In this document: positions 1-64,000 of the stretch, piece by piece
Layout: each line of letters opens with the position of its first letter
How positions within the stretch are numbered: position 1 is the stretch's first letter
Source: Acidobacteriota bacterium
GTDB taxonomy: Bacteria; Acidobacteriota; UBA6911; RPQK01; JAJDTT01
Assembly: GCA_965263035.1 (NCBI GenBank)
Contig: OZ253580.1
Location: forward strand, 5,152,001-5,216,000
Length of the DNA stretch: 64,000 bases
Direction: 5' to 3'
Translations under genes and position numbers: made by a program
Notes under the pieces: generated by a model
Seen by the model: only the letters and a program-made list of their open reading frames with translations
Databases searched by the model: none
Told to the model about the DNA's origin: nothing

Positions 1-1188
1 GCGGTCCAGACGTCCGGTTCCGTATCCGTAGTCATAGGCGAAGACGACCTCGTCTCCAAGGAAGGCGACCGTGGCGTAGGCGCAACGCAGAGGACCCGGC
101 GCCCGGAAATAACGCTTGCGGCCGCTCGGTTGCCGGTAGCCGGAACTCCGGGTCACTTTCGCCTCGTCCGGCGGAGGGACGTAGACCGTGTCGTCCAGCG
201 ACTCCAGGTTCCGGTGCAGCTTCCAGCTCCGGGCCTCGTCCCGGGAGACGGCGCACGACAGGCGGTGGCGGGAGAGGCCCAGCTCCACTTCCCGCGGCGA
301 CGCCTGGTTCCAGACCAGCAGCAGGTCCCCGGTGGAGGGAATCCTCACCAGGGTGCAGGGCGCGTACGACGCGGCGACGCTCGTGGGCTCGGGAACGGAC
401 CAGGAAACCCCCTGATCGGAGGAGAAGCTCTGGTAGAAGCGTCCCAGGGCCGTCCGTCCGTACATGAGAATGCGGCCGTCGAAGAGCTCCTCGACCACCG
501 GTTCCTCGAAGTGGTGGGCGCCACGCTGCATCTCTTCCAGGATCAGGACCGGTTCCGAGAGGCTGCGCTGCCAGGTCCGGCCGTCGTCGTCCGAATAGAC
601 CGTCCAGCTGTAGCAAAGACCCTTTCCTCCCTGCTCCGACTCCCGGCCGGCGTACGAACTGACCCAGGCGAAGAGGGGCGCCAGAATCCGCCCCGATTTC
701 AGGACCCGCACGCTCCCGTTGCGGCAGACGGCGAATCGCGGTTCCAGGACGGTGGGCGTGGACCAACTCTTTCCGCCGTCGTCGGACCGGCGAAAGAGGA
801 CGGTCCCGTCGCGGCCCGATCGAACGTAAGGCCCCCCGTAGACCAGCCCCAGCGCACCCGACGGCAGATTCAACAGGGTGTGGTGGGCCGTATTGCGCCC
901 GGTGGGGATGCGGGCGCCGTCCTTTTGCCGCAGCGCCTCGGCGCCGGTCCACGACCTGCCGCCGTCGCTGGATGTCTGTCCCACCAGGTGGCGGTCCTGG
1001 CCGAAGAGGAGCCAAAGACGCCCGTCCTCCAGTTGGGCCAGGGTGGCTTCCTGGCTCCCGGCGCGAGAGGGTTCGATGGCGATCCCTTCGAACCGGATCC
1101 CCGGACTCGGCCTGGAGTAAAGCTGCGCCCAGACTCCCGCGCCGGCCCCGAGAGCCGACTTCAGGAAGCTCCGGCGCGGTTCGTCCAT
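1..1188 (-). CDS. Sialidase/BNR (Asp-box) beta-propeller protein with Tat signal; 3' end runs off the window
   Basis: Manual translation (not in ORF track): MDEPRRSFLKSALGAG twin-arginine leader; Asp-boxes SSDGGRSW, SDDGGKSW, SDDDGRTW, SSDQGVSW, SRDEARSW. Confidence 0.85.
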   Translation of the reverse strand, partial: MDEPRRSFLKSALGAGAGVWAQLYSRPSPGIRFEGIAIEPSRAGSQEATLAQLEDGRLWLLFGQDRHLVGQTSSDGGRSWTGAEALRQKDGARIPTGRNTAHHTLLNLPSGALGLVYGGPYVRSGRDGTVLFRRSDDGGKSWSTPTVLEPRFAVCRNGSVRVLKSGRILAPLFAWVSSYAGRESEQGGKGLCYSWTVYSDDDGRTWQRSLSEPVLILEEMQRGAHHFEEPVVEELFDGRILMYGRTALGRFYQSFSSDQGVSWSVPEPTSVAASYAPCTLVRIPSTGDLLLVWNQASPREVELGLSRHRLSCAVSRDEARSWKLHRNLESLDDTVYVPPPDEAKVTRSSGYRQPSGRKRYFRAPGPLRCAYATVAFLGDEVVFAYDYGYGTGRLDR

Positions 1189-1608
1189 TTGTCTAGATCC
1201 TTCGGGCACATTACCAGTTCCGGTTCGATGTGGGACTCTCACCATTGACGGTTCGATCTCCGTCTCCCTGAGAGACTGTGAGGCTCGCAAACGAATCCAT
1301 TCAATTCAATGTGGCCCTGTGTAGTCGGGGGCGTGACTATCAGCCGTGCCAAGCATAATCTGCTGAAATTGTTCTTGCTGCCGATCCCGGATCGTGCCGG
1401 CTCGCAAGGACGCACGGAGGTCAGCAAGGCCGCCTCTGACCACGGAACTGGCTCCCCGCAGATCGCTAAATCCTCGGGACCCTCAAAGATGAAGTGCCGG
1501 TTTGAACTCAGCTGTCAAGAGCAGTAGCCTGTCCAGGACTTCTGGATGCTCTGACGGTCGTGTGTCCGGGCGTTCGAGAACGTGATTCCGCGAGCTGCTG
1601 TGGAGAGG

Positions 1609-2751
1609 ATGATGGGAGAAACCCAACACCGGGAAACACCTGAAAAAGAGTTTGTTGACCACTGGCACGAAGAAGATGTAGATATCCTCGATGAAGCTGA
1701 GGAGGTCATTCCCTACATGTACAGCATCACTTCCTATGGTGCTGACTACCCGGTGGACTCCCTCGTAAAACGACTCGAGTCCGGCGACATAACTGTGCCG
1801 ACATTCGACTGGGTTTCCGAAGAAGACACTGATGTCGTAGGATTTCAACGCGAATATGTATGGTCGAGGCCGAAGGCGGACAAGTTCATAGAGTCCCTCC
1901 TCCTCGGTCTGCCTGTTCCCGGTATTTTTCTGGTCAAGGAAGCGAAGGGGCGCTTACTGGTACTGGATGGGCACCAGCGGCTTCACACCCTCCACGCTTA
2001 CTACAAAGGCGTCATAAATGGACGAGAATACCGCCTCCAAAACGTACAAGAGCGTTTCGTGGGATTGCGTTTCCGGGATCTGGATATGGAGGACCGTCGT
2101 CGACTCGATGACAGCATCATTCACGCCACCGTCGTCAGGCAGGACGAGCCGACTCAGGACCAGAGCAGTATCTACATAATCTTCGAACGTCTCAACACTG
2201 GAGGTGTCAACCTCCAGCCACAAGAGATCCGGGTGGCGCTCTATCATGGGGAACTGGTGCGGGTTCTGAAGAGCCTCAATGAAGAGCAGGCATGGCGAGG
2301 ACTGTACGGCAAGAAATCCAGACGCCTGAAGGACATGGAGATGATCCTCCGATTCTTTGCCTTCTACTATCGCGCCGATCAATATCGCAGCCCCATGAAG
2401 GATTTCTTGAATCGCTATATGGCCGAGAATCGGAACCTCGGCAGGCAGTCCGAGGCAGAACTGCGAGAGGTCTTCTCCAAAACCACTTCAGTTCTGAATA
2501 GCACCCTGGGACGGCGGGCATTCCGACCCAAGAGAGCTGTGAACGCTGCTGTCGTGGACTCGTTGATGACGGGTGTTGCCAAACGTCTCAGGTCTGGAGA
2601 GATACGGGAGGCTGCCCAATTCCGGGATCGGTACAACTTGCTACTCGCAAACGAGGAGTACATCGCGGCCACTGAGACAGGGACTTCGCAAGACGCTAAC
2701 GTCAAGGCCCGAATGAGGCTCGCGAAGGATATTTTTGTGGATGTCAAATGA
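1609..2751 (+). CDS. DUF262 (GmrSD N-terminal/ParB-like) domain protein
   Basis: Motifs FQREYVW, SLLLGLPVP, VLDGHQRL, FERLNTGG; looks less GC-rich than neighbours; start 1609 or 1612. Confidence 0.9.
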   Translation: MMGETQHRETPEKEFVDHWHEEDVDILDEAEEVIPYMYSITSYGADYPVDSLVKRLESGDITVPTFDWVSEEDTDVVGFQREYVWSRPKADKFIESLLLGLPVPGIFLVKEAKGRLLVLDGHQRLHTLHAYYKGVINGREYRLQNVQERFVGLRFRDLDMEDRRRLDDSIIHATVVRQDEPTQDQSSIYIIFERLNTGGVNLQPQEIRVALYHGELVRVLKSLNEEQAWRGLYGKKSRRLKDMEMILRFFAFYYRADQYRSPMKDFLNRYMAENRNLGRQSEAELREVFSKTTSVLNSTLGRRAFRPKRAVNAAVVDSLMTGVAKRLRSGEIREAAQFRDRYNLLLANEEYIAATETGTSQDANVKARMRLAKDIFVDVK

Positions 2752-3230
2752 CGGGTCGAGCTGAAGTTTCCATGATGAAGCAGCGGCTCGATGCGACATT
2801 CGAGCGAGTGAAACGCGTCACCCCGGACCTTGAATTGCAGGCGGACTTCGCCAGGTACCTATGTGTGTTGGTTTCCGGCTATATCGAAAAGGCTGTTGTT
2901 GCGTTTGTTCTGGAACATGCGCGCCAAAGGGGCGGGCCGACATTGCAACGGTTTGTTGAGCAACGGACGAAGAAGTTCTCGAGCGCGAAGGCCTCACGTG
3001 TCCAAGAGTTGTTGGGCAGTTTCGATCCGGCATGGCAGCAGGAGCTTGGGGAGTTCCTGGTCGACGAACGTAAGGACGCGGTCGACAGTATCGTGAGTCT
3101 GCGAAATGTCATCGCTCACGGAGGTTCCGTCGGGCTGACCTACAGCCGCGTCCTTGAGTACTACGAGCATGCACAACGCGTCGTAGACCGGGTGGGGGAA
3201 CTTTGCGTTCCTGGCGCCGACAGTGGCTGA
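2748..3230 (+). CDS. HEPN domain protein (RiboL-PSP/MAE_28990-like), putative RNase effector
   Basis: RNVIAH = RxxxxH motif; ATGA overlap with the DUF262 gene. Confidence 0.85.
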   Translation: MTGRAEVSMMKQRLDATFERVKRVTPDLELQADFARYLCVLVSGYIEKAVVAFVLEHARQRGGPTLQRFVEQRTKKFSSAKASRVQELLGSFDPAWQQELGEFLVDERKDAVDSIVSLRNVIAHGGSVGLTYSRVLEYYEHAQRVVDRVGELCVPGADSG

Positions 3231-3297
3231 GCCAGCAATCTTCCACGCCGGTACCCAGGATCGACTTCAGGAGGTTTCGGAGGGGTCGTTCATTTGC

Positions 3298-4605
3298 CTA
3301 CCCCTCGTTGGCCCGGAGGACGCGCAGAAAGTTCCCACTCAGGATCTTGACGATCTCCTCTTCCGAGTATCCCCGTTCCAGCAGACCGCTGACGAACTGC
3401 TGGTAGAGCCACGTATAGTCTTCCCGCCTGATGTCGGTGTCGGTTCCGATGCTCACGTGGTCGATTCCAACCAGCTTCACGATGTAGTCGATGTGGTCCA
3501 GGGTGCCTTCCACGCTGGCCCCTTGGGTGATGATTCCCGACCGTGGCCGGACTTTGTGGAGGTTAGACAGAGGCTCCAGATCCAAGGCCTGGAGAGCTTC
3601 CTGCGTCTCTGCCGGGTTGCGTATGGCCGCAGCCAGCCGGAAGGGATCCGGATAACGTTCCAACAGATAGTTGTTCACCTTGGCCATCGTGATCCACGCT
3701 CCCGTCTTGCGGATCGGTTCGAGGTGTTTGGGGTCGTACATGGCGCCGACGGCGATCAATCCACCCTTTTGGGCCAGTGCCTTGATCTGATCGTCGGTGA
3801 GGTTGCGAACCGCATCGACGACACCCCGGGCCCCCGAATGGGACGCGATGACCGGTTTCTTGGAGGCCTCGATGGCCTCTTCCATCGTCTGGTCCGAGGA
3901 ATGGGACAAATCCACGAGAATCCCCAGGCGGTTGCACTCCCGCACCACCTCCAGACCGAAGTCGTTCAGTCCCAGGTCGTCATCGTCCAGGATCCCGGAG
4001 CAGGCATCGGCCCAGGAGGCGGGGAACGCATGAGCGAGCTCCAGCCGCCTGAGGCCCAGCTTGTGGTAAACACGAAGGGTCGCCAGATCCTCGACCACGA
4101 TGCCGCTGTCCACGCCCAGCATCAGGGAGAGCTTGCCTTCCGCACGGTAACGTTCCAAATCTTTCGCGGTGCGAGCCAGCTCCACCTGGGGGTGAGCAGA
4201 GGCCGTCTCGTGGACAGCATCTATTTCCCAAAGGAAACGCTTGACGGCGTCCGCTCCGGTAAAGACGCTGTGAGCTATGACATACCCCGGCGGAGGGGAG
4301 GTGTACCAGTAGTTACTCAGGTCTCCCACCAAGAGCGCCTCGGTGACGGTGCCGACGCCCAAAACGGCCACGTCGATCCCATCCGCCAGCAGAGCCGCCG
4401 GATCGAAGGGGGTCTCCGGCTCCTCGGGAAAGCGGAAAAATCGCGTCGTGACCGCGGGGTCGACGACCATGTGCCGTTGGAGAATCGCGCCGGCTGGATC
4501 CGCTGCCGGGGCTTCGGGAGCGGGACCGGTGCAGGCCGCGCCCAGGAACAGGACGGCCGACACGGCTCGTAAAAGGATGGGAAACCGGCTTCCGTTCGTT
4601 TTCAT
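3298..4605 (-). CDS. Membrane dipeptidase (M19)-like lipoprotein, paralog 1
   Basis: GLNDFGLEVVRECNRLGILVDLSH, IASHSG, GIDHVSIGTD, ILSGNFLRV; lipobox LGAAC; GGAGG RBS before ATG 4605. Confidence 0.88.
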   Translation of the reverse strand: MKTNGSRFPILLRAVSAVLFLGAACTGPAPEAPAADPAGAILQRHMVVDPAVTTRFFRFPEEPETPFDPAALLADGIDVAVLGVGTVTEALLVGDLSNYWYTSPPPGYVIAHSVFTGADAVKRFLWEIDAVHETASAHPQVELARTAKDLERYRAEGKLSLMLGVDSGIVVEDLATLRVYHKLGLRRLELAHAFPASWADACSGILDDDDLGLNDFGLEVVRECNRLGILVDLSHSSDQTMEEAIEASKKPVIASHSGARGVVDAVRNLTDDQIKALAQKGGLIAVGAMYDPKHLEPIRKTGAWITMAKVNNYLLERYPDPFRLAAAIRNPAETQEALQALDLEPLSNLHKVRPRSGIITQGASVEGTLDHIDYIVKLVGIDHVSIGTDTDIRREDYTWLYQQFVSGLLERGYSEEEIVKILSGNFLRVLRANEG

Positions 4606-4639
4606 GGGTAAGTCGCCTCCTTTGACTGGTCCGGTCGGC

Positions 4640-4668
4640 AGTGTAGTGGAGTCATTCTGGAAAGGCAT
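4640..4668 (-). promoter_or_regulatory. Putative sigma70 promoter of dipeptidase paralog 1
   Basis: ATGCCT-N17-TACACT on the minus strand, conserved in front of both paralogs. Confidence 0.5.
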
Positions 4669-4761
4669 GGCCCGCTCCGACATCCGGTTCCGGTTGGGAT
4701 TCGGGGGATGCATGCACGAGCGTTTTATTGAGGGTGAGTGCGGCGCGGTCGTCGCATTGGC

Positions 4762-6069
4762 CTACCCCTCGTTGGCCCGGAGCACGCGCAGGAAGTTTCC
4801 ACCCAGGATCTTGGCGATCTCCTCCACCGAGTAACCTCGCTCCAGGAGGCCACCCGCGAACTGCCGGTAGAGCCAGGTGTAGTCTTCCCGCCTCATGTCG
4901 ATGTCGGTCCCGATGCCCACGTGGTCGATCCCCACCAGCTTCACGATGTGGTCGATGTGGTCCAGGGTGCCTTCCACGTTGGAGCCATGAGTGATGAGTC
5001 CCGAGTGGGGTTGGACCCTCAGGAGGGGACTCAGAGGAGGCAGGCCCAAGACCTTGAGAGCGTTCTGCTTTTCGGCCGGGTCGCGGATGGCCGCGGCCAA
5101 GCGGAAAGGATCCGGATATCGTTCCGCCAGAAAGTTGCCGATCCGGGCTTGAGCGGTCCAGGTCCCCACCGTCCGGATCGCCTCCAGGTGTTCGGGGTCG
5201 TAATAGGCGCCGACTGCGATCAATCCGCCTTTTTTGGCCAGTGCCTTGATCAGATCGTCCGTGAGGTTTCGGACCGCGTCGACGAGTGCCCGGGCTCCCG
5301 AATGGGACGCGATGACCGGTTTCTCGGAGGCCTCGATGGCCTCCTGCATGGTCTGGTCCGAGGAATGGGACAGATCCACGAGGATCCCCAGGCGATTGCA
5401 CTCCCGCACCACCTCCAGACCGAAGTCGTTCAGTCCCAGGTCGTCGTCATCCAGGATTCCGGAGCAGGAATCGGCCCAAGAGGCGGGGAAGGCGTGAGCC
5501 AGCTCCAAACGGCGGAGTCCCAGCCTGTGGTAGACCCGAAGAGTGGCCAGGTCCTCGACCACGATGCCACTGTCCACGCCCAGCATGAGGGACAGCTTGC
5601 CTTCCGCACGGAAGCGTTCCAGATCATCCGCTGTGAGAGCCAGACCCACCTGCGGGTGGGCAGCGGCCGTCTCGTGGACGGCGTCCACTTCCAACAGGAA
5701 ACGCTTGACGGCGTCGGCGCCAGTGAAGACACTTCGAGCCAGGACATGCCCCGGCTCGGGGGAGGCGTAGACGTAAGGAGTGAAGTCTCCCACGATGAGC
5801 GCCTCGGTGACCGTCCCGATGCCCAAGACGGCGACGTCGATCCCATCCGCCAGCAGGGCCGCCGGATCGAAGGGGGTCTCCGACTCCTTGGGGAAGCGGA
5901 AGAATCGCGTCGTGACCGCAGGGTCGACGACGATGTTCTGCTGGAGAATTTCGGTGACCGGGTCCGCCTCCGGGGCATCGGGAGCGGGACCGGCGCAGGC
6001 TGCGCCCAACAACAGGCCGGCCAGCGCGGCCCCAAGCGTGGTAGAAAATGGGTTTGTACCTGCAGGCAT
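4762..6069 (-). CDS. Membrane dipeptidase (M19)-like lipoprotein, paralog 2
   Basis: Long stretches identical to paralog 1; lipobox LGAAC; GGAGG RBS. Confidence 0.88.
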   Translation of the reverse strand: MPAGTNPFSTTLGAALAGLLLGAACAGPAPDAPEADPVTEILQQNIVVDPAVTTRFFRFPKESETPFDPAALLADGIDVAVLGIGTVTEALIVGDFTPYVYASPEPGHVLARSVFTGADAVKRFLLEVDAVHETAAAHPQVGLALTADDLERFRAEGKLSLMLGVDSGIVVEDLATLRVYHRLGLRRLELAHAFPASWADSCSGILDDDDLGLNDFGLEVVRECNRLGILVDLSHSSDQTMQEAIEASEKPVIASHSGARALVDAVRNLTDDLIKALAKKGGLIAVGAYYDPEHLEAIRTVGTWTAQARIGNFLAERYPDPFRLAAAIRDPAEKQNALKVLGLPPLSPLLRVQPHSGLITHGSNVEGTLDHIDHIVKLVGIDHVGIGTDIDMRREDYTWLYRQFAGGLLERGYSVEEIAKILGGNFLRVLRANEG

Positions 6070-6102
6070 GGATGAGTCGCCTCCTTTCCTGGTCCGCCCG
6101 GA

Positions 6103-6131
6103 AGTGTAGCGGAATGATCCGGGAAAGGCAT
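6103..6131 (-). promoter_or_regulatory. Putative sigma70 promoter of dipeptidase paralog 2
   Basis: ATGCCT-N17-TACACT, same boxes and spacing as upstream of paralog 1. Confidence 0.5.
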
Positions 6132-6211
6132 GGCCCGTACCGGGGTCCGGTGGCGCTGGGAACCCGGTCAATGCAGGCTCGGGTATTCTGTGGTGCGGGA
6201 GGATAGGAAAG

Positions 6212-7945
6212 ATGCTTCACGTCGGATCGCTGGAGGAAGTTCGGTCCAGAAGTCCCCTGGTGGTGTCCAAGGGCCCGGTCCCCATCGTGATCTTCCACCA
6301 CGATGGGGAGCTGCACGCCGTCGACAACCGCTGCCCGCACATGGGTTTTCCGCTGCATCGCGGCACCGTGGAGGACGGCATCCTCACCTGCTACTGGCAC
6401 CATGCGCGCTTCGACCTGGTGAGCGGCTGCACCTTCAATCTCTTCGCCGACGATGTGGATTCCTACGGCGTCCAGGTCCGGGACGGGCAGGTCTTTCTGG
6501 ACGTCACGCCTCCCTCCGCCGACCCGGTCCAGCGCTGGAGCCGTCGGCTGAAGGAGGGGATGGAGCAGAACCTCAGCCTGATTGTGGGCAAGTCGGTGGT
6601 GGGCCTCCACCACTGCGGCGTCTCCCACGACCAGGTGGCACGGCAGGGGGCGCTCTACGGAGTCCGCCATCGCCGGGACTGGAGCTCGGGCCTGACCATC
6701 CTCAGCGCCATGGCCAACGTCTGCGACCGCCTGGAGGGGACGGAGCGGATCCCGCCCCTGTACCACGGACTGGTCCACATCGCCCGGGACTGCGCCGGCC
6801 GCACCCCCAAGTTCGAGATTCCGCCTCTTCAGAATCAGGAGATCCCGGCGGAGCATCTCAAGCGCTGGTTCCGGTACTTCGTGGAGGTGCGGAGCACCGA
6901 GGGCGCCGAGCGCTGCCTGCTGACCGCCATTCACAAGGGAATGTCGGACGCCCAACTGACCGACCTGGTCGGCGCCGCGGCCACCGACCACGTCTACCTG
7001 GACGGCGGTCACGTCATCGACTTCGTGAACAAGGCGTTCGAGCTGCTGGACCGGATCGGCTGGGAGCACGCCGGTCGGGTGTTGCCGTCCCTGATCCAGC
7101 CCCTCTGCCTGGCGGTGCGGAGCGAGGAGAGAAATCCGTGGCGCCACCCCATCGATCTGGTGCCCGTGCTGCGTCAGGCGGTGGCCCAAATCCCCGAGGC
7201 GCTGGAAACGGGGCAGGGAAAGACCTGGACCAAGCCAAAGGACTTCACTGATGCTCTGTTCAGCGACGATCCCCACACGCCTATCGAGGCTCTGTTGGAG
7301 GCGTTGCGCCAGGGTGCCCAGCCGATCCAACTGGCCCAGGCCGTCGCCTACTCCGCGGCGCTGCGCATCGTCCGCTTTCACGTTCAGAACGAGTTGGCCG
7401 ACTGGATCGCGGTCCTGCACACCTTCACTTACTCCAACGCCCTGTACCAGTTGCTCAAACGCAACCCGTCGCCCGATCTGACGAGGGGTGTCTTTCACGG
7501 CGCCATGCGGGTTTATCTGGACCGTTTCTTCAATATCCCGCCGGCGAGACTGCCATCAAGCCGGGCCTCGGCCGCGGCGGGGCTGAACGGAGATTCGATC
7601 CGGTCCCGCCTGCTGACCCTAATGAATCACCAACAGGAGACGGACCGAGCCGGCCAGATGGTCTGGAGTTACCTGGAGGGGGGCGGGTCCGAGGGTCCGC
7701 TCATCTCGGCCCTGACCGAGAGCCTGATGCGGGAGGACGCCAACTTCCACACGTTTCAGATGCTGGAGGCGGCCATTCGACAATACGCCGAGTCCGGGGA
7801 CCCGGAGGAGAAGCATCTCGTGATGGTCGGAGCCGCACGCTACCTGGCCGCCCACGCGCCGACGCAACGTGCCATGAACCAGACCCTCCGCGTCGCCATC
7901 CGCCTTCATCGAGGAGACCCGGTCTACGAACCGGAGACGGACTAG
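6212..7945 (+). CDS. Rieske [2Fe-2S] domain protein with large helical C-terminal region
   Basis: CPHMG...CYWH Rieske ligand set in the first ~70 aa. Confidence 0.85.
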   Translation: MLHVGSLEEVRSRSPLVVSKGPVPIVIFHHDGELHAVDNRCPHMGFPLHRGTVEDGILTCYWHHARFDLVSGCTFNLFADDVDSYGVQVRDGQVFLDVTPPSADPVQRWSRRLKEGMEQNLSLIVGKSVVGLHHCGVSHDQVARQGALYGVRHRRDWSSGLTILSAMANVCDRLEGTERIPPLYHGLVHIARDCAGRTPKFEIPPLQNQEIPAEHLKRWFRYFVEVRSTEGAERCLLTAIHKGMSDAQLTDLVGAAATDHVYLDGGHVIDFVNKAFELLDRIGWEHAGRVLPSLIQPLCLAVRSEERNPWRHPIDLVPVLRQAVAQIPEALETGQGKTWTKPKDFTDALFSDDPHTPIEALLEALRQGAQPIQLAQAVAYSAALRIVRFHVQNELADWIAVLHTFTYSNALYQLLKRNPSPDLTRGVFHGAMRVYLDRFFNIPPARLPSSRASAAAGLNGDSIRSRLLTLMNHQQETDRAGQMVWSYLEGGGSEGPLISALTESLMREDANFHTFQMLEAAIRQYAESGDPEEKHLVMVGAARYLAAHAPTQRAMNQTLRVAIRLHRGDPVYEPETD

Positions 7946-8131
7946 GAGCGGCGACTTTCTTGCCGCCGAACGGGAGCGGCGGCTTTCTTGCCGCCGATTA
8001 GGGGGGCAGGGGGGACGGAGTCCCCACTTTACGCTTTCCCGCCACCGAATCACATAGCAACAAAGAAGACGAGGCGACAAGAAAGTCGCCTGTACCTCTC
8101 CCAGTGGGCGACAAGAAAGTCGCCCCTCCTA
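7946..8131. repeat. REP/REPIN-like cluster (GGCGACAAGAAAGTCGCC family) between convergent genes
   Basis: Four hairpin units at ~7946-7968, 7974-7996, 8073-8090, 8107-8124, the last ending CCTAC (GTAG tag); related ~65-bp block in inverted orientation at 28391-28456. Confidence 0.8.
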
Positions 8132-9343
8132 CCGCGGACCCCGGTTGTGCCACCAGCGCAACTCCAGGCCCCGCTCGTTGACGGCGACCACGTCGGACCA
8201 CTCATCCCCGTCCATGTCCGCCACGATCACGGTGGCGCCCAGGATCCAATGCTCCTTCAGCGGGTGCTTCTTCCAGGGCGCTGTGGGATCTCCGGAATTC
8301 TCGAACCAGGCAATCTGTCCCTTCTGGCCGAACCCGGTGGCCACCACGTCCAGGTCGCCGTCTTTGTCCAGATCGTGGGGGACCCCCTCGAAGCCGTACC
8401 AGAAACCTTCCTGGATGTTGTGCATGCGCCAGCGGTGGCCCCGTCCGGGTTCGCCCGCGTTCTCGTACCAGACCAGATAGTGGCGGTCGGGAGCATCTCT
8501 CCCCAGCAGGCCGCCCGCCATGATCAGGTCCAGGTCGCCGTCCCGGTCGAGGTCGACGGGCGTCCCATGCATGGGCAGATGCCGGAGGCTGATGGTGTGC
8601 CGCCGCCAGGGACCGGAGGCCGGATTCCCGCTGTTCTCGTACCAGAGAACCATGCCGGCCACCCGGGCCGAACCCACCAGGTCCATGAGCCCGTCCCCGT
8701 TGAAGTCACCCGCGCGGATCATCCGGGTCTCGAACCGGCCTTCGTCCACGACGTGGGTGGGCCACTCTTCGTGCTGCCACGGACCGGGATTCCGATACCA
8801 GGTGAACTTGTTCCCGAGCCGCCAACTGGAGGCGGCCACGTCCGGGCGGCCGTCCCCGTCCAGATCGGCCACGTCCACATCGTAGGCCCCCATGAGGCCG
8901 CCGCTGGTGATGGAGTGCCTTTTCCACGATTTGGTCTGCGCCGGATTTCCCGGGTTCTCGAACCAGAAGACGTCGCCGTAGAAGTTGTCGATCCCCACCA
9001 GATCGATACGCCCGTCCTGGTTGATGTCCGCCAGCCGGTGCCGTTCGTAACGGCCTTGCCAGTCCTCGCTGGCGATGGAATGGCGCCGGAACTTGCCGGA
9101 TCCGTCGTTCTCGTACCAGTAGAAGGCGTTGTGGACGCGTGATCCCTTGGTCCCGCAATCGGAACTGGTGAGATCCAGGTCGCCGTCACCGTCCAGGTCG
9201 GCCGCGGCCACGGCGTAGGCGTAGGTGTAGTCGTTGGAGATGAGGTGTTCCTCGAACTTCAGGTCACGGGCCTGAAGCAGCAGGCTCGCAGTGACGAGGC
9301 CGAGACAGATTCCGTACGGGTATCGATACTTGGACCAATTCAT
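8129..9343 (-). CDS. FG-GAP/VCBS repeat secreted protein
   Basis: Repeated DLDGDGDLD-type motifs followed by W(Y/F)EN; signal peptide; GGAGG RBS before ATG 9343. Confidence 0.9.
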   Translation of the reverse strand: MNWSKYRYPYGICLGLVTASLLLQARDLKFEEHLISNDYTYAYAVAAADLDGDGDLDLTSSDCGTKGSRVHNAFYWYENDGSGKFRRHSIASEDWQGRYERHRLADINQDGRIDLVGIDNFYGDVFWFENPGNPAQTKSWKRHSITSGGLMGAYDVDVADLDGDGRPDVAASSWRLGNKFTWYRNPGPWQHEEWPTHVVDEGRFETRMIRAGDFNGDGLMDLVGSARVAGMVLWYENSGNPASGPWRRHTISLRHLPMHGTPVDLDRDGDLDLIMAGGLLGRDAPDRHYLVWYENAGEPGRGHRWRMHNIQEGFWYGFEGVPHDLDKDGDLDVVATGFGQKGQIAWFENSGDPTAPWKKHPLKEHWILGATVIVADMDGDEWSDVVAVNERGLELRWWHNRGPR

Positions 9344-9470
9344 GACGCCTCCCGGTTGTCCAGAGACCATAGCTTGCCCGCTCTGCCGGTATCAAGGACC
9401 AGGCGCCGTCGGTTCCGGTCCCCACGAATGCCGATAGACTGAAGTGGTGATCAAGTTTTTCGAGAAACAA

Positions 9471-9497
9471 TGAAACTTTCGCCCGGCTTTCGGGTTT
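9471..9497 (+). promoter_or_regulatory. Possible autoregulatory ECF promoter
   Basis: TGAAAC-N16-GGTT ~40 nt upstream of the ECF sigma gene; SigW-like -35 box, weak -10. Confidence 0.35.
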
Positions 9498-9533
9498 CCA
9501 TTAAGACGATGGGATCGCAATCGCCAGTGCGTT

Positions 9534-10076
9534 ATGAACGACACTAGCGCTTTTGAAGCGTTCGTTTGCAAACACCAGGACCGGGTCTTCGGCATCGCCG
9601 TGCGGCTGCTGGGAGATGAGTCCGAGGCCGAGGATGTGTCCCAGACCGTCTTCCTGAAAGCGTTCGAACGATTCGAACGGTTGGGGAGCAACCCTGCGGC
9701 AGGAGGCTGGCTGCGAACCGTGACCACGAACCTGTGCCTGAACCTTCTGTCCCGCTATCGGGCTCGTTGGCGTCTGTTCAGCCAGCGATCGCCCGATGCA
9801 GCCGGAACCGGACGGAGCTACGAAGAGCGTCTGGTTATGCCCGGGTCCCAGTCGGTGGACCTGGAACGCGCCGAGGAGCATGCGCGATTGGAGCAGAGAA
9901 TTCGTGGGTTGCCGCCTCATCAACGTGTGCCGCTTGTGCTGTTTCATTTCGAAGATAAGAGTTATGGAGAGATCGCCGGAATCCTGGGTGTCACCCTGGC
10001 CAAGGTCAAGACCGACATCCACCGGGGCCGCCAGGCTCTCCGGCGCTTGATGGAGATGAACGATGAACGGCGATGA
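9534..10076 (+). CDS. ECF RNA polymerase sigma factor
   Basis: AEDVSQTVFLKAF, WLRTVTTNLCLN (region 2); SYGEIAGILGVTLAKVKTDIHRGR (region 4). Confidence 0.93.
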   Translation: MNDTSAFEAFVCKHQDRVFGIAVRLLGDESEAEDVSQTVFLKAFERFERLGSNPAAGGWLRTVTTNLCLNLLSRYRARWRLFSQRSPDAAGTGRSYEERLVMPGSQSVDLERAEEHARLEQRIRGLPPHQRVPLVLFHFEDKSYGEIAGILGVTLAKVKTDIHRGRQALRRLMEMNDERR

Positions 10077-10515
10077 TCTGGAGTCCTTGATTGATCGAAG
10101 GCTGTCCCAACTCCCGCCGCCGCGTGCGCCGAGGACACTCGTTCCCCGGGTGATGGCTCGGGTTCGAAAGCGGCGTCGGAGACCTTGGTATGCGCAGCCT
10201 TGGATCGCTTGGCCGCGGGTTTGGCAAGTATTGTCGGTGACGCTGCTCCTGGGCCTTTGCAGTATGGCTTGGTACGTATTCGAAGGCGCACGTGGCCTTT
10301 TCGATTTCTACGGGGCCACGAGTGTAGAGACGAGCATCATCGCCGTCACCGACACGGTTGCGGCGCTGGCGGAAAGTGCGCGTATCCTGCGTCGTGTGAT
10401 TCTGGAACCGATTGCCGGACCTCTCATGTTCGTGATGGTGATCGTGTGCATGGCGAGCGCATTGCTCGGTGCGGCGCTGGCCCGTTTGCTCCAGGAAAGG
10501 GAGGCTGGACGATGA
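10063..10515 (+). CDS. Putative membrane anti-sigma factor
   Basis: Overlaps sigma gene; LSQLPPPRAPRTLVPRVMARV followed by two TM segments. Confidence 0.7.
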   Translation: MNGDDLESLIDRRLSQLPPPRAPRTLVPRVMARVRKRRRRPWYAQPWIAWPRVWQVLSVTLLLGLCSMAWYVFEGARGLFDFYGATSVETSIIAVTDTVAALAESARILRRVILEPIAGPLMFVMVIVCMASALLGAALARLLQEREAGR

Positions 10516-11993
10516 AGTTCGCTTGGGGAATCTCGGGATTGTTGGCAGTGGCGCTGGGTCTCTCCGCGGGTTGTGCCGCCGATTCAAGCGGCCCTGAGGA
10601 ACCGCCGGTTCCAGGGATTCTGGAGGTCGGCAGCGATGACGGTGAAGTGGTGAAGATCGGAGGGAGCTACGTTCTCCGAAAAGATCAAGAGGTCGAAAGG
10701 CTCGTCGTCATCTCAGGTCTGGCCCGAATCGAAGGGACGGTCAAGGACGAAATCGTGGTGATCGCCGGCGGAGCGACGCTTGCCGGAAGTGCCCGCGTCC
10801 AGGGGAATGTCGTGGTCTTGGGAGGAACGGTCGAAGTCGAGGAGGGAGCCACCGTACGAGGAGATCTGGTGGTGCTTGGCGGCGGGTTGGAGGTTCCCCC
10901 CGGCTTTGAACCGGGCGGAGAACAGGTATCGATCGGGACGATCCCTACAGGAGGGATGCTGGCCGAAGTGATTCCCTGGTTCACCCAAGGGCTGTTTCTG
11001 GGCCGGCCTATCGTGCCGAGTCTGACCTGGATCTGGGCTGTCGTGGCCGTTCTGGCACTCTTGTATCTGCTGATCAACTTTATCTTCTCCGGTCCCGTGC
11101 ACGCTTGCGCTCAAGCTCTCGCCGACAAGCCGCTGAGCGTGGGTCTGGTGGGTATGTTGGTAGTGGTGTTGATTGCTCCCCTGTCTTTGATGCTGGTGGT
11201 GTCCGTTATCGGGCTGGTGCTGATTCCGTTCTTCTGGGTCATGCTCCTGGTCGCCGGACTCGTCGGGAGTGTGGGTGTGGCCCGCTGGATCGGAACCCGT
11301 GTTCTGGCTGAGGAATCTCCGGAGAACCGCGTCGATGCAGCGCGGTCGCTGCTCATCGGACTTGCCTTGATCACTCTGGTCTTCATGATTCCTGTCCTGG
11401 GTTTCGCCGCATGGTCCGTGTTGTGCGTACTGGCATTGGGCGCGGCGGCGACCGAAGCCTTTGCAGGGTTGAGGAGAGAGAATCCGGCCGCACCGTCCCC
11501 GGCCGCGCCATCGCCGCCGCCGGTACCGGCAGGAAGCGGACCAGTGGATGACAAAGCTGTGGAATCCGCCGCACTAACGGCATCGCAAGACGAACGCGTT
11601 TCGGCGGACGATCTTTCCGCGTTTCAGAGAGCCACCTTTCTGGTTCGACTGGGGGCTTTCCTGATTGATCTCGCCATGGTGGCCTTCTTGACGTACCTCC
11701 TGGAGATAGGAGGCGGAAAAACGTTTCTGCTTTTCTTGATCTATCGCATCGCACACTGGAGTTGGCAGGGGACGACGGTCGGCGGCATCATCTGCCGTTT
11801 GCGCGTCGTTCGCACCGATGGAACCCCGATCCGCTTCACCGAGGCGGCGGTGCGGGGACTCAGCAGCATTCTTTCGACGTTGGTCGTGGGATTGGGTTGG
11901 CTTTGGATTCTCTGGGATCCGGAGCGGCAGGCATGGCACGACAAGATCGCGGGTACCCTCGTGGTCCGGGTCCCGTCCGATTGGCCCCGGTGA
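10512..11993 (+). CDS. RDD-family membrane protein with N-terminal beta-helical (bactofilin-like) region
   Basis: Lipobox LSAGC; repeated V(V/I)xGG/xGxVxG motifs; C-terminal RDD motifs RLGAFLID, QAWHDKIAGTLVV; ATGA overlap at 10512. Confidence 0.85.
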   Translation: MKFAWGISGLLAVALGLSAGCAADSSGPEEPPVPGILEVGSDDGEVVKIGGSYVLRKDQEVERLVVISGLARIEGTVKDEIVVIAGGATLAGSARVQGNVVVLGGTVEVEEGATVRGDLVVLGGGLEVPPGFEPGGEQVSIGTIPTGGMLAEVIPWFTQGLFLGRPIVPSLTWIWAVVAVLALLYLLINFIFSGPVHACAQALADKPLSVGLVGMLVVVLIAPLSLMLVVSVIGLVLIPFFWVMLLVAGLVGSVGVARWIGTRVLAEESPENRVDAARSLLIGLALITLVFMIPVLGFAAWSVLCVLALGAAATEAFAGLRRENPAAPSPAAPSPPPVPAGSGPVDDKAVESAALTASQDERVSADDLSAFQRATFLVRLGAFLIDLAMVAFLTYLLEIGGGKTFLLFLIYRIAHWSWQGTTVGGIICRLRVVRTDGTPIRFTEAAVRGLSSILSTLVVGLGWLWILWDPERQAWHDKIAGTLVVRVPSDWPR

Positions 11994-12017
11994 TAACCGA
12001 AGTGACGGGCGGAAAAG

Positions 12018-12053
12018 TGTCCGAAATCGGACAGTTCGTCCCGATTTCGGACA
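12018..12053. repeat. Tandem 16-bp palindromes TGTCCGAAATCGGACA (cluster 1)
   Basis: Units at 12018-12033 and 12038-12053; same motif at 14154-14189 and 14425-14479. Confidence 0.8.
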
Positions 12054-12157
12054 CCTGCGACCGACTCGATATAGCGTCACGGATTCCGCTGCCCATGGAC
12101 CTCTGTTACCCGGAAGGGCCACCCGGATTCGCGGATGATCTATCGTGGTCGGTTTAG

Positions 12158-12315
12158 CAGTCCGTGGTGAAAGTCCCGCGAGCACCGAGACCGTTCCTGC
12201 GCCCGCCGGACAAGGCGCGATGAGGGAGCATACCGGGAGTATGTGACCGAGTCGCAACGCAGTCCGCCGGGATGCAGGGACGGTCGAATGCCGTGACGAC
12301 TTTTGCCACGGGCTG
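12158..12315. mobile_element. 158-bp MITE, family A, copy 1
   Basis: Imperfect TIRs CAGTCCGTGGTGAAAGTC / GACTTTTGCCACGGGCTG; perfect TTAG duplication (12154-12157, 12316-12319); near-identical inverted copy at 52396-52553. Confidence 0.9.
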
Positions 12316-12335
12316 TTAGAGGTAGAAAATCTGCC

Positions 12336-12605
12336 ATGACCTCAACCATCGACAGAGCTGGCCGTATCGTGATTCCCAAGGCGATTCGAGACGCGGCGCG
12401 GCTGGAACCGGGTACCAGAGTCAGATTTCGGGTCGTTTCCGGACGGGTTCAGATTGAACCGGTGCCACTTGAAGTCACGCTTGAGCAGCGCGGTTCACTT
12501 GTCGTCGCCGTTCCGGGCCCGGACCAGCCGGCCTTGAAGGCCTCCACGGTGGAGCGCACGATGGATTTGGTTCATGATCGCGGAGCCGCGAAGGGTGCTT
12601 CCTGA
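12336..12605 (+). CDS. AbrB/MazE/SpoVT-family antitoxin
   Basis: TIDRAGRIVIPKAIRDAARLEPGT AbrB-fold signature. Confidence 0.88.
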   Translation: MTSTIDRAGRIVIPKAIRDAARLEPGTRVRFRVVSGRVQIEPVPLEVTLEQRGSLVVAVPGPDQPALKASTVERTMDLVHDRGAAKGAS

Positions 12606-12655
12606 TTGAGTCGGTGTCTCTGCGACACCAGATGTCTCGTCCCAGCGGCGTACCG
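12606..12655 (+). pseudogene. Remnant of a VapC/PIN toxin N-terminus
   Basis: Directly after the antitoxin stop: (M)SRCLCDTRCLVPAA resembles the PIN first strand xxxDTSxLVAA, then runs into the 3' end of creD. Confidence 0.45.
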
Positions 12656-12673
12656 ACCGCGTCATTTCCGCCA

Positions 12674-14038
12674 CTACGAAGACCCGGTTGATTCCGGAGG
12701 TTGGGAACCAGCCGTGTACCAGTCCACACGCCGCGTGGCGTACATGATTGCCGCGAGGATGGCGAGAAGGCCCAGCGATCCGATGAGAAGGGCATAGTCC
12801 TCGTTCATGAGGAGGATGTAGAGGTAGGCGTAGAGCAGGGCGACGCCGGCGGCGACAAGAAAAGCAAGCCGCATACGGTGCAGTATCGTAGCGGAGTACG
12901 CCCCCACCAGTGCGATGATCGAAACGCTCGCCAAAGCATAGGCGAGCGGGAAACCGATGTGCTCCGACAGTGAGAGTTCCAGCAGGTAGAAAAGACAGAG
13001 CGCGCCTCCGAGCATGAGGAATTGGATCGGATGGACGCGGACGCCGGCCAGGACTTCAATCAGCCAGACGATGGCGAAGGGGAGAAGGATGAAGAGGAAT
13101 GCGTACTTTGCGCTGCGCTCCGCCATCCGATAGTGGTCCACTGGATGGATCAGCTCGACGCCGAAGCGTGAGCCGTCGACGGCTTCGCTCATCTTGGCCT
13201 CGGCTATCCACGCCTGCGGGTAGTTTCGGCCGAGAAACGGGATGGACCACTTGGCTTGGAAGTCCGTAGCCGACACGGTGCGCTCGTTCGGGAGCCAGTT
13301 GCCTTGGAAGCTTGGATGCCCGTAGTCCGACTGGAGCTCGACGATCGTCTGCTGACCGAAGGGGGTGAGGTAGAGTCCGAGGCTGCCGTTCAGAGAGAGC
13401 GGGAAGGAGAATTTGAACCGCTCCGTTGCGTCCGCCACGCCAACCGCTGCGCGGATGCCCGCAACTCCGTCCAGGAAGGCTCCAGTCCCCGGAAGGAACG
13501 GTACCCGCTGGCCGTGCCACGACACGGCCGTCTCTTTCTGAATGGCGCGCGCGTCCGATATTCCGACTGCAAGATAGGCTCGCTCCCAGTCGACCGCCGC
13601 GGGTTCGACACTCAGCTCGGAAAAGCTGGGACGTGCAAACTCTCCTTCGACCGTGAGGCCGAGCCTGTAGACCGGAACCGAGAAAATCCCCCGATAGCGG
13701 GTCTCGCTGTCGATGGAGCCGCGAGTGTGGAGCCGCTCCGGCAGGAAGATGGCGTTCCGGACTTCGGTGCGAGTGATCTCTTGGCCGCCTGTTGGGAACT
13801 CGGTCCAACGCCAGGTGTAGGGAACGACCAGCGCCGGGCCGGTGATGACCTGGGCGTTTCCCCACTTTGACGAAACCTCCGCCACCGCCTCTTGACGACG
13901 CTCTTGGCGCTCGGAAACCAGTTCCGCAATCAGCGCGATCGGGATCTGGAGCAGTAGCGCCAGGAACCCGACCAACAAGAGGCGCAGCATCTGCGAACTG
14001 CGAAGCGAGGATGTCAACCGCTCGATCGAATCTTGCAT
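12674..14038 (-). CDS. creD: Inner membrane protein CreD
   Basis: LVSERQERR, WGNAQVITGP, PSFQGNWLP, YRMAERSAKY, HPIQFLMLG, LSLSEHIGF, EDYALLIGS, TRRVDWY. Confidence 0.95.
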   Translation of the reverse strand: MQDSIERLTSSLRSSQMLRLLLVGFLALLLQIPIALIAELVSERQERRQEAVAEVSSKWGNAQVITGPALVVPYTWRWTEFPTGGQEITRTEVRNAIFLPERLHTRGSIDSETRYRGIFSVPVYRLGLTVEGEFARPSFSELSVEPAAVDWERAYLAVGISDARAIQKETAVSWHGQRVPFLPGTGAFLDGVAGIRAAVGVADATERFKFSFPLSLNGSLGLYLTPFGQQTIVELQSDYGHPSFQGNWLPNERTVSATDFQAKWSIPFLGRNYPQAWIAEAKMSEAVDGSRFGVELIHPVDHYRMAERSAKYAFLFILLPFAIVWLIEVLAGVRVHPIQFLMLGGALCLFYLLELSLSEHIGFPLAYALASVSIIALVGAYSATILHRMRLAFLVAAGVALLYAYLYILLMNEDYALLIGSLGLLAILAAIMYATRRVDWYTAGSQPPESTGSS

Positions 14039-14153
14039 TGAGTGCGCTCCGTAATCTTAGGGAGAATTCCGAAAAATAGCAGGAATACGGGCTCCTTGTA
14101 ACCGTTCCGTTTTTCGCGGGAGGCGGAAAGACCTCCGGTCTTGCTCGCTGAAC

Positions 14154-14189
14154 TGTCCGATTTCGGACAGTTTGTCCCGAAATCGGACA
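14154..14189. repeat. Tandem 16-bp palindromes (cluster 2), ~115 nt upstream of creD
   Basis: TGTCCGATTTCGGACA gttt GTCCCGAAATCGGACA. Confidence 0.8.
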
Positions 14190-14290
14190 GTTGCAACGGA
14201 TTTTCCATGGGGTCACGTGCTTGCGCGAACGTGGTCTTGGGTTCTCTGAACGAGTTGCCTGGACTCACGGATGATCGGTGATGGTATGTT

Positions 14291-14359
14291 CAGGGGCAAC
14301 ACAACGGAAGACGGTACCCACAAGGGGCGGAAGAGGGCACCCACAAGGGGAGCCCCTAC
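14291..14359. repeat. GTAG-family REP remnant
   Basis: GGGCACCCACAAGGGGAGCCCCTAC at 14335-14359 plus a second ACCCACAAGGGG copy upstream. Confidence 0.65.
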
Positions 14360-14424
14360 GGCGGCGACCCGGTGAGAATTTCGCGTCAGGTGCCCTTGCC
14401 GGGTCTGAGTAAAGCCGGACGGAC

Positions 14425-14479
14425 TGTCCGAAAACGGACAAACTGTTCGAAATTGGGACGAACTGTCCGAAATCGGACA
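14425..14479. repeat. Three tandem 16-bp palindromes (cluster 3)
   Basis: TGTCCGAAAACGGACA, TGTTCGAAATTGGGAC, TGTCCGAAATCGGACA at 19-20 bp period. Confidence 0.8.
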
Positions 14480-14495
14480 CTGGAGGCGAGTTTCC

Positions 14496-16118
14496 ATGAG
14501 GCCATTCACGAATCGACTGGTTCTGGCAGCGGCGGTGCTTTTGTTTGGCATTGGCGGGTACGCGGGTGCGGCCGGCGCGGAGAGTGCCCTAAAGCCCTCT
14601 CCGGACGCCGCCCTCTACGCCTACGGCTACCATCAGCGCCCCTACCCGCTGGAACCGGGCCCTCATCTCTTCGTGGATTGGCGCTACGTGAATCCAGGGC
14701 ACGTGAGCTATACCTACCGGGGAAAGCGGATCCAGCGGGATCGGCCCGAGGAATACGGCCCGGAGATCAACTCCCAGGTCGAGGTCCATCCCCGGGACGT
14801 CCCCACCGGGATCCGGATCGAGGTGCAGCCGGCGGGCAAGCTGGGACCGGTGATCCGGAACGACCAGCCCTGGGAATTCTTCACCCCCTACGTCACCCTG
14901 ATTCACCACGAAGGGAAGTACCTTCTCTTCTACAACACCACGACCTACCGGCTCGGGCGGAGCTCGGAAGGCTACATGGTCTGCTACGCCGAGTCCGAAG
15001 ACGGCTTGAACTACCGCAAACCGCCGCTGGGACAGGTGGAGTTCCAGGGCAGCCGCGAGAACAACCTCGTGCTGGGCCCGGGGGTCTGCAGATACGGGAT
15101 TCACGGTCCGGCCATCTTCGTGGACCCAACCGCCGAGCCGGCCGAGCGCTTCAAGGCCATCTACCAGGCCGCCGTCGACCAGGCGACGGTCGAGCAGCTG
15201 CAGGCCGTCCGTCCCGAGTCGGTGACTCCGGCATCGCATGACGGAACGGCTCTCATGGGGGCGGTCTCTCCCGACGGCATCCGGTGGCGGGAGCTGGAGG
15301 AGCCGCTCATGGGGCACGTCAGCGATACGGGCACCACGGCCTATTGGGACCAGCGCCTGGGCCGCTACGTGGGGTACTTCCGGATGGGGGTCTGGGGACG
15401 GCGCATGATCGGCCGGGCAGAAACCACAGACTTCCGGCGCTGGCCCCGCCCCGAGATGGTTCTGGCCCCCGACTCTGCCGAGGCGCCCTGGGTCGACTAC
15501 TACACCAACGGGAAGGAACTCTACCCGGGCACCAGCACCATGCATCTCATGTTTCCCATGATCTATCACCGGAATCTGGACACCAGCACGGTCCGTGTGG
15601 CCGCCAGTCTGGCGGGACGGATCTGGAATTTCCTGCCGGGGGGACCGGTGCTGGAGCCCGGCCCGGAGGGATCGTTCGACGCCGGTTGCCTCTTTCCCGG
15701 CGCCGGATTGGCCGAGATCTCGGGAGACCGGGTGATCCTGCCCTACAGCGGTTTCGCCGTTCCCCACAAGTTTCCGCGCCTGGGTCCCTTGGGAGAGGTC
15801 GCCTTCGCCGTCTGGCCCAAGCAGCGGCTGAGCGCCCTGGTGGCGGACGAGGAGGGGACCTTCGTCACCAATCCCCTCTCCAGCCAGGGCACGACCCTCT
15901 GGCTGAACTTCGACGCGGGCCGGAACGGATCGGTCCGCGTGGAGGTGGTGGGAGTGGAGGAACGGAGCCTGGCCGAGTGCGATACCCTGTTTGGTGACCG
16001 GCTGTCGAAGCAGGTGACCTGGAAGGGTCGGCCGGATCTGGGGATCGATCCGGGTGAGTCTTTTCGCCTGAGGTTCCGGTTGCGCGGCGCCAAGCTCTTC
16101 GCCTTCGAGATGCGTTGA
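14496..16118 (+). CDS. Secreted glycoside hydrolase-like five-bladed beta-propeller protein
   Basis: Signal peptide; CYAESEDGLNYRKPPLG, SPDGIRW, YWDQRLGRYVGYFR; C-terminal LRFRLRGAKLFAF beta-sandwich; GGAGG RBS. Confidence 0.8.
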   Translation: MRPFTNRLVLAAAVLLFGIGGYAGAAGAESALKPSPDAALYAYGYHQRPYPLEPGPHLFVDWRYVNPGHVSYTYRGKRIQRDRPEEYGPEINSQVEVHPRDVPTGIRIEVQPAGKLGPVIRNDQPWEFFTPYVTLIHHEGKYLLFYNTTTYRLGRSSEGYMVCYAESEDGLNYRKPPLGQVEFQGSRENNLVLGPGVCRYGIHGPAIFVDPTAEPAERFKAIYQAAVDQATVEQLQAVRPESVTPASHDGTALMGAVSPDGIRWRELEEPLMGHVSDTGTTAYWDQRLGRYVGYFRMGVWGRRMIGRAETTDFRRWPRPEMVLAPDSAEAPWVDYYTNGKELYPGTSTMHLMFPMIYHRNLDTSTVRVAASLAGRIWNFLPGGPVLEPGPEGSFDAGCLFPGAGLAEISGDRVILPYSGFAVPHKFPRLGPLGEVAFAVWPKQRLSALVADEEGTFVTNPLSSQGTTLWLNFDAGRNGSVRVEVVGVEERSLAECDTLFGDRLSKQVTWKGRPDLGIDPGESFRLRFRLRGAKLFAFEMR

Positions 16119-16156
16119 GCCCGGCGGTTGTTCGTAAGTTCTGGAGGTTGAATTCC

Positions 16157-18919
16157 ATGAAGAAGCTTGCCGTGTTGATCTCTCTGGTTCTGGTCTGGTC
16201 CGGCGTCGCTTTCCCCGCGAAGAGCGCCGACAGTTCCATGGCGTCCCAGATCGAAATTCCATTCGAGAAGTTCGTCCTGCCCAACGGTCTCACGCTGATC
16301 GTCCACGAGGACCACAAGGCGCCCATCGTGGGCGTCAACGTCTGGTACCACGTGGGGTCCAAAAACGAGAAACCGGGGCGTACGGGGTTTGCCCACCTTT
16401 TCGAGCACCTGATGTTCAACGGGACGGAACACTGGCCCGGCGAGTTCTTCGAACCCCTGGAGGAGGTCGGCGCCACCGGCATGAACGGCACCACCAACGC
16501 TGATCGCACCAACTACTTCGAGAACGTCCCCACGAACGCGCTGGATCTGGCCCTGTGGCTGGAGTCGGACCGCATGGGCCACATGCAGGGGGCCATTACC
16601 AAGGAGAAGCTGGACGAGCAGCGCGGCGTGGTCCAGAACGAGAAGCGCCAGGGGGAGAATCAACCGTACGGCCGGACCTGGACTCTTCTGACCGAGAACA
16701 CCTATCCGGCCGGCCATCCCTACTCCTGGTCCACCATCGGCTCCATGGAGGATCTGGATGCTGCCGAGTTGGACGACGTCAAGGAGTGGTTCAAGACCTA
16801 TTACGGCGCCGCCAACGCGGTGCTGTCCATCGCCGGCGACGTCGACGCCCAAGAGGTGAAGAAGAGGGTCGAGCATTTCTTCGGGGACATCCCTTCCGGG
16901 CCGCCGGTGGACAAACAGGAAGCCTGGATCGCCAAGATGACGGGGACTCACCGGCAGCAGATGCAGGACCGTGTCCCCCAGGCCCGGATCTACCGGGTCT
17001 GGAACGTTCCCCAGTGGGGTACCCGGGAAGCGGCGCTTTTGGGCCTGGCGGGCCGGATCCTGGGGCGGGGCAAGACCTCGCGGCTCTACAAGCGGCTGGT
17101 CTACAAGGACCAGATCGCCACGGACGCGTCGGCTTACGTCTCCTCACGCGAACTCGGCGGCCAATTCCAGATGATCTCCACGGCTCACCCGTCCAAGACG
17201 CTGGGTGAGGTGGAGCGGGCCCTGGCCGAAGAGGTGGAGAAATTTATCCAGGAGGGTCCGACCCAGTCGGAGCTCGATCTGGCCAGAACCCAGATATTCG
17301 CCGGTTTCGTGCGGGGCTTGGAGCGGGTCGGCGGGTTTGGAGGCAAGTCCGACATCCTGGCGTCCAACGAGGTCTACGGCGGTTCTCCCGATACCTACAA
17401 GAGATATTTCCGGTATCTGGAGGAGGCGAGCCCGGAGGATCTCCGCGACGCGGCTCGCGACTGGTTGTCCGACGGGGATTTCATCCTGGAGGTCCACCCG
17501 TTTCCCAAGTACTCGACGGCCGATTCGGGAGCGGATCGGGACCGGTTGCCGGACGTGGGCGAGTCGCCGCCCGCCGAGTTTCCCCGCCTTCAGAAGGCGA
17601 AGCTGTCCAGCGGTCTGAAGGTGATCCTGGCCGAGCGCCACGCGGTGCCCATCATCAACTTCCGGTTGCTCATGGATGCCGGATATGCCGCCGATCTGGG
17701 CGGACTGGCGGGGACGGCCAACCTGACGGCGGACATGATGGACGAGGGGACCTCGACCCGCAGCGCGCTTGAGATCAGCGAGGAAGCGGCCCGTCTCGGG
17801 GCCGGCATCGGCAGTAGAGCTTCTCTGGACGACTCGACTGTCTCTCTTTCGGCGCTCAAGTCGAACCTCGTCGAGTCGCTGGATCTCTACGCCGACGTGG
17901 TCTTGAATCCCTCTTTCCCGGAGAAGGAGCTGGAGCGGCTCCGGCGCCAGCTTCTGGCCCAGATCCAGAGGGAGAAGGTCAGCCCGGTCAGCATGGCGCT
18001 GCGGGTGATGCCCAAGCTCATCTACGGGGCCGGCCATGCCTACGGGAATCCGCTGACCGGGTCCGGAACCGAAGAGACGGCCAAAGCCATCTCCCGGGAC
18101 CAGCTCAAGGATTTCCACGCCACCTGGTATCGGCCCAACAACGCCACGCTGATCGTAGTGGGGGACACGACCTTGGCTGAGATCGAACCTCAGTTGGAGC
18201 GGGTCTTCAAGCCCTGGCAGAGCGGACCGGTCCCAGAGAAACAGGTCGGGCGAGTAGACCACCACTCCCGTTCCCAGGTCTACCTCATGGATCGGCCAGG
18301 GTCTCAACAATCGCTGATCTTTGCCGGGCACGTCGCGCCGCCCACCAACAATCCGGACGAGATCGCCCTGATCACCATGAACCGGATCATCGGCGGCAGC
18401 TTCACCTCCCGGATCAACATGAACCTGCGGGAAGAAAAACACTGGTCCTACGGGGCCCGGACCCTCCTGCTGGGAGCCAAGGGGCAGAGGCCCTTCATCG
18501 TCTATGCTCCCGTTCAGACGGACAAGACCAAGGAATCGGCCGCCGAGATTGACCGCGAGCTGAGGGAGTACCGGGGGGATCGGCCGGCGACGGCGGAGGA
18601 GTTGGACCGGGCCCAGAAGGCCCAGACGCTCAGCCTGCCTGGACGGTGGGAGACCTCGGGTGCAGTGGGAGGAACCATCGCCGAGATCGTCCGCTTCGGG
18701 CTGCCCGACGACTACTACCGGACCTTTCCCGGTAAGGTGCGAGCGCTGGACATCCCGGCCATCCAGGCGTCCGCCAACGACGTGATTCGCCCCGACCAGT
18801 TGGTGTGGGTCATCGTCGGCGATCTCTCGAAGATCGAGGAGGGGGTCCGCGAGCTCAATCTTGGGGAGCTGAAACGGCTCGATCAGGACGGAAACGTGAT
18901 CAACCCTGCCGCGCAGTAA
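16157..18919 (+). CDS. M16 (pitrilysin/insulinase) family zinc protease
   Basis: GFAHLFEHLMF (HxxEH); SRINMNLREEKHWSYG; signal peptide. Confidence 0.95.
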   Translation: MKKLAVLISLVLVWSGVAFPAKSADSSMASQIEIPFEKFVLPNGLTLIVHEDHKAPIVGVNVWYHVGSKNEKPGRTGFAHLFEHLMFNGTEHWPGEFFEPLEEVGATGMNGTTNADRTNYFENVPTNALDLALWLESDRMGHMQGAITKEKLDEQRGVVQNEKRQGENQPYGRTWTLLTENTYPAGHPYSWSTIGSMEDLDAAELDDVKEWFKTYYGAANAVLSIAGDVDAQEVKKRVEHFFGDIPSGPPVDKQEAWIAKMTGTHRQQMQDRVPQARIYRVWNVPQWGTREAALLGLAGRILGRGKTSRLYKRLVYKDQIATDASAYVSSRELGGQFQMISTAHPSKTLGEVERALAEEVEKFIQEGPTQSELDLARTQIFAGFVRGLERVGGFGGKSDILASNEVYGGSPDTYKRYFRYLEEASPEDLRDAARDWLSDGDFILEVHPFPKYSTADSGADRDRLPDVGESPPAEFPRLQKAKLSSGLKVILAERHAVPIINFRLLMDAGYAADLGGLAGTANLTADMMDEGTSTRSALEISEEAARLGAGIGSRASLDDSTVSLSALKSNLVESLDLYADVVLNPSFPEKELERLRRQLLAQIQREKVSPVSMALRVMPKLIYGAGHAYGNPLTGSGTEETAKAISRDQLKDFHATWYRPNNATLIVVGDTTLAEIEPQLERVFKPWQSGPVPEKQVGRVDHHSRSQVYLMDRPGSQQSLIFAGHVAPPTNNPDEIALITMNRIIGGSFTSRINMNLREEKHWSYGARTLLLGAKGQRPFIVYAPVQTDKTKESAAEIDRELREYRGDRPATAEELDRAQKAQTLSLPGRWETSGAVGGTIAEIVRFGLPDDYYRTFPGKVRALDIPAIQASANDVIRPDQLVWVIVGDLSKIEEGVRELNLGELKRLDQDGNVINPAAQ

Positions 18920-18958
18920 GACTGGCGGGCAGGATCAGGGCCGGTTCCGGGAGGATAC

Positions 18959-19660
18959 ATGAAGATCGGAATTTTGCCGGCGATACTCCTCATTTGCACC
19001 GGATGCGGGGAGCTCGATGAGATGCAGAGGACCAGTGCGCGGATCAATACGTTCGACGCCGGCCGGGAGAGTTGGCAGATCTACGACTACACCGGCGGAA
19101 GCGGAAACCAGAACGTCTTCTACCTGACCAGTTGGGAGAAGACGGGCGGAGTGGGAGATTCCGGGTACGTCTGGGCCGACGACTCCCGGTGGCGGATCGA
19201 CACTCCTGAGGACCCGCACTCGATCCTTCCTCTGATCCTCTATCACCGGTGGATTGCCGAGGATCTTGAGGAAGGGGCAAGTGCAACTCCCCGGCCCACG
19301 GGATTTCGGGAGGAGGAAGCCCTCGATCTTCGGGGCGCCCGGGTGTCGGTTCACCTTCGCGGAGACGATCTGGATCTGAAGGGCACCCAGTGCTACTTCT
19401 GGGTCCACTCCGGTGGCACCCGTTGGCACTACACTGGCCGCCCGCTAAAGATCCACCACGGGGAATGGGGTCCGCCCGAGCATTTCGTCCTGGTGAACGA
19501 CGAATCCCTGTGGCACCGGAGTTGGGCCCCCTCCAGAGCCTCCCTGGATGCGCTGCTCAAGAAAAGCGCCAGCTACGGCTTCTCCTTCGTAGGGTTCTCG
19601 GAGGAGGTGACCGGGAAGCTCTCCATGGACCAGTTCGAGCTCCATCTGGCGAGTCCGTAG
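18959..19660 (+). CDS. Hypothetical lipoprotein
   Basis: GGAGG RBS; lipobox-like LICTGC; coding-like composition. Confidence 0.7.
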   Translation: MKIGILPAILLICTGCGELDEMQRTSARINTFDAGRESWQIYDYTGGSGNQNVFYLTSWEKTGGVGDSGYVWADDSRWRIDTPEDPHSILPLILYHRWIAEDLEEGASATPRPTGFREEEALDLRGARVSVHLRGDDLDLKGTQCYFWVHSGGTRWHYTGRPLKIHHGEWGPPEHFVLVNDESLWHRSWAPSRASLDALLKKSASYGFSFVGFSEEVTGKLSMDQFELHLASP

Positions 19661-20134
19661 CCGAGACCTTCGCTTTCCAAGAGGATTCAGATCCTAACGG
19701 TCCTCGCATGCAATGACGGCCCGAATCATAAATCCTGATGCGAGCGGCCCTGGAATTGAATCGGGCGGTCGAGGTGACCACGAAGGCGGCTATGGGACTT
19801 GTTCGTCGGTAATCAGATCGGTCGGGACCGGGTCGATGCTTCGGCTGGCCAATCCGGGCGTGACCTGGCGCGCGTCACTGTGCCCGGGATGGCCGTTTCA
19901 GAGTCCGTTTGTACCGATGGATTACTGGGGGCAGGAGCCAAGTTCCGGAATCTAAGAATAGGACCCGATAATATACTTTATCGTGCCCTTAGATGGCCCC
20001 TTCCCTGTTGCGGGGACGAAATCCGGAAGAGAGTTCCCAGGCACGCGATGTCCAAGAGTCGTCCTGGCGTGTCGTGATTTCAAATGGAGCGCCCGGCCAG
20101 ATCGAAGGGCCCGGAGAGGGGATGTCTCGCCGAC

Positions 20135-20752
20135 TCAGTCCGCACCAGTCAACCGCAGCCACGTTCCTTCGTGGAAGTAGTGCACCGTAGAACCCTTTTC
20201 AAGAAAGGCATTATCGATGCCTTGATGATCGATCAGCGGTGGCTTCGGTCCTCCGTAGGCTTGGTAGACGGACAGGATGTAATCAGCCCCGGCTGGGCTC
20301 AACCAACGCGAATAGGCGATCTTTCCGCACCCGATACCTTGCAAATACCTCCGGTCCGGGGCCGATGCGAGTTCGGCCCGAACTCGGCCGTTCTCATCGA
20401 TCACAATGATCGCTGATGACCGATTTCGAGAGCAGAGCCCGGCCCACTGCGTTCGTCCGGCTTCCATGAATTCGCCTGAGACGACGTTGTGAGGTCGGTC
20501 GCTGCCCCCGGGCGGAGGGATCGAGCAGCCTTGATCGTTGTTGCCCACTGCGTTGCCCCAGGCCTGAGGAATCGAGCAACCTAGGTCGGAAAGTGCCTTC
20601 CGGATGGCCGCCGGAACCTTCTCGAATGCTGCGGGCGCCAGACGCACGATCTCCTCGTCCGCGACGCTCCAGCGGTCCTGGGTGTGAACCGAGGCACTCG
20701 TCGCGCCGAACAACAGCACGAGCATCAAGCTACGGGACACGTCTGCCGTCAC
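20135..20752 (-). CDS. Hypothetical secreted protein
   Basis: GAGGT before GTG 20752; hydrophobic leader MLVLLFGATSAS; Cys-containing globular body. Confidence 0.65.
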   Translation of the reverse strand: MTADVSRSLMLVLLFGATSASVHTQDRWSVADEEIVRLAPAAFEKVPAAIRKALSDLGCSIPQAWGNAVGNNDQGCSIPPPGGSDRPHNVVSGEFMEAGRTQWAGLCSRNRSSAIIVIDENGRVRAELASAPDRRYLQGIGCGKIAYSRWLSPAGADYILSVYQAYGGPKPPLIDHQGIDNAFLEKGSTVHYFHEGTWLRLTGAD

Positions 20753-20832
20753 ACCTCGATGCTCTTGATCGCCTCGCCGATGCCACCTTCTCTCAGAGGG
20801 GCGCCAAGCCCCTTGCCCCCTACAGACTCCCA

Positions 20833-21207
20833 TTAGTCCCCTTTGCGAGAGTCCAGACCCACCAGGGGCCGGCCCGGGTCGGAATAGGGGCGTCCCAAGC
20901 CATACTCCCGCCTGATCGACTCCTCCTTGCTACGCAGGATTCGGACTCTTCCCAGATATTCTTTCGCAGTCGCGGGATCGGCTGCAGACAGCGCCTTTTG
21001 GGACATGGAGAGGTGATAGGTGTCCACGAGCCATATCACCCCCCAAATCGTGGCCCGCATAGCAAGGCTGAGTCCCTGCGAGTAGATGAGCTCCGTGCCG
21101 AAATGGTGGATCATATAGCTTGCCAACACCATGCCCCCCAAAGACCCGCAGACCATGATCGCGCCAATGACGACCAAGGCCTTGATGCTGGCATGGCTCC
21201 AGTTCAT
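20833..21207 (-). CDS. Hypothetical membrane protein
   Basis: Two hydrophobic segments; start uncertain. Confidence 0.45.
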   Translation of the reverse strand: MNWSHASIKALVVIGAIMVCGSLGGMVLASYMIHHFGTELIYSQGLSLAMRATIWGVIWLVDTYHLSMSQKALSAADPATAKEYLGRVRILRSKEESIRREYGLGRPYSDPGRPLVGLDSRKGD

Positions 21208-22599
21208 TTCGGTTCTCAATGGGGAAATATGAAGAATCCTTAGCGCATGTGAACCGAGAGTGTTAATCAGCCAATCCGGATACGAGGCTCCGAGCGAAGA
21301 AATAATCGGTCGGGTGGGATCCCCGGATCCGGATCTCAAGGACGACCCTGGCCCTCCTTCGACTGTCCGTCCGGTAGGTCCGTTAACTGAAACTTACGGA
21401 CATTCGGCAGAAAAAGGGGGATCTGCCGACGTATTTCCGTTTCTCTCGGGGGCCGTGCATCAGCCCCGAGCCACCTGGAAACAAGCGTCAGGAGAAGATA
21501 CCGTCGTCCCTTTTGGAGGAAGTTTAGGATACAATAAGATCAATTTATTGGACTCTATGCCCCGCCCCTGACCTTCTGGTTTTCGCTCGCCGGGGTGGTC
21601 AGCCGCTGCCCCTCCTTACGTGATCTGGTGAGCCCATTGGGGTGAAAAACGAGGCCAGGATCCACACCATCGAGGTCGGTGGCCCAGCCTACAATTCGGC
21701 CAGAAAGAACTCCCCCTCATCACTGAATATTGTAGGCATTACCGTCAACCCAGAGGAACCGTTCCGGATGTCAGCACCTTCTCCCAAGACCTCGCATCTT
21801 TGCCGACAGCGAGCCAGGATCTCACTGTTCACCGTAACCGTGGGCTTCGGACTGATGGGCGCGGCGGAGCCAGCCGCGGCGCAAATCGTCCCCGTCTGTG
21901 ACCGGACCGCGGAAGTGCGCGAGGAAATCGTGAGGCTCGTGCCGGGAATAGATGACTGCGTCGACGTGACCGAGGCGCATCTGGCTGCGATTGAGGGCGA
22001 GTTTTTTCACACCGGCTGGTATGACGCTCTTCCCTCTTGGGGCGGCGGACCCTATCTCGATCGGTTGCCCCCTCCGCAGGTAGAAGAGTTGAGAGCCGGC
22101 GATTTTTCTGGACTGTCCTCAGTGACAAACCTTTACCTCGACCGCACCCCGCTGACCCGTCTGCCGGAGGGGATCTTCGCCGGTCTCTCGTCGTTGAAGG
22201 TGCTCACCTTGGATCGCACTCAGTTTAGCACTCTGCCGGAGAAGATCTTCTCCGGCCTTTCATCGCTGGAAGAACTCCGCCTGCATCAAACTCAGTTAAG
22301 CACGCTACCGGTTGGGGTATTCGCTGGCCTCTCCTCATTGAGAAAGCTCAATCTGTACCAAAGCCAGTTAAGCCTGCTGCCGGAAGGAGTTTTTGCCGGC
22401 CTCTCCTCGCTGAAACGCCTTACCCTGACTCACAATCGATTGGATACTCTGCCGAAGGGGATCTTCTCCGATCTTGTCTCGCTGAAGGAGCTCGATCTGA
22501 ATAACAATGATCTGGTCAGTCTCCCAGTCAACGTCTTCTCTAATCTCTCTTCACTGGAAGGTCTCAATCTGGATCACAATCTGTTGAGCACCCTGTCAA

Positions 22600-24337
22600 C
22601 CCAGATTATTCATGGGACATGTTGATAAGGGCTTCCAACCCGGCGTTTTCGTGCGGTCGCAGCCCGGTTTCTCTTGAAGCTCTGTCGATTCGACTGAATC
22701 GGCTCGAAAACAGGACGATTGAACCAGTCATAAACCGTTTTCCGGCCAGGGGGACCGTCACCCGCCGACAGGTTGACTTTCCGGTGAGAAATCCCCACCG
22801 TTTCGGTCCCTTCCACGGGCCCGTTTTCTCCTCCGTCCACTATCCCGGCGCCCAGGACACCCGCGCCAGTCTCTGCCACAACCGCTTCCAGTCCGTCGCC
22901 CCTTGACTGATGACGAAAATCAATCGCCTCCCCTGACGCAGCGCCCGACTCGCCACTCGCAACACCCGCTCGCGAAAACGACGCAGACTCCAGCCCCGAC
23001 GCGTCGCCTGCTCCATCAGCACCCGACCCAGGTGCAGGATCTCGTACCCCAGCAGATTCAGCAGGAACCGGACTTCGTTGTGGGGTCGAACGCCGGCCTC
23101 CGTCCTCGCTTCCGGCTTGGCTTCCGACTTCAGCGGTTGGCCCCGATAGTGCGTCTTGGGCCGGCTCGCGGAGGACAAGGCCGGATCGAGCACGTCCATG
23201 AACTCCCCCATGTGGCCTTCCGCCTTCCCCCGCTTTCGATACTGTGCCAGCAACTCCTGAGCCTCGTATCGTTTCCGGCTCAGGCTCGTCAGCAACCAGA
23301 AATGATCCGGATACAACTCCCCCGGTCGCTCCCGCACCACCAGCACCACCCGGAGCGTCAACTTCAGCGCCTTTTTCCCCAGGTAGCTGGCTCCCGGAAA
23401 AATCTCCCCGTCGATCAGGTCCCCCGTCTCGGCACAACTCGCCACCAACCCGTGGTACATCCGCTGGCGATAGTATCCGTTCCATTCGCTTCCCGGGGGA
23501 TGCCCATGGACCTCGACCGGGAGACCGTCCACGTCCAGGTACATCGTCTTTTTCCGTCTCTTCTTCCGTGGGGTCTTTTTCCCCCGTTTTCGCCGCTGGC
23601 CTTCGATCATCTCGATCCGACGGCACGCCAGCTCCGTCACCGCCTGGTGCAGGACCGGAAGGTTCTCCTCCCGGCTGAGCGTGTCCAGCAGTCGGGACAA
23701 GGTCGGCTGCGACGCCAGCCCCTGGCCCTCCTCCAAGGCCGCCGTGCCCCGACGGGTCCGGCTCGCCACCCGCAAGCTCGGATCCTGACGCAGGCGGTCG
23801 GCGTCGGACTGGTCGCGCCAGCCCTGACCCAGCAGCAGGAGTCGAGTCCGCAGCAGATCCGACAGCGGATAGCGGATCGAACTCGGGTGTCGCGGATCGT
23901 GCAACCGCTCGGTCAACCAGTCGATGAGGCCGCTGCGCTCCATCAGCTCCCGTTGCACCAGGGCTCCCGTGTCCGCACTGAGCAACTCGGGGCGGGTCTC
24001 GAGGCGGAGGGATCGGTTGAATGAGGGCCGGATCTGCGGTATCGTCTCAGGCATGGCGTGCTCCGTTCTTTGTGGTTGTTTCTTAGCACTATAATCATAC
24101 CACAAATGACGGGCACGCCGTCTCTTTATGCCGCCCTTGGAGGGGACGAAAACCGTGGAAATGCTTGGGTTTCGGCCCCCCTTGAATCCTGGGGTTAAAC
24201 CGACGTTGAAAACAAATATAGCGTTTCACCCAGGTCGGATCCCATCCGTTTTCTGTGGGTATCCCGTAACCCTCTGATCCGACTCGACATGACGGGCACG
24301 CTTGCTCATTTTATGTTTGCGTGGTGAATAATCTGGG
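22600..24337 (-). mobile_element. IS1380-family insertion sequence (1738 bp)
   Basis: TIRs CCCAGATTATTCA / TGAATAATCTGGG; 5-bp target duplication GTCAA (22595-22599, 24338-24342). Confidence 0.92.
22840..24054 (-). CDS. IS1380-family transposase, probably internally deleted
   Basis: LSADTGAL, DADRLRQDP, LASQPTLSRL, YLDVD, YRKRGKAEGHMGE; central RxDxGF segment not seen. Confidence 0.85.
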   Translation of the reverse strand: MPETIPQIRPSFNRSLRLETRPELLSADTGALVQRELMERSGLIDWLTERLHDPRHPSSIRYPLSDLLRTRLLLLGQGWRDQSDADRLRQDPSLRVASRTRRGTAALEEGQGLASQPTLSRLLDTLSREENLPVLHQAVTELACRRIEMIEGQRRKRGKKTPRKKRRKKTMYLDVDGLPVEVHGHPPGSEWNGYYRQRMYHGLVASCAETGDLIDGEIFPGASYLGKKALKLTLRVVLVVRERPGELYPDHFWLLTSLSRKRYEAQELLAQYRKRGKAEGHMGEFMDVLDPALSSASRPKTHYRGQPLKSEAKPEARTEAGVRPHNEVRFLLNLLGYEILHLGRVLMEQATRRGWSLRRFRERVLRVASRALRQGRRLIFVISQGATDWKRLWQRLARVSWAPG

Positions 24338-26633
24338 GTCAAAGGGGGTCTTCGCCGGCCTCTCGTCGCTCAAATCACTTTCCGTGGGAGGTAATCGGCT
24401 GGATCATCTGCCCGCTGGGGTCTTCGCCGACCTCCTCTCACTGGAAGATCTCGTTTTGTGGTTCAATCAACTTACACGTCTACCGGTTGGGGTCTTTTCG
24501 GGTCTTTCCACACTCAAAACACTCCGCGTGTCTGTCAATCAGTTGACCCATCTGCCGCCAGGTGTCTTTGCCGGCCTCGCCTCGCTTGCAGAACTTTCAC
24601 TGAGCCACAATCAGTTGACCCATCTACCGGCTGGGATCTTCGCCGGCCTCTCTTCACTCCGACACCTCAGCCTGTATGACAATCCCTTGACCCATCTGCC
24701 AGCCGGAATCTTCTTCGGCCTTTCCAATCTGATAGAAGTGCGAGCAGGTGGCGGCTCCAAGCCGCCATTGCCCATTCATGTTTCACTGGAGTCGGCCGGA
24801 CGAGGCCAGTTTAAAGCCAGGGCTCACACCGGAGCGCCCTTTGATATCGGCTTGACGGTCACTGTTGTCAACGGCGTCATCAGCGCTGGTCCAAACAGCA
24901 TCACCATTCCCACGGGGAGCATGGAAAGCTCCGTCTTCGAGGTTTCCCGCCGGCCGGGAACAGCCACGGCCGTAACCGTGGATATTGCAAGCTTGCCCAT
25001 TATCACCAATCACCCAAGATTTCCGGGCCTCGAACTGGTCAGGTCTCCTGATTTGCCGCTGATAGTTTTCGAACCTTTATTCGATTCGATCTTTGATTTG
25101 ACCTTTGCGCATTTCGGGAACGGACCATCGATCCGGTCCGATCTGGTGTTGGTGAATGTGGGCTCGAATCCGATCCGTCCCATCATCTACTTCTTCGACC
25201 GTGGCGGAAATCTCCTCGACGGAGGTTGGTTGGTGGAAATGACGGAAAACTTGATGGTCCGAGGGGACGGATCGTTGAGTGTGAACACAAAGATGGCGCC
25301 TTTTGAAGAACTCCTGATCTCAACCCACCATCGAAAGGTGACGGTCACCGGGTCGGTACGCGTGGTGGCCGACGGGCCGATCGGCGGAGGATTACGTTTC
25401 GACGTTTCGGACGTGGGGGTCGCCGGAGTAGGAGCAAGCTTTTCCGTTCAAGGCGCACTCTTCCCGGTTCGCAGCCAAGCGGGAGGGATCCGTACGGCGA
25501 TCGCGATTCGCAATCTAGAAGCGGAGTGGATGAAGGTAAGTTGCTCTCTGATGAAGGGAAGTTCCGTATTGGAAGAGGCGGACATCTCTCTGGCAGGTGA
25601 CGGGCAGGCGGCCCGGTTCATGGACGAGATGTTCACCGAGACGGACACCTCCAACTTCGTGGGATTGGTGTCCTGCACTGCACCGGGGACGAAACGATTC
25701 ACGGGAGCAGCGGTAGAAATGGATGTCGAAAATCAGATCTTCACGACCTTGCCGGTAGTGGCGACAGAACTAGCAAGCCGGAATGAGTCTTCGGTCCTGA
25801 ATTTTCCCCATTTCGGGAATGGGGACTCCATTCGATCCGAGTTGGTGTTGGTGAACGGCAACACTGCGGGAGTCCGGCCTTCCGTCTATTTTTTCGATCA
25901 CGAGGGTGAGCCTATTGCTCCGGAGTTGGTCATAGATGTGGAGGGGGACTTGGAAGTTAGAGAAAATGGCGCCTTGAGCGTTCTGGCGGGGATGTCCCCT
26001 CTGAGTCAGATTACGATCTCGACCCATGGGCGAGGGGAACTGGTCACCGGATCGGCGCGCGTGGTGGCAGACAGTCCCATCGGTGGGGGACTCCGATATG
26101 ACATTCCAGGCGTAGGCGTGACCGGAGTGGGAGCCGGTGAACCAGTCCGCGAAGCTATGTTTCCAGTCCGGCGCCAGCTTGGTGGCGTCACCACCGGCGT
26201 GGCGATCCTTAACCTGGAAGCGGACTCGATGACGGTGTCCTGTCAACTAATGCGAAAGGGCAGCGTATTGGAAGAGAAGAAAATCCCACTGGCAGGCCGT
26301 GGACAGACGGCCCGATTCATTGATGAATTGTTTGCCAGGACCGACACATCCGACTTCGTGGGATCCGTGCGCTGCACCACGCCAGACGGCGGGAAGTTCA
26401 CGGGAGTTGCGCTGGAGATGGACGTCGACAACCGCATCGTCACGACCTTGCCCGTGGTGCCGATTCTACAATGACTAGTCGGCGATAACCCACGAACCAC
26501 ACCCTTTCCTGGAACCTGCCCAGATCGACTGAGGGCGACGATCCTCGGGGTAACGTTTGTTAACTGAAATTTACGCAAGGGAGGGCAGGGACCGGGAGAA
26601 GGGGACAGTTACCTTTTCTAAAGCTCTGGCACT

Positions 26634-26936
26634 CTACCTGAGAACGGTGTCAAGAGGTTGAATATGCGAGACATCGATCATTGCGCCTGCCTGGGCAAGA
26701 TCGTAGCTCATCTGCATATTCATCCAGTAATGCGGCGTTGTCTTGAAGGCTTTCGCCAGTCGGAATGCAGTATCCGGTGTTACCGACGTCTGGCATTTTA
26801 CGATGCGTTCTATACGCGTTCGTGGCACGCCCAATTTCTTTGCCAAGGCCCCGGCGCTCATCTCGAGCGGCTTAAGGTACAGCTCGTCCAAGACTTCACC
26901 AGGATGCATCGCTACAAGGATATCAGCCATTTCCAT
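26634..26936 (-). CDS. higA: HigA-family addiction module antitoxin (orphan)
   Basis: MHPGEVLDELYLKPL, TPDTAFRLAKAF, YWMNMQMSYDL. Confidence 0.92.
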   Translation of the reverse strand: MEMADILVAMHPGEVLDELYLKPLEMSAGALAKKLGVPRTRIERIVKCQTSVTPDTAFRLAKAFKTTPHYWMNMQMSYDLAQAGAMIDVSHIQPLDTVLR

Positions 26937-27000
26937 CGGTCCTCATGAGGAGAAGGGGACAGTCACCTTCTCTCTTATGCCCCCTGCTCTGCTGGAGCGG

Positions 27001-27345
27001 CTATGCTTCAACGCCGAGCCGTCCGGGTCGCTCCGAGTGCGACTCGCGAATAACGATGTGTACATCGCGCCCCAGAGCCGTCAGGAGGCGCAGAAGCCGT
27101 TCCATGGAGTACTCTCGGAAGCTGCCCCGCAGCAGGCGCGACACATCGGGTTGAGACAGCCCGAGCAGCTTTGCTGCGTCGACCTGCTTGAGGCGGCGCT
27201 CTCGAATGATCTTGTCGATCTGCGTGACCAGCTTGGCCTTGAGCAGATGCGCGTCGGCATTCGGGAGTCCCAGGTCAGCGAATATGTTTCCGCTGCCGCG
27301 TTCAATCTTCACGTTGTCGGTCTTCATCGTTTTACCCTCTGCCAA
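27001..27345 (-). CDS. XRE-family HTH antitoxin
   Basis: GSGNIFADLGL, LKQVDAAKLLGLSQPDVSRLLRG, YSMERL. Confidence 0.92.
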   Translation of the reverse strand: MAEGKTMKTDNVKIERGSGNIFADLGLPNADAHLLKAKLVTQIDKIIRERRLKQVDAAKLLGLSQPDVSRLLRGSFREYSMERLLRLLTALGRDVHIVIRESHSERPGRLGVEA

Positions 27346-27700
27346 AGTTCTCGCGGTAGTGTTGCTCCGCCGCTTTCAGCCTCCGCCTGATCAGGTCGAT
27401 CTCCGGCTTCGGAGTCGCGATGCCCTGCTTGGCCTTCTTCTGGAAGGCATGTAGCACGTAGACGGCGGACCTGAACCGGACCGTATACACGGCCCGAAAG
27501 GCGTCGCCATCATGACGCGAGACCACTTCCAGGACGTTGCTGCCCAAGCCTCTGAGCGGCTTGACGTCCCGGTGTCTGAGACCAACCTGAGCTTGATAGA
27601 GCGCATAGCCGACTACGCGTCGCACGGACTCCGGAAACGTCTTCAGGTCCGCCTTGCTGGAGCCAATCCATTCAACAGGTCTCGGCAGGTCCGCGGCCAT
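27332..27700 (-). CDS. RelE/ParE-superfamily (Gp49/HigB-like) toxin
   Basis: WIGSSKADLKTFP, FRAVYTVRF, VYVLHAFQKK, TPKPEIDLIRRRL; overlaps the antitoxin. Confidence 0.92.
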   Translation of the reverse strand: MAADLPRPVEWIGSSKADLKTFPESVRRVVGYALYQAQVGLRHRDVKPLRGLGSNVLEVVSRHDGDAFRAVYTVRFRSAVYVLHAFQKKAKQGIATPKPEIDLIRRRLKAAEQHYRENFGRG

Positions 27701-27836
27701 GTCCTATTATGGTGGTTCCGCCATATCCACGCAACCTGATTCTTGACATGCAGGCCTGCCAGTGGTTCCTGTTGTTGCTCGAGCGGAACGCGCCAAACCC
27801 TCCCGACATCTGCTCCCACGCGCCGGCAATTGACCG

Positions 27837-28013
27837 CTGAAGACCATCGAGGGGTTGGCCCAAGCGGAGACCGGCGCCTGGACCTAAACCTATTTCGACG
27901 CAGCGTTCCTCACCCAGATCGAGCGACAGGTCCTGTAGGCGGACCTTGCCGGCGAGATCACCGCGTTCGTTTTCAAGGACGACAGGGAAGAGTTCAACGT
28001 GACGGAGAGTCGG
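27837..28013 (+). pseudogene. Degraded protein-coding fragment, family unknown
   Basis: LKTIEGLAQAETGAWT*TYFDAAFLTQIERQVL*ADLAGEITAFVFKDDREEFNV; two in-frame stops; ends at a cassette repeat. Confidence 0.35.
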
Positions 28014-28075
28014 GGAGAAGGGGATACCTACCTTCTCTCTCCTGTAATATTAAATGTACTCAAAAGAGGATTCTC

Positions 28076-28306
28076 ATGGCCCCGGTTTCACCGCGCTTGC
28101 CCGATGACTTATCTCAGCGCCTGCAACGGTTGGCCGACCTTACGGGGCGGAACAAGACCTTCTACATGATCGAGGCAATTCGGGAGCATCTGGACGACCT
28201 TGATGATTTGTATGTTGCTGAGCAACGGCTGGTCACCCTTCGATCCAGGGAGTCTCGGACCGTGCCGCTGGTCGAGGTGATGCGGCGTTATCGGTTGGAC
28301 GACTGA
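28076..28306 (+). CDS. RelB/CopG ribbon-helix-helix antitoxin (orphan)
   Basis: RLPDDLSQRLQRLADLTGRNKTFYMIEAIREHLDDLDDLY; GAGG RBS; AT-rich upstream region. Confidence 0.85.
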   Translation: MAPVSPRLPDDLSQRLQRLADLTGRNKTFYMIEAIREHLDDLDDLYVAEQRLVTLRSRESRTVPLVEVMRRYRLDD

Positions 28307-28322
28307 ATCGGATAAGAAACGC
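28290..28322 (+). pseudogene. RelE toxin remnant
   Basis: Overlapping frame reads I-G-W-T-T-E-S-D-K-K, like the MAWTIEFDKKA start of cognate toxins (ATG>ATC); cut at the repeat at 28323. Confidence 0.5.
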
Positions 28323-28390
28323 GGGGATGGGACAGTCTTGTTCCCCTCTTCGTCGTCTCTTCGCCGTCCCAAAGAGTCGGGCTGGTCGTA

Positions 28391-28456
28391 AGCGTAGAGG
28401 GGGGACTAATCGTCCCCCCTAACCCCCCCTAATCGGCGACAAGAAAGTCGCCGCTC
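28391..28456. repeat. REP-like element (GGCGACAAGAAAGTCGCC family), target of the group II intron
   Basis: Reverse complement of ~7974-8035; hairpin 28435-28452. Confidence 0.8.
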
Positions 28457-29163
28457 GTGCGCCCGACATGGGCTGTATCTAAGGGATGAAAGATCCCAAG
28501 GGAGGTGATGGGACCAACCCTAGCCGAACCGCAAGGCGTAGCCGCGAGGTGAAGCTGAAGGAAGCGGAAGGCAAACTGTCAATGGCCATTGAAAATTGCA
28601 CACATCGCGGGAGCCCCCGTGAAGGGAGCGGAGCGACCGCCACGGGGGCTCCCGCGGTCGGACCTGATCCCCTCATGCCTCCCTCCTTCCCGCTCCGGAT
28701 TCCTGTGCGCTGACCGCTCGGGCGGCGGTCGGATGGATCGCCCTGGAGAGCTCGGCGTGGCGGCGCAGCCGGTAGCTGTTGCCCCGGATGTTGACGATGT
28801 GGCAGCGGTGCAGGATGCGGTCCAGAAGCGCTGCCGCCATCACTTCGTCTCCCAGGATCTGGCCCCATTCCTCGAAGCCCTTGTTCGAGGTCAACACCGT
28901 CGAGGCCCGCTCGTAGCGCCGGTTCACCAGTTGGAAGAACAGAACCGCTCCGCTCTGGCCGACCGGAAGGTAGCCGATCTCATCCACCACCAGGAGCGCC
29001 GGATAGGTCAGGGTCTTGAGACGGTGGTTGAGCCGGCCCGCCGCCTTCGCTTCCTCCAAGGAGTCGATGAGGTCCACCAACGTCCCGTAGTAGACACGAC
29101 GGCCGCTCTCGGCCGCCGCGATCGCCAAGCTGATGGCCAGATGGGTCTTCCCCACTCCGGGCG

Positions 29164-29628
29164 AACCCACGACACAATGCTCACATTGCGACCTCCGTTA
29201 GAATCCATTACCCCTTTCACCCCTTAGCCGGACGAGACCTTGAACTGGCCGAGCCTCCTCGTCACGGCCAGTGTGGGGAGTGGTTCACCTGCCGGCTACC
29301 GGACAGTACTCACGCGAAGATCCCACGCTGGATGTGCCGGCCCGAAGCTGCGGCAGTGGGTCGGGTCGACGACCAGCCGCGATGCAGCGTCGGCGCCTTG
29401 CAAGAACTTCTGGACCTGATCGAGACGTTCGGGTCGAAGTCGGATTGTCAGACCACCCGGGGCAACGTTGCCCCCGGAGGACGGCATGAAGCAAAAGGAG
29501 TTCGCGTTTGCAACCCCCAACCAGCCCGAGTGGGACCAGCTACCCCCTTCGACCAGGAAGCAACTGCTGCGGCTGATGGCTCAGCTGCTGGAGCAGGCTT
29601 GGCGAGGGCAAAAGGAGGACGCCGATGA
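29164..29628 (+). CDS. Headless ORF (DUF5372/Y4bD-like); start codon supplied from 31724-31741 upon circularisation
   Basis: Stop-free frame NPRHNAHIATSVRIHYPFHPLAGRDL...KIPRWMC...ALQELLDLIE from the element boundary; track ORF 29332..29628 is its C-terminal part. Confidence 0.8.
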   Translation, partial: NPRHNAHIATSVRIHYPFHPLAGRDLELAEPPRHGQCGEWFTCRLPDSTHAKIPRWMCRPEAAAVGRVDDQPRCSVGALQELLDLIETFGSKSDCQTTRGNVAPGGRHEAKGVRVCNPQPARVGPATPFDQEATAAADGSAAGAGLARAKGGRR

Positions 29629-29644
29629 GAGGAAAGATCACTGA
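29486..29644 (+). CDS. 52-aa accessory protein upstream of the recombinase
   Basis: GGAGG RBS; MKQKEFAFATPNQPEWDQLPPSTRKQLLRLMAQLLEQAWRGQKEDADERKDH; overlaps the LSR start; below the ORF track cutoff. Confidence 0.75.
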   Translation: MKQKEFAFATPNQPEWDQLPPSTRKQLLRLMAQLLEQAWRGQKEDADERKDH

Positions 29645-31709
29645 GGATCACCTGAGACGCCAAGCCTACGTCTACGTGCGCCAGTCGAGCCTGCGGCAGG
29701 TTCGTTACCACCAGGAGAGTGGCCGGGTGCAATACCGGCTGGCGGCCAAAGCCGAAGAACTCGGATGGAACCAAGTCGAGGTGATCGACGAGGATCAGGG
29801 GCGTTCGGGGGCCACTACGGTCGATCGGGTGGGCTTTCAACGCTTGTCCGCCGAGGTCAGCCTGGGACGGTGCGGGGCCATCTTCAGTCTGGATGCCTCT
29901 CGACTGGCTCGCAACAATGCCGACTGGTACCGATTGCTGGACCTGTGCTCGCTGACGCGGACCCTGATCGTCGACAGCGAGGCCGTGTACGATCCGCGTC
30001 TCAGCAACGACCGACTGCTTCTCGGGTTGAAGGGAACGATGAGCGAGGCAGAGTTGAGCCTGCTCCGGCAGCGTGCCCAACAGGGACTGCTCAGCAAAGC
30101 GGCTCGCGGAGAACTGTACACCTCATTGCCAGTGGGGTTCGTTCTGAACCCGAACGGATGTTTGGAGAAGGATCCGGACCGCCGGGTGCAGGAAAGCATT
30201 CAGGGGGTGTTTGCTAAATTCTCCGAGACGGGCAGTGCCCGGCAGACTCTTCTGTGGTATCGGCAGGAAGGGATCCGGTTGCCCGTGAGACGACACACCG
30301 CTTGGGGTTGGGAGACGGTGTGGAAGCGGCCCGTCTACAGCAGCGTGCTGAGGGTCTTGAAGAACCCCCTGTACGCGGGGGCCTATGCTTGGGGGCGCAC
30401 CTGGACCGAGACCTACTTGAAGGACGGTCAAGCTCGCAAACGGATTCGGTCCCGGGCCCACCCGGAACAGTGGACGGTCTGGCTCAAGGAGCATCACCCG
30501 GGCTACATCGACTGGACGAGCTTTGAAGCGAATCAACGCCTCTTGGCCGACAACGCACAGATGCGAGGCAAAATGGCGAAGGGAGCCGTTCGTTCGGGAA
30601 AGAGTTTGCTGGCGGGTCTGCTGCTGTGTGGGCACTGCGGTCGCCGGCTGCACGTGGCCTACAGTGGAGTTGGGGGACGAGTCCCCCGCTACCATTGCCG
30701 AGGGGCGCGGATCAACCACGGCGTCGCGGGTTGCATCTCGTTTGGCGGACGCAGGGTCGACCAAGCCGTGGGGCGCGAGATCGTGCGAGTGGTTTCCCCA
30801 GGCGCGATCGAGGCGGCTCTGCGAGTGCAAGAGGAAGCCACCGAGCGAGACCGGTTGAAACGAGAACTCCTGGAGCGCGAACTCGAGCAGTTGCGCTACC
30901 AGGCAAGACGGGCTGAGCGACAGTACGATGCAGTCGACCCGGAGAACCGGCTGGTAGCCTCGACGCTGGAGCGGAAGTGGAACGAAGCCCTGAACAGTGT
31001 GCGCCAAGTGCAGTCCCGTCTGGAGCAGATCGGGCAGAAGCGGTCGAGTTCGCCGGGACCGCAGCGAGTGGAACTGCTCCGGCTAGCCGAGCGGTTTCCA
31101 GCGCTCTGGTCCGATGCCGTCACCGACAATCGGATCAAGAAGCGGATCGCACGCACGTTGATTGAAGAGATCATTGCGAGCGTGGATCAGGGTAGGCGGG
31201 AGGTGGAGTTGATCATCCGCTGGCGCGGGGGCAAACACACGCGGCTGCAGGTACGAAAGAACGCCACCGGTCGCCATCGCTACCGCACCGAGGAGGACGT
31301 GGTGAAGTTGGTTCGCCAGTTGGCCCGGCAGGTGAGTGACGATCAGATTGCCCGGATCCTGAACCGAATGGGCAAGAAGACGGGACGAGGGCACAGCTGG
31401 AACAAGACTCGTGTTCGCAGCTTGCGCAACTATCGGCGCATCCCAGCCTTCTCGCAACGCCCTCACGAATTCTGCAACATGCAAGAAGCGGCTTCGCAAC
31501 TGGGAATCAGCCCCAGTTCCGTACGCAAGCTGGTTGCCCGCAAACTCCTGCCAGCACGGCAGGTGGTGGCCACGGCCCCCTGGCAGATTCGGCACTCGGA
31601 CTTGGGATCTGAAGCAGTCCAACGAGCCGCCGAGGCCATTCGAAGCGGCAGAAGAGTTCCGCGAGGTACCAACGCGTCACAGTTAAGTCTCATGACATCA
31701 ACGATGTAG
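29625..31709 (+). CDS. Large serine recombinase (resolvase + recombinase + Zn ribbon + coiled coil + C-terminal HTHs)
   Basis: AYVYVRQSS catalytic motif, SRLARN, LKNPLYAGAY, LLCGHCG...C...C, C-terminal excisionase-like MQEAASQLGISPSSVRKL; AGGAGG RBS. Confidence 0.95.
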   Translation: MRGKITEDHLRRQAYVYVRQSSLRQVRYHQESGRVQYRLAAKAEELGWNQVEVIDEDQGRSGATTVDRVGFQRLSAEVSLGRCGAIFSLDASRLARNNADWYRLLDLCSLTRTLIVDSEAVYDPRLSNDRLLLGLKGTMSEAELSLLRQRAQQGLLSKAARGELYTSLPVGFVLNPNGCLEKDPDRRVQESIQGVFAKFSETGSARQTLLWYRQEGIRLPVRRHTAWGWETVWKRPVYSSVLRVLKNPLYAGAYAWGRTWTETYLKDGQARKRIRSRAHPEQWTVWLKEHHPGYIDWTSFEANQRLLADNAQMRGKMAKGAVRSGKSLLAGLLLCGHCGRRLHVAYSGVGGRVPRYHCRGARINHGVAGCISFGGRRVDQAVGREIVRVVSPGAIEAALRVQEEATERDRLKRELLERELEQLRYQARRAERQYDAVDPENRLVASTLERKWNEALNSVRQVQSRLEQIGQKRSSSPGPQRVELLRLAERFPALWSDAVTDNRIKKRIARTLIEEIIASVDQGRREVELIIRWRGGKHTRLQVRKNATGRHRYRTEEDVVKLVRQLARQVSDDQIARILNRMGKKTGRGHSWNKTRVRSLRNYRRIPAFSQRPHEFCNMQEAASQLGISPSSVRKLVARKLLPARQVVATAPWQIRHSDLGSEAVQRAAEAIRSGRRVPRGTNASQLSLMTSTM

Positions 31710-32068
31710 AAAGGTGGTGCAGTATGTCACCGGATCGGGCGGACCCAGGAAGACGATGTTTTCCCTTCGCTCCACGAAGCCCAGCTCGTGCAGCGAGTCG
31801 ATCTGCTCCCGTTTGATCGATGGCTGGAAGCTGAAGTCGAACTCCGCCAGCGTCTTGATCGCCGGCAGTCGGCTGGAACGCATGGCCGCCTCCAGCCGCC
31901 GGCTGTTGCGCAGGGCGATCTGGGCCGCCAGGAGCCGTTCGATGGCTTCCGAAGCGGTGGTCCCTCCGCCGTCCACCCCGGAGAGCACGCCGTCGAGGGC
32001 TTCCAGGGCGCCCGGCATCTTCAGATCCGCAAGCTGGGCGGCGATGCGCTCTCGGCGGGAGGGGATGT

Positions 32069-33111
32069 TCACGCCACACCTCCCGTGAGCCGGGCATACT
32101 CGGTCAAGGGACGGCGCTCGACATCGATGATCCTGGACCCGGACGGCACCGTTGCCTCGGGGCTCTCAGGGACTGGAGATGGGATGACGACAGACCGGTA
32201 AGGCCAAGACGCCAAGGGGGTTAAGATACTCACGCTCCCGCTCGAACCGGTCCACGGGCCGTTCCTTGAGCGTCCCGTGGTTCCGGACGTTGGCCTCCGC
32301 TTCCCGCCACTCCCGAGCCCGGGCGTTGAGATCGGCGTCCGACACGAAGTCTCGGCCATAGAAGAAACTCTCCCGAATGTAGCGGATCGGCCGCTCCACC
32401 TTCCCTTTCGTCTGAGCTCGATAGGGTCGGCAGGCCCGCACCCGAAAGCCGAGAGTGGCGGCTGAAGCGAACGAACTCCCGGTTCTCGATCAACCGTCCG
32501 CCCTCCTCCCGCCCGTCCCGGACGATGACCGACTTCATCTGGTCGAACAGAAGTTCCCCAGGGACGCCGCCGAAGTAGTCAAACGATGCCTCCAAGCCCC
32601 GCATCACCACCGGCATCGTCTGGCGCTCGTAGTAGCGGAACCACATCAACCGGGAGTAGCCCAGCACCACGATGAGCGCGTACCGCTTTCCCCACGGCAA
32701 CCGGAAGTCCGCGAAGTCCACGGAGGGCTGGTGGCCCGGAGCTGTCTCGAACCGCTGGACCGGCTCCTCGGGAGCCCGCGGCCGCGCTTGGCACACATAG
32801 CGCTTCACTTGACCGTAGCCGCCGCCATAGCCGGCCTTCCGCACCTCTCGGTACAGCCGCGTCGCCGTCAACTTCGGATACTCGGCCAGACGAGCATCGA
32901 TGATCGCCTTGTACGGATCCAGCTTCGACCGCCCCGGCCCTCTCGGTCCGTACTGCACCGGCTCCTCCTGGCCTCCCCGATGCAACTGTCCCTTCTGGAT
33001 CCAGTAGTAGACCGTCCGCCGGCTGACTCCCAGCTGCCGCGCGATCGCGGCCTTGCTCATTCCTTGTTCCAGATAGTGTCGCAATAGCACCCTCTTGTCG
33101 CTCCCAAACAT
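32069..33111 (-). pseudogene. istA: IS21 transposase IstA with two +1 frameshifts
   Basis: HTH SKAAIARQLGVSRRTV, RFETAPG, LLFDQMK, RAQTKGKVER; frame changes near 32452 and in the G-run 32216-32220. Confidence 0.88.
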
Positions 33112-33687
33112 AGCGTCTCCTCCTCCTGGTAGAGACGCTACGTAACAGAATCCCGCCCTCTCGGCGAACCTCTCGAGATCTTCCTTGTGGCTCCCCCCTA
33201 AGAGCCTCTTCAGGAACCAAAAGTGTGCAATATTCCATGGCCACATCTGTGCAATTTTCCATGGCCGCCAACATCTCAAGGGTGAGAGCCTTTGAGAAGT
33301 CAGCAGAGGTCATAGTAGCGAAGAAGCCGGATAATGCCGGTGGAGCGAAGGACCGAAGGAGTCGGACTGGCCCTATGGTGGACTCGTCAGCGGGATCGCA
33401 ACTACCTCCGGAAACGGGGCGGGGGGAGGCCCCTCGGACCCGGCACGGAAGGCCCAAGGGTGGAACCCGTCAAGCCGGAAGGGCGGAGATCAAGTCCCAG
33501 CGGCGGCGGAAACCGGAAAGAAAGGCCCTGTACGAGGCTCGAAAGAGCCTCGAGTGACTCCAACCGCCGGATACTGAAAACGGTACGTCCGGTGGTGTGG
33601 TCGAGTGCAGGGGCGCAATCCCCTGCACTCGACCCGATCACGCCGCCGCTCCACGCCGCCGCTCTACGTTACTTTCTTTGGAATTCT

Positions 33688-35439
33688 TCATTTCTTGTTG
33701 CGGATCGATTCCTGCATCCGCTTCCCGAAGTCTTCCAGCCCGCCTGCGGGGTTGGACTGGTGGCGGGGGTGTGGGGGAACCCCGGTCGCCGGCTCGTTGG
33801 AGTCGCGGCCCCAGTGACCGGAACGGTGAGTGATCACGTCCAGCCAACGAGCGTTGGCTTGGCGCCGGGCCAGCTCGCCGTCCGGGTCCGGCAGCGTGTA
33901 GGTGTAGGAATAGAGCTTGGCTCGGGTCAGATACAACTTGAGGCAGACGCCGCCGTACTGTTCGACGCTCAGTTCGTAGGGGGACCGGCCACTCTTCCAG
34001 GTCAGCTTCTGGGCGGTTCCGTCGGACGTCAGCGGGACCGAATCCGCCCGGGTGAAGTCCCGGATCGGTTCTCCATAGGGCGTGACCAGCTCCGCCTCGA
34101 TGGAGCCCCCCTCGGCGTCGGCATTCACCAGGATCTCGTAGGCGGGACCCCACGGTTTGGTCATCAGCCACCCCTCCTCCTCCCCGGCGTCCAGCGAAAT
34201 CCAGTGATCCTCGGGCATGCGCGCCACCATCAGGACGGCCACGTCCCGGGTCCCCTTCGACAGGTCGTAGGAGAGCCAGTCCCACCAGGTGTGGTTCAGG
34301 CGGCTGGCCGTGTAGTAGATCCAGGTCTCGCCGTCCCGCACGATGGGGTTCTCGGCCGGATAGAGCATGCCGCCGTCCTGGGCGCCCGGCTTCCCTACCG
34401 GAACCACCGGCGAGCGGTCGTCGGGCCGGTGCCATGCCCTCCCGTCGCGGCTGTAGGCCAGGGAGATCTCCAACTGTCCCACCTTGCCCTTGGGGTAGCC
34501 GGGCGGCTTGTGGTACGCCCCGTAAGTGGGAGCGAAGGGATGGACGTAGTAGGGGTTGATGATGCCCAGGAAGAAGTTCTCGTAGCGGAACACGGGCATG
34601 TCATAGATGTTGTACAGCTCGGGCGGGTCCAGCTCGTCGCCGGCCACCAGCACCCGCCCCTTGTCTTCCCAATTCACCAGATCGTAGCTCTCGTACTGGG
34701 AGATGTCCCGCGGCGCGTTGGGCACCCGCCGGGTCATCAGCACGTACTTGCGGCGGTCGGGATCGTAAAACAGCGTGCAGTTGTCGTCGCTGATGCCCCG
34801 TAGCACCGGATTGACGTGGCGGGGGCGTTTCCACTGCAGGCCGTCGTGAGAATAGGCCAGATTCATAGCCGAGTGGTGCCCGGCCCAGAGGGACTCTTCT
34901 CCGAAGGTGTTGAAGATCATCTTGTAGCGGCGGGCGGCGATATCGCTGGGATCCTTGATGATGCTGTAGACGAACTGCCGCTTGAAGGAAACGACCATGT
35001 TGTGCTCGCGGGAGCCGTTCACCTCCACCAGTCCCAGGATCGGTTTCTCCCAGTTAAGGCCGTCCCGGCTGACGGCGTAGGCCATCCCCCGCGGACCGTC
35101 GGCCGTGTTTCCCTTCCAGCGCATGAGCGTGTACCACATCTTGAAGATCTGCTCTTCCTCGTCGTACATCACCGAAACGTAGTTGAGCATGTCCCGGTCC
35201 GTCTCCCACGGGGCGTCCAGCCGGAGCACCGGATTCGGGTGCTTGACCGCCTGGTTCACCTTGCGGTGCAGGCTGTGGCGCTCCAACAGGGGCTCGTCGT
35301 CAAGGAGGAGAAACTTGTACCGGGCCAGCTGCCGGTCCTGGCTCGCACTCGTTTCGGCGGCGGTCGTGTGCCCGCAGAGCAACGCGGCTGAGACCAGAAG
35401 CGGAAGCACTCCCCGGCGGTTACGAAAGGATGGAATCAT
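33688..35439 (-). CDS. Secreted glycoside hydrolase-like beta-propeller protein
   Basis: Signal peptide; AYAVSRDGLNWEKPILG, SHDGLQW, SRDGRAW; same family as 14496-16118. Confidence 0.82.
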   Translation of the reverse strand: MIPSFRNRRGVLPLLVSAALLCGHTTAAETSASQDRQLARYKFLLLDDEPLLERHSLHRKVNQAVKHPNPVLRLDAPWETDRDMLNYVSVMYDEEEQIFKMWYTLMRWKGNTADGPRGMAYAVSRDGLNWEKPILGLVEVNGSREHNMVVSFKRQFVYSIIKDPSDIAARRYKMIFNTFGEESLWAGHHSAMNLAYSHDGLQWKRPRHVNPVLRGISDDNCTLFYDPDRRKYVLMTRRVPNAPRDISQYESYDLVNWEDKGRVLVAGDELDPPELYNIYDMPVFRYENFFLGIINPYYVHPFAPTYGAYHKPPGYPKGKVGQLEISLAYSRDGRAWHRPDDRSPVVPVGKPGAQDGGMLYPAENPIVRDGETWIYYTASRLNHTWWDWLSYDLSKGTRDVAVLMVARMPEDHWISLDAGEEEGWLMTKPWGPAYEILVNADAEGGSIEAELVTPYGEPIRDFTRADSVPLTSDGTAQKLTWKSGRSPYELSVEQYGGVCLKLYLTRAKLYSYTYTLPDPDGELARRQANARWLDVITHRSGHWGRDSNEPATGVPPHPRHQSNPAGGLEDFGKRMQESIRNKK

Positions 35440-35481
35440 GAAGTCGTTCTCCTGTGTTCTCTCCGGAACCGAAAGGTCAAA

Positions 35482-38400
35482 CTAGAAATAGAACTTCAAA
35501 GCCAACTGGATCTGCCGCGCGTCCAGGGTCCGGGCCAGGACACCGAAGCCGCTGGTCCCGTACTGGAGGGTCTGCTGTCTGGCGTTGACGACGAAGTTGG
35601 ACCGGTTGGTGGCATTGAAGGCCTCCACTCTGGCCTCCAGCCGTTGATTCTCGGCCAGACGGAAGGTCCGGCGCAGCGAGATGTCCAGGTTGAAGAGACC
35701 GGGGGCCTCCACGGCCCCTCGGCCGGAGTTTCCATATTCGAACGGAGGCGGCAACGCGAAGGCCTCGGTGTCGAACCAACGGACAGGAGTCCGTTCATGG
35801 AGAGGCAGATTGGCGTCCCGAATCCGGTCCGGCCACTGAGAAGCTTCCGACCCGGCGTCCAGCGGGTCTCCGGGCAGAGTCACGGTGCGCCAGCCGCCGT
35901 CCTGCAGATTGGAAATGGCCCGGATCGACCACCCTTCCAGCAACCGCGAAGCCAAGCCGCTCTGGAGCAGCGCTCTATTGGGACCGAAGGGCAGGTCGAA
36001 ACCGCCCGAGAGCATCAGACGCAACGGAATATGGAAGTCGGCCACTCCCCGGGTCGCCTCGATGGGAAGGTTGCGGGATCGGTAGATTCGACGGGATGCG
36101 TAACCCGTGGTTCCCCCTCCGGTCTGAATCAGGCGGGACCAGCTCAGCGAAGCCAGCAGGTACAGACCATCGGCGCCCGCGGCCTTTTCCACCTGAAAGT
36201 GCATGCCCTGATACCAGGATTCTGCATCCGCAAGCGGAAAATAGACCGCTTGGAGGTGAGGCCAGGGTCGACGGAGTTGCCGGTCCCCGGTCCCCGGGGT
36301 GGCGTCATTCAGGGAAACCGTCTCCAACTGCCGAGTCGAACGGGAACCGTGGTACCCGGTGTCCAACAGCCAATGGGAGGAGATCTCGTGCTGGAGGCTG
36401 AGGCCCCAGGAATGGGTCCGGGGCAAGGGCAGGGGAGACTGGAATCCGTAGTGGTCGGGAACGGCCGCGTGCCGGTCTTCCTGAGGAAACGGGTTCGCGA
36501 AGCGCAGCGACGGCGTCTCCAGGGCGCTGTTGAAGATGAGCCGCTCGGCTCCGGGGCGGGGATTCCGGCTCAATCGGAGCACCATGTTCAGATCCGGCTC
36601 GTTGGAGTGGAGGCCGTATCCGGTGCGCAGCACGGTCTTTTCCGCCAACCGTAGCGACAGGCCCAGACGCGGCAGGATACCGCCCAGCCGGTTCCATCGG
36701 ATCAGGGGATAGTTGGGTTGGAAGCGGCCGGTTTCCCACGGTTTCAAGTCCAGGTCGAGCAGCCCCGGGACAGTCATTGCTGTCACCGGATCCAGGTTCG
36801 ACATGAAGCCTCGCTTGTCCCTCCAGGCCAGCCGCAGCTCGTAGCGCAGCCCCAGGTTCAGGGTGAGCCGGGGCGTGGCCTTCCAGGTGTCCTGGATATA
36901 GAAGTAGAAGCTGTCCTGGTGGAATCGGCCCCGGGAACCCTCGCCGCCCAGCCGGCTCTGGGACAGGTAACCCAGAAGAAAATCGGCGAAACCGTTGCCC
37001 GTATACCGGTCGAAGAAGTTGAAGCGGCTGCGGCGGGAGGTCACGTACAGGTTGTAGTGCCGGCGGAAGTGGATGCCGGTCTTCAGGGCGTGGTCTCCTT
37101 CCACCAGGGTCAGATCCTTCTTTCCTTGCCAGTTCCCCAGACTGCTGGGGCCGAGAAAAGAGTAGTCGCCGATTCTGGTGTAGCCTTGGATCTCGACTAT
37201 CGGAACTCCGATCCGATCCACTTCGCTGAGGAGAAGTTCCGGAATTCCCAGATCGAGCTTCACCGAACGGGGGGACACCACGGAATCGTAGGGCCGGCGG
37301 AACCAATGGAGGCTGGCCGCGGATTGAACCCTCGGGCTCAGGCTTCGCGTGTAGGAGAGGGACTGCCCCAACGTGGCCAGGGGGTGACGGGTGGAGAAGA
37401 CGCTGATGGGCTGGGTCGAGGTCCATTCGGTGGAGTCCCAGACGAAGCGGCCGGCCCACCGGCTCACCTCCGATGTTTTCAGATCGATGCGCGCGATGAT
37501 CTGCGGATTGTCCAGGGGACTGTGGGAGTCCGGACTGGTGTAATTCAGTCCCCCGAGAGTGTTGGGTGCGGGCCAATAACGGAGGAGTTTCGAGGAGACG
37601 GGATCCAGCCGATGCGGCGGGATTCGGTTCTCGGGGAAAAAGTCGCCCGTCAGGGGGTCGCGGATGGGGGCGGCAAACCGGCCCGCCTTCTCCTCGGGAG
37701 TCGGGACCACGCCGGTGAGAGGCTTGGTCTCGCGGATCGACCGCATTTGATAGGAGATGAAGAACCAGACCCGGTCCCTTCCATTCAGCAGGCCGGGCAG
37801 ATAAAGGGGGCCTCCCAGGGTGGCCCCCAGTTGGTTGCGCTTGAACTCCGCCTTCCGCTGCTCGAAGAAGTTGCGCGCGTCCAGATTGTCGTTCCGGTGA
37901 AACCAGAACCAGCCGCCGTGGAATTCATTGGTGCCGCTCTTGGTGACCGCCACGATCTGCCCCCCGGGACGGATGCCGTACTCGGCGGAATAGAGTCCGG
38001 TCTTGACGTCGAATTCTCTCAGGGCATCGGTGCTGGCGTGGAACGAGGGAGTTCCGTCCCCGTGTGTGAAGAGGGTACCGTCGATGAAGGTCAGGTTGTC
38101 CTTGCGCCGCATGCCCAGCACCTTGACGCTGCGGCCGCGGCTCTCGTGGCTGGGGGCGGCACCCGCGGCGAGGCTGACCAACTGTCCCAGGTCCCGGGTG
38201 TTGATCGGCATGCTCTCCAGCTTTTCCTGATCGATCAGCTGACCCCGATCCTCCCGGCCGGTCCCCGCCAGCACCGGGCCGCTCCGGGTCGAATGCCTGA
38301 TCCCCGGATCGCCACGGAGAAGAAGAAAGTTCTCCTCCCGGATCTGTTCCACCAGCAATTTAACGTGGGTCCGGACCTGGGTTCCGTGACCGGTCAGCGA

Positions 38401-38697
38401 CGCCGTAATTTCGTATTGGCCGGGAGGCAGACCGCCTCTCCGGTAGTTTCCGTTGGTATTGGTGAGCAGCAGGAAGACCTCGTTGGTGTCGACCCGGTGG
38501 ATCGCTACCTCGACTCCGGACGCTGCTTCGCCGCTCTCCGTCCGGACGTAGCCCACGAGGGTCCCGGCGCCAATCTGGGCCAGCGGCTCGGCGGGACTCC
38601 AGAACAGGAAGCCAGCCAGGAGGACCGAGATCCGGAGATGCTGTCCATGCCGGCGGGAGAACGTCGTTTTACACGGGATACGGTGTGGGGACCACAT
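35482..38697 (-). CDS. TonB-dependent receptor (Oar-like, carboxypeptidase regulatory-like N-domain)
   Basis: TKSGTNEFHG, RNQLGATLGGP, LTLNLGLRYE, RVEAFNATN, C-terminal RQIQLALKFYF; start uncertain. Confidence 0.93.
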   Translation of the reverse strand: MWSPHRIPCKTTFSRRHGQHLRISVLLAGFLFWSPAEPLAQIGAGTLVGYVRTESGEAASGVEVAIHRVDTNEVFLLLTNTNGNYRRGGLPPGQYEITASLTGHGTQVRTHVKLLVEQIREENFLLLRGDPGIRHSTRSGPVLAGTGREDRGQLIDQEKLESMPINTRDLGQLVSLAAGAAPSHESRGRSVKVLGMRRKDNLTFIDGTLFTHGDGTPSFHASTDALREFDVKTGLYSAEYGIRPGGQIVAVTKSGTNEFHGGWFWFHRNDNLDARNFFEQRKAEFKRNQLGATLGGPLYLPGLLNGRDRVWFFISYQMRSIRETKPLTGVVPTPEEKAGRFAAPIRDPLTGDFFPENRIPPHRLDPVSSKLLRYWPAPNTLGGLNYTSPDSHSPLDNPQIIARIDLKTSEVSRWAGRFVWDSTEWTSTQPISVFSTRHPLATLGQSLSYTRSLSPRVQSAASLHWFRRPYDSVVSPRSVKLDLGIPELLLSEVDRIGVPIVEIQGYTRIGDYSFLGPSSLGNWQGKKDLTLVEGDHALKTGIHFRRHYNLYVTSRRSRFNFFDRYTGNGFADFLLGYLSQSRLGGEGSRGRFHQDSFYFYIQDTWKATPRLTLNLGLRYELRLAWRDKRGFMSNLDPVTAMTVPGLLDLDLKPWETGRFQPNYPLIRWNRLGGILPRLGLSLRLAEKTVLRTGYGLHSNEPDLNMVLRLSRNPRPGAERLIFNSALETPSLRFANPFPQEDRHAAVPDHYGFQSPLPLPRTHSWGLSLQHEISSHWLLDTGYHGSRSTRQLETVSLNDATPGTGDRQLRRPWPHLQAVYFPLADAESWYQGMHFQVEKAAGADGLYLLASLSWSRLIQTGGGTTGYASRRIYRSRNLPIEATRGVADFHIPLRLMLSGGFDLPFGPNRALLQSGLASRLLEGWSIRAISNLQDGGWRTVTLPGDPLDAGSEASQWPDRIRDANLPLHERTPVRWFDTEAFALPPPFEYGNSGRGAVEAPGLFNLDISLRRTFRLAENQRLEARVEAFNATNRSNFVVNARQQTLQYGTSGFGVLARTLDARQIQLALKFYF

Positions 38698-38821
38698 TGG
38701 GGGAACTATCCATCGGCCGCAGCATTCGCCCGGCACCGCGCGCCACGGGACGACAGCGCTCGAAAACCGGGGGTCAGTTTAACATGCAGGGGGTGCCGTC
38801 CCCGCTCGGAACGGTCACTAT

Positions 38822-40195
38822 TCAGACAAAAAGATGATCCAGGATGAGATCGTGGACGCCCGCGGCGGGAATCTCGCCTTGGGGCACGAGACCCGGTTCC
38901 GTACTCAGGAACACGGGGCCCAGGTCGGGGTCCTCCGTCGGTCTTCCGTGGGAACCTTTGACCAGATCGGCGTCCAAGGGAATGACGTCCATGAGATATC
39001 GGAATCCCAGCACCTTCTGCATCAGTCGCAACCCCACCCTCAGGGCCGGGATCCGGATTCCCGGATCCACGAAAAGTTCGGCGGGATCGTAGCCCGGCTT
39101 CCGGTGGATATCCACGGTGCGGGCGAAATCGGGAGCCACCGAGTCGTCCAGCCAATAGTAGTAGGAGAACCACTTGTCGGCCTGACTGACGGCGACCAGA
39201 TCCCCCGAACGGGGATGATCGAGTCCCAGCTCCCGCTGATCCCGGCGGTCCAGGACCTGCTCGATGCCCGGAATGTTTTCCAGCAGCGTTCGGACTTGGG
39301 ATCGGTGAGACGGGTCCTGGACATAGACATGGGCGATCTGGTGGTCCGAAACGGCAAAAGCAGGGCTGGCGCCCGGATCCAGGATCTCCAGGCCCAGTTC
39401 CGGCCGGACTCGAATCCACCCCGCTTCCCGCAGGGCCCGGTTGATGTGGATGGCGCCGTCCACCGCGGTGACCCCGTACTCGGAGAGCACGATGACCCGA
39501 GTGTCCCGTTCCCGGAAGTAGTCCAGCAATTGGCCGCACACGGCGTCGATCTGCCGGATGTCCCGCCCGATATCAGGCTGTCCGGGACCCAGCCGTTGCA
39601 GGTTGTAATCCAAATGCGGCAGGTAGATGAGGGTCAGGGTCGGCCGGTGCCAGTCCCAGATGCGGCGCCCCGCCTGGGCGATCCATTGGCTGGAGGCGAT
39701 GCCGGCGCGGGGACCCCAGAAGTCGAAGAAAGGGAAGGGACTGATATCTTTCTCCAGCCGCTCGGCCAGGCCGGCGGGGTGGGAGTAGATGGCCGGGATC
39801 TTCCTTCCGTCGGCCGGATACATGGGGCGTGGGGTCACGCTCAGGTCGGCGCTGCTGTACATGTTGTGCCACCAGAAGAGCTTGGCGCAGGTGACGCGCG
39901 CGTCACGCCGGCGGGCGCTTTCCCAGACCTTCTCTCCCGAAACCAGGTGGTTGGACTGGCGCCAGAACCAGACCTGGGCCAGATCGCGAAAGTACCAACC
40001 GTTTCCCACGACGCCGTGACCGGAGGGCGGCAGGCCGGTGAGGAAGGTGCTCTGGACGGTGGAGGTGACGGCGGGAGTCACCGTGCGAAGAGGCCGGACG
40101 GAGCCGTTGCGAGCCAGGACGTTCAAATTGGGGGTGTCCGGACCCAGGAGGGCCGGGGTGAGTCCGACGACGTTGATGACCGCGGTATGGTGCAC
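38822..40195 (-). CDS. eboF: Alkaline phosphatase/nucleotide pyrophosphatase family protein EboF
   Basis: VINVVGLT, PAVTSTVQSTFLTG, HGVVGNGWYFRD, YLPHLDYNLQR, DIHRKPGYDP, VKGSHG. Confidence 0.88.
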   Translation of the reverse strand: MHHTAVINVVGLTPALLGPDTPNLNVLARNGSVRPLRTVTPAVTSTVQSTFLTGLPPSGHGVVGNGWYFRDLAQVWFWRQSNHLVSGEKVWESARRRDARVTCAKLFWWHNMYSSADLSVTPRPMYPADGRKIPAIYSHPAGLAERLEKDISPFPFFDFWGPRAGIASSQWIAQAGRRIWDWHRPTLTLIYLPHLDYNLQRLGPGQPDIGRDIRQIDAVCGQLLDYFRERDTRVIVLSEYGVTAVDGAIHINRALREAGWIRVRPELGLEILDPGASPAFAVSDHQIAHVYVQDPSHRSQVRTLLENIPGIEQVLDRRDQRELGLDHPRSGDLVAVSQADKWFSYYYWLDDSVAPDFARTVDIHRKPGYDPAELFVDPGIRIPALRVGLRLMQKVLGFRYLMDVIPLDADLVKGSHGRPTEDPDLGPVFLSTEPGLVPQGEIPAAGVHDLILDHLFV

Positions 40196-40201
40196 GGGGA
40201 G

Positions 40202-41290
40202 CTAGTGTGGTGTCCTGGAAATACGAGTAGATAATCGTGCTAGCTTGTCCAGGATGGATTGGGCTGTGGCGGCCCACACGAAGGGTTTCGCCTCTTGGTT
40301 GTATCGATGGGTGAATTCCTCAATCGTCTTCACCAAGTGTCTCACGTTGCGGAACGAGGTGCGCTTGATCGCTCGCTGTGTGATCAAACCGAACCAGCGC
40401 TCCACTTGGTTGAGCCAGGAGGCGTAGGTGGGGGTGAAGTGTAAGTGGTAGCGTGGCCGCTTGGCAATCCAGGCCCGGACCCGTGGATGCTTGTGCGTGG
40501 CATAGTTGTCGACGACCAAGTGGAGGTCCAGATCGGGCGGCACTTCCCGGTCGATCAACCTCAGAAAGGCCAGGAAGTCCTGGTGGCGGTGGCGCTTCTT
40601 GCATTGAGCGATCACGCGACCCGTGGCGGCATCCAGGGCCGCGAAAAGGGTGGTGGTGCCGTGGCGGATGTAATCGTGCGTATATCCTTGAACGTACCCG
40701 AGACCCAGGGGCAGGGCCCGTTGGGTCCGGTCCAGGGCCTGGATTTGAGACTTCTCGTCGACGCACAGCACCATGGCGTGGTCGGGGGGATGGAGGTAAA
40801 GTCCCACGATATCTCGGACCTTCTCGATGAAGAAGGGGTCGTTGGAGAGCTTGAAGGTCTGGGCCAGATGAGGCTTGATGCCAAAAAGCGAGAACCAGCG
40901 CTGCACGGTGGTCTTGGAGACGCCCTCGGCGGCGCCCATCAAGCGCACGCTCCAGTTCTCGGCGTTGGCCGGCTTCTGCTGCAGAGCGCGGCTGATCACC
41001 TGGGCGACCTTCTCGTCGTCGTAGCTGCGGGGACGACCGGGACGAAGCTCGTCATGCAAGCCCTGAACGCCGAGTTCGAGGAAGCGTCGACGCCACTTGC
41101 CGACGGCTTGGGGCGAAGCCCCGACCCGTTCGGCCACTGCCCGGTTGGTGAGGCCCTCGGCACTGGCCAGGATCATGCGGGCTCGCAGGACCAAGCCGTG
41201 AGGCAGACTGGTGGAACGGGCGACTCCCTGGAGTTGATGTCGCTGCTCGTCGCTGAGTACCAAGGGGGGAAGTTTGCGTCCGCGGGGCAT
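40202..41290 (-). CDS. IS630-family transposase
   Basis: FKLSNDP, VDEKSQIQAL, YIRHGTTTLFAALD, VDNYATHK, FTPTYASWLNQVERWF; stop codon completed by the target TA. Confidence 0.96.
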   Translation of the reverse strand: MPRGRKLPPLVLSDEQRHQLQGVARSTSLPHGLVLRARMILASAEGLTNRAVAERVGASPQAVGKWRRRFLELGVQGLHDELRPGRPRSYDDEKVAQVISRALQQKPANAENWSVRLMGAAEGVSKTTVQRWFSLFGIKPHLAQTFKLSNDPFFIEKVRDIVGLYLHPPDHAMVLCVDEKSQIQALDRTQRALPLGLGYVQGYTHDYIRHGTTTLFAALDAATGRVIAQCKKRHRHQDFLAFLRLIDREVPPDLDLHLVVDNYATHKHPRVRAWIAKRPRYHLHFTPTYASWLNQVERWFGLITQRAIKRTSFRNVRHLVKTIEEFTHRYNQEAKPFVWAATAQSILDKLARLSTRISRTPH

Positions 41291-41354
41291 AGGCAGTCTC
41301 CTTTCTGAATGAGGAACCGCCTATTATTATACACGAACTAACGGGACACTACAC
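40205..41354 (-). mobile_element. IS630-family insertion sequence (1150 bp)
   Basis: TIRs GTGT(G/A)GTGTCC; TA duplicated within CTAG at both ends. Confidence 0.93.
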
Positions 41355-42241
41355 TAGGATTCGACGACCGGGGTCTGGCCGCCGCGCAGGACGGTGCTTC
41401 CTCCGTAGAACTCGGTCTGGTCGATGCTGGGGCGCGTGTCGATGCCGGCCAGGTCGAGACGCTGACTCTGGGAGAAGAAGTGGGCAGGATTGTCCCAGAC
41501 GATGGTCCGGATGGTCTGCAGCGTGATCCCGCTCTCCAGCATCAGGTCGGTGGTCTTGGGGACCTTCAGGGGATCGCTGATGCCCCAGTCCGCGGCGCTG
41601 TTGATGAGGATCCGCTCGCTTCCGTATTCCTTCACCAACTTCACCATCCGCACCTCATCCATTTTGGTGTGGGGGTAGATGGTGTGGCCGGCCCAGCAAC
41701 CGGTGTCCAGGACCAGGGGAAGGGTCTCCTCCGTGTTGTGATCGATGAGGGCCCTTTCCTCCGGGAAACCGACGCTGCGAATGAGATCCAACGAGCGGAT
41801 GGTGCCCCGCTTCTTGTCCCGGTGAGGCGTGTGCACGAGGACGGGCAGGTCCATCTCCATGGCCAGTTCCAGCTGGGTGGCAAAGATCCGCTCCTCCACG
41901 TCCGTCTGATCGTCGTAGCCGATCTCTCCCACGGCGACGACGCCGTCCTTCTGCAGGTAGCGGGGAAGCAGCGAGATCACTTCCTCGGCCAGCTTGGGGT
42001 TGTTGGCCTCCTTGGGGTTCAGGCCGATGGTGCAGAAGTGGCGGATGCCGAATTGGGACGCCCGGAAACGCTCCCAGCCCAGCAGGCTGTTGAAGTAGTC
42101 GATGAACGATCCGACGTTGGTTCGAGGCTGCCCCAGCCAGAATGAAGGCTCAACGATGACCAGGATCCCGTTTTGAGCCATGGACGCATAGTCGTCGGTG
42201 GTCCGGGAGGTCATGTGGATGTGAGGATCGAAGATCTTCAT
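41354..42241 (-). CDS. eboB: TatD-like metal-dependent hydrolase EboB
   Basis: DPHIHMTSRTTDDY, FWLGQPRT, GLNPKEAN, VHTPHRDK, SAADWGISDPL. Confidence 0.9.
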   Translation of the reverse strand: MKIFDPHIHMTSRTTDDYASMAQNGILVIVEPSFWLGQPRTNVGSFIDYFNSLLGWERFRASQFGIRHFCTIGLNPKEANNPKLAEEVISLLPRYLQKDGVVAVGEIGYDDQTDVEERIFATQLELAMEMDLPVLVHTPHRDKKRGTIRSLDLIRSVGFPEERALIDHNTEETLPLVLDTGCWAGHTIYPHTKMDEVRMVKLVKEYGSERILINSAADWGISDPLKVPKTTDLMLESGITLQTIRTIVWDNPAHFFSQSQRLDLAGIDTRPSIDQTEFYGGSTVLRGGQTPVVES

Positions 42242-42250
42242 GGCGAAAAT

Positions 42251-43111
42251 TCATTGGACCATCTTGGCCAACGAGGCGTCAATAGCGGCCAGAACCCGGT
42301 CCTCGGATTCGACGTCCCGCCGCCGCTCCAGCTCGGCTCGGCTCCGGTTTTCGCGAGCGTAACCCAAAGCTCGCGCCGCCCAGTAGCGGTGACGCGAATG
42401 GCCCCGGTGCAGATAGGGATAGACGCGCTCGATCCTCTCAGGAGCGATGCAGGGCGCCACGACCCACCAGAGGTCGGGCGGAACGTCCCGTCCGGCCGCC
42501 TCCCGTTCGCTGGCATAATCGTCGGCCATCCGTGAAAGCTCCGGATTGAATCGGGATTCCAGTTCCAGAATGCGCTCCACTCGTATTCCGTTGAACAGGC
42601 TCTTGAGCACCATCTGGTTGAAGTTCAGTTCCGGGAAGTGGGCCGCCGGGTAGGGATTCTCGCAGGCGATGGCTTCCAGCAGCGGAACGATGTTGGTCCG
42701 GCAGGCGTCGATGGCCGCGTCCAGAAAACGTCCGCGGTCGTGGAGTAGGTTCAATCCCCGGAGCCAACTCTGCTGCTCCCGGCTGTCGCCCTGCTGGTAG
42801 CATTCCAGCACCGTCTCGAAATACTCGTCCGAAGGCAGGTGAGCGATCTGCAGCAGCAGGATTGCCCGGGCCAGCTCGTCCAAGCCCCAGTGATCCATCG
42901 GAAGATCCGGGCGCAGGGAATTCCAGCGGCGAGTCTCACCCGGGTCCAGGGCCACAGCCTTCTTTCCCAACCGCAATGAGGCGCCCGCGTAGTTGCCCAG
43001 TAACCGGTTCGGATCGACGGGATCTTCAGTGCCCCGGCACGCCGTCTGGAACCAGTCCCAGCCGCGGCTGGAGGCGCGGGCCCTGAGAATCTCGGTCAGA
43101 AAATCGATCAC
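42251..43111 (-). CDS. eboA: EboA domain protein
   Basis: GDSREQ, DACRTN, NPYPA, FNQMVLKSLF, ELSRMADDYASEREAAGR. Confidence 0.88.
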   Translation of the reverse strand: MIDFLTEILRARASSRGWDWFQTACRGTEDPVDPNRLLGNYAGASLRLGKKAVALDPGETRRWNSLRPDLPMDHWGLDELARAILLLQIAHLPSDEYFETVLECYQQGDSREQQSWLRGLNLLHDRGRFLDAAIDACRTNIVPLLEAIACENPYPAAHFPELNFNQMVLKSLFNGIRVERILELESRFNPELSRMADDYASEREAAGRDVPPDLWWVVAPCIAPERIERVYPYLHRGHSRHRYWAARALGYARENRSRAELERRRDVESEDRVLAAIDASLAKMVQ

Positions 43112-43243
43112 GGTTCGTGGGTCCAGCGAGCGAAATATGCCGATAACGGGAGGCTATGGTCCCCGAGACGGGAAACCTTGTCAAACGCCGACCCAACCCC
43201 ATTCCTTGCCATGTATTACTGCCTGTTGCATCATGCTCAGACT

Positions 43244-45088
43244 GTGCCGGCGCGTCGAGGCTTCTTCAGGATCGGGTTTTTCCTGGCGGGACTTCTCCTG
43301 CTCTTCTGTACCGAGGGGTGGAGCCAGGAATTCCGTCGTCTCGACCAGGAGCAGACCCCCCCGGAATTCGCCACGCGGGAAGAATGGCTGGCGCGGGCGC
43401 ACGAACTCCGAACCCGGATCATGGTCAGTGCGGGGCTGGAACCGCTACCCGCCAGGACTCCCCTGGATCCCCGGCTTTCCCCGCCTCTGACGCGGGACGG
43501 CTATACGGTCCGGAACGTCAGCCTGGAAACCCTTCCCGGGTTCTATCTCACCGGGAACCTCTACCGGCCCCTGGGAATCGATCCTCCCTTTCCGGCCGTT
43601 CTCGGTCCTCACGGCCATTGGAAGAACGGGCGGTTGGAGCACAGCGAGCTGTCGTCGGTCCCGGGGCGCGCCATCAATCTGGCCCGCCGCGGCGCCGTGG
43701 TGTTCACCTATTCCATGATCGGTTACGAGGAGAACAAGGACCTCATCCCTCATCGTTTCGACGAGCCCCGCTACCAGCTCTGGGGTTTCGGCCCACTGGG
43801 CCTTCAGCTCTGGAACAGCCTCCGGGCCTTGGACTTTCTCATCTCCATGACCGACGTGGACCCCGGCCGGATCGGCATGACCGGGGCCTCGGGCGGAGGC
43901 ACCCAGACTTTCCTGCTGATGGCCGTGGATCCCAGAATCGCGGTGGCGGCGCCGGTGAACATGATCTCGGCCCACTACCAGGGGGGATGCATCTGCGAGA
44001 ACGCTCCCCTCTTGCGCCTGGATCTCGTCAATACGGAGATCGGAGCCATGATGGCTCCACGACCGTTGATGTTGGTCTCCACCAGCGGCGATTGGACCTC
44101 CAAGACTCCGGACGTGGAGTTTCCGGCCATCCGCTCCGTCTACCGCCTCTTCGGCGCGGAGGAACGGGTCGCCAATGCCCATTTCGACTACCCGCACAAC
44201 TACAACCGGGACAGCCGGGAGGCGGTCTATGGATGGTTCGGGAAATGGCTGTGGGGTGAGGAGCGTTTCCGTGAAGAGCCGTTCCAGGTGGAGCCGACGG
44301 ATGCCCTGAAAGCCGTCCTTCCGGTGCCGCCGCTGCCTTTGGAAGAGCTCTTCTCCAACTTCGCCGCCCGGGCCCGGGGACAGATCGAGATCCACAAGCC
44401 GCGGGACTGGGAAGGAATCTTTCGCTACCGGGAGGTCTTTGGCCCCGTCTTGCGGCACTCTCTTTCGGTGCCTCCGTCACCGGGCTCCATCGAGATGGAG
44501 GTCCTGTTGCCCGATCCCCATCATCGCGCCGGCCGGGCCGTCCTCGTGGTGTATCCGCGAGAGCAGGAGGAACGGGCCCGGGAATTGGCGAGCCGATACC
44601 GGGACGACGGGAGCCTGGCGTTTCGGATCAGCCCCTACCCCCAGGTCGAGGCGCTGATTCCTCCCGAAGACGTCAATCACTGGACGACCTACAACCCGAC
44701 GCCCGCGGCACGGCGAATCGCCCAGGTCCGGCGGGCCTGCCGGGAGATCCTGGACCGGGGAGACGTGACCGGTCTGGACCTGGTGGGGCTGGGAGAGGCG
44801 GGGGCGTGGGTCCTGCTTGGCGCCGCCACGGGCCCCCCTGTCGGGCGCGTCACGGCCGAGTTGGGGGAGTTCTCCGGCGACACGGATCAGATCTTTCTGG
44901 ATCGGCTCAACGTGCCTCTGCTGCGGCGGGCCGGAGACCTCAAGACGGCGGCGGTGCTGTTGGCGCCCCAGCGACTGTCCCTGCACGGGCTGGGTGAGGG
45001 ACCTCTCAAGCTGTGGTTCCAGGATGTCTACCGGGCGGCCGGCGCGGGCGGTATTCTGGAGCTCCGGAGCGCACCCATCGGGGAATAG
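43244..45088 (+). CDS. Secreted alpha/beta hydrolase (acetylxylan esterase-like)
   Basis: GPHGHW, GMTGASGGGTQT nucleophile elbow, GGCICEN, HNYN; start uncertain (43178/43211/43244). Confidence 0.88.
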   Translation: MPARRGFFRIGFFLAGLLLLFCTEGWSQEFRRLDQEQTPPEFATREEWLARAHELRTRIMVSAGLEPLPARTPLDPRLSPPLTRDGYTVRNVSLETLPGFYLTGNLYRPLGIDPPFPAVLGPHGHWKNGRLEHSELSSVPGRAINLARRGAVVFTYSMIGYEENKDLIPHRFDEPRYQLWGFGPLGLQLWNSLRALDFLISMTDVDPGRIGMTGASGGGTQTFLLMAVDPRIAVAAPVNMISAHYQGGCICENAPLLRLDLVNTEIGAMMAPRPLMLVSTSGDWTSKTPDVEFPAIRSVYRLFGAEERVANAHFDYPHNYNRDSREAVYGWFGKWLWGEERFREEPFQVEPTDALKAVLPVPPLPLEELFSNFAARARGQIEIHKPRDWEGIFRYREVFGPVLRHSLSVPPSPGSIEMEVLLPDPHHRAGRAVLVVYPREQEERARELASRYRDDGSLAFRISPYPQVEALIPPEDVNHWTTYNPTPAARRIAQVRRACREILDRGDVTGLDLVGLGEAGAWVLLGAATGPPVGRVTAELGEFSGDTDQIFLDRLNVPLLRRAGDLKTAAVLLAPQRLSLHGLGEGPLKLWFQDVYRAAGAGGILELRSAPIGE

Positions 45089-45144
45089 CGGGTCGGGAAG
45101 CGGGTTTTTCCTGATTCGGCGGTAGCAGAAATTCAAGGAGAGCC

Positions 45145-46494
45145 ATGACCGACCGATCTCATGCGGACCAGACGCAAACAGCGCCCCGGGGATTCCGTCC
45201 CGTCCTGCGCAAACTAGGTCCCGGACTCATCATTTCCGGGTCCATCGTGGGCTCGGGAGAACTCATCGCCACCACTACCCTCGGCGCCGAGGTCGGCTTC
45301 GTCGCTCTCTGGCTGATCATCCTGAGCTGCGGCATCAAGGTCGTGGTCCAGGAGGAGCTGGGACGGTACGTGGTTTCCTCGGGGGAGACCGCGTTACAGG
45401 GGCTGAATCGGGTCCCGGGACCCCGGTGGCGGGTGTCATGGGTGGTCTGGTGCTGGTGGATCATGACCCTTGGAGTCGTCATTCAGGGAGGCGGCATCGT
45501 CGGCGGGGTCGGTCAGGTCTTCCACCTCTTCCTGCCCCAGATCAGCGGGACAGCCTGGGCCATGGTCGCCGCGGTCACGGTGATGGCGCTTCTGTTCCGG
45601 GGGCACTACGGGAGAGTGGAGAAGATCTGTGTGGGGATGGTGGTCAGCTTCACCTTCGTCACCATCGCCTGCGCCGTCCTGCTGGGGTGGACCCCTTTCT
45701 CCCCCACCGTGGAAGACTTCCTCTTCGGCCTGCGGCTGGGCCTTCCGGAGGGGGGACTCGCCGTCGCCTTCGCCGCCTTCGGTATCACCGGAGTGGGCGC
45801 CACCGAGTTGATCATGTATCCGTACTGGTGCCTGGAAAAGGGTTACGCGCGCTTCGTGGGTACCCGGGAGGAGGGCGCCCCATGGGAGGAGCGGGCAAGG
45901 GGCTGGATCCGGGTCATGCAAGCGGACGTGCTCATGGCCATGGTGATCTACACCACGGCGACGGTGGCGTTCTACATTCTGGGTGCGGCGGTCCTCCACG
46001 AAATGGGGACGGTCCCGGCCGGCTACGGAATGGTCTCCACCCTGTCGAACATGTACACCTCCACTCTGGGACAGGGGGCCTTCTACCTCTTTCTGGTGGG
46101 GGCCTTCTTCGTGCTCTACTCGACTCTCTTCGCCGGCGTCGCCAGCAGTTCCCGGGTCGTCACGGACTTCCTGCATTTGGTGGGAGTGGTCCGGATCGAG
46201 AGCGAGAGCCAACTCCTGTTCTGGAGGCGGGTGGTGATCGTGGTGGTCCCGACGCTCTACGTCGTACTCTACGGATGGGTGGCGCAGCCGGTCTTCATGG
46301 TCATCATCGGCGGGATCTTCCAAGCGTGCATGCTCCCCGTCATCAGTTTCTCGGCCATCTACCTCCGCTACCGCCACACCGACCGGGCGATCCGCCCCGG
46401 TCTCGTGATCGACGTGCTGCTCTGGATCTGCTCCACCGTCATGCTGCTCTTCGCCGTCTACTATGTGGCCAAGAGGTTCGGGTTCGGCGCCTGA
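45145..46494 (+). CDS. Nramp-like divalent cation/APC-family transporter
   Basis: LGPGLIISGSIVGSGELI, FGITGVG, YPYWCLEKG; many TM helices. Confidence 0.88.
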   Translation: MTDRSHADQTQTAPRGFRPVLRKLGPGLIISGSIVGSGELIATTTLGAEVGFVALWLIILSCGIKVVVQEELGRYVVSSGETALQGLNRVPGPRWRVSWVVWCWWIMTLGVVIQGGGIVGGVGQVFHLFLPQISGTAWAMVAAVTVMALLFRGHYGRVEKICVGMVVSFTFVTIACAVLLGWTPFSPTVEDFLFGLRLGLPEGGLAVAFAAFGITGVGATELIMYPYWCLEKGYARFVGTREEGAPWEERARGWIRVMQADVLMAMVIYTTATVAFYILGAAVLHEMGTVPAGYGMVSTLSNMYTSTLGQGAFYLFLVGAFFVLYSTLFAGVASSSRVVTDFLHLVGVVRIESESQLLFWRRVVIVVVPTLYVVLYGWVAQPVFMVIIGGIFQACMLPVISFSAIYLRYRHTDRAIRPGLVIDVLLWICSTVMLLFAVYYVAKRFGFGA

Positions 46495-46558
46495 CGGTCC
46501 GTGACCAGAGTCGCCGCGGAATTGGACGGGCGCTGGATCGCGGCCGACGGTAAGGGAC

Positions 46559-46582
46559 GGCGACCACGAGGGTCGCCCCCAC
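46559..46582. repeat. REP-like hairpin between convergent genes
   Basis: GGCGACCACGAGGGTCGCCCCCAC. Confidence 0.55.
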
Positions 46583-46592
46583 GGGGGTTGTC

Positions 46593-47315
46593 CTACGCGG
46601 TCGGCTTCTGGAAGATGACGATGTGTTGGCGGGGCAGGAGGTCGAGCGTCTCCACCCAGACCAGCGGATGCACCGAGATCTCGCGCCGGACCTGATCCTG
46701 GCTCATCTTGTGGAGCCGGAGGATGGGAACCGTCGGGTCCTCGGCCCGGTACTCCACCAGGACCAGGCGCCCACCCGGCTTCAGCGCCCGGTGAATTCCC
46801 CGGATCATCTCCCAGGGATGAGAGAGTTCGTGGTAGACATCCACCAGGAGGGCGAGGTCCACGCTCTCCGGAGCGAGACCGGGGTCCTGGATGGTCCCTC
46901 GGATGGGTTTCACATTGTCGATTTTCCTCTGGGCGGCGCGGCGGCGGATGATCTGAAGCATCTCGTCCTGGATGTCGACGGCCAGCACCCGTCCTGCGGT
47001 TCCCACTCTCCGGGCAAGGCGGAAGGCAAAGTATCCGGATCCGGCCCCGACATCGGCGACCGTCATTGCCTTGAGGGTCCCCAGGGCGTCGAGCAGAGCC
47101 TCGGGATCCTCCTCGGACTCCCGCTCGGGGCGGTCCAGCCAGGAAGCGCCCTGGTGTCCCATGACGCGGGAGATCTCCCGGCCCATGTAGAACTTGCCGG
47201 TTCCGTGGGGATCGGTGCTGGTCCGGTGCTCGTAGCGTGGCGTTTCCGCTTGGGCGACGGTCGTAAGCAGCAGCGGCAGGACCCAGGCCAGGAGCAAAAC
47301 GGGGCTCGATTTCAT
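46593..47315 (-). CDS. Class I SAM-dependent methyltransferase with signal peptide
   Basis: VADVGAGSG, AVDIQ, DVYHE, LKPGGRLVLVEYR. Confidence 0.9.
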   Translation of the reverse strand: MKSSPVLLLAWVLPLLLTTVAQAETPRYEHRTSTDPHGTGKFYMGREISRVMGHQGASWLDRPERESEEDPEALLDALGTLKAMTVADVGAGSGYFAFRLARRVGTAGRVLAVDIQDEMLQIIRRRAAQRKIDNVKPIRGTIQDPGLAPESVDLALLVDVYHELSHPWEMIRGIHRALKPGGRLVLVEYRAEDPTVPILRLHKMSQDQVRREISVHPLVWVETLDLLPRQHIVIFQKPTA

Positions 47316-47405
47316 GGCCAGCCAGTTTAGCAGCAGACGACCTTCGAGAGGGTCGCACAGAGGGGGGAATTGGCTGAGGAGAGGGTTGTCCAACTGGGCG
47401 CTCGG

Positions 47406-47434
47406 TTGATTTGGCCAGGGGGCTACGGTATAAA
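47406..47434 (+). promoter_or_regulatory. Putative sigma70 promoter of the DUF1501 operon
   Basis: TTGATT-N17-TATAAA. Confidence 0.55.
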
Positions 47435-47509
47435 ACCCCTAAAACCGCCGTTAGAACGGCAGCCTCAGGGCGGCATCCGCAGGTGGTTTTTTGAATCGGG
47501 AGGAATTCC

Positions 47510-48886
47510 ATGCTGAGACTCGACGCCGACAAGCCCGTATCGTTCTGCGACGGTTTCAACCGGCGCGATTTTTTCCACGTCGGAGCGCTGTCCGGGTTGG
47601 GACTCAGTCTGGTCGACGTCTTCGGCCTGAAGGCCCTGGGGTCCGTCGATGCCGAGAAGGACCCCATGAACTGCATCTTCCTCTTCCTGGTCGGCGGTCC
47701 CAGCCAGTTGGACACCTGGGACATGAAGCCGGATGCGCCGGCCGAGATCCGGGGTCCGTTCAAGCCCATTCCCACCAACGTGGACGGAATCCGGATCAGC
47801 GAGATCTTCCCGCGGATGGCTCGGCACGCCGACAAGTATTCCCTGGTGAGGAGCCTCTACCACACGGCGGCTGCGGTCCATGACACGGGCCATCAGATGA
47901 TGCAGACCGGCCGCCTTTTTCAAGCCGGCATGGAGCACCCGCACGCCGGCTGCGTCATCAACAAGCTCCGGGGCCCGCGTGGGGCCCTGCCGGCCCACGT
48001 CCTGATCCCCCGTCCCATCGGCAAGACCGGCGGCAACATGCCCCACGGCCAGGACGCCGGGTACCTGGGCCGGGGGCTCGACCCCTTCGTCCTCAACAGC
48101 GACCCGTCCCTGCCCGATTTCAAGGTGCGGGACCTCCTGCCTCCCGACTACATCTCCGCAAATCGTCTGAACCGGCGCCGTAACCTGAGAGAGATCGTGG
48201 ACGGGGTGGTTGGTAAATTCGAGAACAGTGATGACGCCCGGCTGCTGGATTCCAGTTTCCATCAGGCTTATACCCTGATCTCGTCCGCGCGTGCCCGGGA
48301 GGCGTTCGACATCACCCTGGAAGACGATGGGGTTCGAGACCGTTACGGCCGCAACAAGTTCGGGCAGAGCTGCCTGCTGGCCCGGCGGCTGGTGGAACGG
48401 GGCGTTCGGTTCGTCACGGTCAACATGTTCGAGACCGTCTTCAACGAGATCACGTGGGACATTCATGGATCGGCCCCCTTCAGCCCCATCAGCTGCTACT
48501 CCGATCTGGTCGGTCCCATGTTCGACAACGGTTTCTCCTCGCTGCTGGAGGATCTGCAGGACCGCAGGATGCTGGAGAATACACTGATCGTGGCCATGGG
48601 CGAGTTCGGGCGCACGCCCAAGATCAACCCGGCCGGCGGTCGCGATCACTGGCCCGGATGCTGGTCCACGGTTTTCGCCGGCGGCGGCATCCAGGGTGGA
48701 CGGGTCGTAGGCGAGTCGGACGAGATCGGAGCCCTTCCCAAGGATCGACCGGTGACCCCGGCCGAGGTCCTGGCCACCGTATACCACCTGCTCGGCGTGG
48801 ATCTGGAGACGGAGCTGGACGGGCCCGGTGGCCGGCCGGTGCCGATCGTGGATTACAACGTCGAGCCCATCTACGAGTTGATCTGA
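47510..48886 (+). CDS. DUF1501 domain protein
   Basis: NRRDFF, GGPSQLDTWDMKP, RDRYG, LLARRLVERGVRFV, WDIH, GEFGRTPKIN, GRDHW. Confidence 0.93.
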   Translation: MLRLDADKPVSFCDGFNRRDFFHVGALSGLGLSLVDVFGLKALGSVDAEKDPMNCIFLFLVGGPSQLDTWDMKPDAPAEIRGPFKPIPTNVDGIRISEIFPRMARHADKYSLVRSLYHTAAAVHDTGHQMMQTGRLFQAGMEHPHAGCVINKLRGPRGALPAHVLIPRPIGKTGGNMPHGQDAGYLGRGLDPFVLNSDPSLPDFKVRDLLPPDYISANRLNRRRNLREIVDGVVGKFENSDDARLLDSSFHQAYTLISSARAREAFDITLEDDGVRDRYGRNKFGQSCLLARRLVERGVRFVTVNMFETVFNEITWDIHGSAPFSPISCYSDLVGPMFDNGFSSLLEDLQDRRMLENTLIVAMGEFGRTPKINPAGGRDHWPGCWSTVFAGGGIQGGRVVGESDEIGALPKDRPVTPAEVLATVYHLLGVDLETELDGPGGRPVPIVDYNVEPIYELI

Positions 48887-48890
48887 GGTC

Positions 48891-51047
48891 TTGACCAAGC
48901 GGTCACCATTCCTTCCGGTGTTCCTCCTGTCCCTTGCCGTCTTGGAGGCGGCTCCGGCTTCCCCCAGTTTCCGGAACGACGTCCTGCCGATTCTGAGCAA
49001 GGCGGGCTGCAATTCGGGTCCCTGTCACGGTGCGCTGGCGGGGAAGAACGGGTTCCGGCTCTCGCTTCGCGGATACGATCCGGTCACCGACTACTTTTCC
49101 CTCACTCGGGAGGCGCTGGGCCGCAGATTGGTCAAGATGGCGCCCGCCCGGAGCCTGATTCTCTTGAAGCCGACCCTGACCCTTCCCCACGGAGGAGGGA
49201 AGCGCTTCGAGGTCGACTCTCCCGAATACCGGGTGATCGCGGCTTGGGTCGCGGCGGGAGCGCCGGCCCCGAATCCCGGCGACCCGGTGATCGAGAACAT
49301 CGAAGTGAGTCCCGAGAAGGTCCTGCTGAACAAACCCGGTGACACGGTCCAGATCTCGGTGCGGGCCCGATTCTCGGACGGGAGTTCCCGGGAGGTGACG
49401 CGCCAGACCAAGTTCAGTTCCACCAATGAAGGGGTCGTCTCCGTAGGCGATCAGGGTCTGGCCACCGCCATGGGCCATGGAGAGGGCGCGGTCTCCGTCT
49501 GGTATTCGAGCAAAGTGGCCTTCTCCCGCGTGACGGTGCCTCATGAACGCCAACTGGGTCCGGAAGTCTTCGGGCAGGCTCCCCGCAACAACCGGGTGGA
49601 CGACCTGGTTCTGGCCAAACTCCGCGAACTGCGGGTTCCTCCCTCCCCGCTGTGCGACGACAACACCTTCGTCCGAAGGGTCCATTTGGACACGCTCGGA
49701 GTGTTGCCGAGCCGGCAGGATCTGAGCCGATTCCTTGCGGATACGCGCAGTGACCGGCGGGCGCGCCTGATCGATTCGGTCCTGGAGCGGCCCGAGTACG
49801 TGGATTACTGGACCTACAAGTGGTCCGATCTGCTCCTGGTCTCCAGCCGCAAGCTGGAATCGGCCGCCATGTGGTCCTACTACGACTGGATCCGGAATGC
49901 GGTAGCCGAGAACCGTCCTTGGGACCGGTTCATCGAAGAACTGGTCACCGCCACCGGGAGCAATCTGGAGAACGGGGCCGTCAACTACTGGCTGATCCAC
50001 CAGCAACCGCAGGAGATCACGGAAAACCTGAGCCAGGCGTTCCTGGGGATCTCCCTGACCTGCGCCCGCTGCCACAACCATCCCCTGGAGAAGTGGACCC
50101 AGGACCAGTACTACGGGATGGCCAACCTGGTCTCCCGAGTACGGCTCAAGAACGGTCAGGCCGCAGGCGAAGTCACCCTGGTGCCGCGGCCGGTGGGAGA
50201 GGTCAACCATCCCCGCCTGGGACGGCCCATGCCGCCGCAGCCTCTGGACGGCGATTCCCTGGCGCTGGATGATCCGTCCGATCGGCGGCGCCACCTGGCG
50301 CGCTGGCTGGTGGGCAGCGAACACTTCGCCCGAAGCCTGGTCAATCGAGTCTGGGCCCATTTCTTCGGGCGGGGCATCGTGGACCCGGAGGACGATCTCA
50401 GGGCCACCAACCCGGCGTCCAACGAGGCTCTCCTGTCGGCTCTGACCCGGGATTTCATGGACAACGGACACGACGTCAAGCGTCTGATCCGAACCATTCT
50501 GAACTCGGCCACCTATCAGCTCTCCTCCACGGCAAATCCCGCCAATCGAAACGACGAAGAGTACTTCTCCCACCATCGGAGCCGCCGGTTGCCGGCCGAG
50601 GTGGTGCTCGACGCCATCTCCCAGGTCACGGAAGTCCCGGAGGAGTTCGAAGGCTATCCCCTCGGGACCCGGGCTCTCCAGTTGCCGGAGACCCAGGTCG
50701 AGTCCTATTTCCTGGATTCCTTCGGCCGTCCTCCGCGGCTGTCCTCCGGAGCCGACGAGCGCAAGGGCGAAGCCAACGTGGCCCAGGTCCTTCACCTGAT
50801 CAACGGAGGGACGCTGAACCAAAAGCTGAGAGCCGAGGGAGGCGCCGTCGATCGGTTTCTGGATCTGGAGCTTCCGGCTCCGGCACTGGTGGAGCAGGTC
50901 TATGCGACGGCCCTCTCGCGCCGGCCGAGCCGGCCTGAAATCGACCGGCTGGTCTCGGCACTGGATCTGGGGCAGGTCAGCCGCGAGGGCATCGAGGACC
51001 TGTTCTGGGCCGTCCTGACCAGCAAGGAATTTCTGTTCACTCACTGA
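48891..51047 (+). CDS. DUF1549/DUF1553 (PSD1-type) protein with Ig-like domain
   Basis: SFRNDVLPILSKAGCNSGPCHG, CARCHNHP, NRVWAHFFGRGIVDP, RRLPAE, EDLFWAVLTSKEFLFTH. Confidence 0.92.
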   Translation: MTKRSPFLPVFLLSLAVLEAAPASPSFRNDVLPILSKAGCNSGPCHGALAGKNGFRLSLRGYDPVTDYFSLTREALGRRLVKMAPARSLILLKPTLTLPHGGGKRFEVDSPEYRVIAAWVAAGAPAPNPGDPVIENIEVSPEKVLLNKPGDTVQISVRARFSDGSSREVTRQTKFSSTNEGVVSVGDQGLATAMGHGEGAVSVWYSSKVAFSRVTVPHERQLGPEVFGQAPRNNRVDDLVLAKLRELRVPPSPLCDDNTFVRRVHLDTLGVLPSRQDLSRFLADTRSDRRARLIDSVLERPEYVDYWTYKWSDLLLVSSRKLESAAMWSYYDWIRNAVAENRPWDRFIEELVTATGSNLENGAVNYWLIHQQPQEITENLSQAFLGISLTCARCHNHPLEKWTQDQYYGMANLVSRVRLKNGQAAGEVTLVPRPVGEVNHPRLGRPMPPQPLDGDSLALDDPSDRRRHLARWLVGSEHFARSLVNRVWAHFFGRGIVDPEDDLRATNPASNEALLSALTRDFMDNGHDVKRLIRTILNSATYQLSSTANPANRNDEEYFSHHRSRRLPAEVVLDAISQVTEVPEEFEGYPLGTRALQLPETQVESYFLDSFGRPPRLSSGADERKGEANVAQVLHLINGGTLNQKLRAEGGAVDRFLDLELPAPALVEQVYATALSRRPSRPEIDRLVSALDLGQVSREGIEDLFWAVLTSKEFLFTH

Positions 51048-51071
51048 TCCACCGCGGGACGGAAATTGAAC

Positions 51072-52370
51072 ATGGGTGTGCGTTCTTGCGTTCCGGCCTC
51101 TCTGGCGGGGGCTCTGCTCCTGGCCGCGATGACCTCGGGGAGTGCCGGAGGCCGCATCGGACCGGCCCCGGCGGCGGCGGCCAGCAGAATCCTGGCCCGG
51201 GAGTGTTACTCCTGCCACAACCAGGTCAAGCGGGCGGGAGCCCTGAGCCTGCACACCTACCAGACCCTCATGAAGGGCGGGAACAACGGTCCCGCGCTGG
51301 TCCCGGGTCGGAGCGATGAGAGTCGGATGATCCGGATGGTGGAGGGCCTCCTGGAGCCCACCATGCCCGAGGACGGGTTCCTTGCCGACCAGGATATCGA
51401 AGTCCTTCGCGCCTGGGTCGACGCCGGCGCTCCGCCCTGGGAGGGCGATCTGGGAAGAATTCGCCTGGAGCGGCTTCCCGACATCCGTCCTGCTGAAACG
51501 GTCCGGCCGGAGGTGGCGAGTCTGGCTTTTCATCCCGGCGGAAAGATGGTCGCCGCGGGCAGCTACCAGGAGATCCGGCTGCTCCGGCTCGGGGGAGAAG
51601 TCGAAGGCCGGCTGACCGGATTGGCCGAGACGGTGCGTTCCGTCGCCTTCAGCCCGGATGGGTCGAGGCTGGCCTCGGGTGCCGGAATGCCGTCCCGCTT
51701 CGGAGAGGTCAAGATCTGGGACCCGGTCGCCCGGGAGCTGGTCCGAGGCTGGGAAGGCCACACCGATTGCATCTACTCGGTGGCATTCAGTCCCGACGGG
51801 TCGGTGCTGGCCACGGCCAGCTACGATCGGCTGATCAAATTGTGGGAGGTGAAGACGGGTCGGGAGATCCGAACCATCTCCGGACACGTGGATGCGGTCT
51901 ATTCGTTGGCCTTCAATTCCGCGGGCGACCGCTTGGCCTCGGCTTCGGCTGACCGCACGGTCAAAGTCTGGGACGTGGCCAGCGGACGGCAGTTGGGGAC
52001 GCCACTTTCAGGCTCGACGGCCGAGCTCTTCGCCATGGCGTTCTACCCGGGCGGCCGCCGGATCGCCGCCGCCGGAATGGACAAGATGATTCGGATCTGG
52101 GATCTGGGCGCGGACGGCGGCAGCCTGGCCGGTTCCGTCTTCTCCCATGACGGTCCGGTCGTCGACCTCTCCCTGACGCCGGATGGGAACACCTTGATTT
52201 CGGCCGGCGCCGACGGACGAGTCAAATTCTGGGATGCCCGCTCTCTGGAGGAGAGGAAGGCCCTGGAGGCTCAGCCGGACACGGTCCTGGCCCTGGCCGT
52301 CAGCCCCTCCGGAGAGACTTTGGCCGTGGGCCGCTACGATGGGATCGTCGTCTTCGAGCCGATACAATAG
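51072..52370 (+). CDS. Planctomycete-type cytochrome c domain + WD40 repeat protein
   Basis: CYSCH, LVPGRSDES, MP...WVDAGA; WD repeats GHTDCIYSVAFSPDG...IKLWE. Confidence 0.92.
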   Translation: MGVRSCVPASLAGALLLAAMTSGSAGGRIGPAPAAAASRILARECYSCHNQVKRAGALSLHTYQTLMKGGNNGPALVPGRSDESRMIRMVEGLLEPTMPEDGFLADQDIEVLRAWVDAGAPPWEGDLGRIRLERLPDIRPAETVRPEVASLAFHPGGKMVAAGSYQEIRLLRLGGEVEGRLTGLAETVRSVAFSPDGSRLASGAGMPSRFGEVKIWDPVARELVRGWEGHTDCIYSVAFSPDGSVLATASYDRLIKLWEVKTGREIRTISGHVDAVYSLAFNSAGDRLASASADRTVKVWDVASGRQLGTPLSGSTAELFAMAFYPGGRRIAAAGMDKMIRIWDLGADGGSLAGSVFSHDGPVVDLSLTPDGNTLISAGADGRVKFWDARSLEERKALEAQPDTVLALAVSPSGETLAVGRYDGIVVFEPIQ

Positions 52371-52382
52371 CCGAGCAAGCCA

Positions 52383-54965
52383 ATGATGGAAATAACAGCC
52401 CGTGGTAAAAGTCGTCACGGCATTCGGCCGTCCCTGCATCCCGGCGGACTGCGTTGCGACTCGTTCACATACTCCCGGTACGCTCCCTCATCGCGCCTTG
52501 TCCGGCGGGCGCAGGACCGGTCTCGGTGCTCGCGGGACTTTCACCACGGGCTGTCAAGGTCGATATTTCGGGGATTTCTCATCGTGTCGCTGGTGGCGCC
52601 GCTGTTGGGCCAACACCCGCCGCCGACCCTGAACTCAGTAGTTCCTCTGGGTGGGCAGCGGGGTACCAGCGTCACGCTCCTGCTGGATGGGACCAACCTG
52701 GGGGAGGTCCGGAGGATCCTTTTTGATCACGAGGGTCTGGACGCCGTCATCGAGAGGCAGCAGGAACTGCCCAACCCGCGAAAGATGGTCGAGGGGCAGA
52801 CCCGGGCCCTGATCCTGGACGGCGCGTCCCGGAACCGTCTCTGGGTGCGGGTCGACGTCGACGGGTCCGTTCCGGCCGATCTCTATCACTTCAGGGTGTG
52901 GACGCCCTTGGGGGTGAGCAATCCGCTTCCCTTTGCCGTTGGAGAATTTCCCGAGGTGGAGGAGACCCAGTTCAACGACACTCCCCGGCAGGCCCAGCCC
53001 GTTTCGCTCCCGGTGACTGTCCGGGGGGACATTTCCAGCACCGGAGACGCGGATCACTTTCGATTTCGTGCTCGGGAAGGCCAGCATCTGGCCTTTCGCG
53101 TCATCTCCTCGCCCTTGGGATCGATTCTGAATGCGCAGCTGCAGCTTTTGGAAGAATCGGGAAAACCGGTGGAAGGGTGTGTTTCGCGGTCCGGCAAGCA
53201 GGCCTTTCTCAGTTGCAAGATCCAGGACAGTGGAGCTTTTATCATCCGGATCGCCGACAAGAACCGCGTCGGAGCCATGAGCGGTTACGATTACCGGCTC
53301 GAAGCGGGCGAGTTCCCGCTGTTGGAAGGCGTGTTCCCGCTGGGAGTCCAAGCGGGAAAGGAGACCCGTCTCGAGGTCTGGGGCTCCAATCTGGGGGACG
53401 CCGACTCGGTCCCCTTCACGGCTTCGGAAGAGCAGGCGGGACAGATCGTCCCGCTGGCCGTGCCGCCGGCCGCCAATCGGCTGAATTTGGCTGTCGGAGC
53501 TGATCCTGAAACACTGGAGACAGAGCCCAACAATACTCGGGAAACGGCCCAGCAGGTGAGCTTGCCCGTCACCCTGAACGGACACGTCCACTCCCTGGCC
53601 GGCAGCTCCGCTCCGTCAGGTCCGGATCAGGATCTGTTTCGATTCGAAGCTCGAAAGGAACAGGTCCTGGTTCTGGAGGTGGAAGCCTCCAGGCTGGGCT
53701 CCTCCCTGGACTCCCTGGTGGAGATCTGGGACGCCCAGGGCCGGCCGGTCCGCCGGGCGGAAGTGCGCTGCCTCGCCCAGACCGAGGTCGTTCTCAGCAA
53801 TCGCGACTCGATCCAAGGGTCGATGCGTCTGGGATCGACCGAGGATCTGGCGCTGGACGATTATCTGATGGTCGGCTCGGAGATCGTGCAGATCAAGGCC
53901 ATGCCGAGAGGTCCTGACGACGATGCCCGGTTCAAGTCATTCCGGAGTGTGCGGCAGGCCCTGTTCGGGACCACGGCCGAGGGTCACGCCGTGGGAGACC
54001 CGGTCTACAAGGTTCGCTTGTTTCCTCCGGGCACCCGCTTCAGCGCCAACGGGATGCCCGTATTTCAGCTCAACTACCGCAACGACGACGGAGGGCCGGG
54101 ATACGGCCGTGACTCGAATCTGGAGTTCACGGCGCCCGCCGATGGAACCTACCTGGTGGCCCTGCGGGATGCTCGTGGCCAGGAAGGCGCGGACCACCCC
54201 TACCGGCTGACGATCCGGGAGCCGAGTCCCGATTTTCGGATGGAGCTGCCCTCGCGCCGCTCGGGCCGCATTTTGAGCGGCACCGGAGATTCGACCCACT
54301 TCAACCTTCCGGCCGGGGGGCGTCTCACCGTCGATGTCGCGGTGCGTCGGCTGGACGGATTCGACGGACAAGTGCTGGTGCAATTGGAGGATCTTCCCGC
54401 GGGCGTCAGCGCCGGGACTGCAGTGGTTCCGGCAGGCGCCGACTCCACCGTGATTCTCCTCGAGGCGTCCAGCGGGGCCTCGTTCGCTCCGACCCGGGTG
54501 AGGATCGTGGGGCGAGCCGAGGTGAATGGCCGTGAGTTGGTCCGAACCTTGGAGAACGATGCGGGGATACTTCTCGCTGTCAACACGGTGTCCGATCTCA
54601 CCGTAGCCGTCGACCGCCGGGAGCTTCGCCTGGAGCCCGGGAAGGAGGCGCGCATCCGCGTCGACATCGACCGCCTCGGAGAGTTTGGAGGCCGGGTCCC
54701 GGTCGACGTTCGCAACCTCCCCTACGGGGTCCGGGTGCTGCACGTGGGGCTGAACGGCATCCTGGTGACGGAAGAGGAGAGCAGCCGTGTTTTCACCCTC
54801 TATGCCGAACCCTGGGTGAAACCCCTCGTCCAGCCCATCTATGTCGTCGCTCGAGTCGAGACGAACTCGCCCATTCCCCTGGAGCACGCAGCGGCGGCAG
54901 TCCAACTTCAAGTCGTCGGCGCTCCGGTAGCGGAACGATCAACGGCAAGTGGAGGAAAGCGTTGA
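52383..54965 (+). CDS. PPC-domain (pre-peptidase C-terminal) repeat secreted protein with an in-frame MITE in its signal peptide
   Basis: PLGGQRGT, ETEPNN, DQDLFRF, SRLGSSLDS, FTAPADGTY, YRLTIR. Confidence 0.88.
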   Translation: MMEITARGKSRHGIRPSLHPGGLRCDSFTYSRYAPSSRLVRRAQDRSRCSRDFHHGLSRSIFRGFLIVSLVAPLLGQHPPPTLNSVVPLGGQRGTSVTLLLDGTNLGEVRRILFDHEGLDAVIERQQELPNPRKMVEGQTRALILDGASRNRLWVRVDVDGSVPADLYHFRVWTPLGVSNPLPFAVGEFPEVEETQFNDTPRQAQPVSLPVTVRGDISSTGDADHFRFRAREGQHLAFRVISSPLGSILNAQLQLLEESGKPVEGCVSRSGKQAFLSCKIQDSGAFIIRIADKNRVGAMSGYDYRLEAGEFPLLEGVFPLGVQAGKETRLEVWGSNLGDADSVPFTASEEQAGQIVPLAVPPAANRLNLAVGADPETLETEPNNTRETAQQVSLPVTLNGHVHSLAGSSAPSGPDQDLFRFEARKEQVLVLEVEASRLGSSLDSLVEIWDAQGRPVRRAEVRCLAQTEVVLSNRDSIQGSMRLGSTEDLALDDYLMVGSEIVQIKAMPRGPDDDARFKSFRSVRQALFGTTAEGHAVGDPVYKVRLFPPGTRFSANGMPVFQLNYRNDDGGPGYGRDSNLEFTAPADGTYLVALRDARGQEGADHPYRLTIREPSPDFRMELPSRRSGRILSGTGDSTHFNLPAGGRLTVDVAVRRLDGFDGQVLVQLEDLPAGVSAGTAVVPAGADSTVILLEASSGASFAPTRVRIVGRAEVNGRELVRTLENDAGILLAVNTVSDLTVAVDRRELRLEPGKEARIRVDIDRLGEFGGRVPVDVRNLPYGVRVLHVGLNGILVTEEESSRVFTLYAEPWVKPLVQPIYVVARVETNSPIPLEHAAAAVQLQVVGAPVAERSTASGGKR
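52396..52553. mobile_element. 158-bp MITE, family A, copy 2 (inverted relative to copy 1)
   Basis: CAGCCCGTGGTAAAAGTC...GACTTTCACCACGGGCTG; flanks ATAA/TCAA (imperfect duplication). Confidence 0.9.
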
Positions 54966-56266
54966 AACCGTTTCGATTCCAAAGATCGCAGGAACTGTAC
55001 GAGGAGGCTTGCAAGGTTCTGGCCGGTGGCGTCAGCAGCCACTTTCGGACCATGGGACGGCCCCACCCCATGTTCTTCTCCGAAGGGAGGGGAGCCCGGG
55101 TCCGGGACGTGGACGGCAACGAGTATCTGGACTTCACCCTGAGTCAGGGTCCCATGCTGTTGGGACATTCCCATCCGGAGGTGTTGGAGCGGGTCCGGAT
55201 CGAGCAGTCCAGGGGACAGCTTTTCGCGGCCCAAAGCGAGCTGGAGATCGAGCTGGCCCGGCTGCTGACGCAGATCCTGCCCAGCGCCGACCTGGTTCGG
55301 TTCTCCAACAGCGGGTCCGATGCGGCCCACGCGGTCTTTCGCATGGCCCGGGCCCTGACCGGAAGGCGAAAGATCCTCAAGTTCGAGGGCCACTACCACG
55401 GCTGGTTCGATGACATCTTCGTGGACGTCAAGCCGGAAGCGGACGGATCCGGATACCGGACCTCTCTCCTCACGGGTGGACAACCCGCCTCGGTTCTGGA
55501 TCAGGTCGTCGTCCTCCCCTGGAACGATCTGGAGGTGGTCCGGGAGACCTTGGAGCGGGACCCGGAAATCGCCGCGGTGGTGACCGAGCCCATCATGTGC
55601 AACAACAGCTGCATCTTCCCCGAGCCCGGCTATCTGGAGGGGCTTCGGGAACTCTGCACCCGTCACGGCGTGGTGCTCATCTTCGACGAGGTCATCACCG
55701 GTTTCCGTGTCGCGCTGGGAGGCGCACAGGAACTGCTGGGAGTCCAGGCCGACCTGTCGATCTACGGGAAGGCCATGGCCAGCGGCTTTCCCCTCAGCCT
55801 GGTCGCCGGAAAACGCCCGTTCATGGAGTGCTTGGCGGACGGCCGGGTGGTCCACGCCGGGACCATGAACGCGAATATCCCCGTGCTGGCAGCTTCTCTG
55901 GCCTCCGTGGAGATCCTGAACCGCGAGCGGCGTAGTTTGTACCCAAGAATCACTCGGCTGGGCCGGCAGCTCATGGAGGGCCTTCGGGCCCGGGCTGGGG
56001 CTCGGGGTCTCCCCATACTGGTCCAGGGGCTCGGCCCCATGTTTCACACCGGGTTCTCACCGCTGGAATCGATCCGGAATTTCCGCCAGTGCGCCAGCTA
56101 CGATGCGGGGCTTGTGGATGAGTTGGCCTTTGGACTCCTCAGAAGAGGGGTTCGGATCATCGGAAGAGGGCTCTGGTTCGTCTCCGCTGCGCTCACCGAG
56201 GAAGACGTGGATACGGTGCTGGAGACGGCGGATCAGGTCTTCGACGAGATGGTCCGGGATTCCTGA
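54962..56266 (+). CDS. Class III aminotransferase (glutamate-1-semialdehyde aminomutase-like)
   Basis: DVDGNEYLD, FEGHYHG, LIFDEVITGFR, YGKAMASGFP, HAGTMN. Confidence 0.92.
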   Translation: MKPFRFQRSQELYEEACKVLAGGVSSHFRTMGRPHPMFFSEGRGARVRDVDGNEYLDFTLSQGPMLLGHSHPEVLERVRIEQSRGQLFAAQSELEIELARLLTQILPSADLVRFSNSGSDAAHAVFRMARALTGRRKILKFEGHYHGWFDDIFVDVKPEADGSGYRTSLLTGGQPASVLDQVVVLPWNDLEVVRETLERDPEIAAVVTEPIMCNNSCIFPEPGYLEGLRELCTRHGVVLIFDEVITGFRVALGGAQELLGVQADLSIYGKAMASGFPLSLVAGKRPFMECLADGRVVHAGTMNANIPVLAASLASVEILNRERRSLYPRITRLGRQLMEGLRARAGARGLPILVQGLGPMFHTGFSPLESIRNFRQCASYDAGLVDELAFGLLRRGVRIIGRGLWFVSAALTEEDVDTVLETADQVFDEMVRDS

Positions 56267-56377
56267 GGGCTGGAAGTCCCTTGCAATTCCGGGTTCTCCA
56301 CCGAATTCGGGCCGTATCTGGCCTTTCCGGAACGACTATGTTAAAAATAGATGAAATTTCCCATCAGGAGGGATGCG

Positions 56378-57046
56378 ATGCGTGGTTTTAGATTCATCTT
56401 TCTTTCTTTGGTCATCCTCTCGATCTCGGCTTGTTCCGGGCCGACCGGAGGAGACGTCGCCAAGGCCCCGGAAGAGAAGCCCGAGCCGCCACCGCCTCCA
56501 TCGGGGGACCCGGTTGTCACCATTCAGACCATCAAGGGGGACATCGTCGTACGCCTGCGGCCCGATCTGGCGCCCACTACCGCCGAGCGGTTCAAGGTCA
56601 TGGCGATGGCAGGATTCTACAACCGCTCCACTTTCCACTACGTGAGCAAGGGCTTCATCCAGGGAGGCGATCCGTTCTCCAAGGACAACGATCCCTACAA
56701 CGACGGTAAGGGCAACGCCGCCGAGTGGATCACACCCGAGTTCAGGGAGGACTACGAGGTGGGCCGGGGAGCGGTGGGCATGATGCGCAAGGACACTCAA
56801 CCCGACTCGTCGAGTTGCCAGTTCTTCATCGTCTTGCGCCGCAAGAAGGAATGGGACGGCAAGTACAACATCTTCGGCGAGGTCATCGAAGGGATCGAGA
56901 CCGCTGACGTCATTGGCGATTCTCCCATCGTGAAGAACGACCGCAAGCTGAACAATCATCCGACCGCCAAGATGACCATCAAGCGGATGAAGGTGGACTA
57001 TCGGGAGTTCCCGGAAGAGGCCGCAGCGGAAGCCACCGGGGGATAG
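56378..57046 (+). CDS. Cyclophilin-type peptidyl-prolyl isomerase, lipoprotein
   Basis: Lipobox ISAC; GFIQGGDP, GAVGMMR, CQFFIV, DGKYNIFGEVIEG. Confidence 0.9.
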   Translation: MRGFRFIFLSLVILSISACSGPTGGDVAKAPEEKPEPPPPPSGDPVVTIQTIKGDIVVRLRPDLAPTTAERFKVMAMAGFYNRSTFHYVSKGFIQGGDPFSKDNDPYNDGKGNAAEWITPEFREDYEVGRGAVGMMRKDTQPDSSSCQFFIVLRRKKEWDGKYNIFGEVIEGIETADVIGDSPIVKNDRKLNNHPTAKMTIKRMKVDYREFPEEAAAEATGG

Positions 57047-57317
57047 TCGGGCGTCCGTCCGAATCGCCAGGGGCCAAGTGGCCCGACCAAAACTGAAATG
57101 CGGTCCGTCTGAAATCGGGCCGGCCGGAAGGTCTATTCGTGCCCGGCTTGGTTGAATCTTACCGGACTCGCACTTCGGCGTGACGGTGGAAGTTCCTCCG
57201 AAAAATTCTTCCCAAAAACCTTCCCGGCTTACGTTCGTCGCTGTCGGTATGTCCGGTCTTTTACTGGTGCCGCCGGCGCCTGCGCTGGGGAGACGTCAAT
57301 TTCCCATCCGTTTCGAT

Positions 57318-57347
57318 TTGACAAGCTTTCGGGGGGTTTCGTACCTT
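57318..57347 (+). promoter_or_regulatory. Putative sigma70 promoter upstream of the SDR gene
   Basis: TTGACA-N18-TACCTT. Confidence 0.5.
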
Positions 57348-57430
57348 GACACGCTGTTGAAGAGATCCTGTGCCTTGCCGATTCCTGAAACAGGAAGCGT
57401 GGCCGGGGCGGGAAAGCAAGGGGAGTAAGG

Positions 57431-58189
57431 ATGAGCTTGTCAGGCAAAGTCGCCCTGGTCACGGGCGCCAATCGGGGGATCGGACGGGGTTGTGCCCTGG
57501 AGATGGCCCGCCGGGGTGCGGACATTGCCGTCAACTACCGGAGCCACGCCGACGAGGCGGAAGAGGTCGCGGGGGAGGTCCGATCCCTGGGCCGGCGGGC
57601 CATCGTCCTGCAGGCGGACGTGTCGGACCGCCAACAGGATCGGGATCTGGTTTCCGCCACTGTGGAGCAACTGGGGCGACTCGACATTCTGGTGGCCAAC
57701 GCCGCGGTCAGCAGGCGCAAACCGTTCGTGGAGCTGAGCGTAGAGGACATCCGGTTGACCCTGGATGTCTGCCTCTGGGGTGTGATCCATTGCTGTCAGT
57801 TGTCCGCCCGGCAGATGTTGTCGCAGGGCCAGGGTGGCAACATCGTCATCATCAGCTCGGTCCACGCCTACCTGCCCATCGTGAATTCCATTCCCTACAA
57901 TATCGCCAAGGCGGGCATCAATCACATGGGCCGGACCCTGGCCCTGGAACTGGTGAGCGACGGGATCCGGGTCAACGTGGTTGAGCCCGGCTGGATCGAC
58001 ACGCCTGGAGAGCGCAAGTACGCCACCGACGAGCAGATTCGGGAAGCGGGTAAGAAACTTCCCATGGGCCGTCTCGGGACCATCGAGGAAATCGGCAAGG
58101 GAGTCGCCTACCTGGTCAGCGATGACGCCAGTTACGTGACCGGATCCATCCTCCGGATCGATGGAGGCTTCGTGCTTCCCCGTCCCTGA
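57431..58189 (+). CDS. SDR family oxidoreductase
   Basis: TGANRGIG, VANA, YNIAK, VTGSILRIDGG. Confidence 0.95.
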   Translation: MSLSGKVALVTGANRGIGRGCALEMARRGADIAVNYRSHADEAEEVAGEVRSLGRRAIVLQADVSDRQQDRDLVSATVEQLGRLDILVANAAVSRRKPFVELSVEDIRLTLDVCLWGVIHCCQLSARQMLSQGQGGNIVIISSVHAYLPIVNSIPYNIAKAGINHMGRTLALELVSDGIRVNVVEPGWIDTPGERKYATDEQIREAGKKLPMGRLGTIEEIGKGVAYLVSDDASYVTGSILRIDGGFVLPRP

Positions 58190-58259
58190 TCGGCACCCAT
58201 CCTCGCCAACCAGCTGGCGGCGGTCCCACGCCGTCTTCAACCCGAAGGAGACAACTGTC

Positions 58260-59206
58260 ATGTTTCGTGTTTGTCGATACGAGAAGAGCGGCCGGCCTGT
58301 GCCCTCTATGAAGACGAACGCCTCGTCGATCTTCAGGATCTGGAACGCCATCGCAACGGCGGCCGCGCCGCGTCAGCCGTGGACTGGGAGAACTCTCTCA
58401 CCTTTCTTCCCCATCGCGGCGCGTCGGAACTGGGACAGAATCTCTACGCGTACTGGAACGGACTGTCCGGCGGGGACCGATCGACGCTGGATCTGGCGAC
58501 GAACTCGGTCCGGCTCCTTCCCCCCATGCCCATCCCTCCCAAGTTCCTGCTGCTTGCCGGCAACTACGCCGAGCACATCGAGGAGGGAGGAATGAAGGCC
58601 GAGGAGCGCGAGGATACCTTCCCGTATGTCTTCTAAAAGCCGCCGACCACGACCCTGAGAAGGTCGGGAGACGCGGTCATCATCCCCGCCATCTCGCCCG
58701 ATTTCATGGACTGGGAAGCGGAGCTGGGAGTGATCATCGGAAAGCGGTGCAAGGGGGTGCCGGCCGCTGACGCCCTGGGAGTGGTGGCCGGCTACACCGT
58801 CATCAACGACATCTCCAACCGGAGATTCCGGCCCAATCCCAATCGGAAGCAACGTCCCCGGGACGGGTTCTTCGACTGGCTTCACGGCAAGTGGTTCGAC
58901 AGCTCCGCCCCCGCCGGGCCTTGCATCACCTCGGCCCAGGACTTGTCCGATCCCCAGGACTGCTTCCTGCGCCTGGACCTCAATGGCGAGATCCAGCAGG
59001 ATTCCCACACCAGCCGGATGATCTTCAGCGTCGCCAAGGTCATCGAGTTCATCTCCAGCTTCGTGACCCTGGAACCGGGAGATCTCATCTCCACCGGAAC
59101 CGCGGCGGGGGTGGGAAAAGCCAAAGAGAAGTTCCTGCGTCACGGCGACCAGGTGGTGGCCCGGATCGATCACATCGGCGATCTGGTGAGCCACATGCGG
59201 AGCGAG
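58260..59206 (+). pseudogene. Fumarylacetoacetate hydrolase family protein with a frameshift and an in-frame stop
   Basis: MFRVCRYEKSG then a frame change near 58295; LAGNYAEH; FPYVF*KPP (TAA 58634-58636); DWEAEL, GYTVINDIS, LEPGDLISTGT; original stop not seen. Confidence 0.8.
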
Positions 59207-59561
59207 GAAAGAGGAAATCAGGAAAGAGGAAAGAGTGAAGAGGGAGTGTCGGGAGGCCGCGGCCGTGGCTGCGTCACATTCCGGCTCTTTGGCGCGGATA
59301 TTGCGGCAGCGGAAGTAGATTCGTCGAGGTGGCTACGGAGCCGGCGGATACTGGACATGATCGTTTCCCGTTGTCCGCTCAACTGCCCAAACAGCTTCTC
59401 TCCTCTCTTTCCTCTTCTAAGAAACAAGGAGGGGCGACTTCCAGTCGCCCATTCCTCCATGCTCCACCGGAGTTCGGCGGTTGGAAACCGGCGCTCCTAC
59501 CCTTTTTCTACCGGGCGTCCGCCGGACCGGGCCGGTGGGGGAGCTTTTCTCTTTCCTCGTC

Positions 59562-60446
59562 TCAGACTTGGACTACGGGATTCTCCAGGATTCCGATTCC
59601 TTCGATTTCGATTCTGACCAGATCTCCCGCCTGAAGGGTGAATTCCTGGTGCGGGACGATTCCGGTCCCGGTCAGGACCACCGTCCCATCGGGCACCGGG
59701 TTGTGCCGCGTGAGGAAGCCGGCCAGCTCCTGGCAGGTTCTGACCATCCGGGAGGTGGAGGTCTCCCCCGTGAAGACGCGGTCGCCGTCGCGGAAAATTT
59801 CGCAGGTGACGGTGAGGTTGTGGGGATCGGGAACGGACTCGGGGCTCACGATGCAGGGGCCGATGGAGCAGCAGCGGCGGTAGATCTTGGCCTGGGGAAT
59901 GTAGAGGGGGTTGGCACCCTCGATGGCACGGCTGCTCACGTCATTGCCTGCGGTATATCCGGTGATCCGTCCGTCGTGGAGGATGAACGCCAGCTCCGCT
60001 TCCGGCACGTCCCAACCGGAATCCCCCCGGACGCCGACGGCCTCTCCGGGACCCACGCAACGGGCCGGGGTCGCTTTGAGAAAGATCTCGGGGCGTTCGG
60101 CTCTGTAGACCTTGGCGTACGGGTCGGGGGTTTCGCTTTCCCGCTGCCGCTCATCCCGGCTCTTGCGATAGGTGACGCCGGCCGCCCAGACTTCCGGGGG
60201 AACCAGTGGCCGGCCCAGCCGTAGACCCTGCCGGCTCAGCGTCCCGGACGAAACCTGCCGCTCACCGTTTCGCAGCAGACTCCCGACGAGGTCGTCCACG
60301 CTTTTGCCCATCAGACGGGACCAGCCAACCAGATCGGAGAACTCCCGGATCGGTGAATCATGAGTCAGGTCGAACAGCTTCCCCGGCTCTCCTTCCGCAA
60401 TGAGGCGGGGATCACCATTGGCATTCAGATAGCGGAAGAATTTCAT
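59562..60446 (-). CDS. FAH-family protein, 2-keto-3-deoxy-pentonate dehydratase-like
   Basis: EVWAAGVTY, VYRAERPEIFLKAT, VPEAELA, GNDVSSRAIEGANPLYIPQAK, TGTGIVP. Confidence 0.9.
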   Translation of the reverse strand: MKFFRYLNANGDPRLIAEGEPGKLFDLTHDSPIREFSDLVGWSRLMGKSVDDLVGSLLRNGERQVSSGTLSRQGLRLGRPLVPPEVWAAGVTYRKSRDERQRESETPDPYAKVYRAERPEIFLKATPARCVGPGEAVGVRGDSGWDVPEAELAFILHDGRITGYTAGNDVSSRAIEGANPLYIPQAKIYRRCCSIGPCIVSPESVPDPHNLTVTCEIFRDGDRVFTGETSTSRMVRTCQELAGFLTRHNPVPDGTVVLTGTGIVPHQEFTLQAGDLVRIEIEGIGILENPVVQV

Positions 60447-60630
60447 GGGCGACTCCTTTGTAATCCCGGGCGGCCGTTTCCCGCCCGAGGCTGATAATCT
60501 CACACGTTGCGGGACCGGTAAGCAACTGGACTTTTCGCAGGTTCTTGGTGGACCATGTCGGCGGCGCCGGGATTTGGCGTTCGGGCCGATTGGCCGTTGG
60601 TGAGGCAGGTCCGGTTCGGAGGGTATCGAG

Positions 60631-62130
60631 ATGAGCGCATCCCAGGAGTGGTTTGACAAGCAGAGCAGGGAACTTGTCCATCTGGCGAGCATTCTGGAGA
60701 TGCTCGGCTGGGACCAGGAGACCACCATGCCTTCGAGTGGAGCCGGTGCCCGGGCCCAACAGAGTGCCTCCCTGGCGGCCCTGTATCATCAGAGGCTCAC
60801 TCGGCCCCGTTGGTCCGAGGTTTTGGACGAGCTCGAGTCCAGGGAACAGGACGAGTGGACGGGGGCGGCTGTCCGGGAGATGAGGCGGAAATACGACCGG
60901 GCGACGCGCATCCCCGAGGCTCTGGTCCGGGAAATGGCGGAAACGGCATCGCTGGGATACGAGGCCTGGGTCGCGGCCCGGAAGGAGTCGGATTTCGAGG
61001 GGTTCCGCCCCTGGCTGGAGCGTATCCTGCGCCTGAAGCGGCAGGAGGCCGCCTGTCTGGCGACCGGTGACTGTCTCTACGACGCGCTGCTGGACGACTA
61101 TGAGCCGGGGATGACCACCCGCCGGCTGGACCCTGTTTTCTCCCGGCTGCGGCCGCAGTTGACGCGGTTGCTGGGCAGGATTCAGGAGGCCTCCCATCAG
61201 CCTCCGGCTGAACTGCTCACCGGACACTACCCCAGGTCCGCGCAGGAGGCGTTCGGACGAAGCGTCCTGGCCACCATTGGGTTCGATTGGAAGGCGGGCC
61301 GGCTGGACGTCTCCCCTCATCCCTTCTGTTGTGGTTTTTCTCCCCAGGACGTACGCATCACGACCCGATACGGGGAAGACAATTTCGTCTCCTCCTTCTT
61401 CGGCATCGTCCACGAAGGCGGACACGCCCTCTACGAACAGGGACTGGGCGGGGACCGCTATGGTTCCGCCGCCTGCCAGTCCATCTCTCTGGGCATTCAC
61501 GAGTCCCAGTCCCGGCTCTGGGAAAACCAGGTGGCCCGAAGCCGGCCCTTCTGGGAATATTGGTATCCGCGACTCCGCAAGACCTTTCCCGGCCAGTTGG
61601 ACACGGTGCCGCTGGAGTCTTTCCTGAGGGGAGTCAATCGAGTCGAGGCGAGCCTGATCCGCGTCGAAGCGGACGAGGTCACGTACGGTTTGCACATCAT
61701 TTTGCGCTACGAACTGGAAAAGGCCCTTCTGGACCAGGATCTCCCGGTTTCGGACCTGGAAGGGATCTGGGTCGAACGCATGAGGGATTACCTGGGGGTG
61801 GTTCCCGGCAACGCCGCCGACGGAGTGCTCCAGGACACCCACTGGTCCCATGGGCTCGTCGGCTATTTCCCCACTTACCTGCTGGGGAACCTGTATGCGG
61901 CGCAGATCTATGCCCGGGCGCGCCAAATTTTCCCCGGCCTGGACACACAGTTCTCTGCCGGACAGTATCTTCCCTTGAGGGAATGGCTGCGGGAGCAGAT
62001 CCACCGGAAGGGAAGAACCCGTACGGCCGGCGAGTTGATTATGGAGATCAGCGGAGAGCCTTTGGATTCTCGATACCTGCTGAGTTACCTGGAGGAGAAG
62101 TTCTCTCGGCTGTACCAACTGAGCGGGTGA
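60631..62130 (+). CDS. Carboxypeptidase M32 (Taq family)
   Basis: HPF, DVRITT, HEGGHALYEQ, HESQSRLWEN, IRVEADE, QDTHW, GYFPTY. Confidence 0.95.
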   Translation: MSASQEWFDKQSRELVHLASILEMLGWDQETTMPSSGAGARAQQSASLAALYHQRLTRPRWSEVLDELESREQDEWTGAAVREMRRKYDRATRIPEALVREMAETASLGYEAWVAARKESDFEGFRPWLERILRLKRQEAACLATGDCLYDALLDDYEPGMTTRRLDPVFSRLRPQLTRLLGRIQEASHQPPAELLTGHYPRSAQEAFGRSVLATIGFDWKAGRLDVSPHPFCCGFSPQDVRITTRYGEDNFVSSFFGIVHEGGHALYEQGLGGDRYGSAACQSISLGIHESQSRLWENQVARSRPFWEYWYPRLRKTFPGQLDTVPLESFLRGVNRVEASLIRVEADEVTYGLHIILRYELEKALLDQDLPVSDLEGIWVERMRDYLGVVPGNAADGVLQDTHWSHGLVGYFPTYLLGNLYAAQIYARARQIFPGLDTQFSAGQYLPLREWLREQIHRKGRTRTAGELIMEISGEPLDSRYLLSYLEEKFSRLYQLSG

Positions 62131-62159
62131 GGAAACCCGTTCCGTGAGGATGGAATCCC

Positions 62160-63587
62160 ATGCACAAGGAGGAGTTCAGACGACGCTTGGCGGGCATCGT
62201 GGGTGAGGACAAGGTCCAGTTCCACCCCTCCGAACTGGTGGTCTACGAATGTGACGCCCTGATCTTTCACCGGCGGCCACCCGATTTCGTGGTCTATCCG
62301 TCTACACCGCAACAGATCCAGGAGATCGTTCGGCTCGCCTACGCCAACGACGTTCCCTACCTTCCGCGAGGCGCCGGAACCAGTCTCAGCGGCGGCGCCA
62401 TTCCCATCAGGGGAGGAATTCTGATCCAGCTCTCCCATCTGAACCGGATCCTCGAGGTCAATGCCCAGGGGCGTTACGCCGTGGTCGAGCCCGGTGTCAT
62501 CAATCTGGAGCTCTCGGAACGGGTCAAGTCGATGGGCCTCTACTTTGCACCCGACCCTTCCAGCCAGAGTACCTGCACCGTTGGCGGCAACATCGGCGCC
62601 AACGCCGGAGGTCCGCACTGCCTCAAATATGGCACCACGGTCCTCCACGTCCTGGCTGCCGAGGTGGTGACCCCGGAGGGAGACCTGGTGCAGTTGGGGA
62701 GTCCTCAGGGCGAGAGCGCCGGCTTCGACTTGACGGGACTCTTCACCGGGAGCGAAGGAACCCTGGGAATTCTGACCAAGGCCTGGGTCCGGCTGCTTCC
62801 AATCCCGGAGCAGGTCAAGACCTTCCTGGCCGACTTCACCAGTATGGCGGACGCCACCCGCGCGGTGAGCGACATCATCGCCCGCGGCATCATTCCGGCT
62901 GCCATGGAGATCATCGACCAACTGACGATCCAGGCGGTGGAAGACTCCCACTATGCTGCCGGCTATCCCACCGACGCGGCGGCCGTGCTGTTGGTGGAGC
63001 TGGACGGTTTGGAATGCGAGATCGAAGACACCGAAGATCTCATCCACCAATTTCTCAAGAAAAACGGAGCCCGGGAGGTTCGGGTGGCTCGCGACGAGGC
63101 GGAGCGGGACAAGCTCTGGGCCGGACGGAAGAAAGCCTACGGCGCCTTTGGGCGGCTGGCCAAGAATTTCTACCTGCAGGACACGGTGGTTCCCCGGACC
63201 CGCCTGACCGAAGTGCTGGAGAAGATTTATGCCATCGCGGACAAGTACGACTTTTCGGTGATCAACGTCTTCCATGCCGGTGACGGCAACCTCCATCCCA
63301 TGCTTCCGTACGACGCCGGTGACCCCGAGGACGTGGCGCGGGTTCTGAAGGCCGCCGAGGAGATGGTCCGGGCTTCCATCGAAGCCGGAGGATCGCTCAG
63401 CGGGGAACACGGGGTGGGCCTGGAAAAGAGAGATCTCATGCCCTATCTGTTCTCGGATGACGACCTGGACGTGATGCGCGACATCCGGCGTCTCTTCGAT
63501 CCCAAGCAGCTCTGCAATCCGGAAAAGATCCTGCCCACCACCAAAGTCTGCATGGAGTTCCGGGAAAAGGGCGCCTTCATGCTCTAG
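62160..63587 (+). CDS. glcD: FAD-linked oxidase, glycolate oxidase subunit GlcD-like
   Basis: PRGAGTSLSGG, APDPSSQ, GGPHCLKYG, GSEGTLG, HAGDGNLHP, GEHGVG. Confidence 0.88.
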   Translation: MHKEEFRRRLAGIVGEDKVQFHPSELVVYECDALIFHRRPPDFVVYPSTPQQIQEIVRLAYANDVPYLPRGAGTSLSGGAIPIRGGILIQLSHLNRILEVNAQGRYAVVEPGVINLELSERVKSMGLYFAPDPSSQSTCTVGGNIGANAGGPHCLKYGTTVLHVLAAEVVTPEGDLVQLGSPQGESAGFDLTGLFTGSEGTLGILTKAWVRLLPIPEQVKTFLADFTSMADATRAVSDIIARGIIPAAMEIIDQLTIQAVEDSHYAAGYPTDAAAVLLVELDGLECEIEDTEDLIHQFLKKNGAREVRVARDEAERDKLWAGRKKAYGAFGRLAKNFYLQDTVVPRTRLTEVLEKIYAIADKYDFSVINVFHAGDGNLHPMLPYDAGDPEDVARVLKAAEEMVRASIEAGGSLSGEHGVGLEKRDLMPYLFSDDDLDVMRDIRRLFDPKQLCNPEKILPTTKVCMEFREKGAFML

Positions 63588-63595
63588 CAATCCAG

Positions 63596-63754
63596 GAGTC
63601 TGCGCGGTAGAAATGATCGTAGCGAGAAAGTGGGGAATCGAGGCCGGATTTTCTCGATTTGGAGGTGCATAGTTGTTCTATTCGCCGAGAAATCGAGGAA
63701 ATATGGACCGATTCTACCGCTTTCGCAGTAGCTCAATTTCTGCGGCGCAGGCTG
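63596..63754. mobile_element. 159-bp long-hairpin MITE, family B
   Basis: Ends GAGTCTGCGCGGTAGAAAT / ATTTCTGCGGCGCAGGCTG, nested internal inverted repeats, flanks CCAG/CTAG. Confidence 0.7.
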
Positions 63755-64000
63755 CTAGGCCTTTCTATTGAAGATCCCCAGTATCAACGTTCGATTGCCA
63801 CGGCGTTTCTCGTCACGATTTCGCGAGATTCACAGGTTTCGCTTTACCGTCCGATTGCTTCCGGTTCTGCTGGGACTCTGGTTCCTGTGCGCCTGCGGCG
63901 AATCGGCCCAGGCTCCGTCCGCAGGCTCCCGCCCGACGCTGCGTCTCGGCAGTGACCGGCTCTTCGGAGAGCCCTATCTGGGCTGGGTCGAAGGGAAGGC

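What the first reader, a model, noticed from the sequence alone, without database searches (positions are those of the whole stretch)
29158..31741. Serine-recombinase element whose first gene is assembled only on excision (start codon and body on opposite ends)
Seen: the 2578-bp element is bounded by CGGGCG. Its left end begins directly in a stop-free, headless ORF (29164-29628, NPRHNAHIATSVRIHYPFHPLAG...). Its right end, just after the recombinase stop, carries an RBS-like GAAAGGTGG and ATG TCA CCG GAT CGG GCG (31724-31741), which in the chromosome runs into antisense istB and stops after ~30 codons. Joining the ends as an excised circle gives one in-frame 160-aa gene, MSPDRANPRHNAHIATSVRIHYPFHPL..., placed right behind the recombinase. 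The reconstituted junction is symmetric (GCAGTATGTC-N20-GACACAATGC, 8/10 inverted match) around a central GG inside the core, as expected for an attP. Known: large serine recombinases exchange strands at a central dinucleotide and need a directionality control. The HPFHPL-type ORF resembles DUF5372/Y4bD proteins of unknown function. Inference: this is a recombination-state switch, a protein made only from the circle that could promote re-integration, block re-excision, choose targets or maintain the circle. I do not know of this being characterised for this family.
Basis: partly seen in the sequence, partly recalled or inferred. Interest (0 to 1): 0.92.

Follow-up and report, generated by a model that had tools for sequence, protein, structure and literature searches.

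The report
Gene completed only when element circularises
A 2.6-kb jumping element carries a small gene whose ribosome-binding site and start codon lie at one end and whose body lies at the other, so the complete gene exists only when the ends are joined; relatives in many bacterial phyla are built the same way.

Summary
A 2578-bp large-serine-recombinase (LSR) element (6-bp core at 29158-63 and 31736-41) sits antisense in the Walker A codons of an IS21 istB. Its first ORF (DUF5372-related) is open to the left end and has no conserved start. An SD-like site and an ATG (31724) lie 9 nt after the LSR stop.

In 21 of 29 distinct homologous elements examined (LSR 35-88% identical, several phyla), both ends show one geometry:
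- right end: SD, GCANTATG, 11 nt, crossover dinucleotide;
- left end: the same dinucleotide, 11 nt, CAYANTGC read in the ORF frame.
This puts the ATG 27 nt upstream of the CAY codon, in frame.

Where the motif ATG is lost, an ATG lies three codons upstream, in frame. The exact joined 160-aa protein (P0001) is on record in a public assembly, as are two relatives' junction-type N-termini. No junction was seen in reads or loci.

A model places the protein on the LSR's zinc-ribbon/coiled-coil base (score 0.68, best control 0.00), where directionality factors bind.

Best reading: an LSR partner made only from the excised circle or a head-to-tail copy. Its function is untested. It is a new variant of state-dependent expression.

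The parts
28673..29163 (-). C-terminal piece of the interrupted IS21 helper gene istB (from the Walker A GK[ST] codons onwards); left flank of the element
   Evidence: Pfam IstB_IS21 E 2.4e-55, profile 98-235 of 238. The rejoined flanks give one open frame with Walker A across the joint.
29158..29163 (+). Left copy of the 6-bp core CGGGCG (attL). The crossover dinucleotide GG is at 29160-29161.
   Evidence: copy L002 in another site narrows the exchange to GG. One search gives a joint with 6 ambiguous letters.
29162..29180 (+). Left arm (P') of the recombinase site: 11-nt spacer plus motif CACAATGC, read in the ORF1 frame as His-Asn-Ala
   Evidence: In the metagenome subfamily the matching codons are invariant even at third positions (48 of 48), so the constraint is at DNA level.
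29164..29628 (+). Body of ORF1 (DUF5372-related, 154 codons plus stop), with no start codon of its own. The confident fold covers residues about 17-100 of the 160-aa joined form. The stop TGA overlaps the LSR ATG (ATGA at 29625-28).
29486..29644 (+). ORF2: a 52-aa acidic protein with its own SD (GGAGGA at 29476-81). It overlaps the ORF1 tail in another frame and runs into the LSR start. It is complete in both states.
   Evidence: A like ORF with the pattern (L/F)..W..LP...R...LL..LL plus an acidic tail was read by eye in about 20 of 25 elements listed. Its frame has the most synonymous changes in the overlap.
29625..31709 (+). Large serine recombinase, 694 aa
   Evidence: Pfam Resolvase 4.7e-19, Recombinase 2.3e-17, Zn_ribbon_recom 9.5e-09, HTH_17. 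phrog_95 integrase 2.1e-57.
31710..31739 (+). Right arm (P): SD-like AAAGGTGG (31710-17), motif GCAGTATG (31719-26) holding the ORF1 start ATG at 31724-26, 11-nt spacer (31727-37), crossover GG (31738-39)
31736..31741 (+). Right copy of the 6-bp core CGGGCG (attR)
31736..32072 (-). N-terminal piece of the interrupted istB, up to the Walker A GPP codons; right flank
   Evidence: Pfam IstB_IS21 E 4.3e-19, profile 2-101.

Best explanation
What it is: an IS-like mobile element of 2578 bp moved by a large serine recombinase (LSR). It sits antisense in the Walker A codons of an IS21 istB. It carries three genes in one direction: ORF1 (DUF5372-related), ORF2 (52 aa, acidic) and the LSR.

Shown from the sequences:
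- The ORF1 coding sequence runs through the recombination site.
- Its ribosome-binding site, ATG and first 4.5 codons lie in the right arm, just after the LSR stop.
- The rest of ORF1 starts at the first base of the left end.
- While the element is integrated, ORF1 therefore has no start. Only when the ends are joined, as an excised circle or a head-to-tail copy, does a complete 160-aa gene exist.
- The ATG is part of the right-arm motif GCANTATG. It lies 3+11+2+11 = 27 nt before the mirrored CAY codon of the left arm, so the site geometry fixes the reading frame.

Inferred:
- In the circle the order is LSR stop, SD-ATG, ORF1, ORF2, LSR start. The ORF1 stop overlaps the LSR ATG, so the genes form a closed loop. 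A transcript running past the LSR end yields full-length ORF1.
- ORF1 protein binds the LSR on the zinc-ribbon domain and the base of the coiled coil, the surface used by recombination directionality factors.
- My preferred function: it marks the excised state and biases the LSR towards re-integration, against staying out or re-excising. After integration the gene is split again and the signal decays.

The split anatomy and its conservation are shown. Expression from the circle, binding, and the direction of the effect are inferred.
For: Anatomy in the window. Precise empty site.

Joined form on record:
- The exact 160-aa joined protein P0001 exists in the public collection (1 contig of 95,240 bp).
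- P0013 begins MKQARAKQRHNAG. By my codon-by-codon reading, this is what the right and left arms of the L096/L099/L131 type encode when joined over GG. Its contig is 2719 bp against an element length of 2591-2603 bp.
- P0111 begins MGTMTWDQ. Apart from one residue, this matches what the right end of L030 encodes.

Conservation:
- 65 of 80 LSR-homologous loci have a DUF5372-like ORF directly upstream of the LSR.
- 21 of 29 distinct elements fit the geometry with equal left and right dinucleotides. The distance from the left motif to the invariant His-Pro codons is 45, 48, 51 or 57 nt, always a multiple of 3.
- These include cyanobacterial elements only 35% identical in the LSR and 3235 bp long.
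- The metagenome subfamily gives 48 of 49 left ends in frame and 21 of 22 right ends with ATG.

ATG is more than a mirror image of the left arm:
- It is ATG in 20 of 21 right arms. By my count from the rows, the mirrored left triplet is CAT in only about 12 of 21; the rest are CAC, CAG, CGC, CGT or AAG.
- Where the motif triplet is AAG (L026/27) or ATA (L017), an ATG lies three codons upstream in frame.
- An SD match of 5 nt or more is present in 10 of 20 right ends, 1 of 20 mirrored left arms, and about 5.5% of random windows.

No internal start, and coding evidence:
- None of the rows has an ATG inside the left end. The ATGs in L047 and L056 lie in the flank.
- In the metagenome subfamily the in-frame GTG/TTG are one of several synonymous or variable codons.
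- Third-position variation from codon -10 onwards supports coding, as does the protein alignment of 31 members.

Binding model: score 0.68, best of 3 controls 0.00. The mark was reached by 58 of 80 solved complexes and 2 of 110 mismatched pairs. The runs agree in at least 83% of contacts and the partner's pLDDT is at least 65.
- Interface on the LSR: residues 334-341, 385-402, 480-517 and 530-540.
- Interface on ORF1: the invariant His-Pro and helix 74-95.
- For SPbeta integrase the RDF binds DBD2 and the inter-hinge base of the coiled coil (passages read, PMC11722253).
Against: - No junction DNA was seen directly. The contigs of 4 runs show no go-back joint (contigs cannot show absence). No intact joined site occurs in 175 loci or in the 6.2-Mb genome.
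- I could not see the contigs that encode P0001, P0013 and P0111. Tandem copies or an assembler's walk through a repeat are not excluded.
- The in-frame relation follows from the site geometry once the ATG sits in the motif. The independent elements therefore test the ORF's fixed frame, the ATG and the SD rather than '1 in 3' each time.
- 8 of 29 elements could not be fitted (L063, L086, L077, L092, L059, L056, L057, L090). L063 has an intact LSR and a right-end ATG motif but no matching left arm.
- In the own-genome copy L003 the rejoined ends are 1 nt longer and out of frame. Its LSR is also broken (longest frame 529 aa).
- Left and right dinucleotides differ in L019, L032 and 8 of 21 metagenome contigs.
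- Some database relatives begin with Met just before the first strand, for example P0058, P0101 and P0132. Part of the wider DUF5372 family may therefore have its own start.
- No promoter-like site was found.
- The fold is a generic SH3/Tudor-like barrel with no significant match (best E 0.1).
- The binding model is not a measurement.
- A factor bound at the RDF site but made only after excision is the reverse of the classical RDF logic, so the direction of its effect is a guess.
Confidence: 0.72

Rival explanations
1. By-product of site symmetry. The right-end ATG and the purine-rich stretch are only part of the recombinase's binding site and the 3' end of the LSR region. ORF1 is made, if at all, in the integrated state from a non-canonical start or by rare read-in.
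For: The ATG lies inside the right-arm motif, which mirrors the left-arm CAYANTGC. The left-arm codons are invariant at DNA level. Given the motif, the in-frame relation is geometric.
Against: ATG is kept in 20 of 21 right arms, while by my count the mirrored triplet is CAT in only about 12 of 21. Lost motif ATGs are replaced by an ATG exactly 3 codons upstream (L026/27, L017). SD matches occur in 10 of 20 right ends against 1 of 20 mirrored arms. No conserved start of any common kind lies in the left end. The insertion is antisense to the target gene in most cases, so host translation cannot read in.
Confidence: 0.08
2. Same split gene, opposite function. ORF1 is a classical excision-promoting directionality factor. 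A rare first circle, or an incoming copy, makes it, and it then drives excision of the other integrated copies in the cell as a positive-feedback burst. Integration resumes when it is diluted.
For: The predicted binding surface is the one RDFs use. The element is multi-copy in its genome (4 copies), as are relatives (13 copies or more in one cyanobacterium and in one alphaproteobacterium).
Against: A non-replicating circle that blocks its own integration risks loss. ORF2, complete in both states, is an equally good candidate for an excision factor. Nothing here tells the direction.
Confidence: 0.15
3. The complete gene is used from head-to-tail tandem copies in the chromosome rather than from free circles.
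For: P0001 lies on a 95,240-bp contig, far longer than a circle. P0138 lies on a 38,550-bp contig.
Against: No tandem or intact joined site occurs in 175 loci or in the complete genome. P0013 and P0093 lie on contigs of 2719 and 2729 bp, about one element long.
Confidence: 0.1
4. ORF1 is a decaying remnant with no function, open only because of high G+C content.
For: The tail after about residue 105 is poorly conserved and of low confidence. The window is G+C-rich.
Against: The domain is conserved across phyla, with invariant His-Pro and synonymous third-position variation. The ORF is open in the cyanobacterial elements too. There are 5630 cluster representatives at E<=0.001.
Confidence: 0.02

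Closest known systems
Tn4451/Tn4453 and TnpX (Lyras and Rood 2000). I saw only the title in a reference list; the content is recalled.
   Same: A transposon moved by a large serine recombinase. Joining its ends in the circular intermediate creates an expression signal, so a transposition protein is made preferentially after excision.
   Different: In Tn4451 a promoter for the recombinase gene is assembled. Here the coding sequence of an accessory gene is split (SD and ATG on one end, body on the other) and the recombinase gene is intact in both states. This element has no cargo, and no sequence relation to Tn4451 was tested.
Promoters that act on int only in the excised state of ICEclc and ICEKp1 (PMC13023037, passages read)
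   Same: A signal at the 3' end of the element is joined to a gene at the 5' end by circularisation, giving state-dependent expression.
   Different: Those are tyrosine-integrase ICEs and act on transcription of the integrase. Here a serine-recombinase mini-element acts through translation start of a partner protein.
SSV1-type fusellovirus integrases and Mx8 intP, whose attP lies inside the int gene (recalled; no call)
   Same: The attachment site lies within a coding sequence of the element, so integration splits or alters that gene.
   Different: There the recombinase gene itself is split, and it is a tyrosine recombinase. Here the LSR stays whole and only 4.5 codons plus the start are separated.
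Recombination directionality factors of large serine integrases, e.g. the SPbeta RDF (PMC11722253, passages read)
   Same: A small protein predicted to sit on the zinc-ribbon domain (DBD2) and the base of the coiled coil.
   Different: No sequence or fold relation is shown. Known RDFs are made from the prophage to allow excision, whereas this protein can only be made after excision.
Junction promoters of IS circles (IS911, IS30, IS21 tandems, IS110/IS1111). Recalled; an IS1111/IS110 paper was seen only in the listing.
   Same: Abutted ends of an excised or tandem IS create a signal that boosts the next step.
   Different: Those use DDE or DEDD transposases and split promoters, not a split ORF.
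   Same: 12 of 31 family members match at E<=0.001. One database relative is labelled DUF5372 by its source.
   Different: The window's copy is below the curated cut-off. No paper in the library holds the word DUF5372.
XisF with its small helpers XisH and XisI (recalled). The NCBIfam XisF model gives a weak hit: 68.8 bits against a cut-off of 375.
   Same: An LSR that depends on small accessory proteins of the same element.
   Different: Not an equivalog. No XisH or XisI family hit for ORF1 or ORF2.

Membership tests
Large serine recombinase (integrase/transposase type) | N-terminal resolvase catalytic domain | tested here: met
   PF00239 E 4.7e-19, residues 14-163. S21 is invariant in 20 sequences.
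Large serine recombinase (integrase/transposase type) | Recombinase domain plus zinc beta-ribbon domain with an inserted coiled coil | tested here: met
   PF07508 2.3e-17 and PF13408 9.5e-09. Cysteines 335, 338, 358 and 370 are invariant. The coiled coil itself was not tested.
Large serine recombinase (integrase/transposase type) | Exchange at a central dinucleotide between imperfectly symmetric sites, with no target duplication | tested here: met
   GG pinned by comparing the window copy with L002. Arms 13 of 19 symmetric. Precise 2578-bp empty site. Catalysis was not tested.
DUF5372 (PF17342) | Score above Pfam's gathering cut-off | tested here: inconclusive
   Window copy 17.7 bits against 25. 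P0001 gives no family at E<=0.001. 12 of 31 aligned relatives match, best E 7.8e-09.
Recombination directionality factor (functional class) | Binds the integrase at DBD2 and the base of the coiled coil | tested here: inconclusive
   Model only: score 0.68 against a best control of 0.00; interface 334-341, 385-402, 480-517, 530-540.
Recombination directionality factor (functional class) | Switches the reaction between attP x attB and attL x attR | not testable with these tools
   Needs a recombination assay.
SSV-type split integrase | The recombinase gene itself is interrupted by integration | tested here: not met
   The LSR ORF 29625-31709 is whole in the integrated state.
Junction-promoter elements (Tn4451, IS911 type) | -35 and -10 boxes brought together by joining the ends | tested here: inconclusive
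   No sigma-70-like site in 28900-32000. The joined sequence was not scanned, and the host's promoter type is unknown.
IS21 (the interrupted host element) | istB helper ATPase next to istA | tested here: met
   Two IstB_IS21 halves and an rve/HTH ORF at 32230-33279.

The most novel reading that the evidence does not exclude
The element senses its own topology. The recombinase's attP half-site doubles as the translation start of a partner protein, so that protein exists only while the element is out of the chromosome. LSR, ORF1 and ORF2 form a closed-loop operon on the circle. The partner occupies the directionality-factor surface of the recombinase. There it acts as an anti-excision or pro-integration factor, perhaps displacing ORF2, which would be the excision factor, until integration splits the gene again.

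The whole family would be hyperparasites that home into the most conserved codons of other mobile elements' genes: the IstB Walker A, and motifs that look like those of IS66, rve, IS91 and IS110 transposases, tyrosine recombinases and group II intron reverse transcriptases.
Probability: 0.3. Interest if true: 0.9.

Novelty: new variant of a known kind. Interest (0 to 1): 0.8.

Why it matters
Directionality is the central open problem for serine integrases, both in nature and as genome-engineering tools.
- This family offers a built-in, purely topological switch: a small protein predicted to bind the integrase that can be made only from the excised form. It is directly testable with two plasmids and three small genes.
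- It shows a start codon and an integrase half-site sharing the same bases. That constrains how such sites evolve.
- It explains why annotation pipelines miss the gene. In the one annotated integrated copy I inspected no gene is listed upstream of the LSR, although that gene table is incomplete.
- It gives DUF5372, a family with 5630 cluster representatives in this search and no paper in the library searched, a first functional context.
- The target choice points to a widespread layer of elements that parasitise other elements.

Tried and rejected
- Circle joint in reads. Logan contigs of four runs (X1, X2, X3, X7) laid on 28700-32200 gave the empty-site joint but no go-back joint. Only contigs were on offer, so rare circles would not show.
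- Intact joined site. A motif pattern found none in 175 loci or in the genome. The computed joint is absent from the genome and from the window.
- Metagenome scan with P0013. It did not return P0013's own contig. 78 of 80 loci have no LSR upstream of the ORF, so they are integrated copies. L096 and L129 have another LSR module upstream, not a joint.
- Fold search. Only generic SH3/Tudor/KOW-like barrels, best E 0.1, so no function can be drawn from it.
- Family libraries. NCBIfam and PHROGs give nothing for ORF1 or ORF2. Rfam gives nothing in 28600-32300.
- Promoter and terminator scan: none found.
- Met 29332 as the start: rejected, because it is ATT in L003 and L004.
- Automatic motif placement misplaced several left motifs (L048, L029, L053, the L080 type, L023, L026). 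I re-placed them by arm symmetry after choosing the list by eye. That choice is mine and is a weak point.
- Literature searches:
  - 'DUF5372': 0 papers.
  - 'large serine recombinase' with 'IstB': 0.
  - 'serine recombinase', 'IS66', 'inserted', 'transposase gene': 0.
  - 'serine recombinase', 'Walker A', 'insertion', 'IS21': 2 unrelated staphylococcal papers, seen as listing only.
  - 'serine recombinase', 'circular intermediate', 'start codon', 'junction': 3 papers, none on this subject, seen as listing only.

Full report
**The thing itself**

Bases 29158-31741 hold a 2578-bp insertion bounded by the same six letters, CGGGCG. The flanks are two halves of one IS21 helper gene, istB, on the minus strand. 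Pfam places the left piece at profile positions 98-235 and the right piece at 2-101. When the flanks are rejoined in a script, they give one open frame with the Walker A motif across the joint.

Contigs of two public runs carry exactly this rejoined form. The joint 29157->31736 skips 2578 bases, with six letters that fit either side. The boundaries are therefore not a guess.

The genome holds four copies:
- The window copy.
- An essentially identical copy (L002), inserted antisense in the Walker A codons of a different ATPase-like gene.
- A 92% copy (L003) in another IstB-like gene.
- A 92% truncated copy (L004).

Comparing the window with L002 narrows the strand exchange to the GG at 29160-61 and 31738-39.

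**Genes**

The element has three genes on the plus strand.
- ORF1 is open from the very first base of the left end to a TGA that overlaps the recombinase ATG (ATGA at 29625-28).
- ORF2 (29486-29644, 52 aa, acidic, with its own GGAGGA) overlaps the ORF1 tail in another frame.
- The recombinase (29625-31709, 694 aa) has the resolvase, recombinase and zinc-ribbon domains of a large serine recombinase.

ORF1 has no ATG, GTG or TTG before 29332, and that Met is Ile in L003 and L004.

Nine bases after the recombinase stop lies AAAGGTGG. Then comes ATG at 31724, then 11 bases, then the crossover GG. In the chromosome this frame dies after 30 codons.

**Does the joined gene exist?**

A search with the headless ORF returned one protein, P0001, of 160 aa. 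It starts with Met and five further residues, and then runs on exactly as the left-end ORF does. It is on record from one contig of 95,240 bp in a public assembly.

The joint is not in this genome, not in any of 175 fetched loci, and not in the contigs of the four runs I laid. So joined DNA exists somewhere in public data, but I did not see it myself.

**The comparative test**

A scan of one genome per species with the recombinase gave 80 loci from Acidobacteriota, Planctomycetota, Alpha-, Beta- and Gammaproteobacteria, Verrucomicrobiota, Cyanobacteria, Chloroflexota and others. An HMM built from the first recognisable ORF1 relatives finds such an ORF directly upstream of the recombinase in 65 of the 80. 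The 15 without one include contigs that are cut just upstream of the recombinase, such as L021, L031 and L041.

In the distinct upstream contexts printed:
- None of the rows has an ATG inside the left end.
- A short conserved peptide of the type [RK]-H-[NT]-[AT]-H precedes the domain.

At DNA level that peptide is the left arm of the recombinase site: crossover dinucleotide, 11 nt, then CAYANTGC. The right ends carry the mirror image, GCANTATG, then 11 nt, then the dinucleotide. They are preceded by GAGGTG, AAGGTG or GGAG and, a few bases before that, by the recombinase stop codon. Because 3+11+2+11 = 27, the ATG inside the right motif is in frame with the CAY codon of the left motif.

I placed both arms by symmetry in 29 distinct elements.
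- 21 fit, with identical left and right dinucleotides (GG, GT, TC, TA, AA, CG, GA).
- In those 21 the distance from the left motif to the invariant His-Pro codons is 45, 48, 51 or 57 nt, always a multiple of three.
- Element lengths are 2540-3235 bp.
- One of the 21 is a cyanobacterial element present in 13 copies, whose right end lies 651 nt beyond the recombinase. There the copies diverge exactly at the predicted GG on both sides.
- The 8 that do not fit are L063, L086, L077, L092, L059, L056, L057 and L090. Five of them have truncated recombinases, and L086 and L077 are contigs that begin at the left end.

A second, independent set comes from a metagenome scan with the relative P0013. It gives 49 distinct left ends, 48 of them with the motif in frame. 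Of 22 contigs that reach the right end, 21 have the ATG motif. In 13 of those the dinucleotides are equal, and in 8 they are not.

**Is the ATG more than a mirror image?**

Four points say that it is.
- It is ATG in 20 of 21 right arms. By my count from the rows, the mirrored left triplet is CAT in only about 12 of 21.
- Where the motif triplet has changed (AAG in L026/27, ATA in L017), an ATG lies exactly three codons upstream. L030, L054, L025, L061 and L065 have both ATGs in frame.
- A match of five or more bases to the Shine-Dalgarno consensus lies 4-18 nt upstream in 10 of 20 right ends. The figure is 1 of 20 for the mirrored left arms and about 5.5% for random windows of the same loci.
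- In the metagenome subfamily the in-frame GTG and TTG codons inside the left end are just one of several synonymous or variable codons: GTG 18, GTT 14, GTC 7, GTA 4, GCG 5. So there is no conserved internal start.

The same table shows codons -18 to -11 invariant even at third positions, which is DNA-level constraint from the recombinase site. From -10 onwards there is ordinary third-position variation, which is coding constraint.

**Further joined forms on record**

A profile search of 1.84 billion cluster representatives found 5630 relatives at E<=0.001 and 2396 at 1e-10. Among the best 150:
- P0013 begins MKQARAKQRHNAG. This is what I read, codon by codon, from the right arm of the L096/L099/L131 type joined over GG to that subfamily's left arm.
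- P0111 begins MGTMTWDQ, matching apart from one residue the two in-frame ATGs and spacer of the L030 right end.
- P0006, P0093 and P0138 also have Met nine residues before the conserved His.

P0013 and P0093 lie on contigs of 2719 and 2729 bp, while the P0013-type elements are 2591-2603 bp long. That is the size expected of a circular contig with an overlap, but I could not inspect those contigs.

Against this, several relatives begin with Met just before the first strand (P0058, P0101, P0132). Part of the wider family may have its own start.

**What the protein may do**

With 31 aligned relatives, AlphaFold gives a confident small barrel of four to five strands followed by helices (residues about 17-100, pLDDT above 90 for 57 residues) and a disordered basic tail. 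Foldseek finds only SH3/Tudor/KOW-like barrels, best E 0.1.

A complex model of the recombinase with ORF1 residues 1-105 scored 0.68, against 0.00 for the best of three controls. The mark was reached by 58 of 80 solved complexes and 2 of 110 mismatched pairs. The runs agree in at least 83% of contacts and the partner's pLDDT is at least 65.
- Contacts on the recombinase: 334-341 (zinc-ribbon cysteines), 385-402, 480-517 and 530-540.
- Contacts on ORF1: the invariant His-Pro and helix 74-95.

In SPbeta integrase the directionality factor binds DBD2 and the inter-hinge base of the coiled coil (passages read in PMC11722253). The model supports binding but does not show it.

**Mechanism I commit to**

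Shown: the ORF1 coding sequence spans the recombination site and is complete only when the ends are joined, and this is conserved across phyla.

Inferred:
- On the circle, transcription that passes the recombinase stop runs over the joint into ORF1.
- The ORF1 stop overlaps the recombinase start, so the genes form a loop.
- ORF1 protein binds the recombinase and biases it towards re-integration.
- Integration splits the gene and resets the system.

ORF2 is conserved in about 20 of 25 elements (read by eye) and complete in both states. It may be the excision factor.

The reverse role for ORF1, an excision burst, is the main rival.

**Comparison with what is known**

State-dependent expression after circularisation is known in several forms:
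- a junction promoter for TnpX in Tn4451 (title seen, content recalled);
- 3'-end promoters for int in ICEclc and ICEKp1 (passages read);
- IS junction promoters (recalled);
- integrase genes split by their own attP in SSV-type viruses (recalled).

What differs here is what is split and where: the start codon and SD of an accessory gene, embedded in the half-site of a serine recombinase. No paper in the library holds 'DUF5372', nor the other combinations searched. I file it as a new variant of a known kind.

**Weak points**
- There is no direct junction DNA, RNA or protein.
- The frame follows from the geometry once the ATG is in the motif.
- The list of elements was chosen by me.
- 8 of 29 elements are unresolved.
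- Some contigs have unequal dinucleotides. This may reflect chimeric assembly of repeats or tolerance of mismatches.
- The own-genome copy L003 is out of frame by one base, but its recombinase is also broken.

Noticed in passing
window 29158-63 / 31736-41; L014-L093: The family inserts into very conserved codons of other mobile elements' genes. Rejoined flanks give an open host frame in 21 of 21 cases: 10 show the Walker A of IstB-like ATPases (..GP|PGVGK[ST]..); 3 show ..RKNALFAG|.. (an IS66 family transposase is annotated beside a relative); 2 show ..|YN..R.H; 1 is RT-like (..|PTIADR..); 1 shows ..HML|RHS; 1 shows ..SP|YRDGTTH; L030 lies in sense orientation in IPGIG|P. Apart from IstB and IS66, the family names for these motifs are recalled, not tested.
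   Followed up: partly
window 29486-29644; A small acidic ORF2 with its own SD overlaps the ORF1 tail in another frame and runs into the LSR start. A like ORF was read by eye in about 20 of 25 elements. It has no family in Pfam, NCBIfam or PHROGs. It is a candidate second accessory factor.
   Followed up: partly
L026 2504-7727; L060 2592-2915; L096; L129: Two different ORF1-LSR modules lie in tandem, about 45-70 nt apart. In L026 and L060 the short piece between them is a fragment of an IS66-like transposase gene. This suggests distinct subfamilies with neighbouring sites in one target gene. The LSR has homologues in 543 plasmid records, mostly rhizobial.
   Followed up: partly
L096-L162; L019, L032: Near-identical elements carry different central dinucleotides (GT, GG, CT, TT, CA). 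In 8 of 21 metagenome contigs, and in L019 and L032, the left and right dinucleotides differ. Either repeats were assembled chimerically or mismatches at the crossover are tolerated.
   Followed up: no
G000:C1:1029465-1032090 (L003) and C1:5830882-5832870 (L004): Two 92% copies are decayed. L003 has a broken LSR (longest frame 529 aa) and one extra base in the rejoined ends. L004 ends near window-equivalent 31088, and run X2 has a loose end at the same place.
   Followed up: partly
window 32166-33279, minus strand: The istA of the host IS21 appears as two overlapping frames (32230-33279 and 32166-32441). The IS21 copy is probably frameshifted as well as interrupted.
   Followed up: no
L092, after about 5096: Downstream of a truncated LSR, a unit of about 37 nt recurs three times with spacers, like a short CRISPR-type array, where the right end of the element would be expected.
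   Followed up: no
window 27001-27700, minus strand: Two small overlapping ORFs (122 aa and 114 aa). The second has an HTH-like sequence. They look like a toxin-antitoxin pair but were seen only in the ORF list.
   Followed up: no
H27, H32: Relatives of ORF1 on two Bradyrhizobium plasmids lie beside genes annotated as tyrosine-type or site-specific integrases, so the domain may also partner with other recombinases.
   Followed up: no

Follow-up and report, generated by a model that had tools for sequence, protein, structure and literature searches.

How did an istB gene of the IS21 family come to be split within its Walker A codons, and what is the DNA that splits it? The question arises at one locus in the window (the whole stretch of 64,000 nucleotides analysed here). 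The insert, 29162-31739, is very probably a minimal autonomous, IS-like integrative element, consisting of a large serine recombinase (LSR) gene and two small upstream ORFs, that moves by site-specific recombination into the P-loop DNA of istB. The features of the locus are collected in Table 1.

Table 1 Features of the interrupted IS21 locus, in window coordinates.
Feature	Position	Strand	Remarks
Host IS21-family element	28584..33266	-	about 2.1 kb minus insert
istB C-terminal half, starts GVGKT...	28673..29161	-	PF01695 profile 98-235
Mobile element proper	29162..31739	+	2,578 bp; four genomic copies share these ends
ORF-A, DUF5372-like	29197..29628	+	upstream of LSR; frame open from element left end
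ORF-B, 52 aa	29486..29644	+	other frame, overlaps ORF-A tail; ends 19 nt into LSR gene
Large serine recombinase (LSR), 694 aa	29625..31709	+	Pfam
Shine-Dalgarno-like AAGGTGG + ATG (31724-31726)	31711..31726	+	directly after LSR stop, pointing outward
istB N-terminal half, ends ...FLGPP	31740..32072	-	PF01695 profile 2-101
istA of host IS21	32166..33279	-	two overlapping frames; frameshift near 32441-32460
Group II intron domain D1-D4	33269..33353	+	RF01998, 44 bits

Borders and gene content of the insert

The interrupted host belongs to the IS21 family: istA (HTH and rve in a 349-aa ORF, rve_3 in a 91-aa ORF) is followed by istB (PF01695), and 22-nt terminal inverted repeats lie at 28584-28605 and 33245-33266. 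This IS21 occurs once in its own genome. It has a frameshifted istA besides the interrupted istB, and contigs from the public runs X6 and X13 have one nucleotide fewer in istA, at 32451 or 32453. The adjacent group II intron piece belongs to a repeat of ~25 copies, also covering 28400-28576, into which the host IS21 was inserted.

The insertion point is the third codon of G-P-P in the Walker A motif. A sequence-only reading of this DNA had drawn the element at 28673-32072, a range that also takes in both istB halves, and had claimed a split between GPP and GVGKT that reverses exactly. The split and its reversal were borne out: in-silico deletion of 29162-31739 (2,578 nt) returned a single 273-aa istB ORF containing ...IVFLGPPGVGKTH..., with bases neither gained nor lost. 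The crossover dinucleotide GG is present at 29160-29161 on the left and 31738-31739 on the right, with no target duplication at either border (29162, 31739). Since integration makes no duplication, excision would restore the target gene exactly. Comparison of the junctions of two genomic copies, c1 and c2, gave exactly 2 nt in common, corresponding to the crossover overlap, and the junction alignment places the element ends as an imperfect inverted repeat around this core. The locus thus displays the serine-integrase hallmarks of a 2-nt core, an imperfect att dyad and integration without duplication, with a core mismatch in a third copy, c3 (CC at one border, TC at the other); to account for this old copy, a mutation after integration or a slightly altered core has to be assumed. 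We infer that the element forms a circle and that its own LSR catalyses the recombination of attP with attB.

The LSR carries a Resolvase catalytic domain (PF00239, residues 14-163, profile 1-144 of 145, E 4.7e-19), followed by a Recombinase domain (PF07508, 189-309) and a zinc ribbon (Zn_ribbon_recom PF13408, 328-382), both above cut-off, and, beyond these, a long C-terminal extension in which residues 619-660 weakly match HTH_17. DUF4368 was absent among Pfam matches at E <= 0.001. Against NCBIfam the protein shows sub-threshold likeness alone, to XisF, CcrA and CcrB, the best being the fdxN-element recombinase XisF (68.8 vs a cut-off of 375 bits).

ORF-A is conserved over its N-terminal ~80 aa, with a predicted fold of a helix and a small beta-barrel. 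In the atlas it neighbours DUF5372 clusters (score 0.93). Of 12 aligned members, 5 match PF17342, at best with 6.1e-9; for the window copy the score is 16.5 bits (E 0.0086), below the family cut-off of 25 bits, and a genome-wide DUF5372 family search did not recover it. ORF-B has a conserved pattern, W..LP....LL..LL, and is found in most relatives. A synonymous excess falls in its frame, in small numbers.

Target sites, relatives and empty sites

Four copies of the element are present in its own genome, all adjoining Walker A codons. Three interrupt istB, each in a different IS21, and the fourth lies in an SF1 helicase gene. Copies c1, in istB, and c2, in the helicase (reading QGPP|GTGKS), differ at 1 nt in 2,578 and have unrelated flanks. 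Copy c3 (92.7% identity) lies in a second istB with its LSR broken, and c4 (92.5%) in a third istB, truncated at element position 1918. A six-frame count gave 168 GxxGxGK[ST] sites in the 6.2 Mb genome, four of them being element junctions; with sites so few, the presence of all four copies at the same codon of this motif excludes chance. The element occupies every one of the three strong PF01695 genes that have a Walker region, so that each recognisable istB of this kind in the genome is knocked out; a weaker match, at 51.6 bits, remains intact.

The same target recurs across the family. IstB halves in the same arrangement, split at the same Pfam position, flank 29 of the 80 loci from genomes and 27 of the 74 assessable loci from metagenomes, counts that overstate independent events, as many are multicopy loci with identical flanks. 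Flanks tested with Pfam were IstB in 10 of 10 cases, with the break at profile 96-101, and relatives at 45-50% identity keep this position in dozens of contigs. Other clades interrupt IS66, IstA, rve, tyrosine-recombinase or group II intron reverse transcriptase genes, each at its own conserved motif: ...EK|G in IstA, ...LFAG|SD in IS66, HxLR|H in tyrosine recombinases, ...PT|xxDR in group II intron reverse transcriptases, and rve and IS4-type motifs. Target class is clade-specific on the LSR tree. The expectation of the sequence-only reading that homologues would favour istB is borne out in part, with IstB recurrent and other clades using conserved motifs elsewhere. Its proposal that the recombinase aims at a multicopy istB stands for the Walker A DNA of istB and fails for the copy number, each of the three occupied IS21 elements being single-copy and mutually only about 80% alike. 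Nor is istB as such the target: the one copy outside it sits at the same narrow DNA motif in the helicase.

These sites suggest the following route. Integration would proceed by conservative site-specific recombination between attP, the joined element ends in a circle, and an attB made up of the DNA that encodes the V-F-L-G-P-P-G-x-G-K-T stretch (strand plus P-loop) in IstB of the IS21 family. Strands would be exchanged at the 2-nt core within the third codon of G-P-P, leaving the element always antiparallel to the target gene. Within this stretch, the V-F-L codons and the G-K-T codons each contain a 7-mer, and the two are reverse complements of each other. What is recognised is probably a narrow, partly palindromic DNA word, rather than P-loops in general, that occurs mostly in istB and occasionally in another ATPase gene.

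An alternative that we regard as unlikely is that specificity is loose, with many or all P-loop sites entered and lethal hits in essential ATPases lost to a survival filter. One of the four copies does lie in a helicase instead of istB, and by manual count the attB sites of c1 and c2 agree at only 24 of 42 positions. The core common to the two leaves a single intact match among the 168 P-loop sites; this best remaining look-alike, in Lon protease, is empty, as purifying selection predicts. Many of the approximately 164 native P-loop sites are nevertheless dispensable (ABC transporters), yet narrow-core sites alone are used, and neither the constancy of the IstB position at 45-50% identity nor the inheritance of target classes along the LSR tree fits a survival filter.

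The element is also polymorphic in presence and absence. Within the genus it is patchy: of 8 other genomes, one carries it. Its own genome holds no uninterrupted copy of this single-copy IS21 for the comparison proposed in the sequence-only reading. The exact empty site occurs in data from two public studies. Contigs from X6 (depth 189) and X13 (depth 156) carry the IS21 minus 2,578 nt, joining 29157 to 31736 with 6 ambiguous letters. The occupied junctions are bridged by runs X1 and X2, and X6 contains both forms. Such polymorphism could arise by insertion alone, without excision.

Insert-free IS21 elements bear on the idea that the recombinase module lacks mobility of its own and is spread as cargo by transposition of its carrier, which we judge very improbable. 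In one alphaproteobacterial genome, the IS21 flanks are identical at most of 15 loci (L022-L035 and L041), compatible with a composite moving as a unit, but at least three distinct right flanks occur among these copies. For the window element cargo transport is contradicted by the near-identity of c1 and c2 in istB and an unrelated helicase, and the module also occupies three IS21 elements whose likeness to one another is only about 80%.

Equally improbable is a domesticated gene switch, in which regulated excision would serve the host, or the IS21, to activate IstB at a chosen time: the seamless integration that would reverse exactly, the likeness to XisF (far under its cut-off) and the co-occurrence of empty and filled forms in X6 would suit it, but the element is multicopy and patchy, hits several genes, is decayed in two of four copies and lies in an IS21 whose istA is frameshifted. 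The on/off control of IS21 transposition put forward in the sequence-only reading was accordingly not upheld, there being no evidence of regulated excision. An autonomous element entering a narrow DNA word thus remains our preferred reading.

A proposed start codon for ORF-A at the opposite element end

In the integrated copy, ORF-A has no ATG, GTG or TTG before 29332, and its stop TGA (29626-29628) overlaps the LSR start codon (ATGA). The AAGGTGG/ATG motif at the right end is conserved in relatives. When the ends are joined in a circle model, ORF-A continues the frame of the right-end ATG, itself always 13 nt from the flank G-x-x codons, in 19 of 19 IstB-type loci having both end motifs; 13 of 32 loci were left unscored, as regular expressions missed one of the two motifs, and two of the 19 scored have an internal stop within ORF-A. 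The same frame holds in IS66-type loci and in locus L036.

ORF-A would then be the first gene of an operon whose ribosome-binding site and ATG sit at the opposite element end, and would acquire both in the excised circle only. Given the ATG on the far end and the overlap of the ORF-A stop with the LSR start, full ORF-A would be made from the circle alone, and translational coupling may give high LSR from the excised circle only, favouring re-integration. Such an attP-split start codon would be a compact coupling of gene expression to the excised state. No sigma-70-like promoter was identified in the integrated element or over the modelled circle junction, and no circular attP junction was seen among four public runs, available as contigs, which lose rare forms.

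The left end also bears on the distal istB half. The 11/12 match between element end and target is present as quoted in the sequence-only reading, as is GTG-GGT-TCG ahead of the distal half, giving a 165-aa ORF, MGSPGVGKT.... A functional (M)GSPGVGKT protein is doubtful: its start codon is unconserved, a ribosome-binding site was not seen, and junctions of relatives ahead of the distal half read VAGLTG, DAASSG, VTVSPG and so on. This start looks like a by-product of the likeness between attP and attB.

A proposed wider family and its known counterparts

The recurrence described above leads us to favour, somewhat, a broader interpretation, in which a large family of recombinase-only, 'hyperparasitic' elements extends across bacterial phyla. 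Each clade would have evolved to integrate into DNA coding for catalytic or other invariant motifs in genes of other mobile elements, disabling those elements while exploiting them as portable, dispensable landing pads, and all would share an attP-split start codon that yields the DUF5372 protein and the recombinase in the free circle only. If so, an extra layer of parasitism exists among mobile elements, with insertion sequences and introns silenced via their most conserved codons; DUF5372 is given its first context, along with a role open to test; and many 'interrupted transposase' pseudogenes in annotations are explained. Such natural serine integrases, with inferable attP/attB pairs and pre-existing landing sites, often in many copies and in diverse bacteria, would be of interest for genome engineering.

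Several gene-interrupting elements with serine integrases are known, including SPbeta (SprA) in spsM, skin (SpoIVCA) in sigK, the Anabaena fdxN element (XisF) and Listeria A118 in comK. Of these, skin, SPbeta and the fdxN element are gene switches with regulated excision, and were the model for the switch considered above. Shared features are an LSR, recombination between attP and attB with a 2-nt core in coding sequence, absence of duplication and a restoration that would be exact; SprA and spsM are the subject of PMC5499854. Whereas the elements of that type are single-copy prophages or large islands in host genes, the window element amounts to little more than a recombinase module of 2.6 kb, occurs in several copies and targets a motif in another mobile element's gene, and its sister clades, unlike them, aim at other transposase motifs.

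Tn4451/Tn4453 and Tn5397 (TnpX/TndX) carry resistance cargo. They likewise employ an LSR as transposase via a circular intermediate, and joining of the ends in the circle generates an expression signal for their recombinase operon; both would apply to the window element. According to the title of Lyras & Rood 2000 (cited in PMC13023037), the signal generated in those transposons is a promoter, whereas the window element would create a ribosome-binding site and start codon for an upstream ORF, with no promoter found. DUF4368 marks the multi-targeting TndX-like clade, occurring in 63% of it according to an excerpt of PMC10083194, and is lacking in the window LSR. TnpX/TndX-like enzymes enter many unrelated genes at a short motif, in contrast to the long, specific target here. 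Assignment to this multi-targeting group was rejected on the position of all four copies at one codon of one motif, with one further strict-core site in 6.2 Mb.

The passages available from Durrant et al. 2022 (PMC10083194) report convergence of distant LSRs on conserved sites in coding genes, with an AAA+-type gene (Mg chelatase/ATP-dependent protease) as the top target; transposase, IstB or intron genes are not named there as targets, and neither recombinase-only minimal elements nor an upstream ORF that is split are described. No description of an element of this kind was found in the literature searched.

IS607 elements are similar in being IS-sized, in encoding a serine recombinase and in lacking both DDE-type terminal inverted repeats and target duplication; their TnpA has an N-terminal DNA-binding domain and minimal target specificity, according to excerpts of PMC4058570 and PMC6188088. 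Membership of that family was rejected for the window LSR, with its order of catalytic domain, recombinase domain and zinc ribbon, its 694 aa and its specific target. Inteins, homing endonucleases and group II introns also home into conserved motifs such as P-loops, a comparable selfish use of the most conserved coding DNA, invariant across hosts. The mechanism is different: splicing of inteins and group II introns at the protein or RNA level keeps the host gene functional, whereas the window element inactivates its target.

A recombinase element nested in the istB Walker A codons

Sequence analysis bears out the element as mobile, recombinase-only and site-specific, its target being the Walker A codons in istB of IS21. 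The sequence-only reading had placed it there, and this was confirmed by scripted removal of its 2,578 nt, which restored one 273-aa ORF reading ...IVFLGPPGVGKTH... The 11/12 likeness between element end and target and the GTG-GGT-TCG ahead of the distal half are likewise present. The description of a parasite of a parasite holds and extends further, since the host IS21 itself lies within a group II intron (Rfam RF01998 match, 44 bits) with ~25 copies in the genome; the nesting is three deep, with the recombinase element in IS21 and IS21 in the intron. In other genomic copies, the two intron segments are ~144 nt apart.

Features of the nested elements in the window
Feature	Position	Strand	Description
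Group II intron segments	28400-28576 and 33273-33639		flank the IS21
Rfam RF01998 match	33269-33353	+	group II intron
IS21-family element, host	28584-33266	-	22-nt inverted repeats at 28584-28605 and 33245-33266
istB C-half	28673-29161	-	PF01695 profile 98-235
Recombinase element	29162-31739		2,578 nt
Large serine recombinase (LSR), 694 aa	29625-31709	+	between the istB pieces; Resolvase, Recombinase and Zn_ribbon_recom domains, long C-terminal extension
istB N-half	31740-32072	-	PF01695 profile 2-101
istA	32166-33279	-	split, two overlapping frames
istA frameshift	32441-32460

The LSR extension (residues about 470-694) runs for ~220 aa past the zinc-ribbon and coiled-coil region, and its length is kept across the family; residues 619-660 give a weak excisionase-type HTH_17 match, below cut-off.

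Four element copies were found in the genome by whole-genome blastn. The two with an intact LSR, c1 in the window and c2, differ by 1 nt in 2,578 and have unrelated flanks, so that only two nucleotides common to their junctions remain as the site of strand exchange, in the third G-P-P codon. Copy c3 has a mismatch at this two-nucleotide core. No target duplication was found at the element copies. All four adjoin Walker A codons at the identical place and account for 4 of the 168 six-frame GxxGxGK[ST] sites in the genome, a coincidence at one codon that is not due to chance.

Element copies in the genome (spaced slash, element junction)
Copy	Identity to c1	Target	Junction	LSR
c1 (window)		istB	LGPP / GVGKT	intact
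c2	99.96%	SF1 helicase	QGPP / GTGKS	intact
c3	92.7%	second istB	LGR(P/S) / GTGKT	broken
c4	92.5%	C-half of third istB		truncated, element position 1918

The gene interrupted by c2 encodes a ~1,770-aa SF1 helicase-nuclease with AAA_11/12/19/30 and C-terminal MTES_1575 domains (L001:4815-6071 and 8599-12675; genome 4250814-4258674). Its assignment to a named anti-phage helicase (PDC-S37, ProA, Hhe or MkoC) was rejected, the PADLOC/NCBIfam likenesses being far below the curated cut-offs.

The same site was compared in contigs from four public sequencing runs of four studies, over window positions 28300-32500. In X6 (depth 189) and X13 (depth 156), a contig joins 29157 to 31736 with 2,578 nt absent and 6 ambiguous letters, as predicted for the empty site. 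The occupied junctions are bridged in X1 and X2, and both are also crossed by X6 contigs (depth about 83). Thus, the same IS21 occurs with and without the insert, with boundaries exactly as inferred. At the contig level, this presence and absence would fit excision or insertion alone equally. The perfect reversibility proposed earlier stands at the sequence level, in the 273-aa ORF and the exact empty sites; excision itself is predicted. No back-joint at the element ends, as expected of a circle junction, was seen in the contigs of the four runs, which cannot show its absence. A different back-joint, 32253 to 28575 with 5 extra letters, is found in X1 and X2; it is probably repeat-driven, and intron copies elsewhere may be its source.

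The on/off switch for IS21 that had been suggested found no evidence of regulation, and istA is also frameshifted. At the frameshift, X6 and X13 are one base shorter (32451 or 32453), which may be the intact form; outside it, at 32223, X1 is one base short. Such 1-nt length differences may represent true alleles or assembly errors in homopolymers.

Target specificity and target range of the family

The proposal that the element exploits a multicopy IS gene does not hold in its own genome. All three strong PF01695 genes with a Walker region are occupied there, and one weaker match (51.6 bits), whose product is probably an ATPase of the loader type, is uninterrupted. The core common to the target sites (attB) of c1 and c2 recurs at a single other intact site in 6.2 Mb, in the P-loop DNA of a Lon protease gene (809 aa; genome 3842798; L185:327-2756), with one ABC-type site more under a relaxed pattern. 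This scarcity argues that the element reads a narrow DNA word and does not recognise P-loops at large. The Lon site is empty; it is a predicted off-target presumably kept so through selection, which suggests that harmful insertions are also removed by selection. The c1 and c3 target is partly palindromic, the 7-mer of the V-F/L-L codons being the reverse complement of that of the G-K-T codons, as would suit a dimeric recombinase.

Relatives were collected from a genome collection with one genome per species (best 80 of 123 kept, 35-88% identity) and, independently, from a metagenome scan (80 of 401 kept, 45-51% identity; 74 with an assessable flank, 6 without). The 80 from genomes span many phyla and are often multicopy; within the genus, a close copy (88% identity) occurs in one of eight other genomes. 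All flanks were classified by blastx against a small, Pfam-verified reference set. For Pfam analysis, flank frames were picked by hand, as choosing the longest ORF often gave spurious frames in GC-rich DNA; IstB was matched by 10/10 hand-picked flanks, the N-halves stopping at profile position 101 and the C-halves beginning at 96-100.

Flank classes of relatives, by locus (flanks are common to many loci of one genome, so that locus counts exceed independent events)
Class	Genome collection	Metagenomes
IstB	29/80, halves arranged as in the window (20 both halves, 9 one half)	27/74 (19 both halves, 8 one half)
IstB, co-directional, junction after G-K-T (Anaerolineae)	3/80
IstB_C on right flank, different arrangement (L053)	1/80
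Reverse transcriptase	14/80 (group II intron)	1/74 (other strand)
IS66	8/80, plus 1 mixed	6/74
rve	7/80	2/74
Tyrosine recombinase	2/80	7/74
No match to reference set	15/80	31/74

Conserved motifs are also broken outside IstB. In IS66 the break is ...KNALFAG/SDGG, and in tyrosine recombinases it is HxLR/H, at profile position ~136 of 172; IS4-type (RWQVELFF) and rve (YN..R.H) motifs were named from translations, without a profile match. In a cyanobacterium, a Chroococcopsis genome and its plasmids (L058-L074, L083) carry at least 14 element copies of 35-36% identity in group II intron reverse transcriptases, the break falling at RVT_1 profile position 14 (...PT/xxDR) in at least three different introns. 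On the right side of all of these lies the same 147-aa minus-strand ORF, with no Pfam match, which may be part of the element or the reverse transcriptase N-terminus.

In G012, a genome of the same family, there are eight matches to a ~41% identical recombinase element. Six (L093, L096, L099, L101-L103) lie in IS21 istA just past ...PGRGQEK (EK/G), beside a conserved KGKVE-type motif; of the other two, L089 is flanked differently and L104 is broken. The remaining IS21 gene is thus targeted as well, by a different recombinase clade. The three Anaerolineae loci (L056, L075, L079) form a distant clade of ~36-38% identity that splits IstB co-directionally four codons later, just past G-K-T, and so uses the same Walker A motif in another register. 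In an LSR tree of 45 rows, every non-IstB target class forms one clade (SH-aLRT 100), and the IstB class is scattered through the window's clade.

Small upstream ORFs and a proposed start split between the element ends

In all family members, the stretch from the left end to the LSR start is ~450 nt and contains two small ORFs. ORF-A (~145 aa) has a stop overlapping the LSR ATG; ORF-B spans 52 aa in a different frame. Synonymous-versus-nonsynonymous counts weakly favour coding for the ORF-A N-domain and ORF-B. Matches to DUF5372 in 5 of 12 aligned ORF-A members (best 6.1e-9; window copy E 0.0086, below cut-off) suggest that ORF-A belongs to or resembles this family; a DUF5372 search of the own genome gave no match, and control genomes were equally silent, so that this negative carries no weight. 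The first ~80 residues are modelled as a small barrel and helix (pLDDT 80-90). A profile search of ORF-A against PDB sequences gave no matches, and Foldseek gave nothing at E <= 0.001, the weak matches beyond that being SH3-like.

As integrated in the window, ORF-A reaches its first possible start (ATG, GTG or TTG) no earlier than 29332, past most of the conserved domain. Directly past the LSR stop, a conserved right-end motif combines a Shine-Dalgarno-like sequence with an outward-reading ATG. When end joining was modelled, this ATG was in frame with ORF-A, at a constant 13 nt from the G-x-x codons of the flank, in 19/19 IstB-type loci where both end motifs were detected; 13 of 32 loci were unscored because one motif was not detected, and an internal ORF-A stop occurs in 2 of the 19. 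The in-frame ATG is also found in IS66-type loci and L036. Since the attL/attR register derived from 12-mer likeness was plausible in only 8 of 26 loci, most being mis-registered, the motif-anchored test was used for the IstB-type loci. We infer that full ORF-A would be made only from the excised circle and that, through the ATGA overlap, LSR expression would probably also be raised in that form alone. Between 28900 and 32100, no sigma-70 promoter or terminator was predicted, and across the modelled circle junction no sigma-70-like promoter reached 8 of 12 matches.

The bases ahead of the distal istB half also belong to the recombinase site and are antisense to the codons for the ORF-A N-terminus. 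Of the complete P-loop claimed for this half, the sequence is present; the element-supplied residues vary in relatives, often without a start codon, and this P-loop would be a by-product.

Comparison with known systems

The LSR has the sequence features of large serine recombinases, and conservative recombination is indicated by its hallmarks in silico. DUF4368 is absent, unlike in the multi-targeting TndX/TnpX clade, which this domain marks according to passages of Durrant et al. (PMC10083194). In passages of the same paper, distantly related LSRs are described as converging on conserved sites in coding sequence, an AAA+-type gene being the top target, and no transposase or intron genes are named among the targets (PMC10083194). 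The LSR domain order differs from that of IS607. The open-access articles searched held no account of recombinase elements aimed at istB or other transposase genes, and no mention of DUF5372. Sequence comparison points to an apparently undescribed family whose members specialise on the conserved motifs in genes of other mobile elements and whose operon start is split between the element ends that join in attP, and this family-wide pattern reaches past what had been claimed for the window.

Two kinds of element come closest in function. One is Tn4451, whose circular form reportedly creates a promoter for TnpX. The other is the serine-integrase elements that interrupt genes, such as SPbeta in spsM (PMC5499854).
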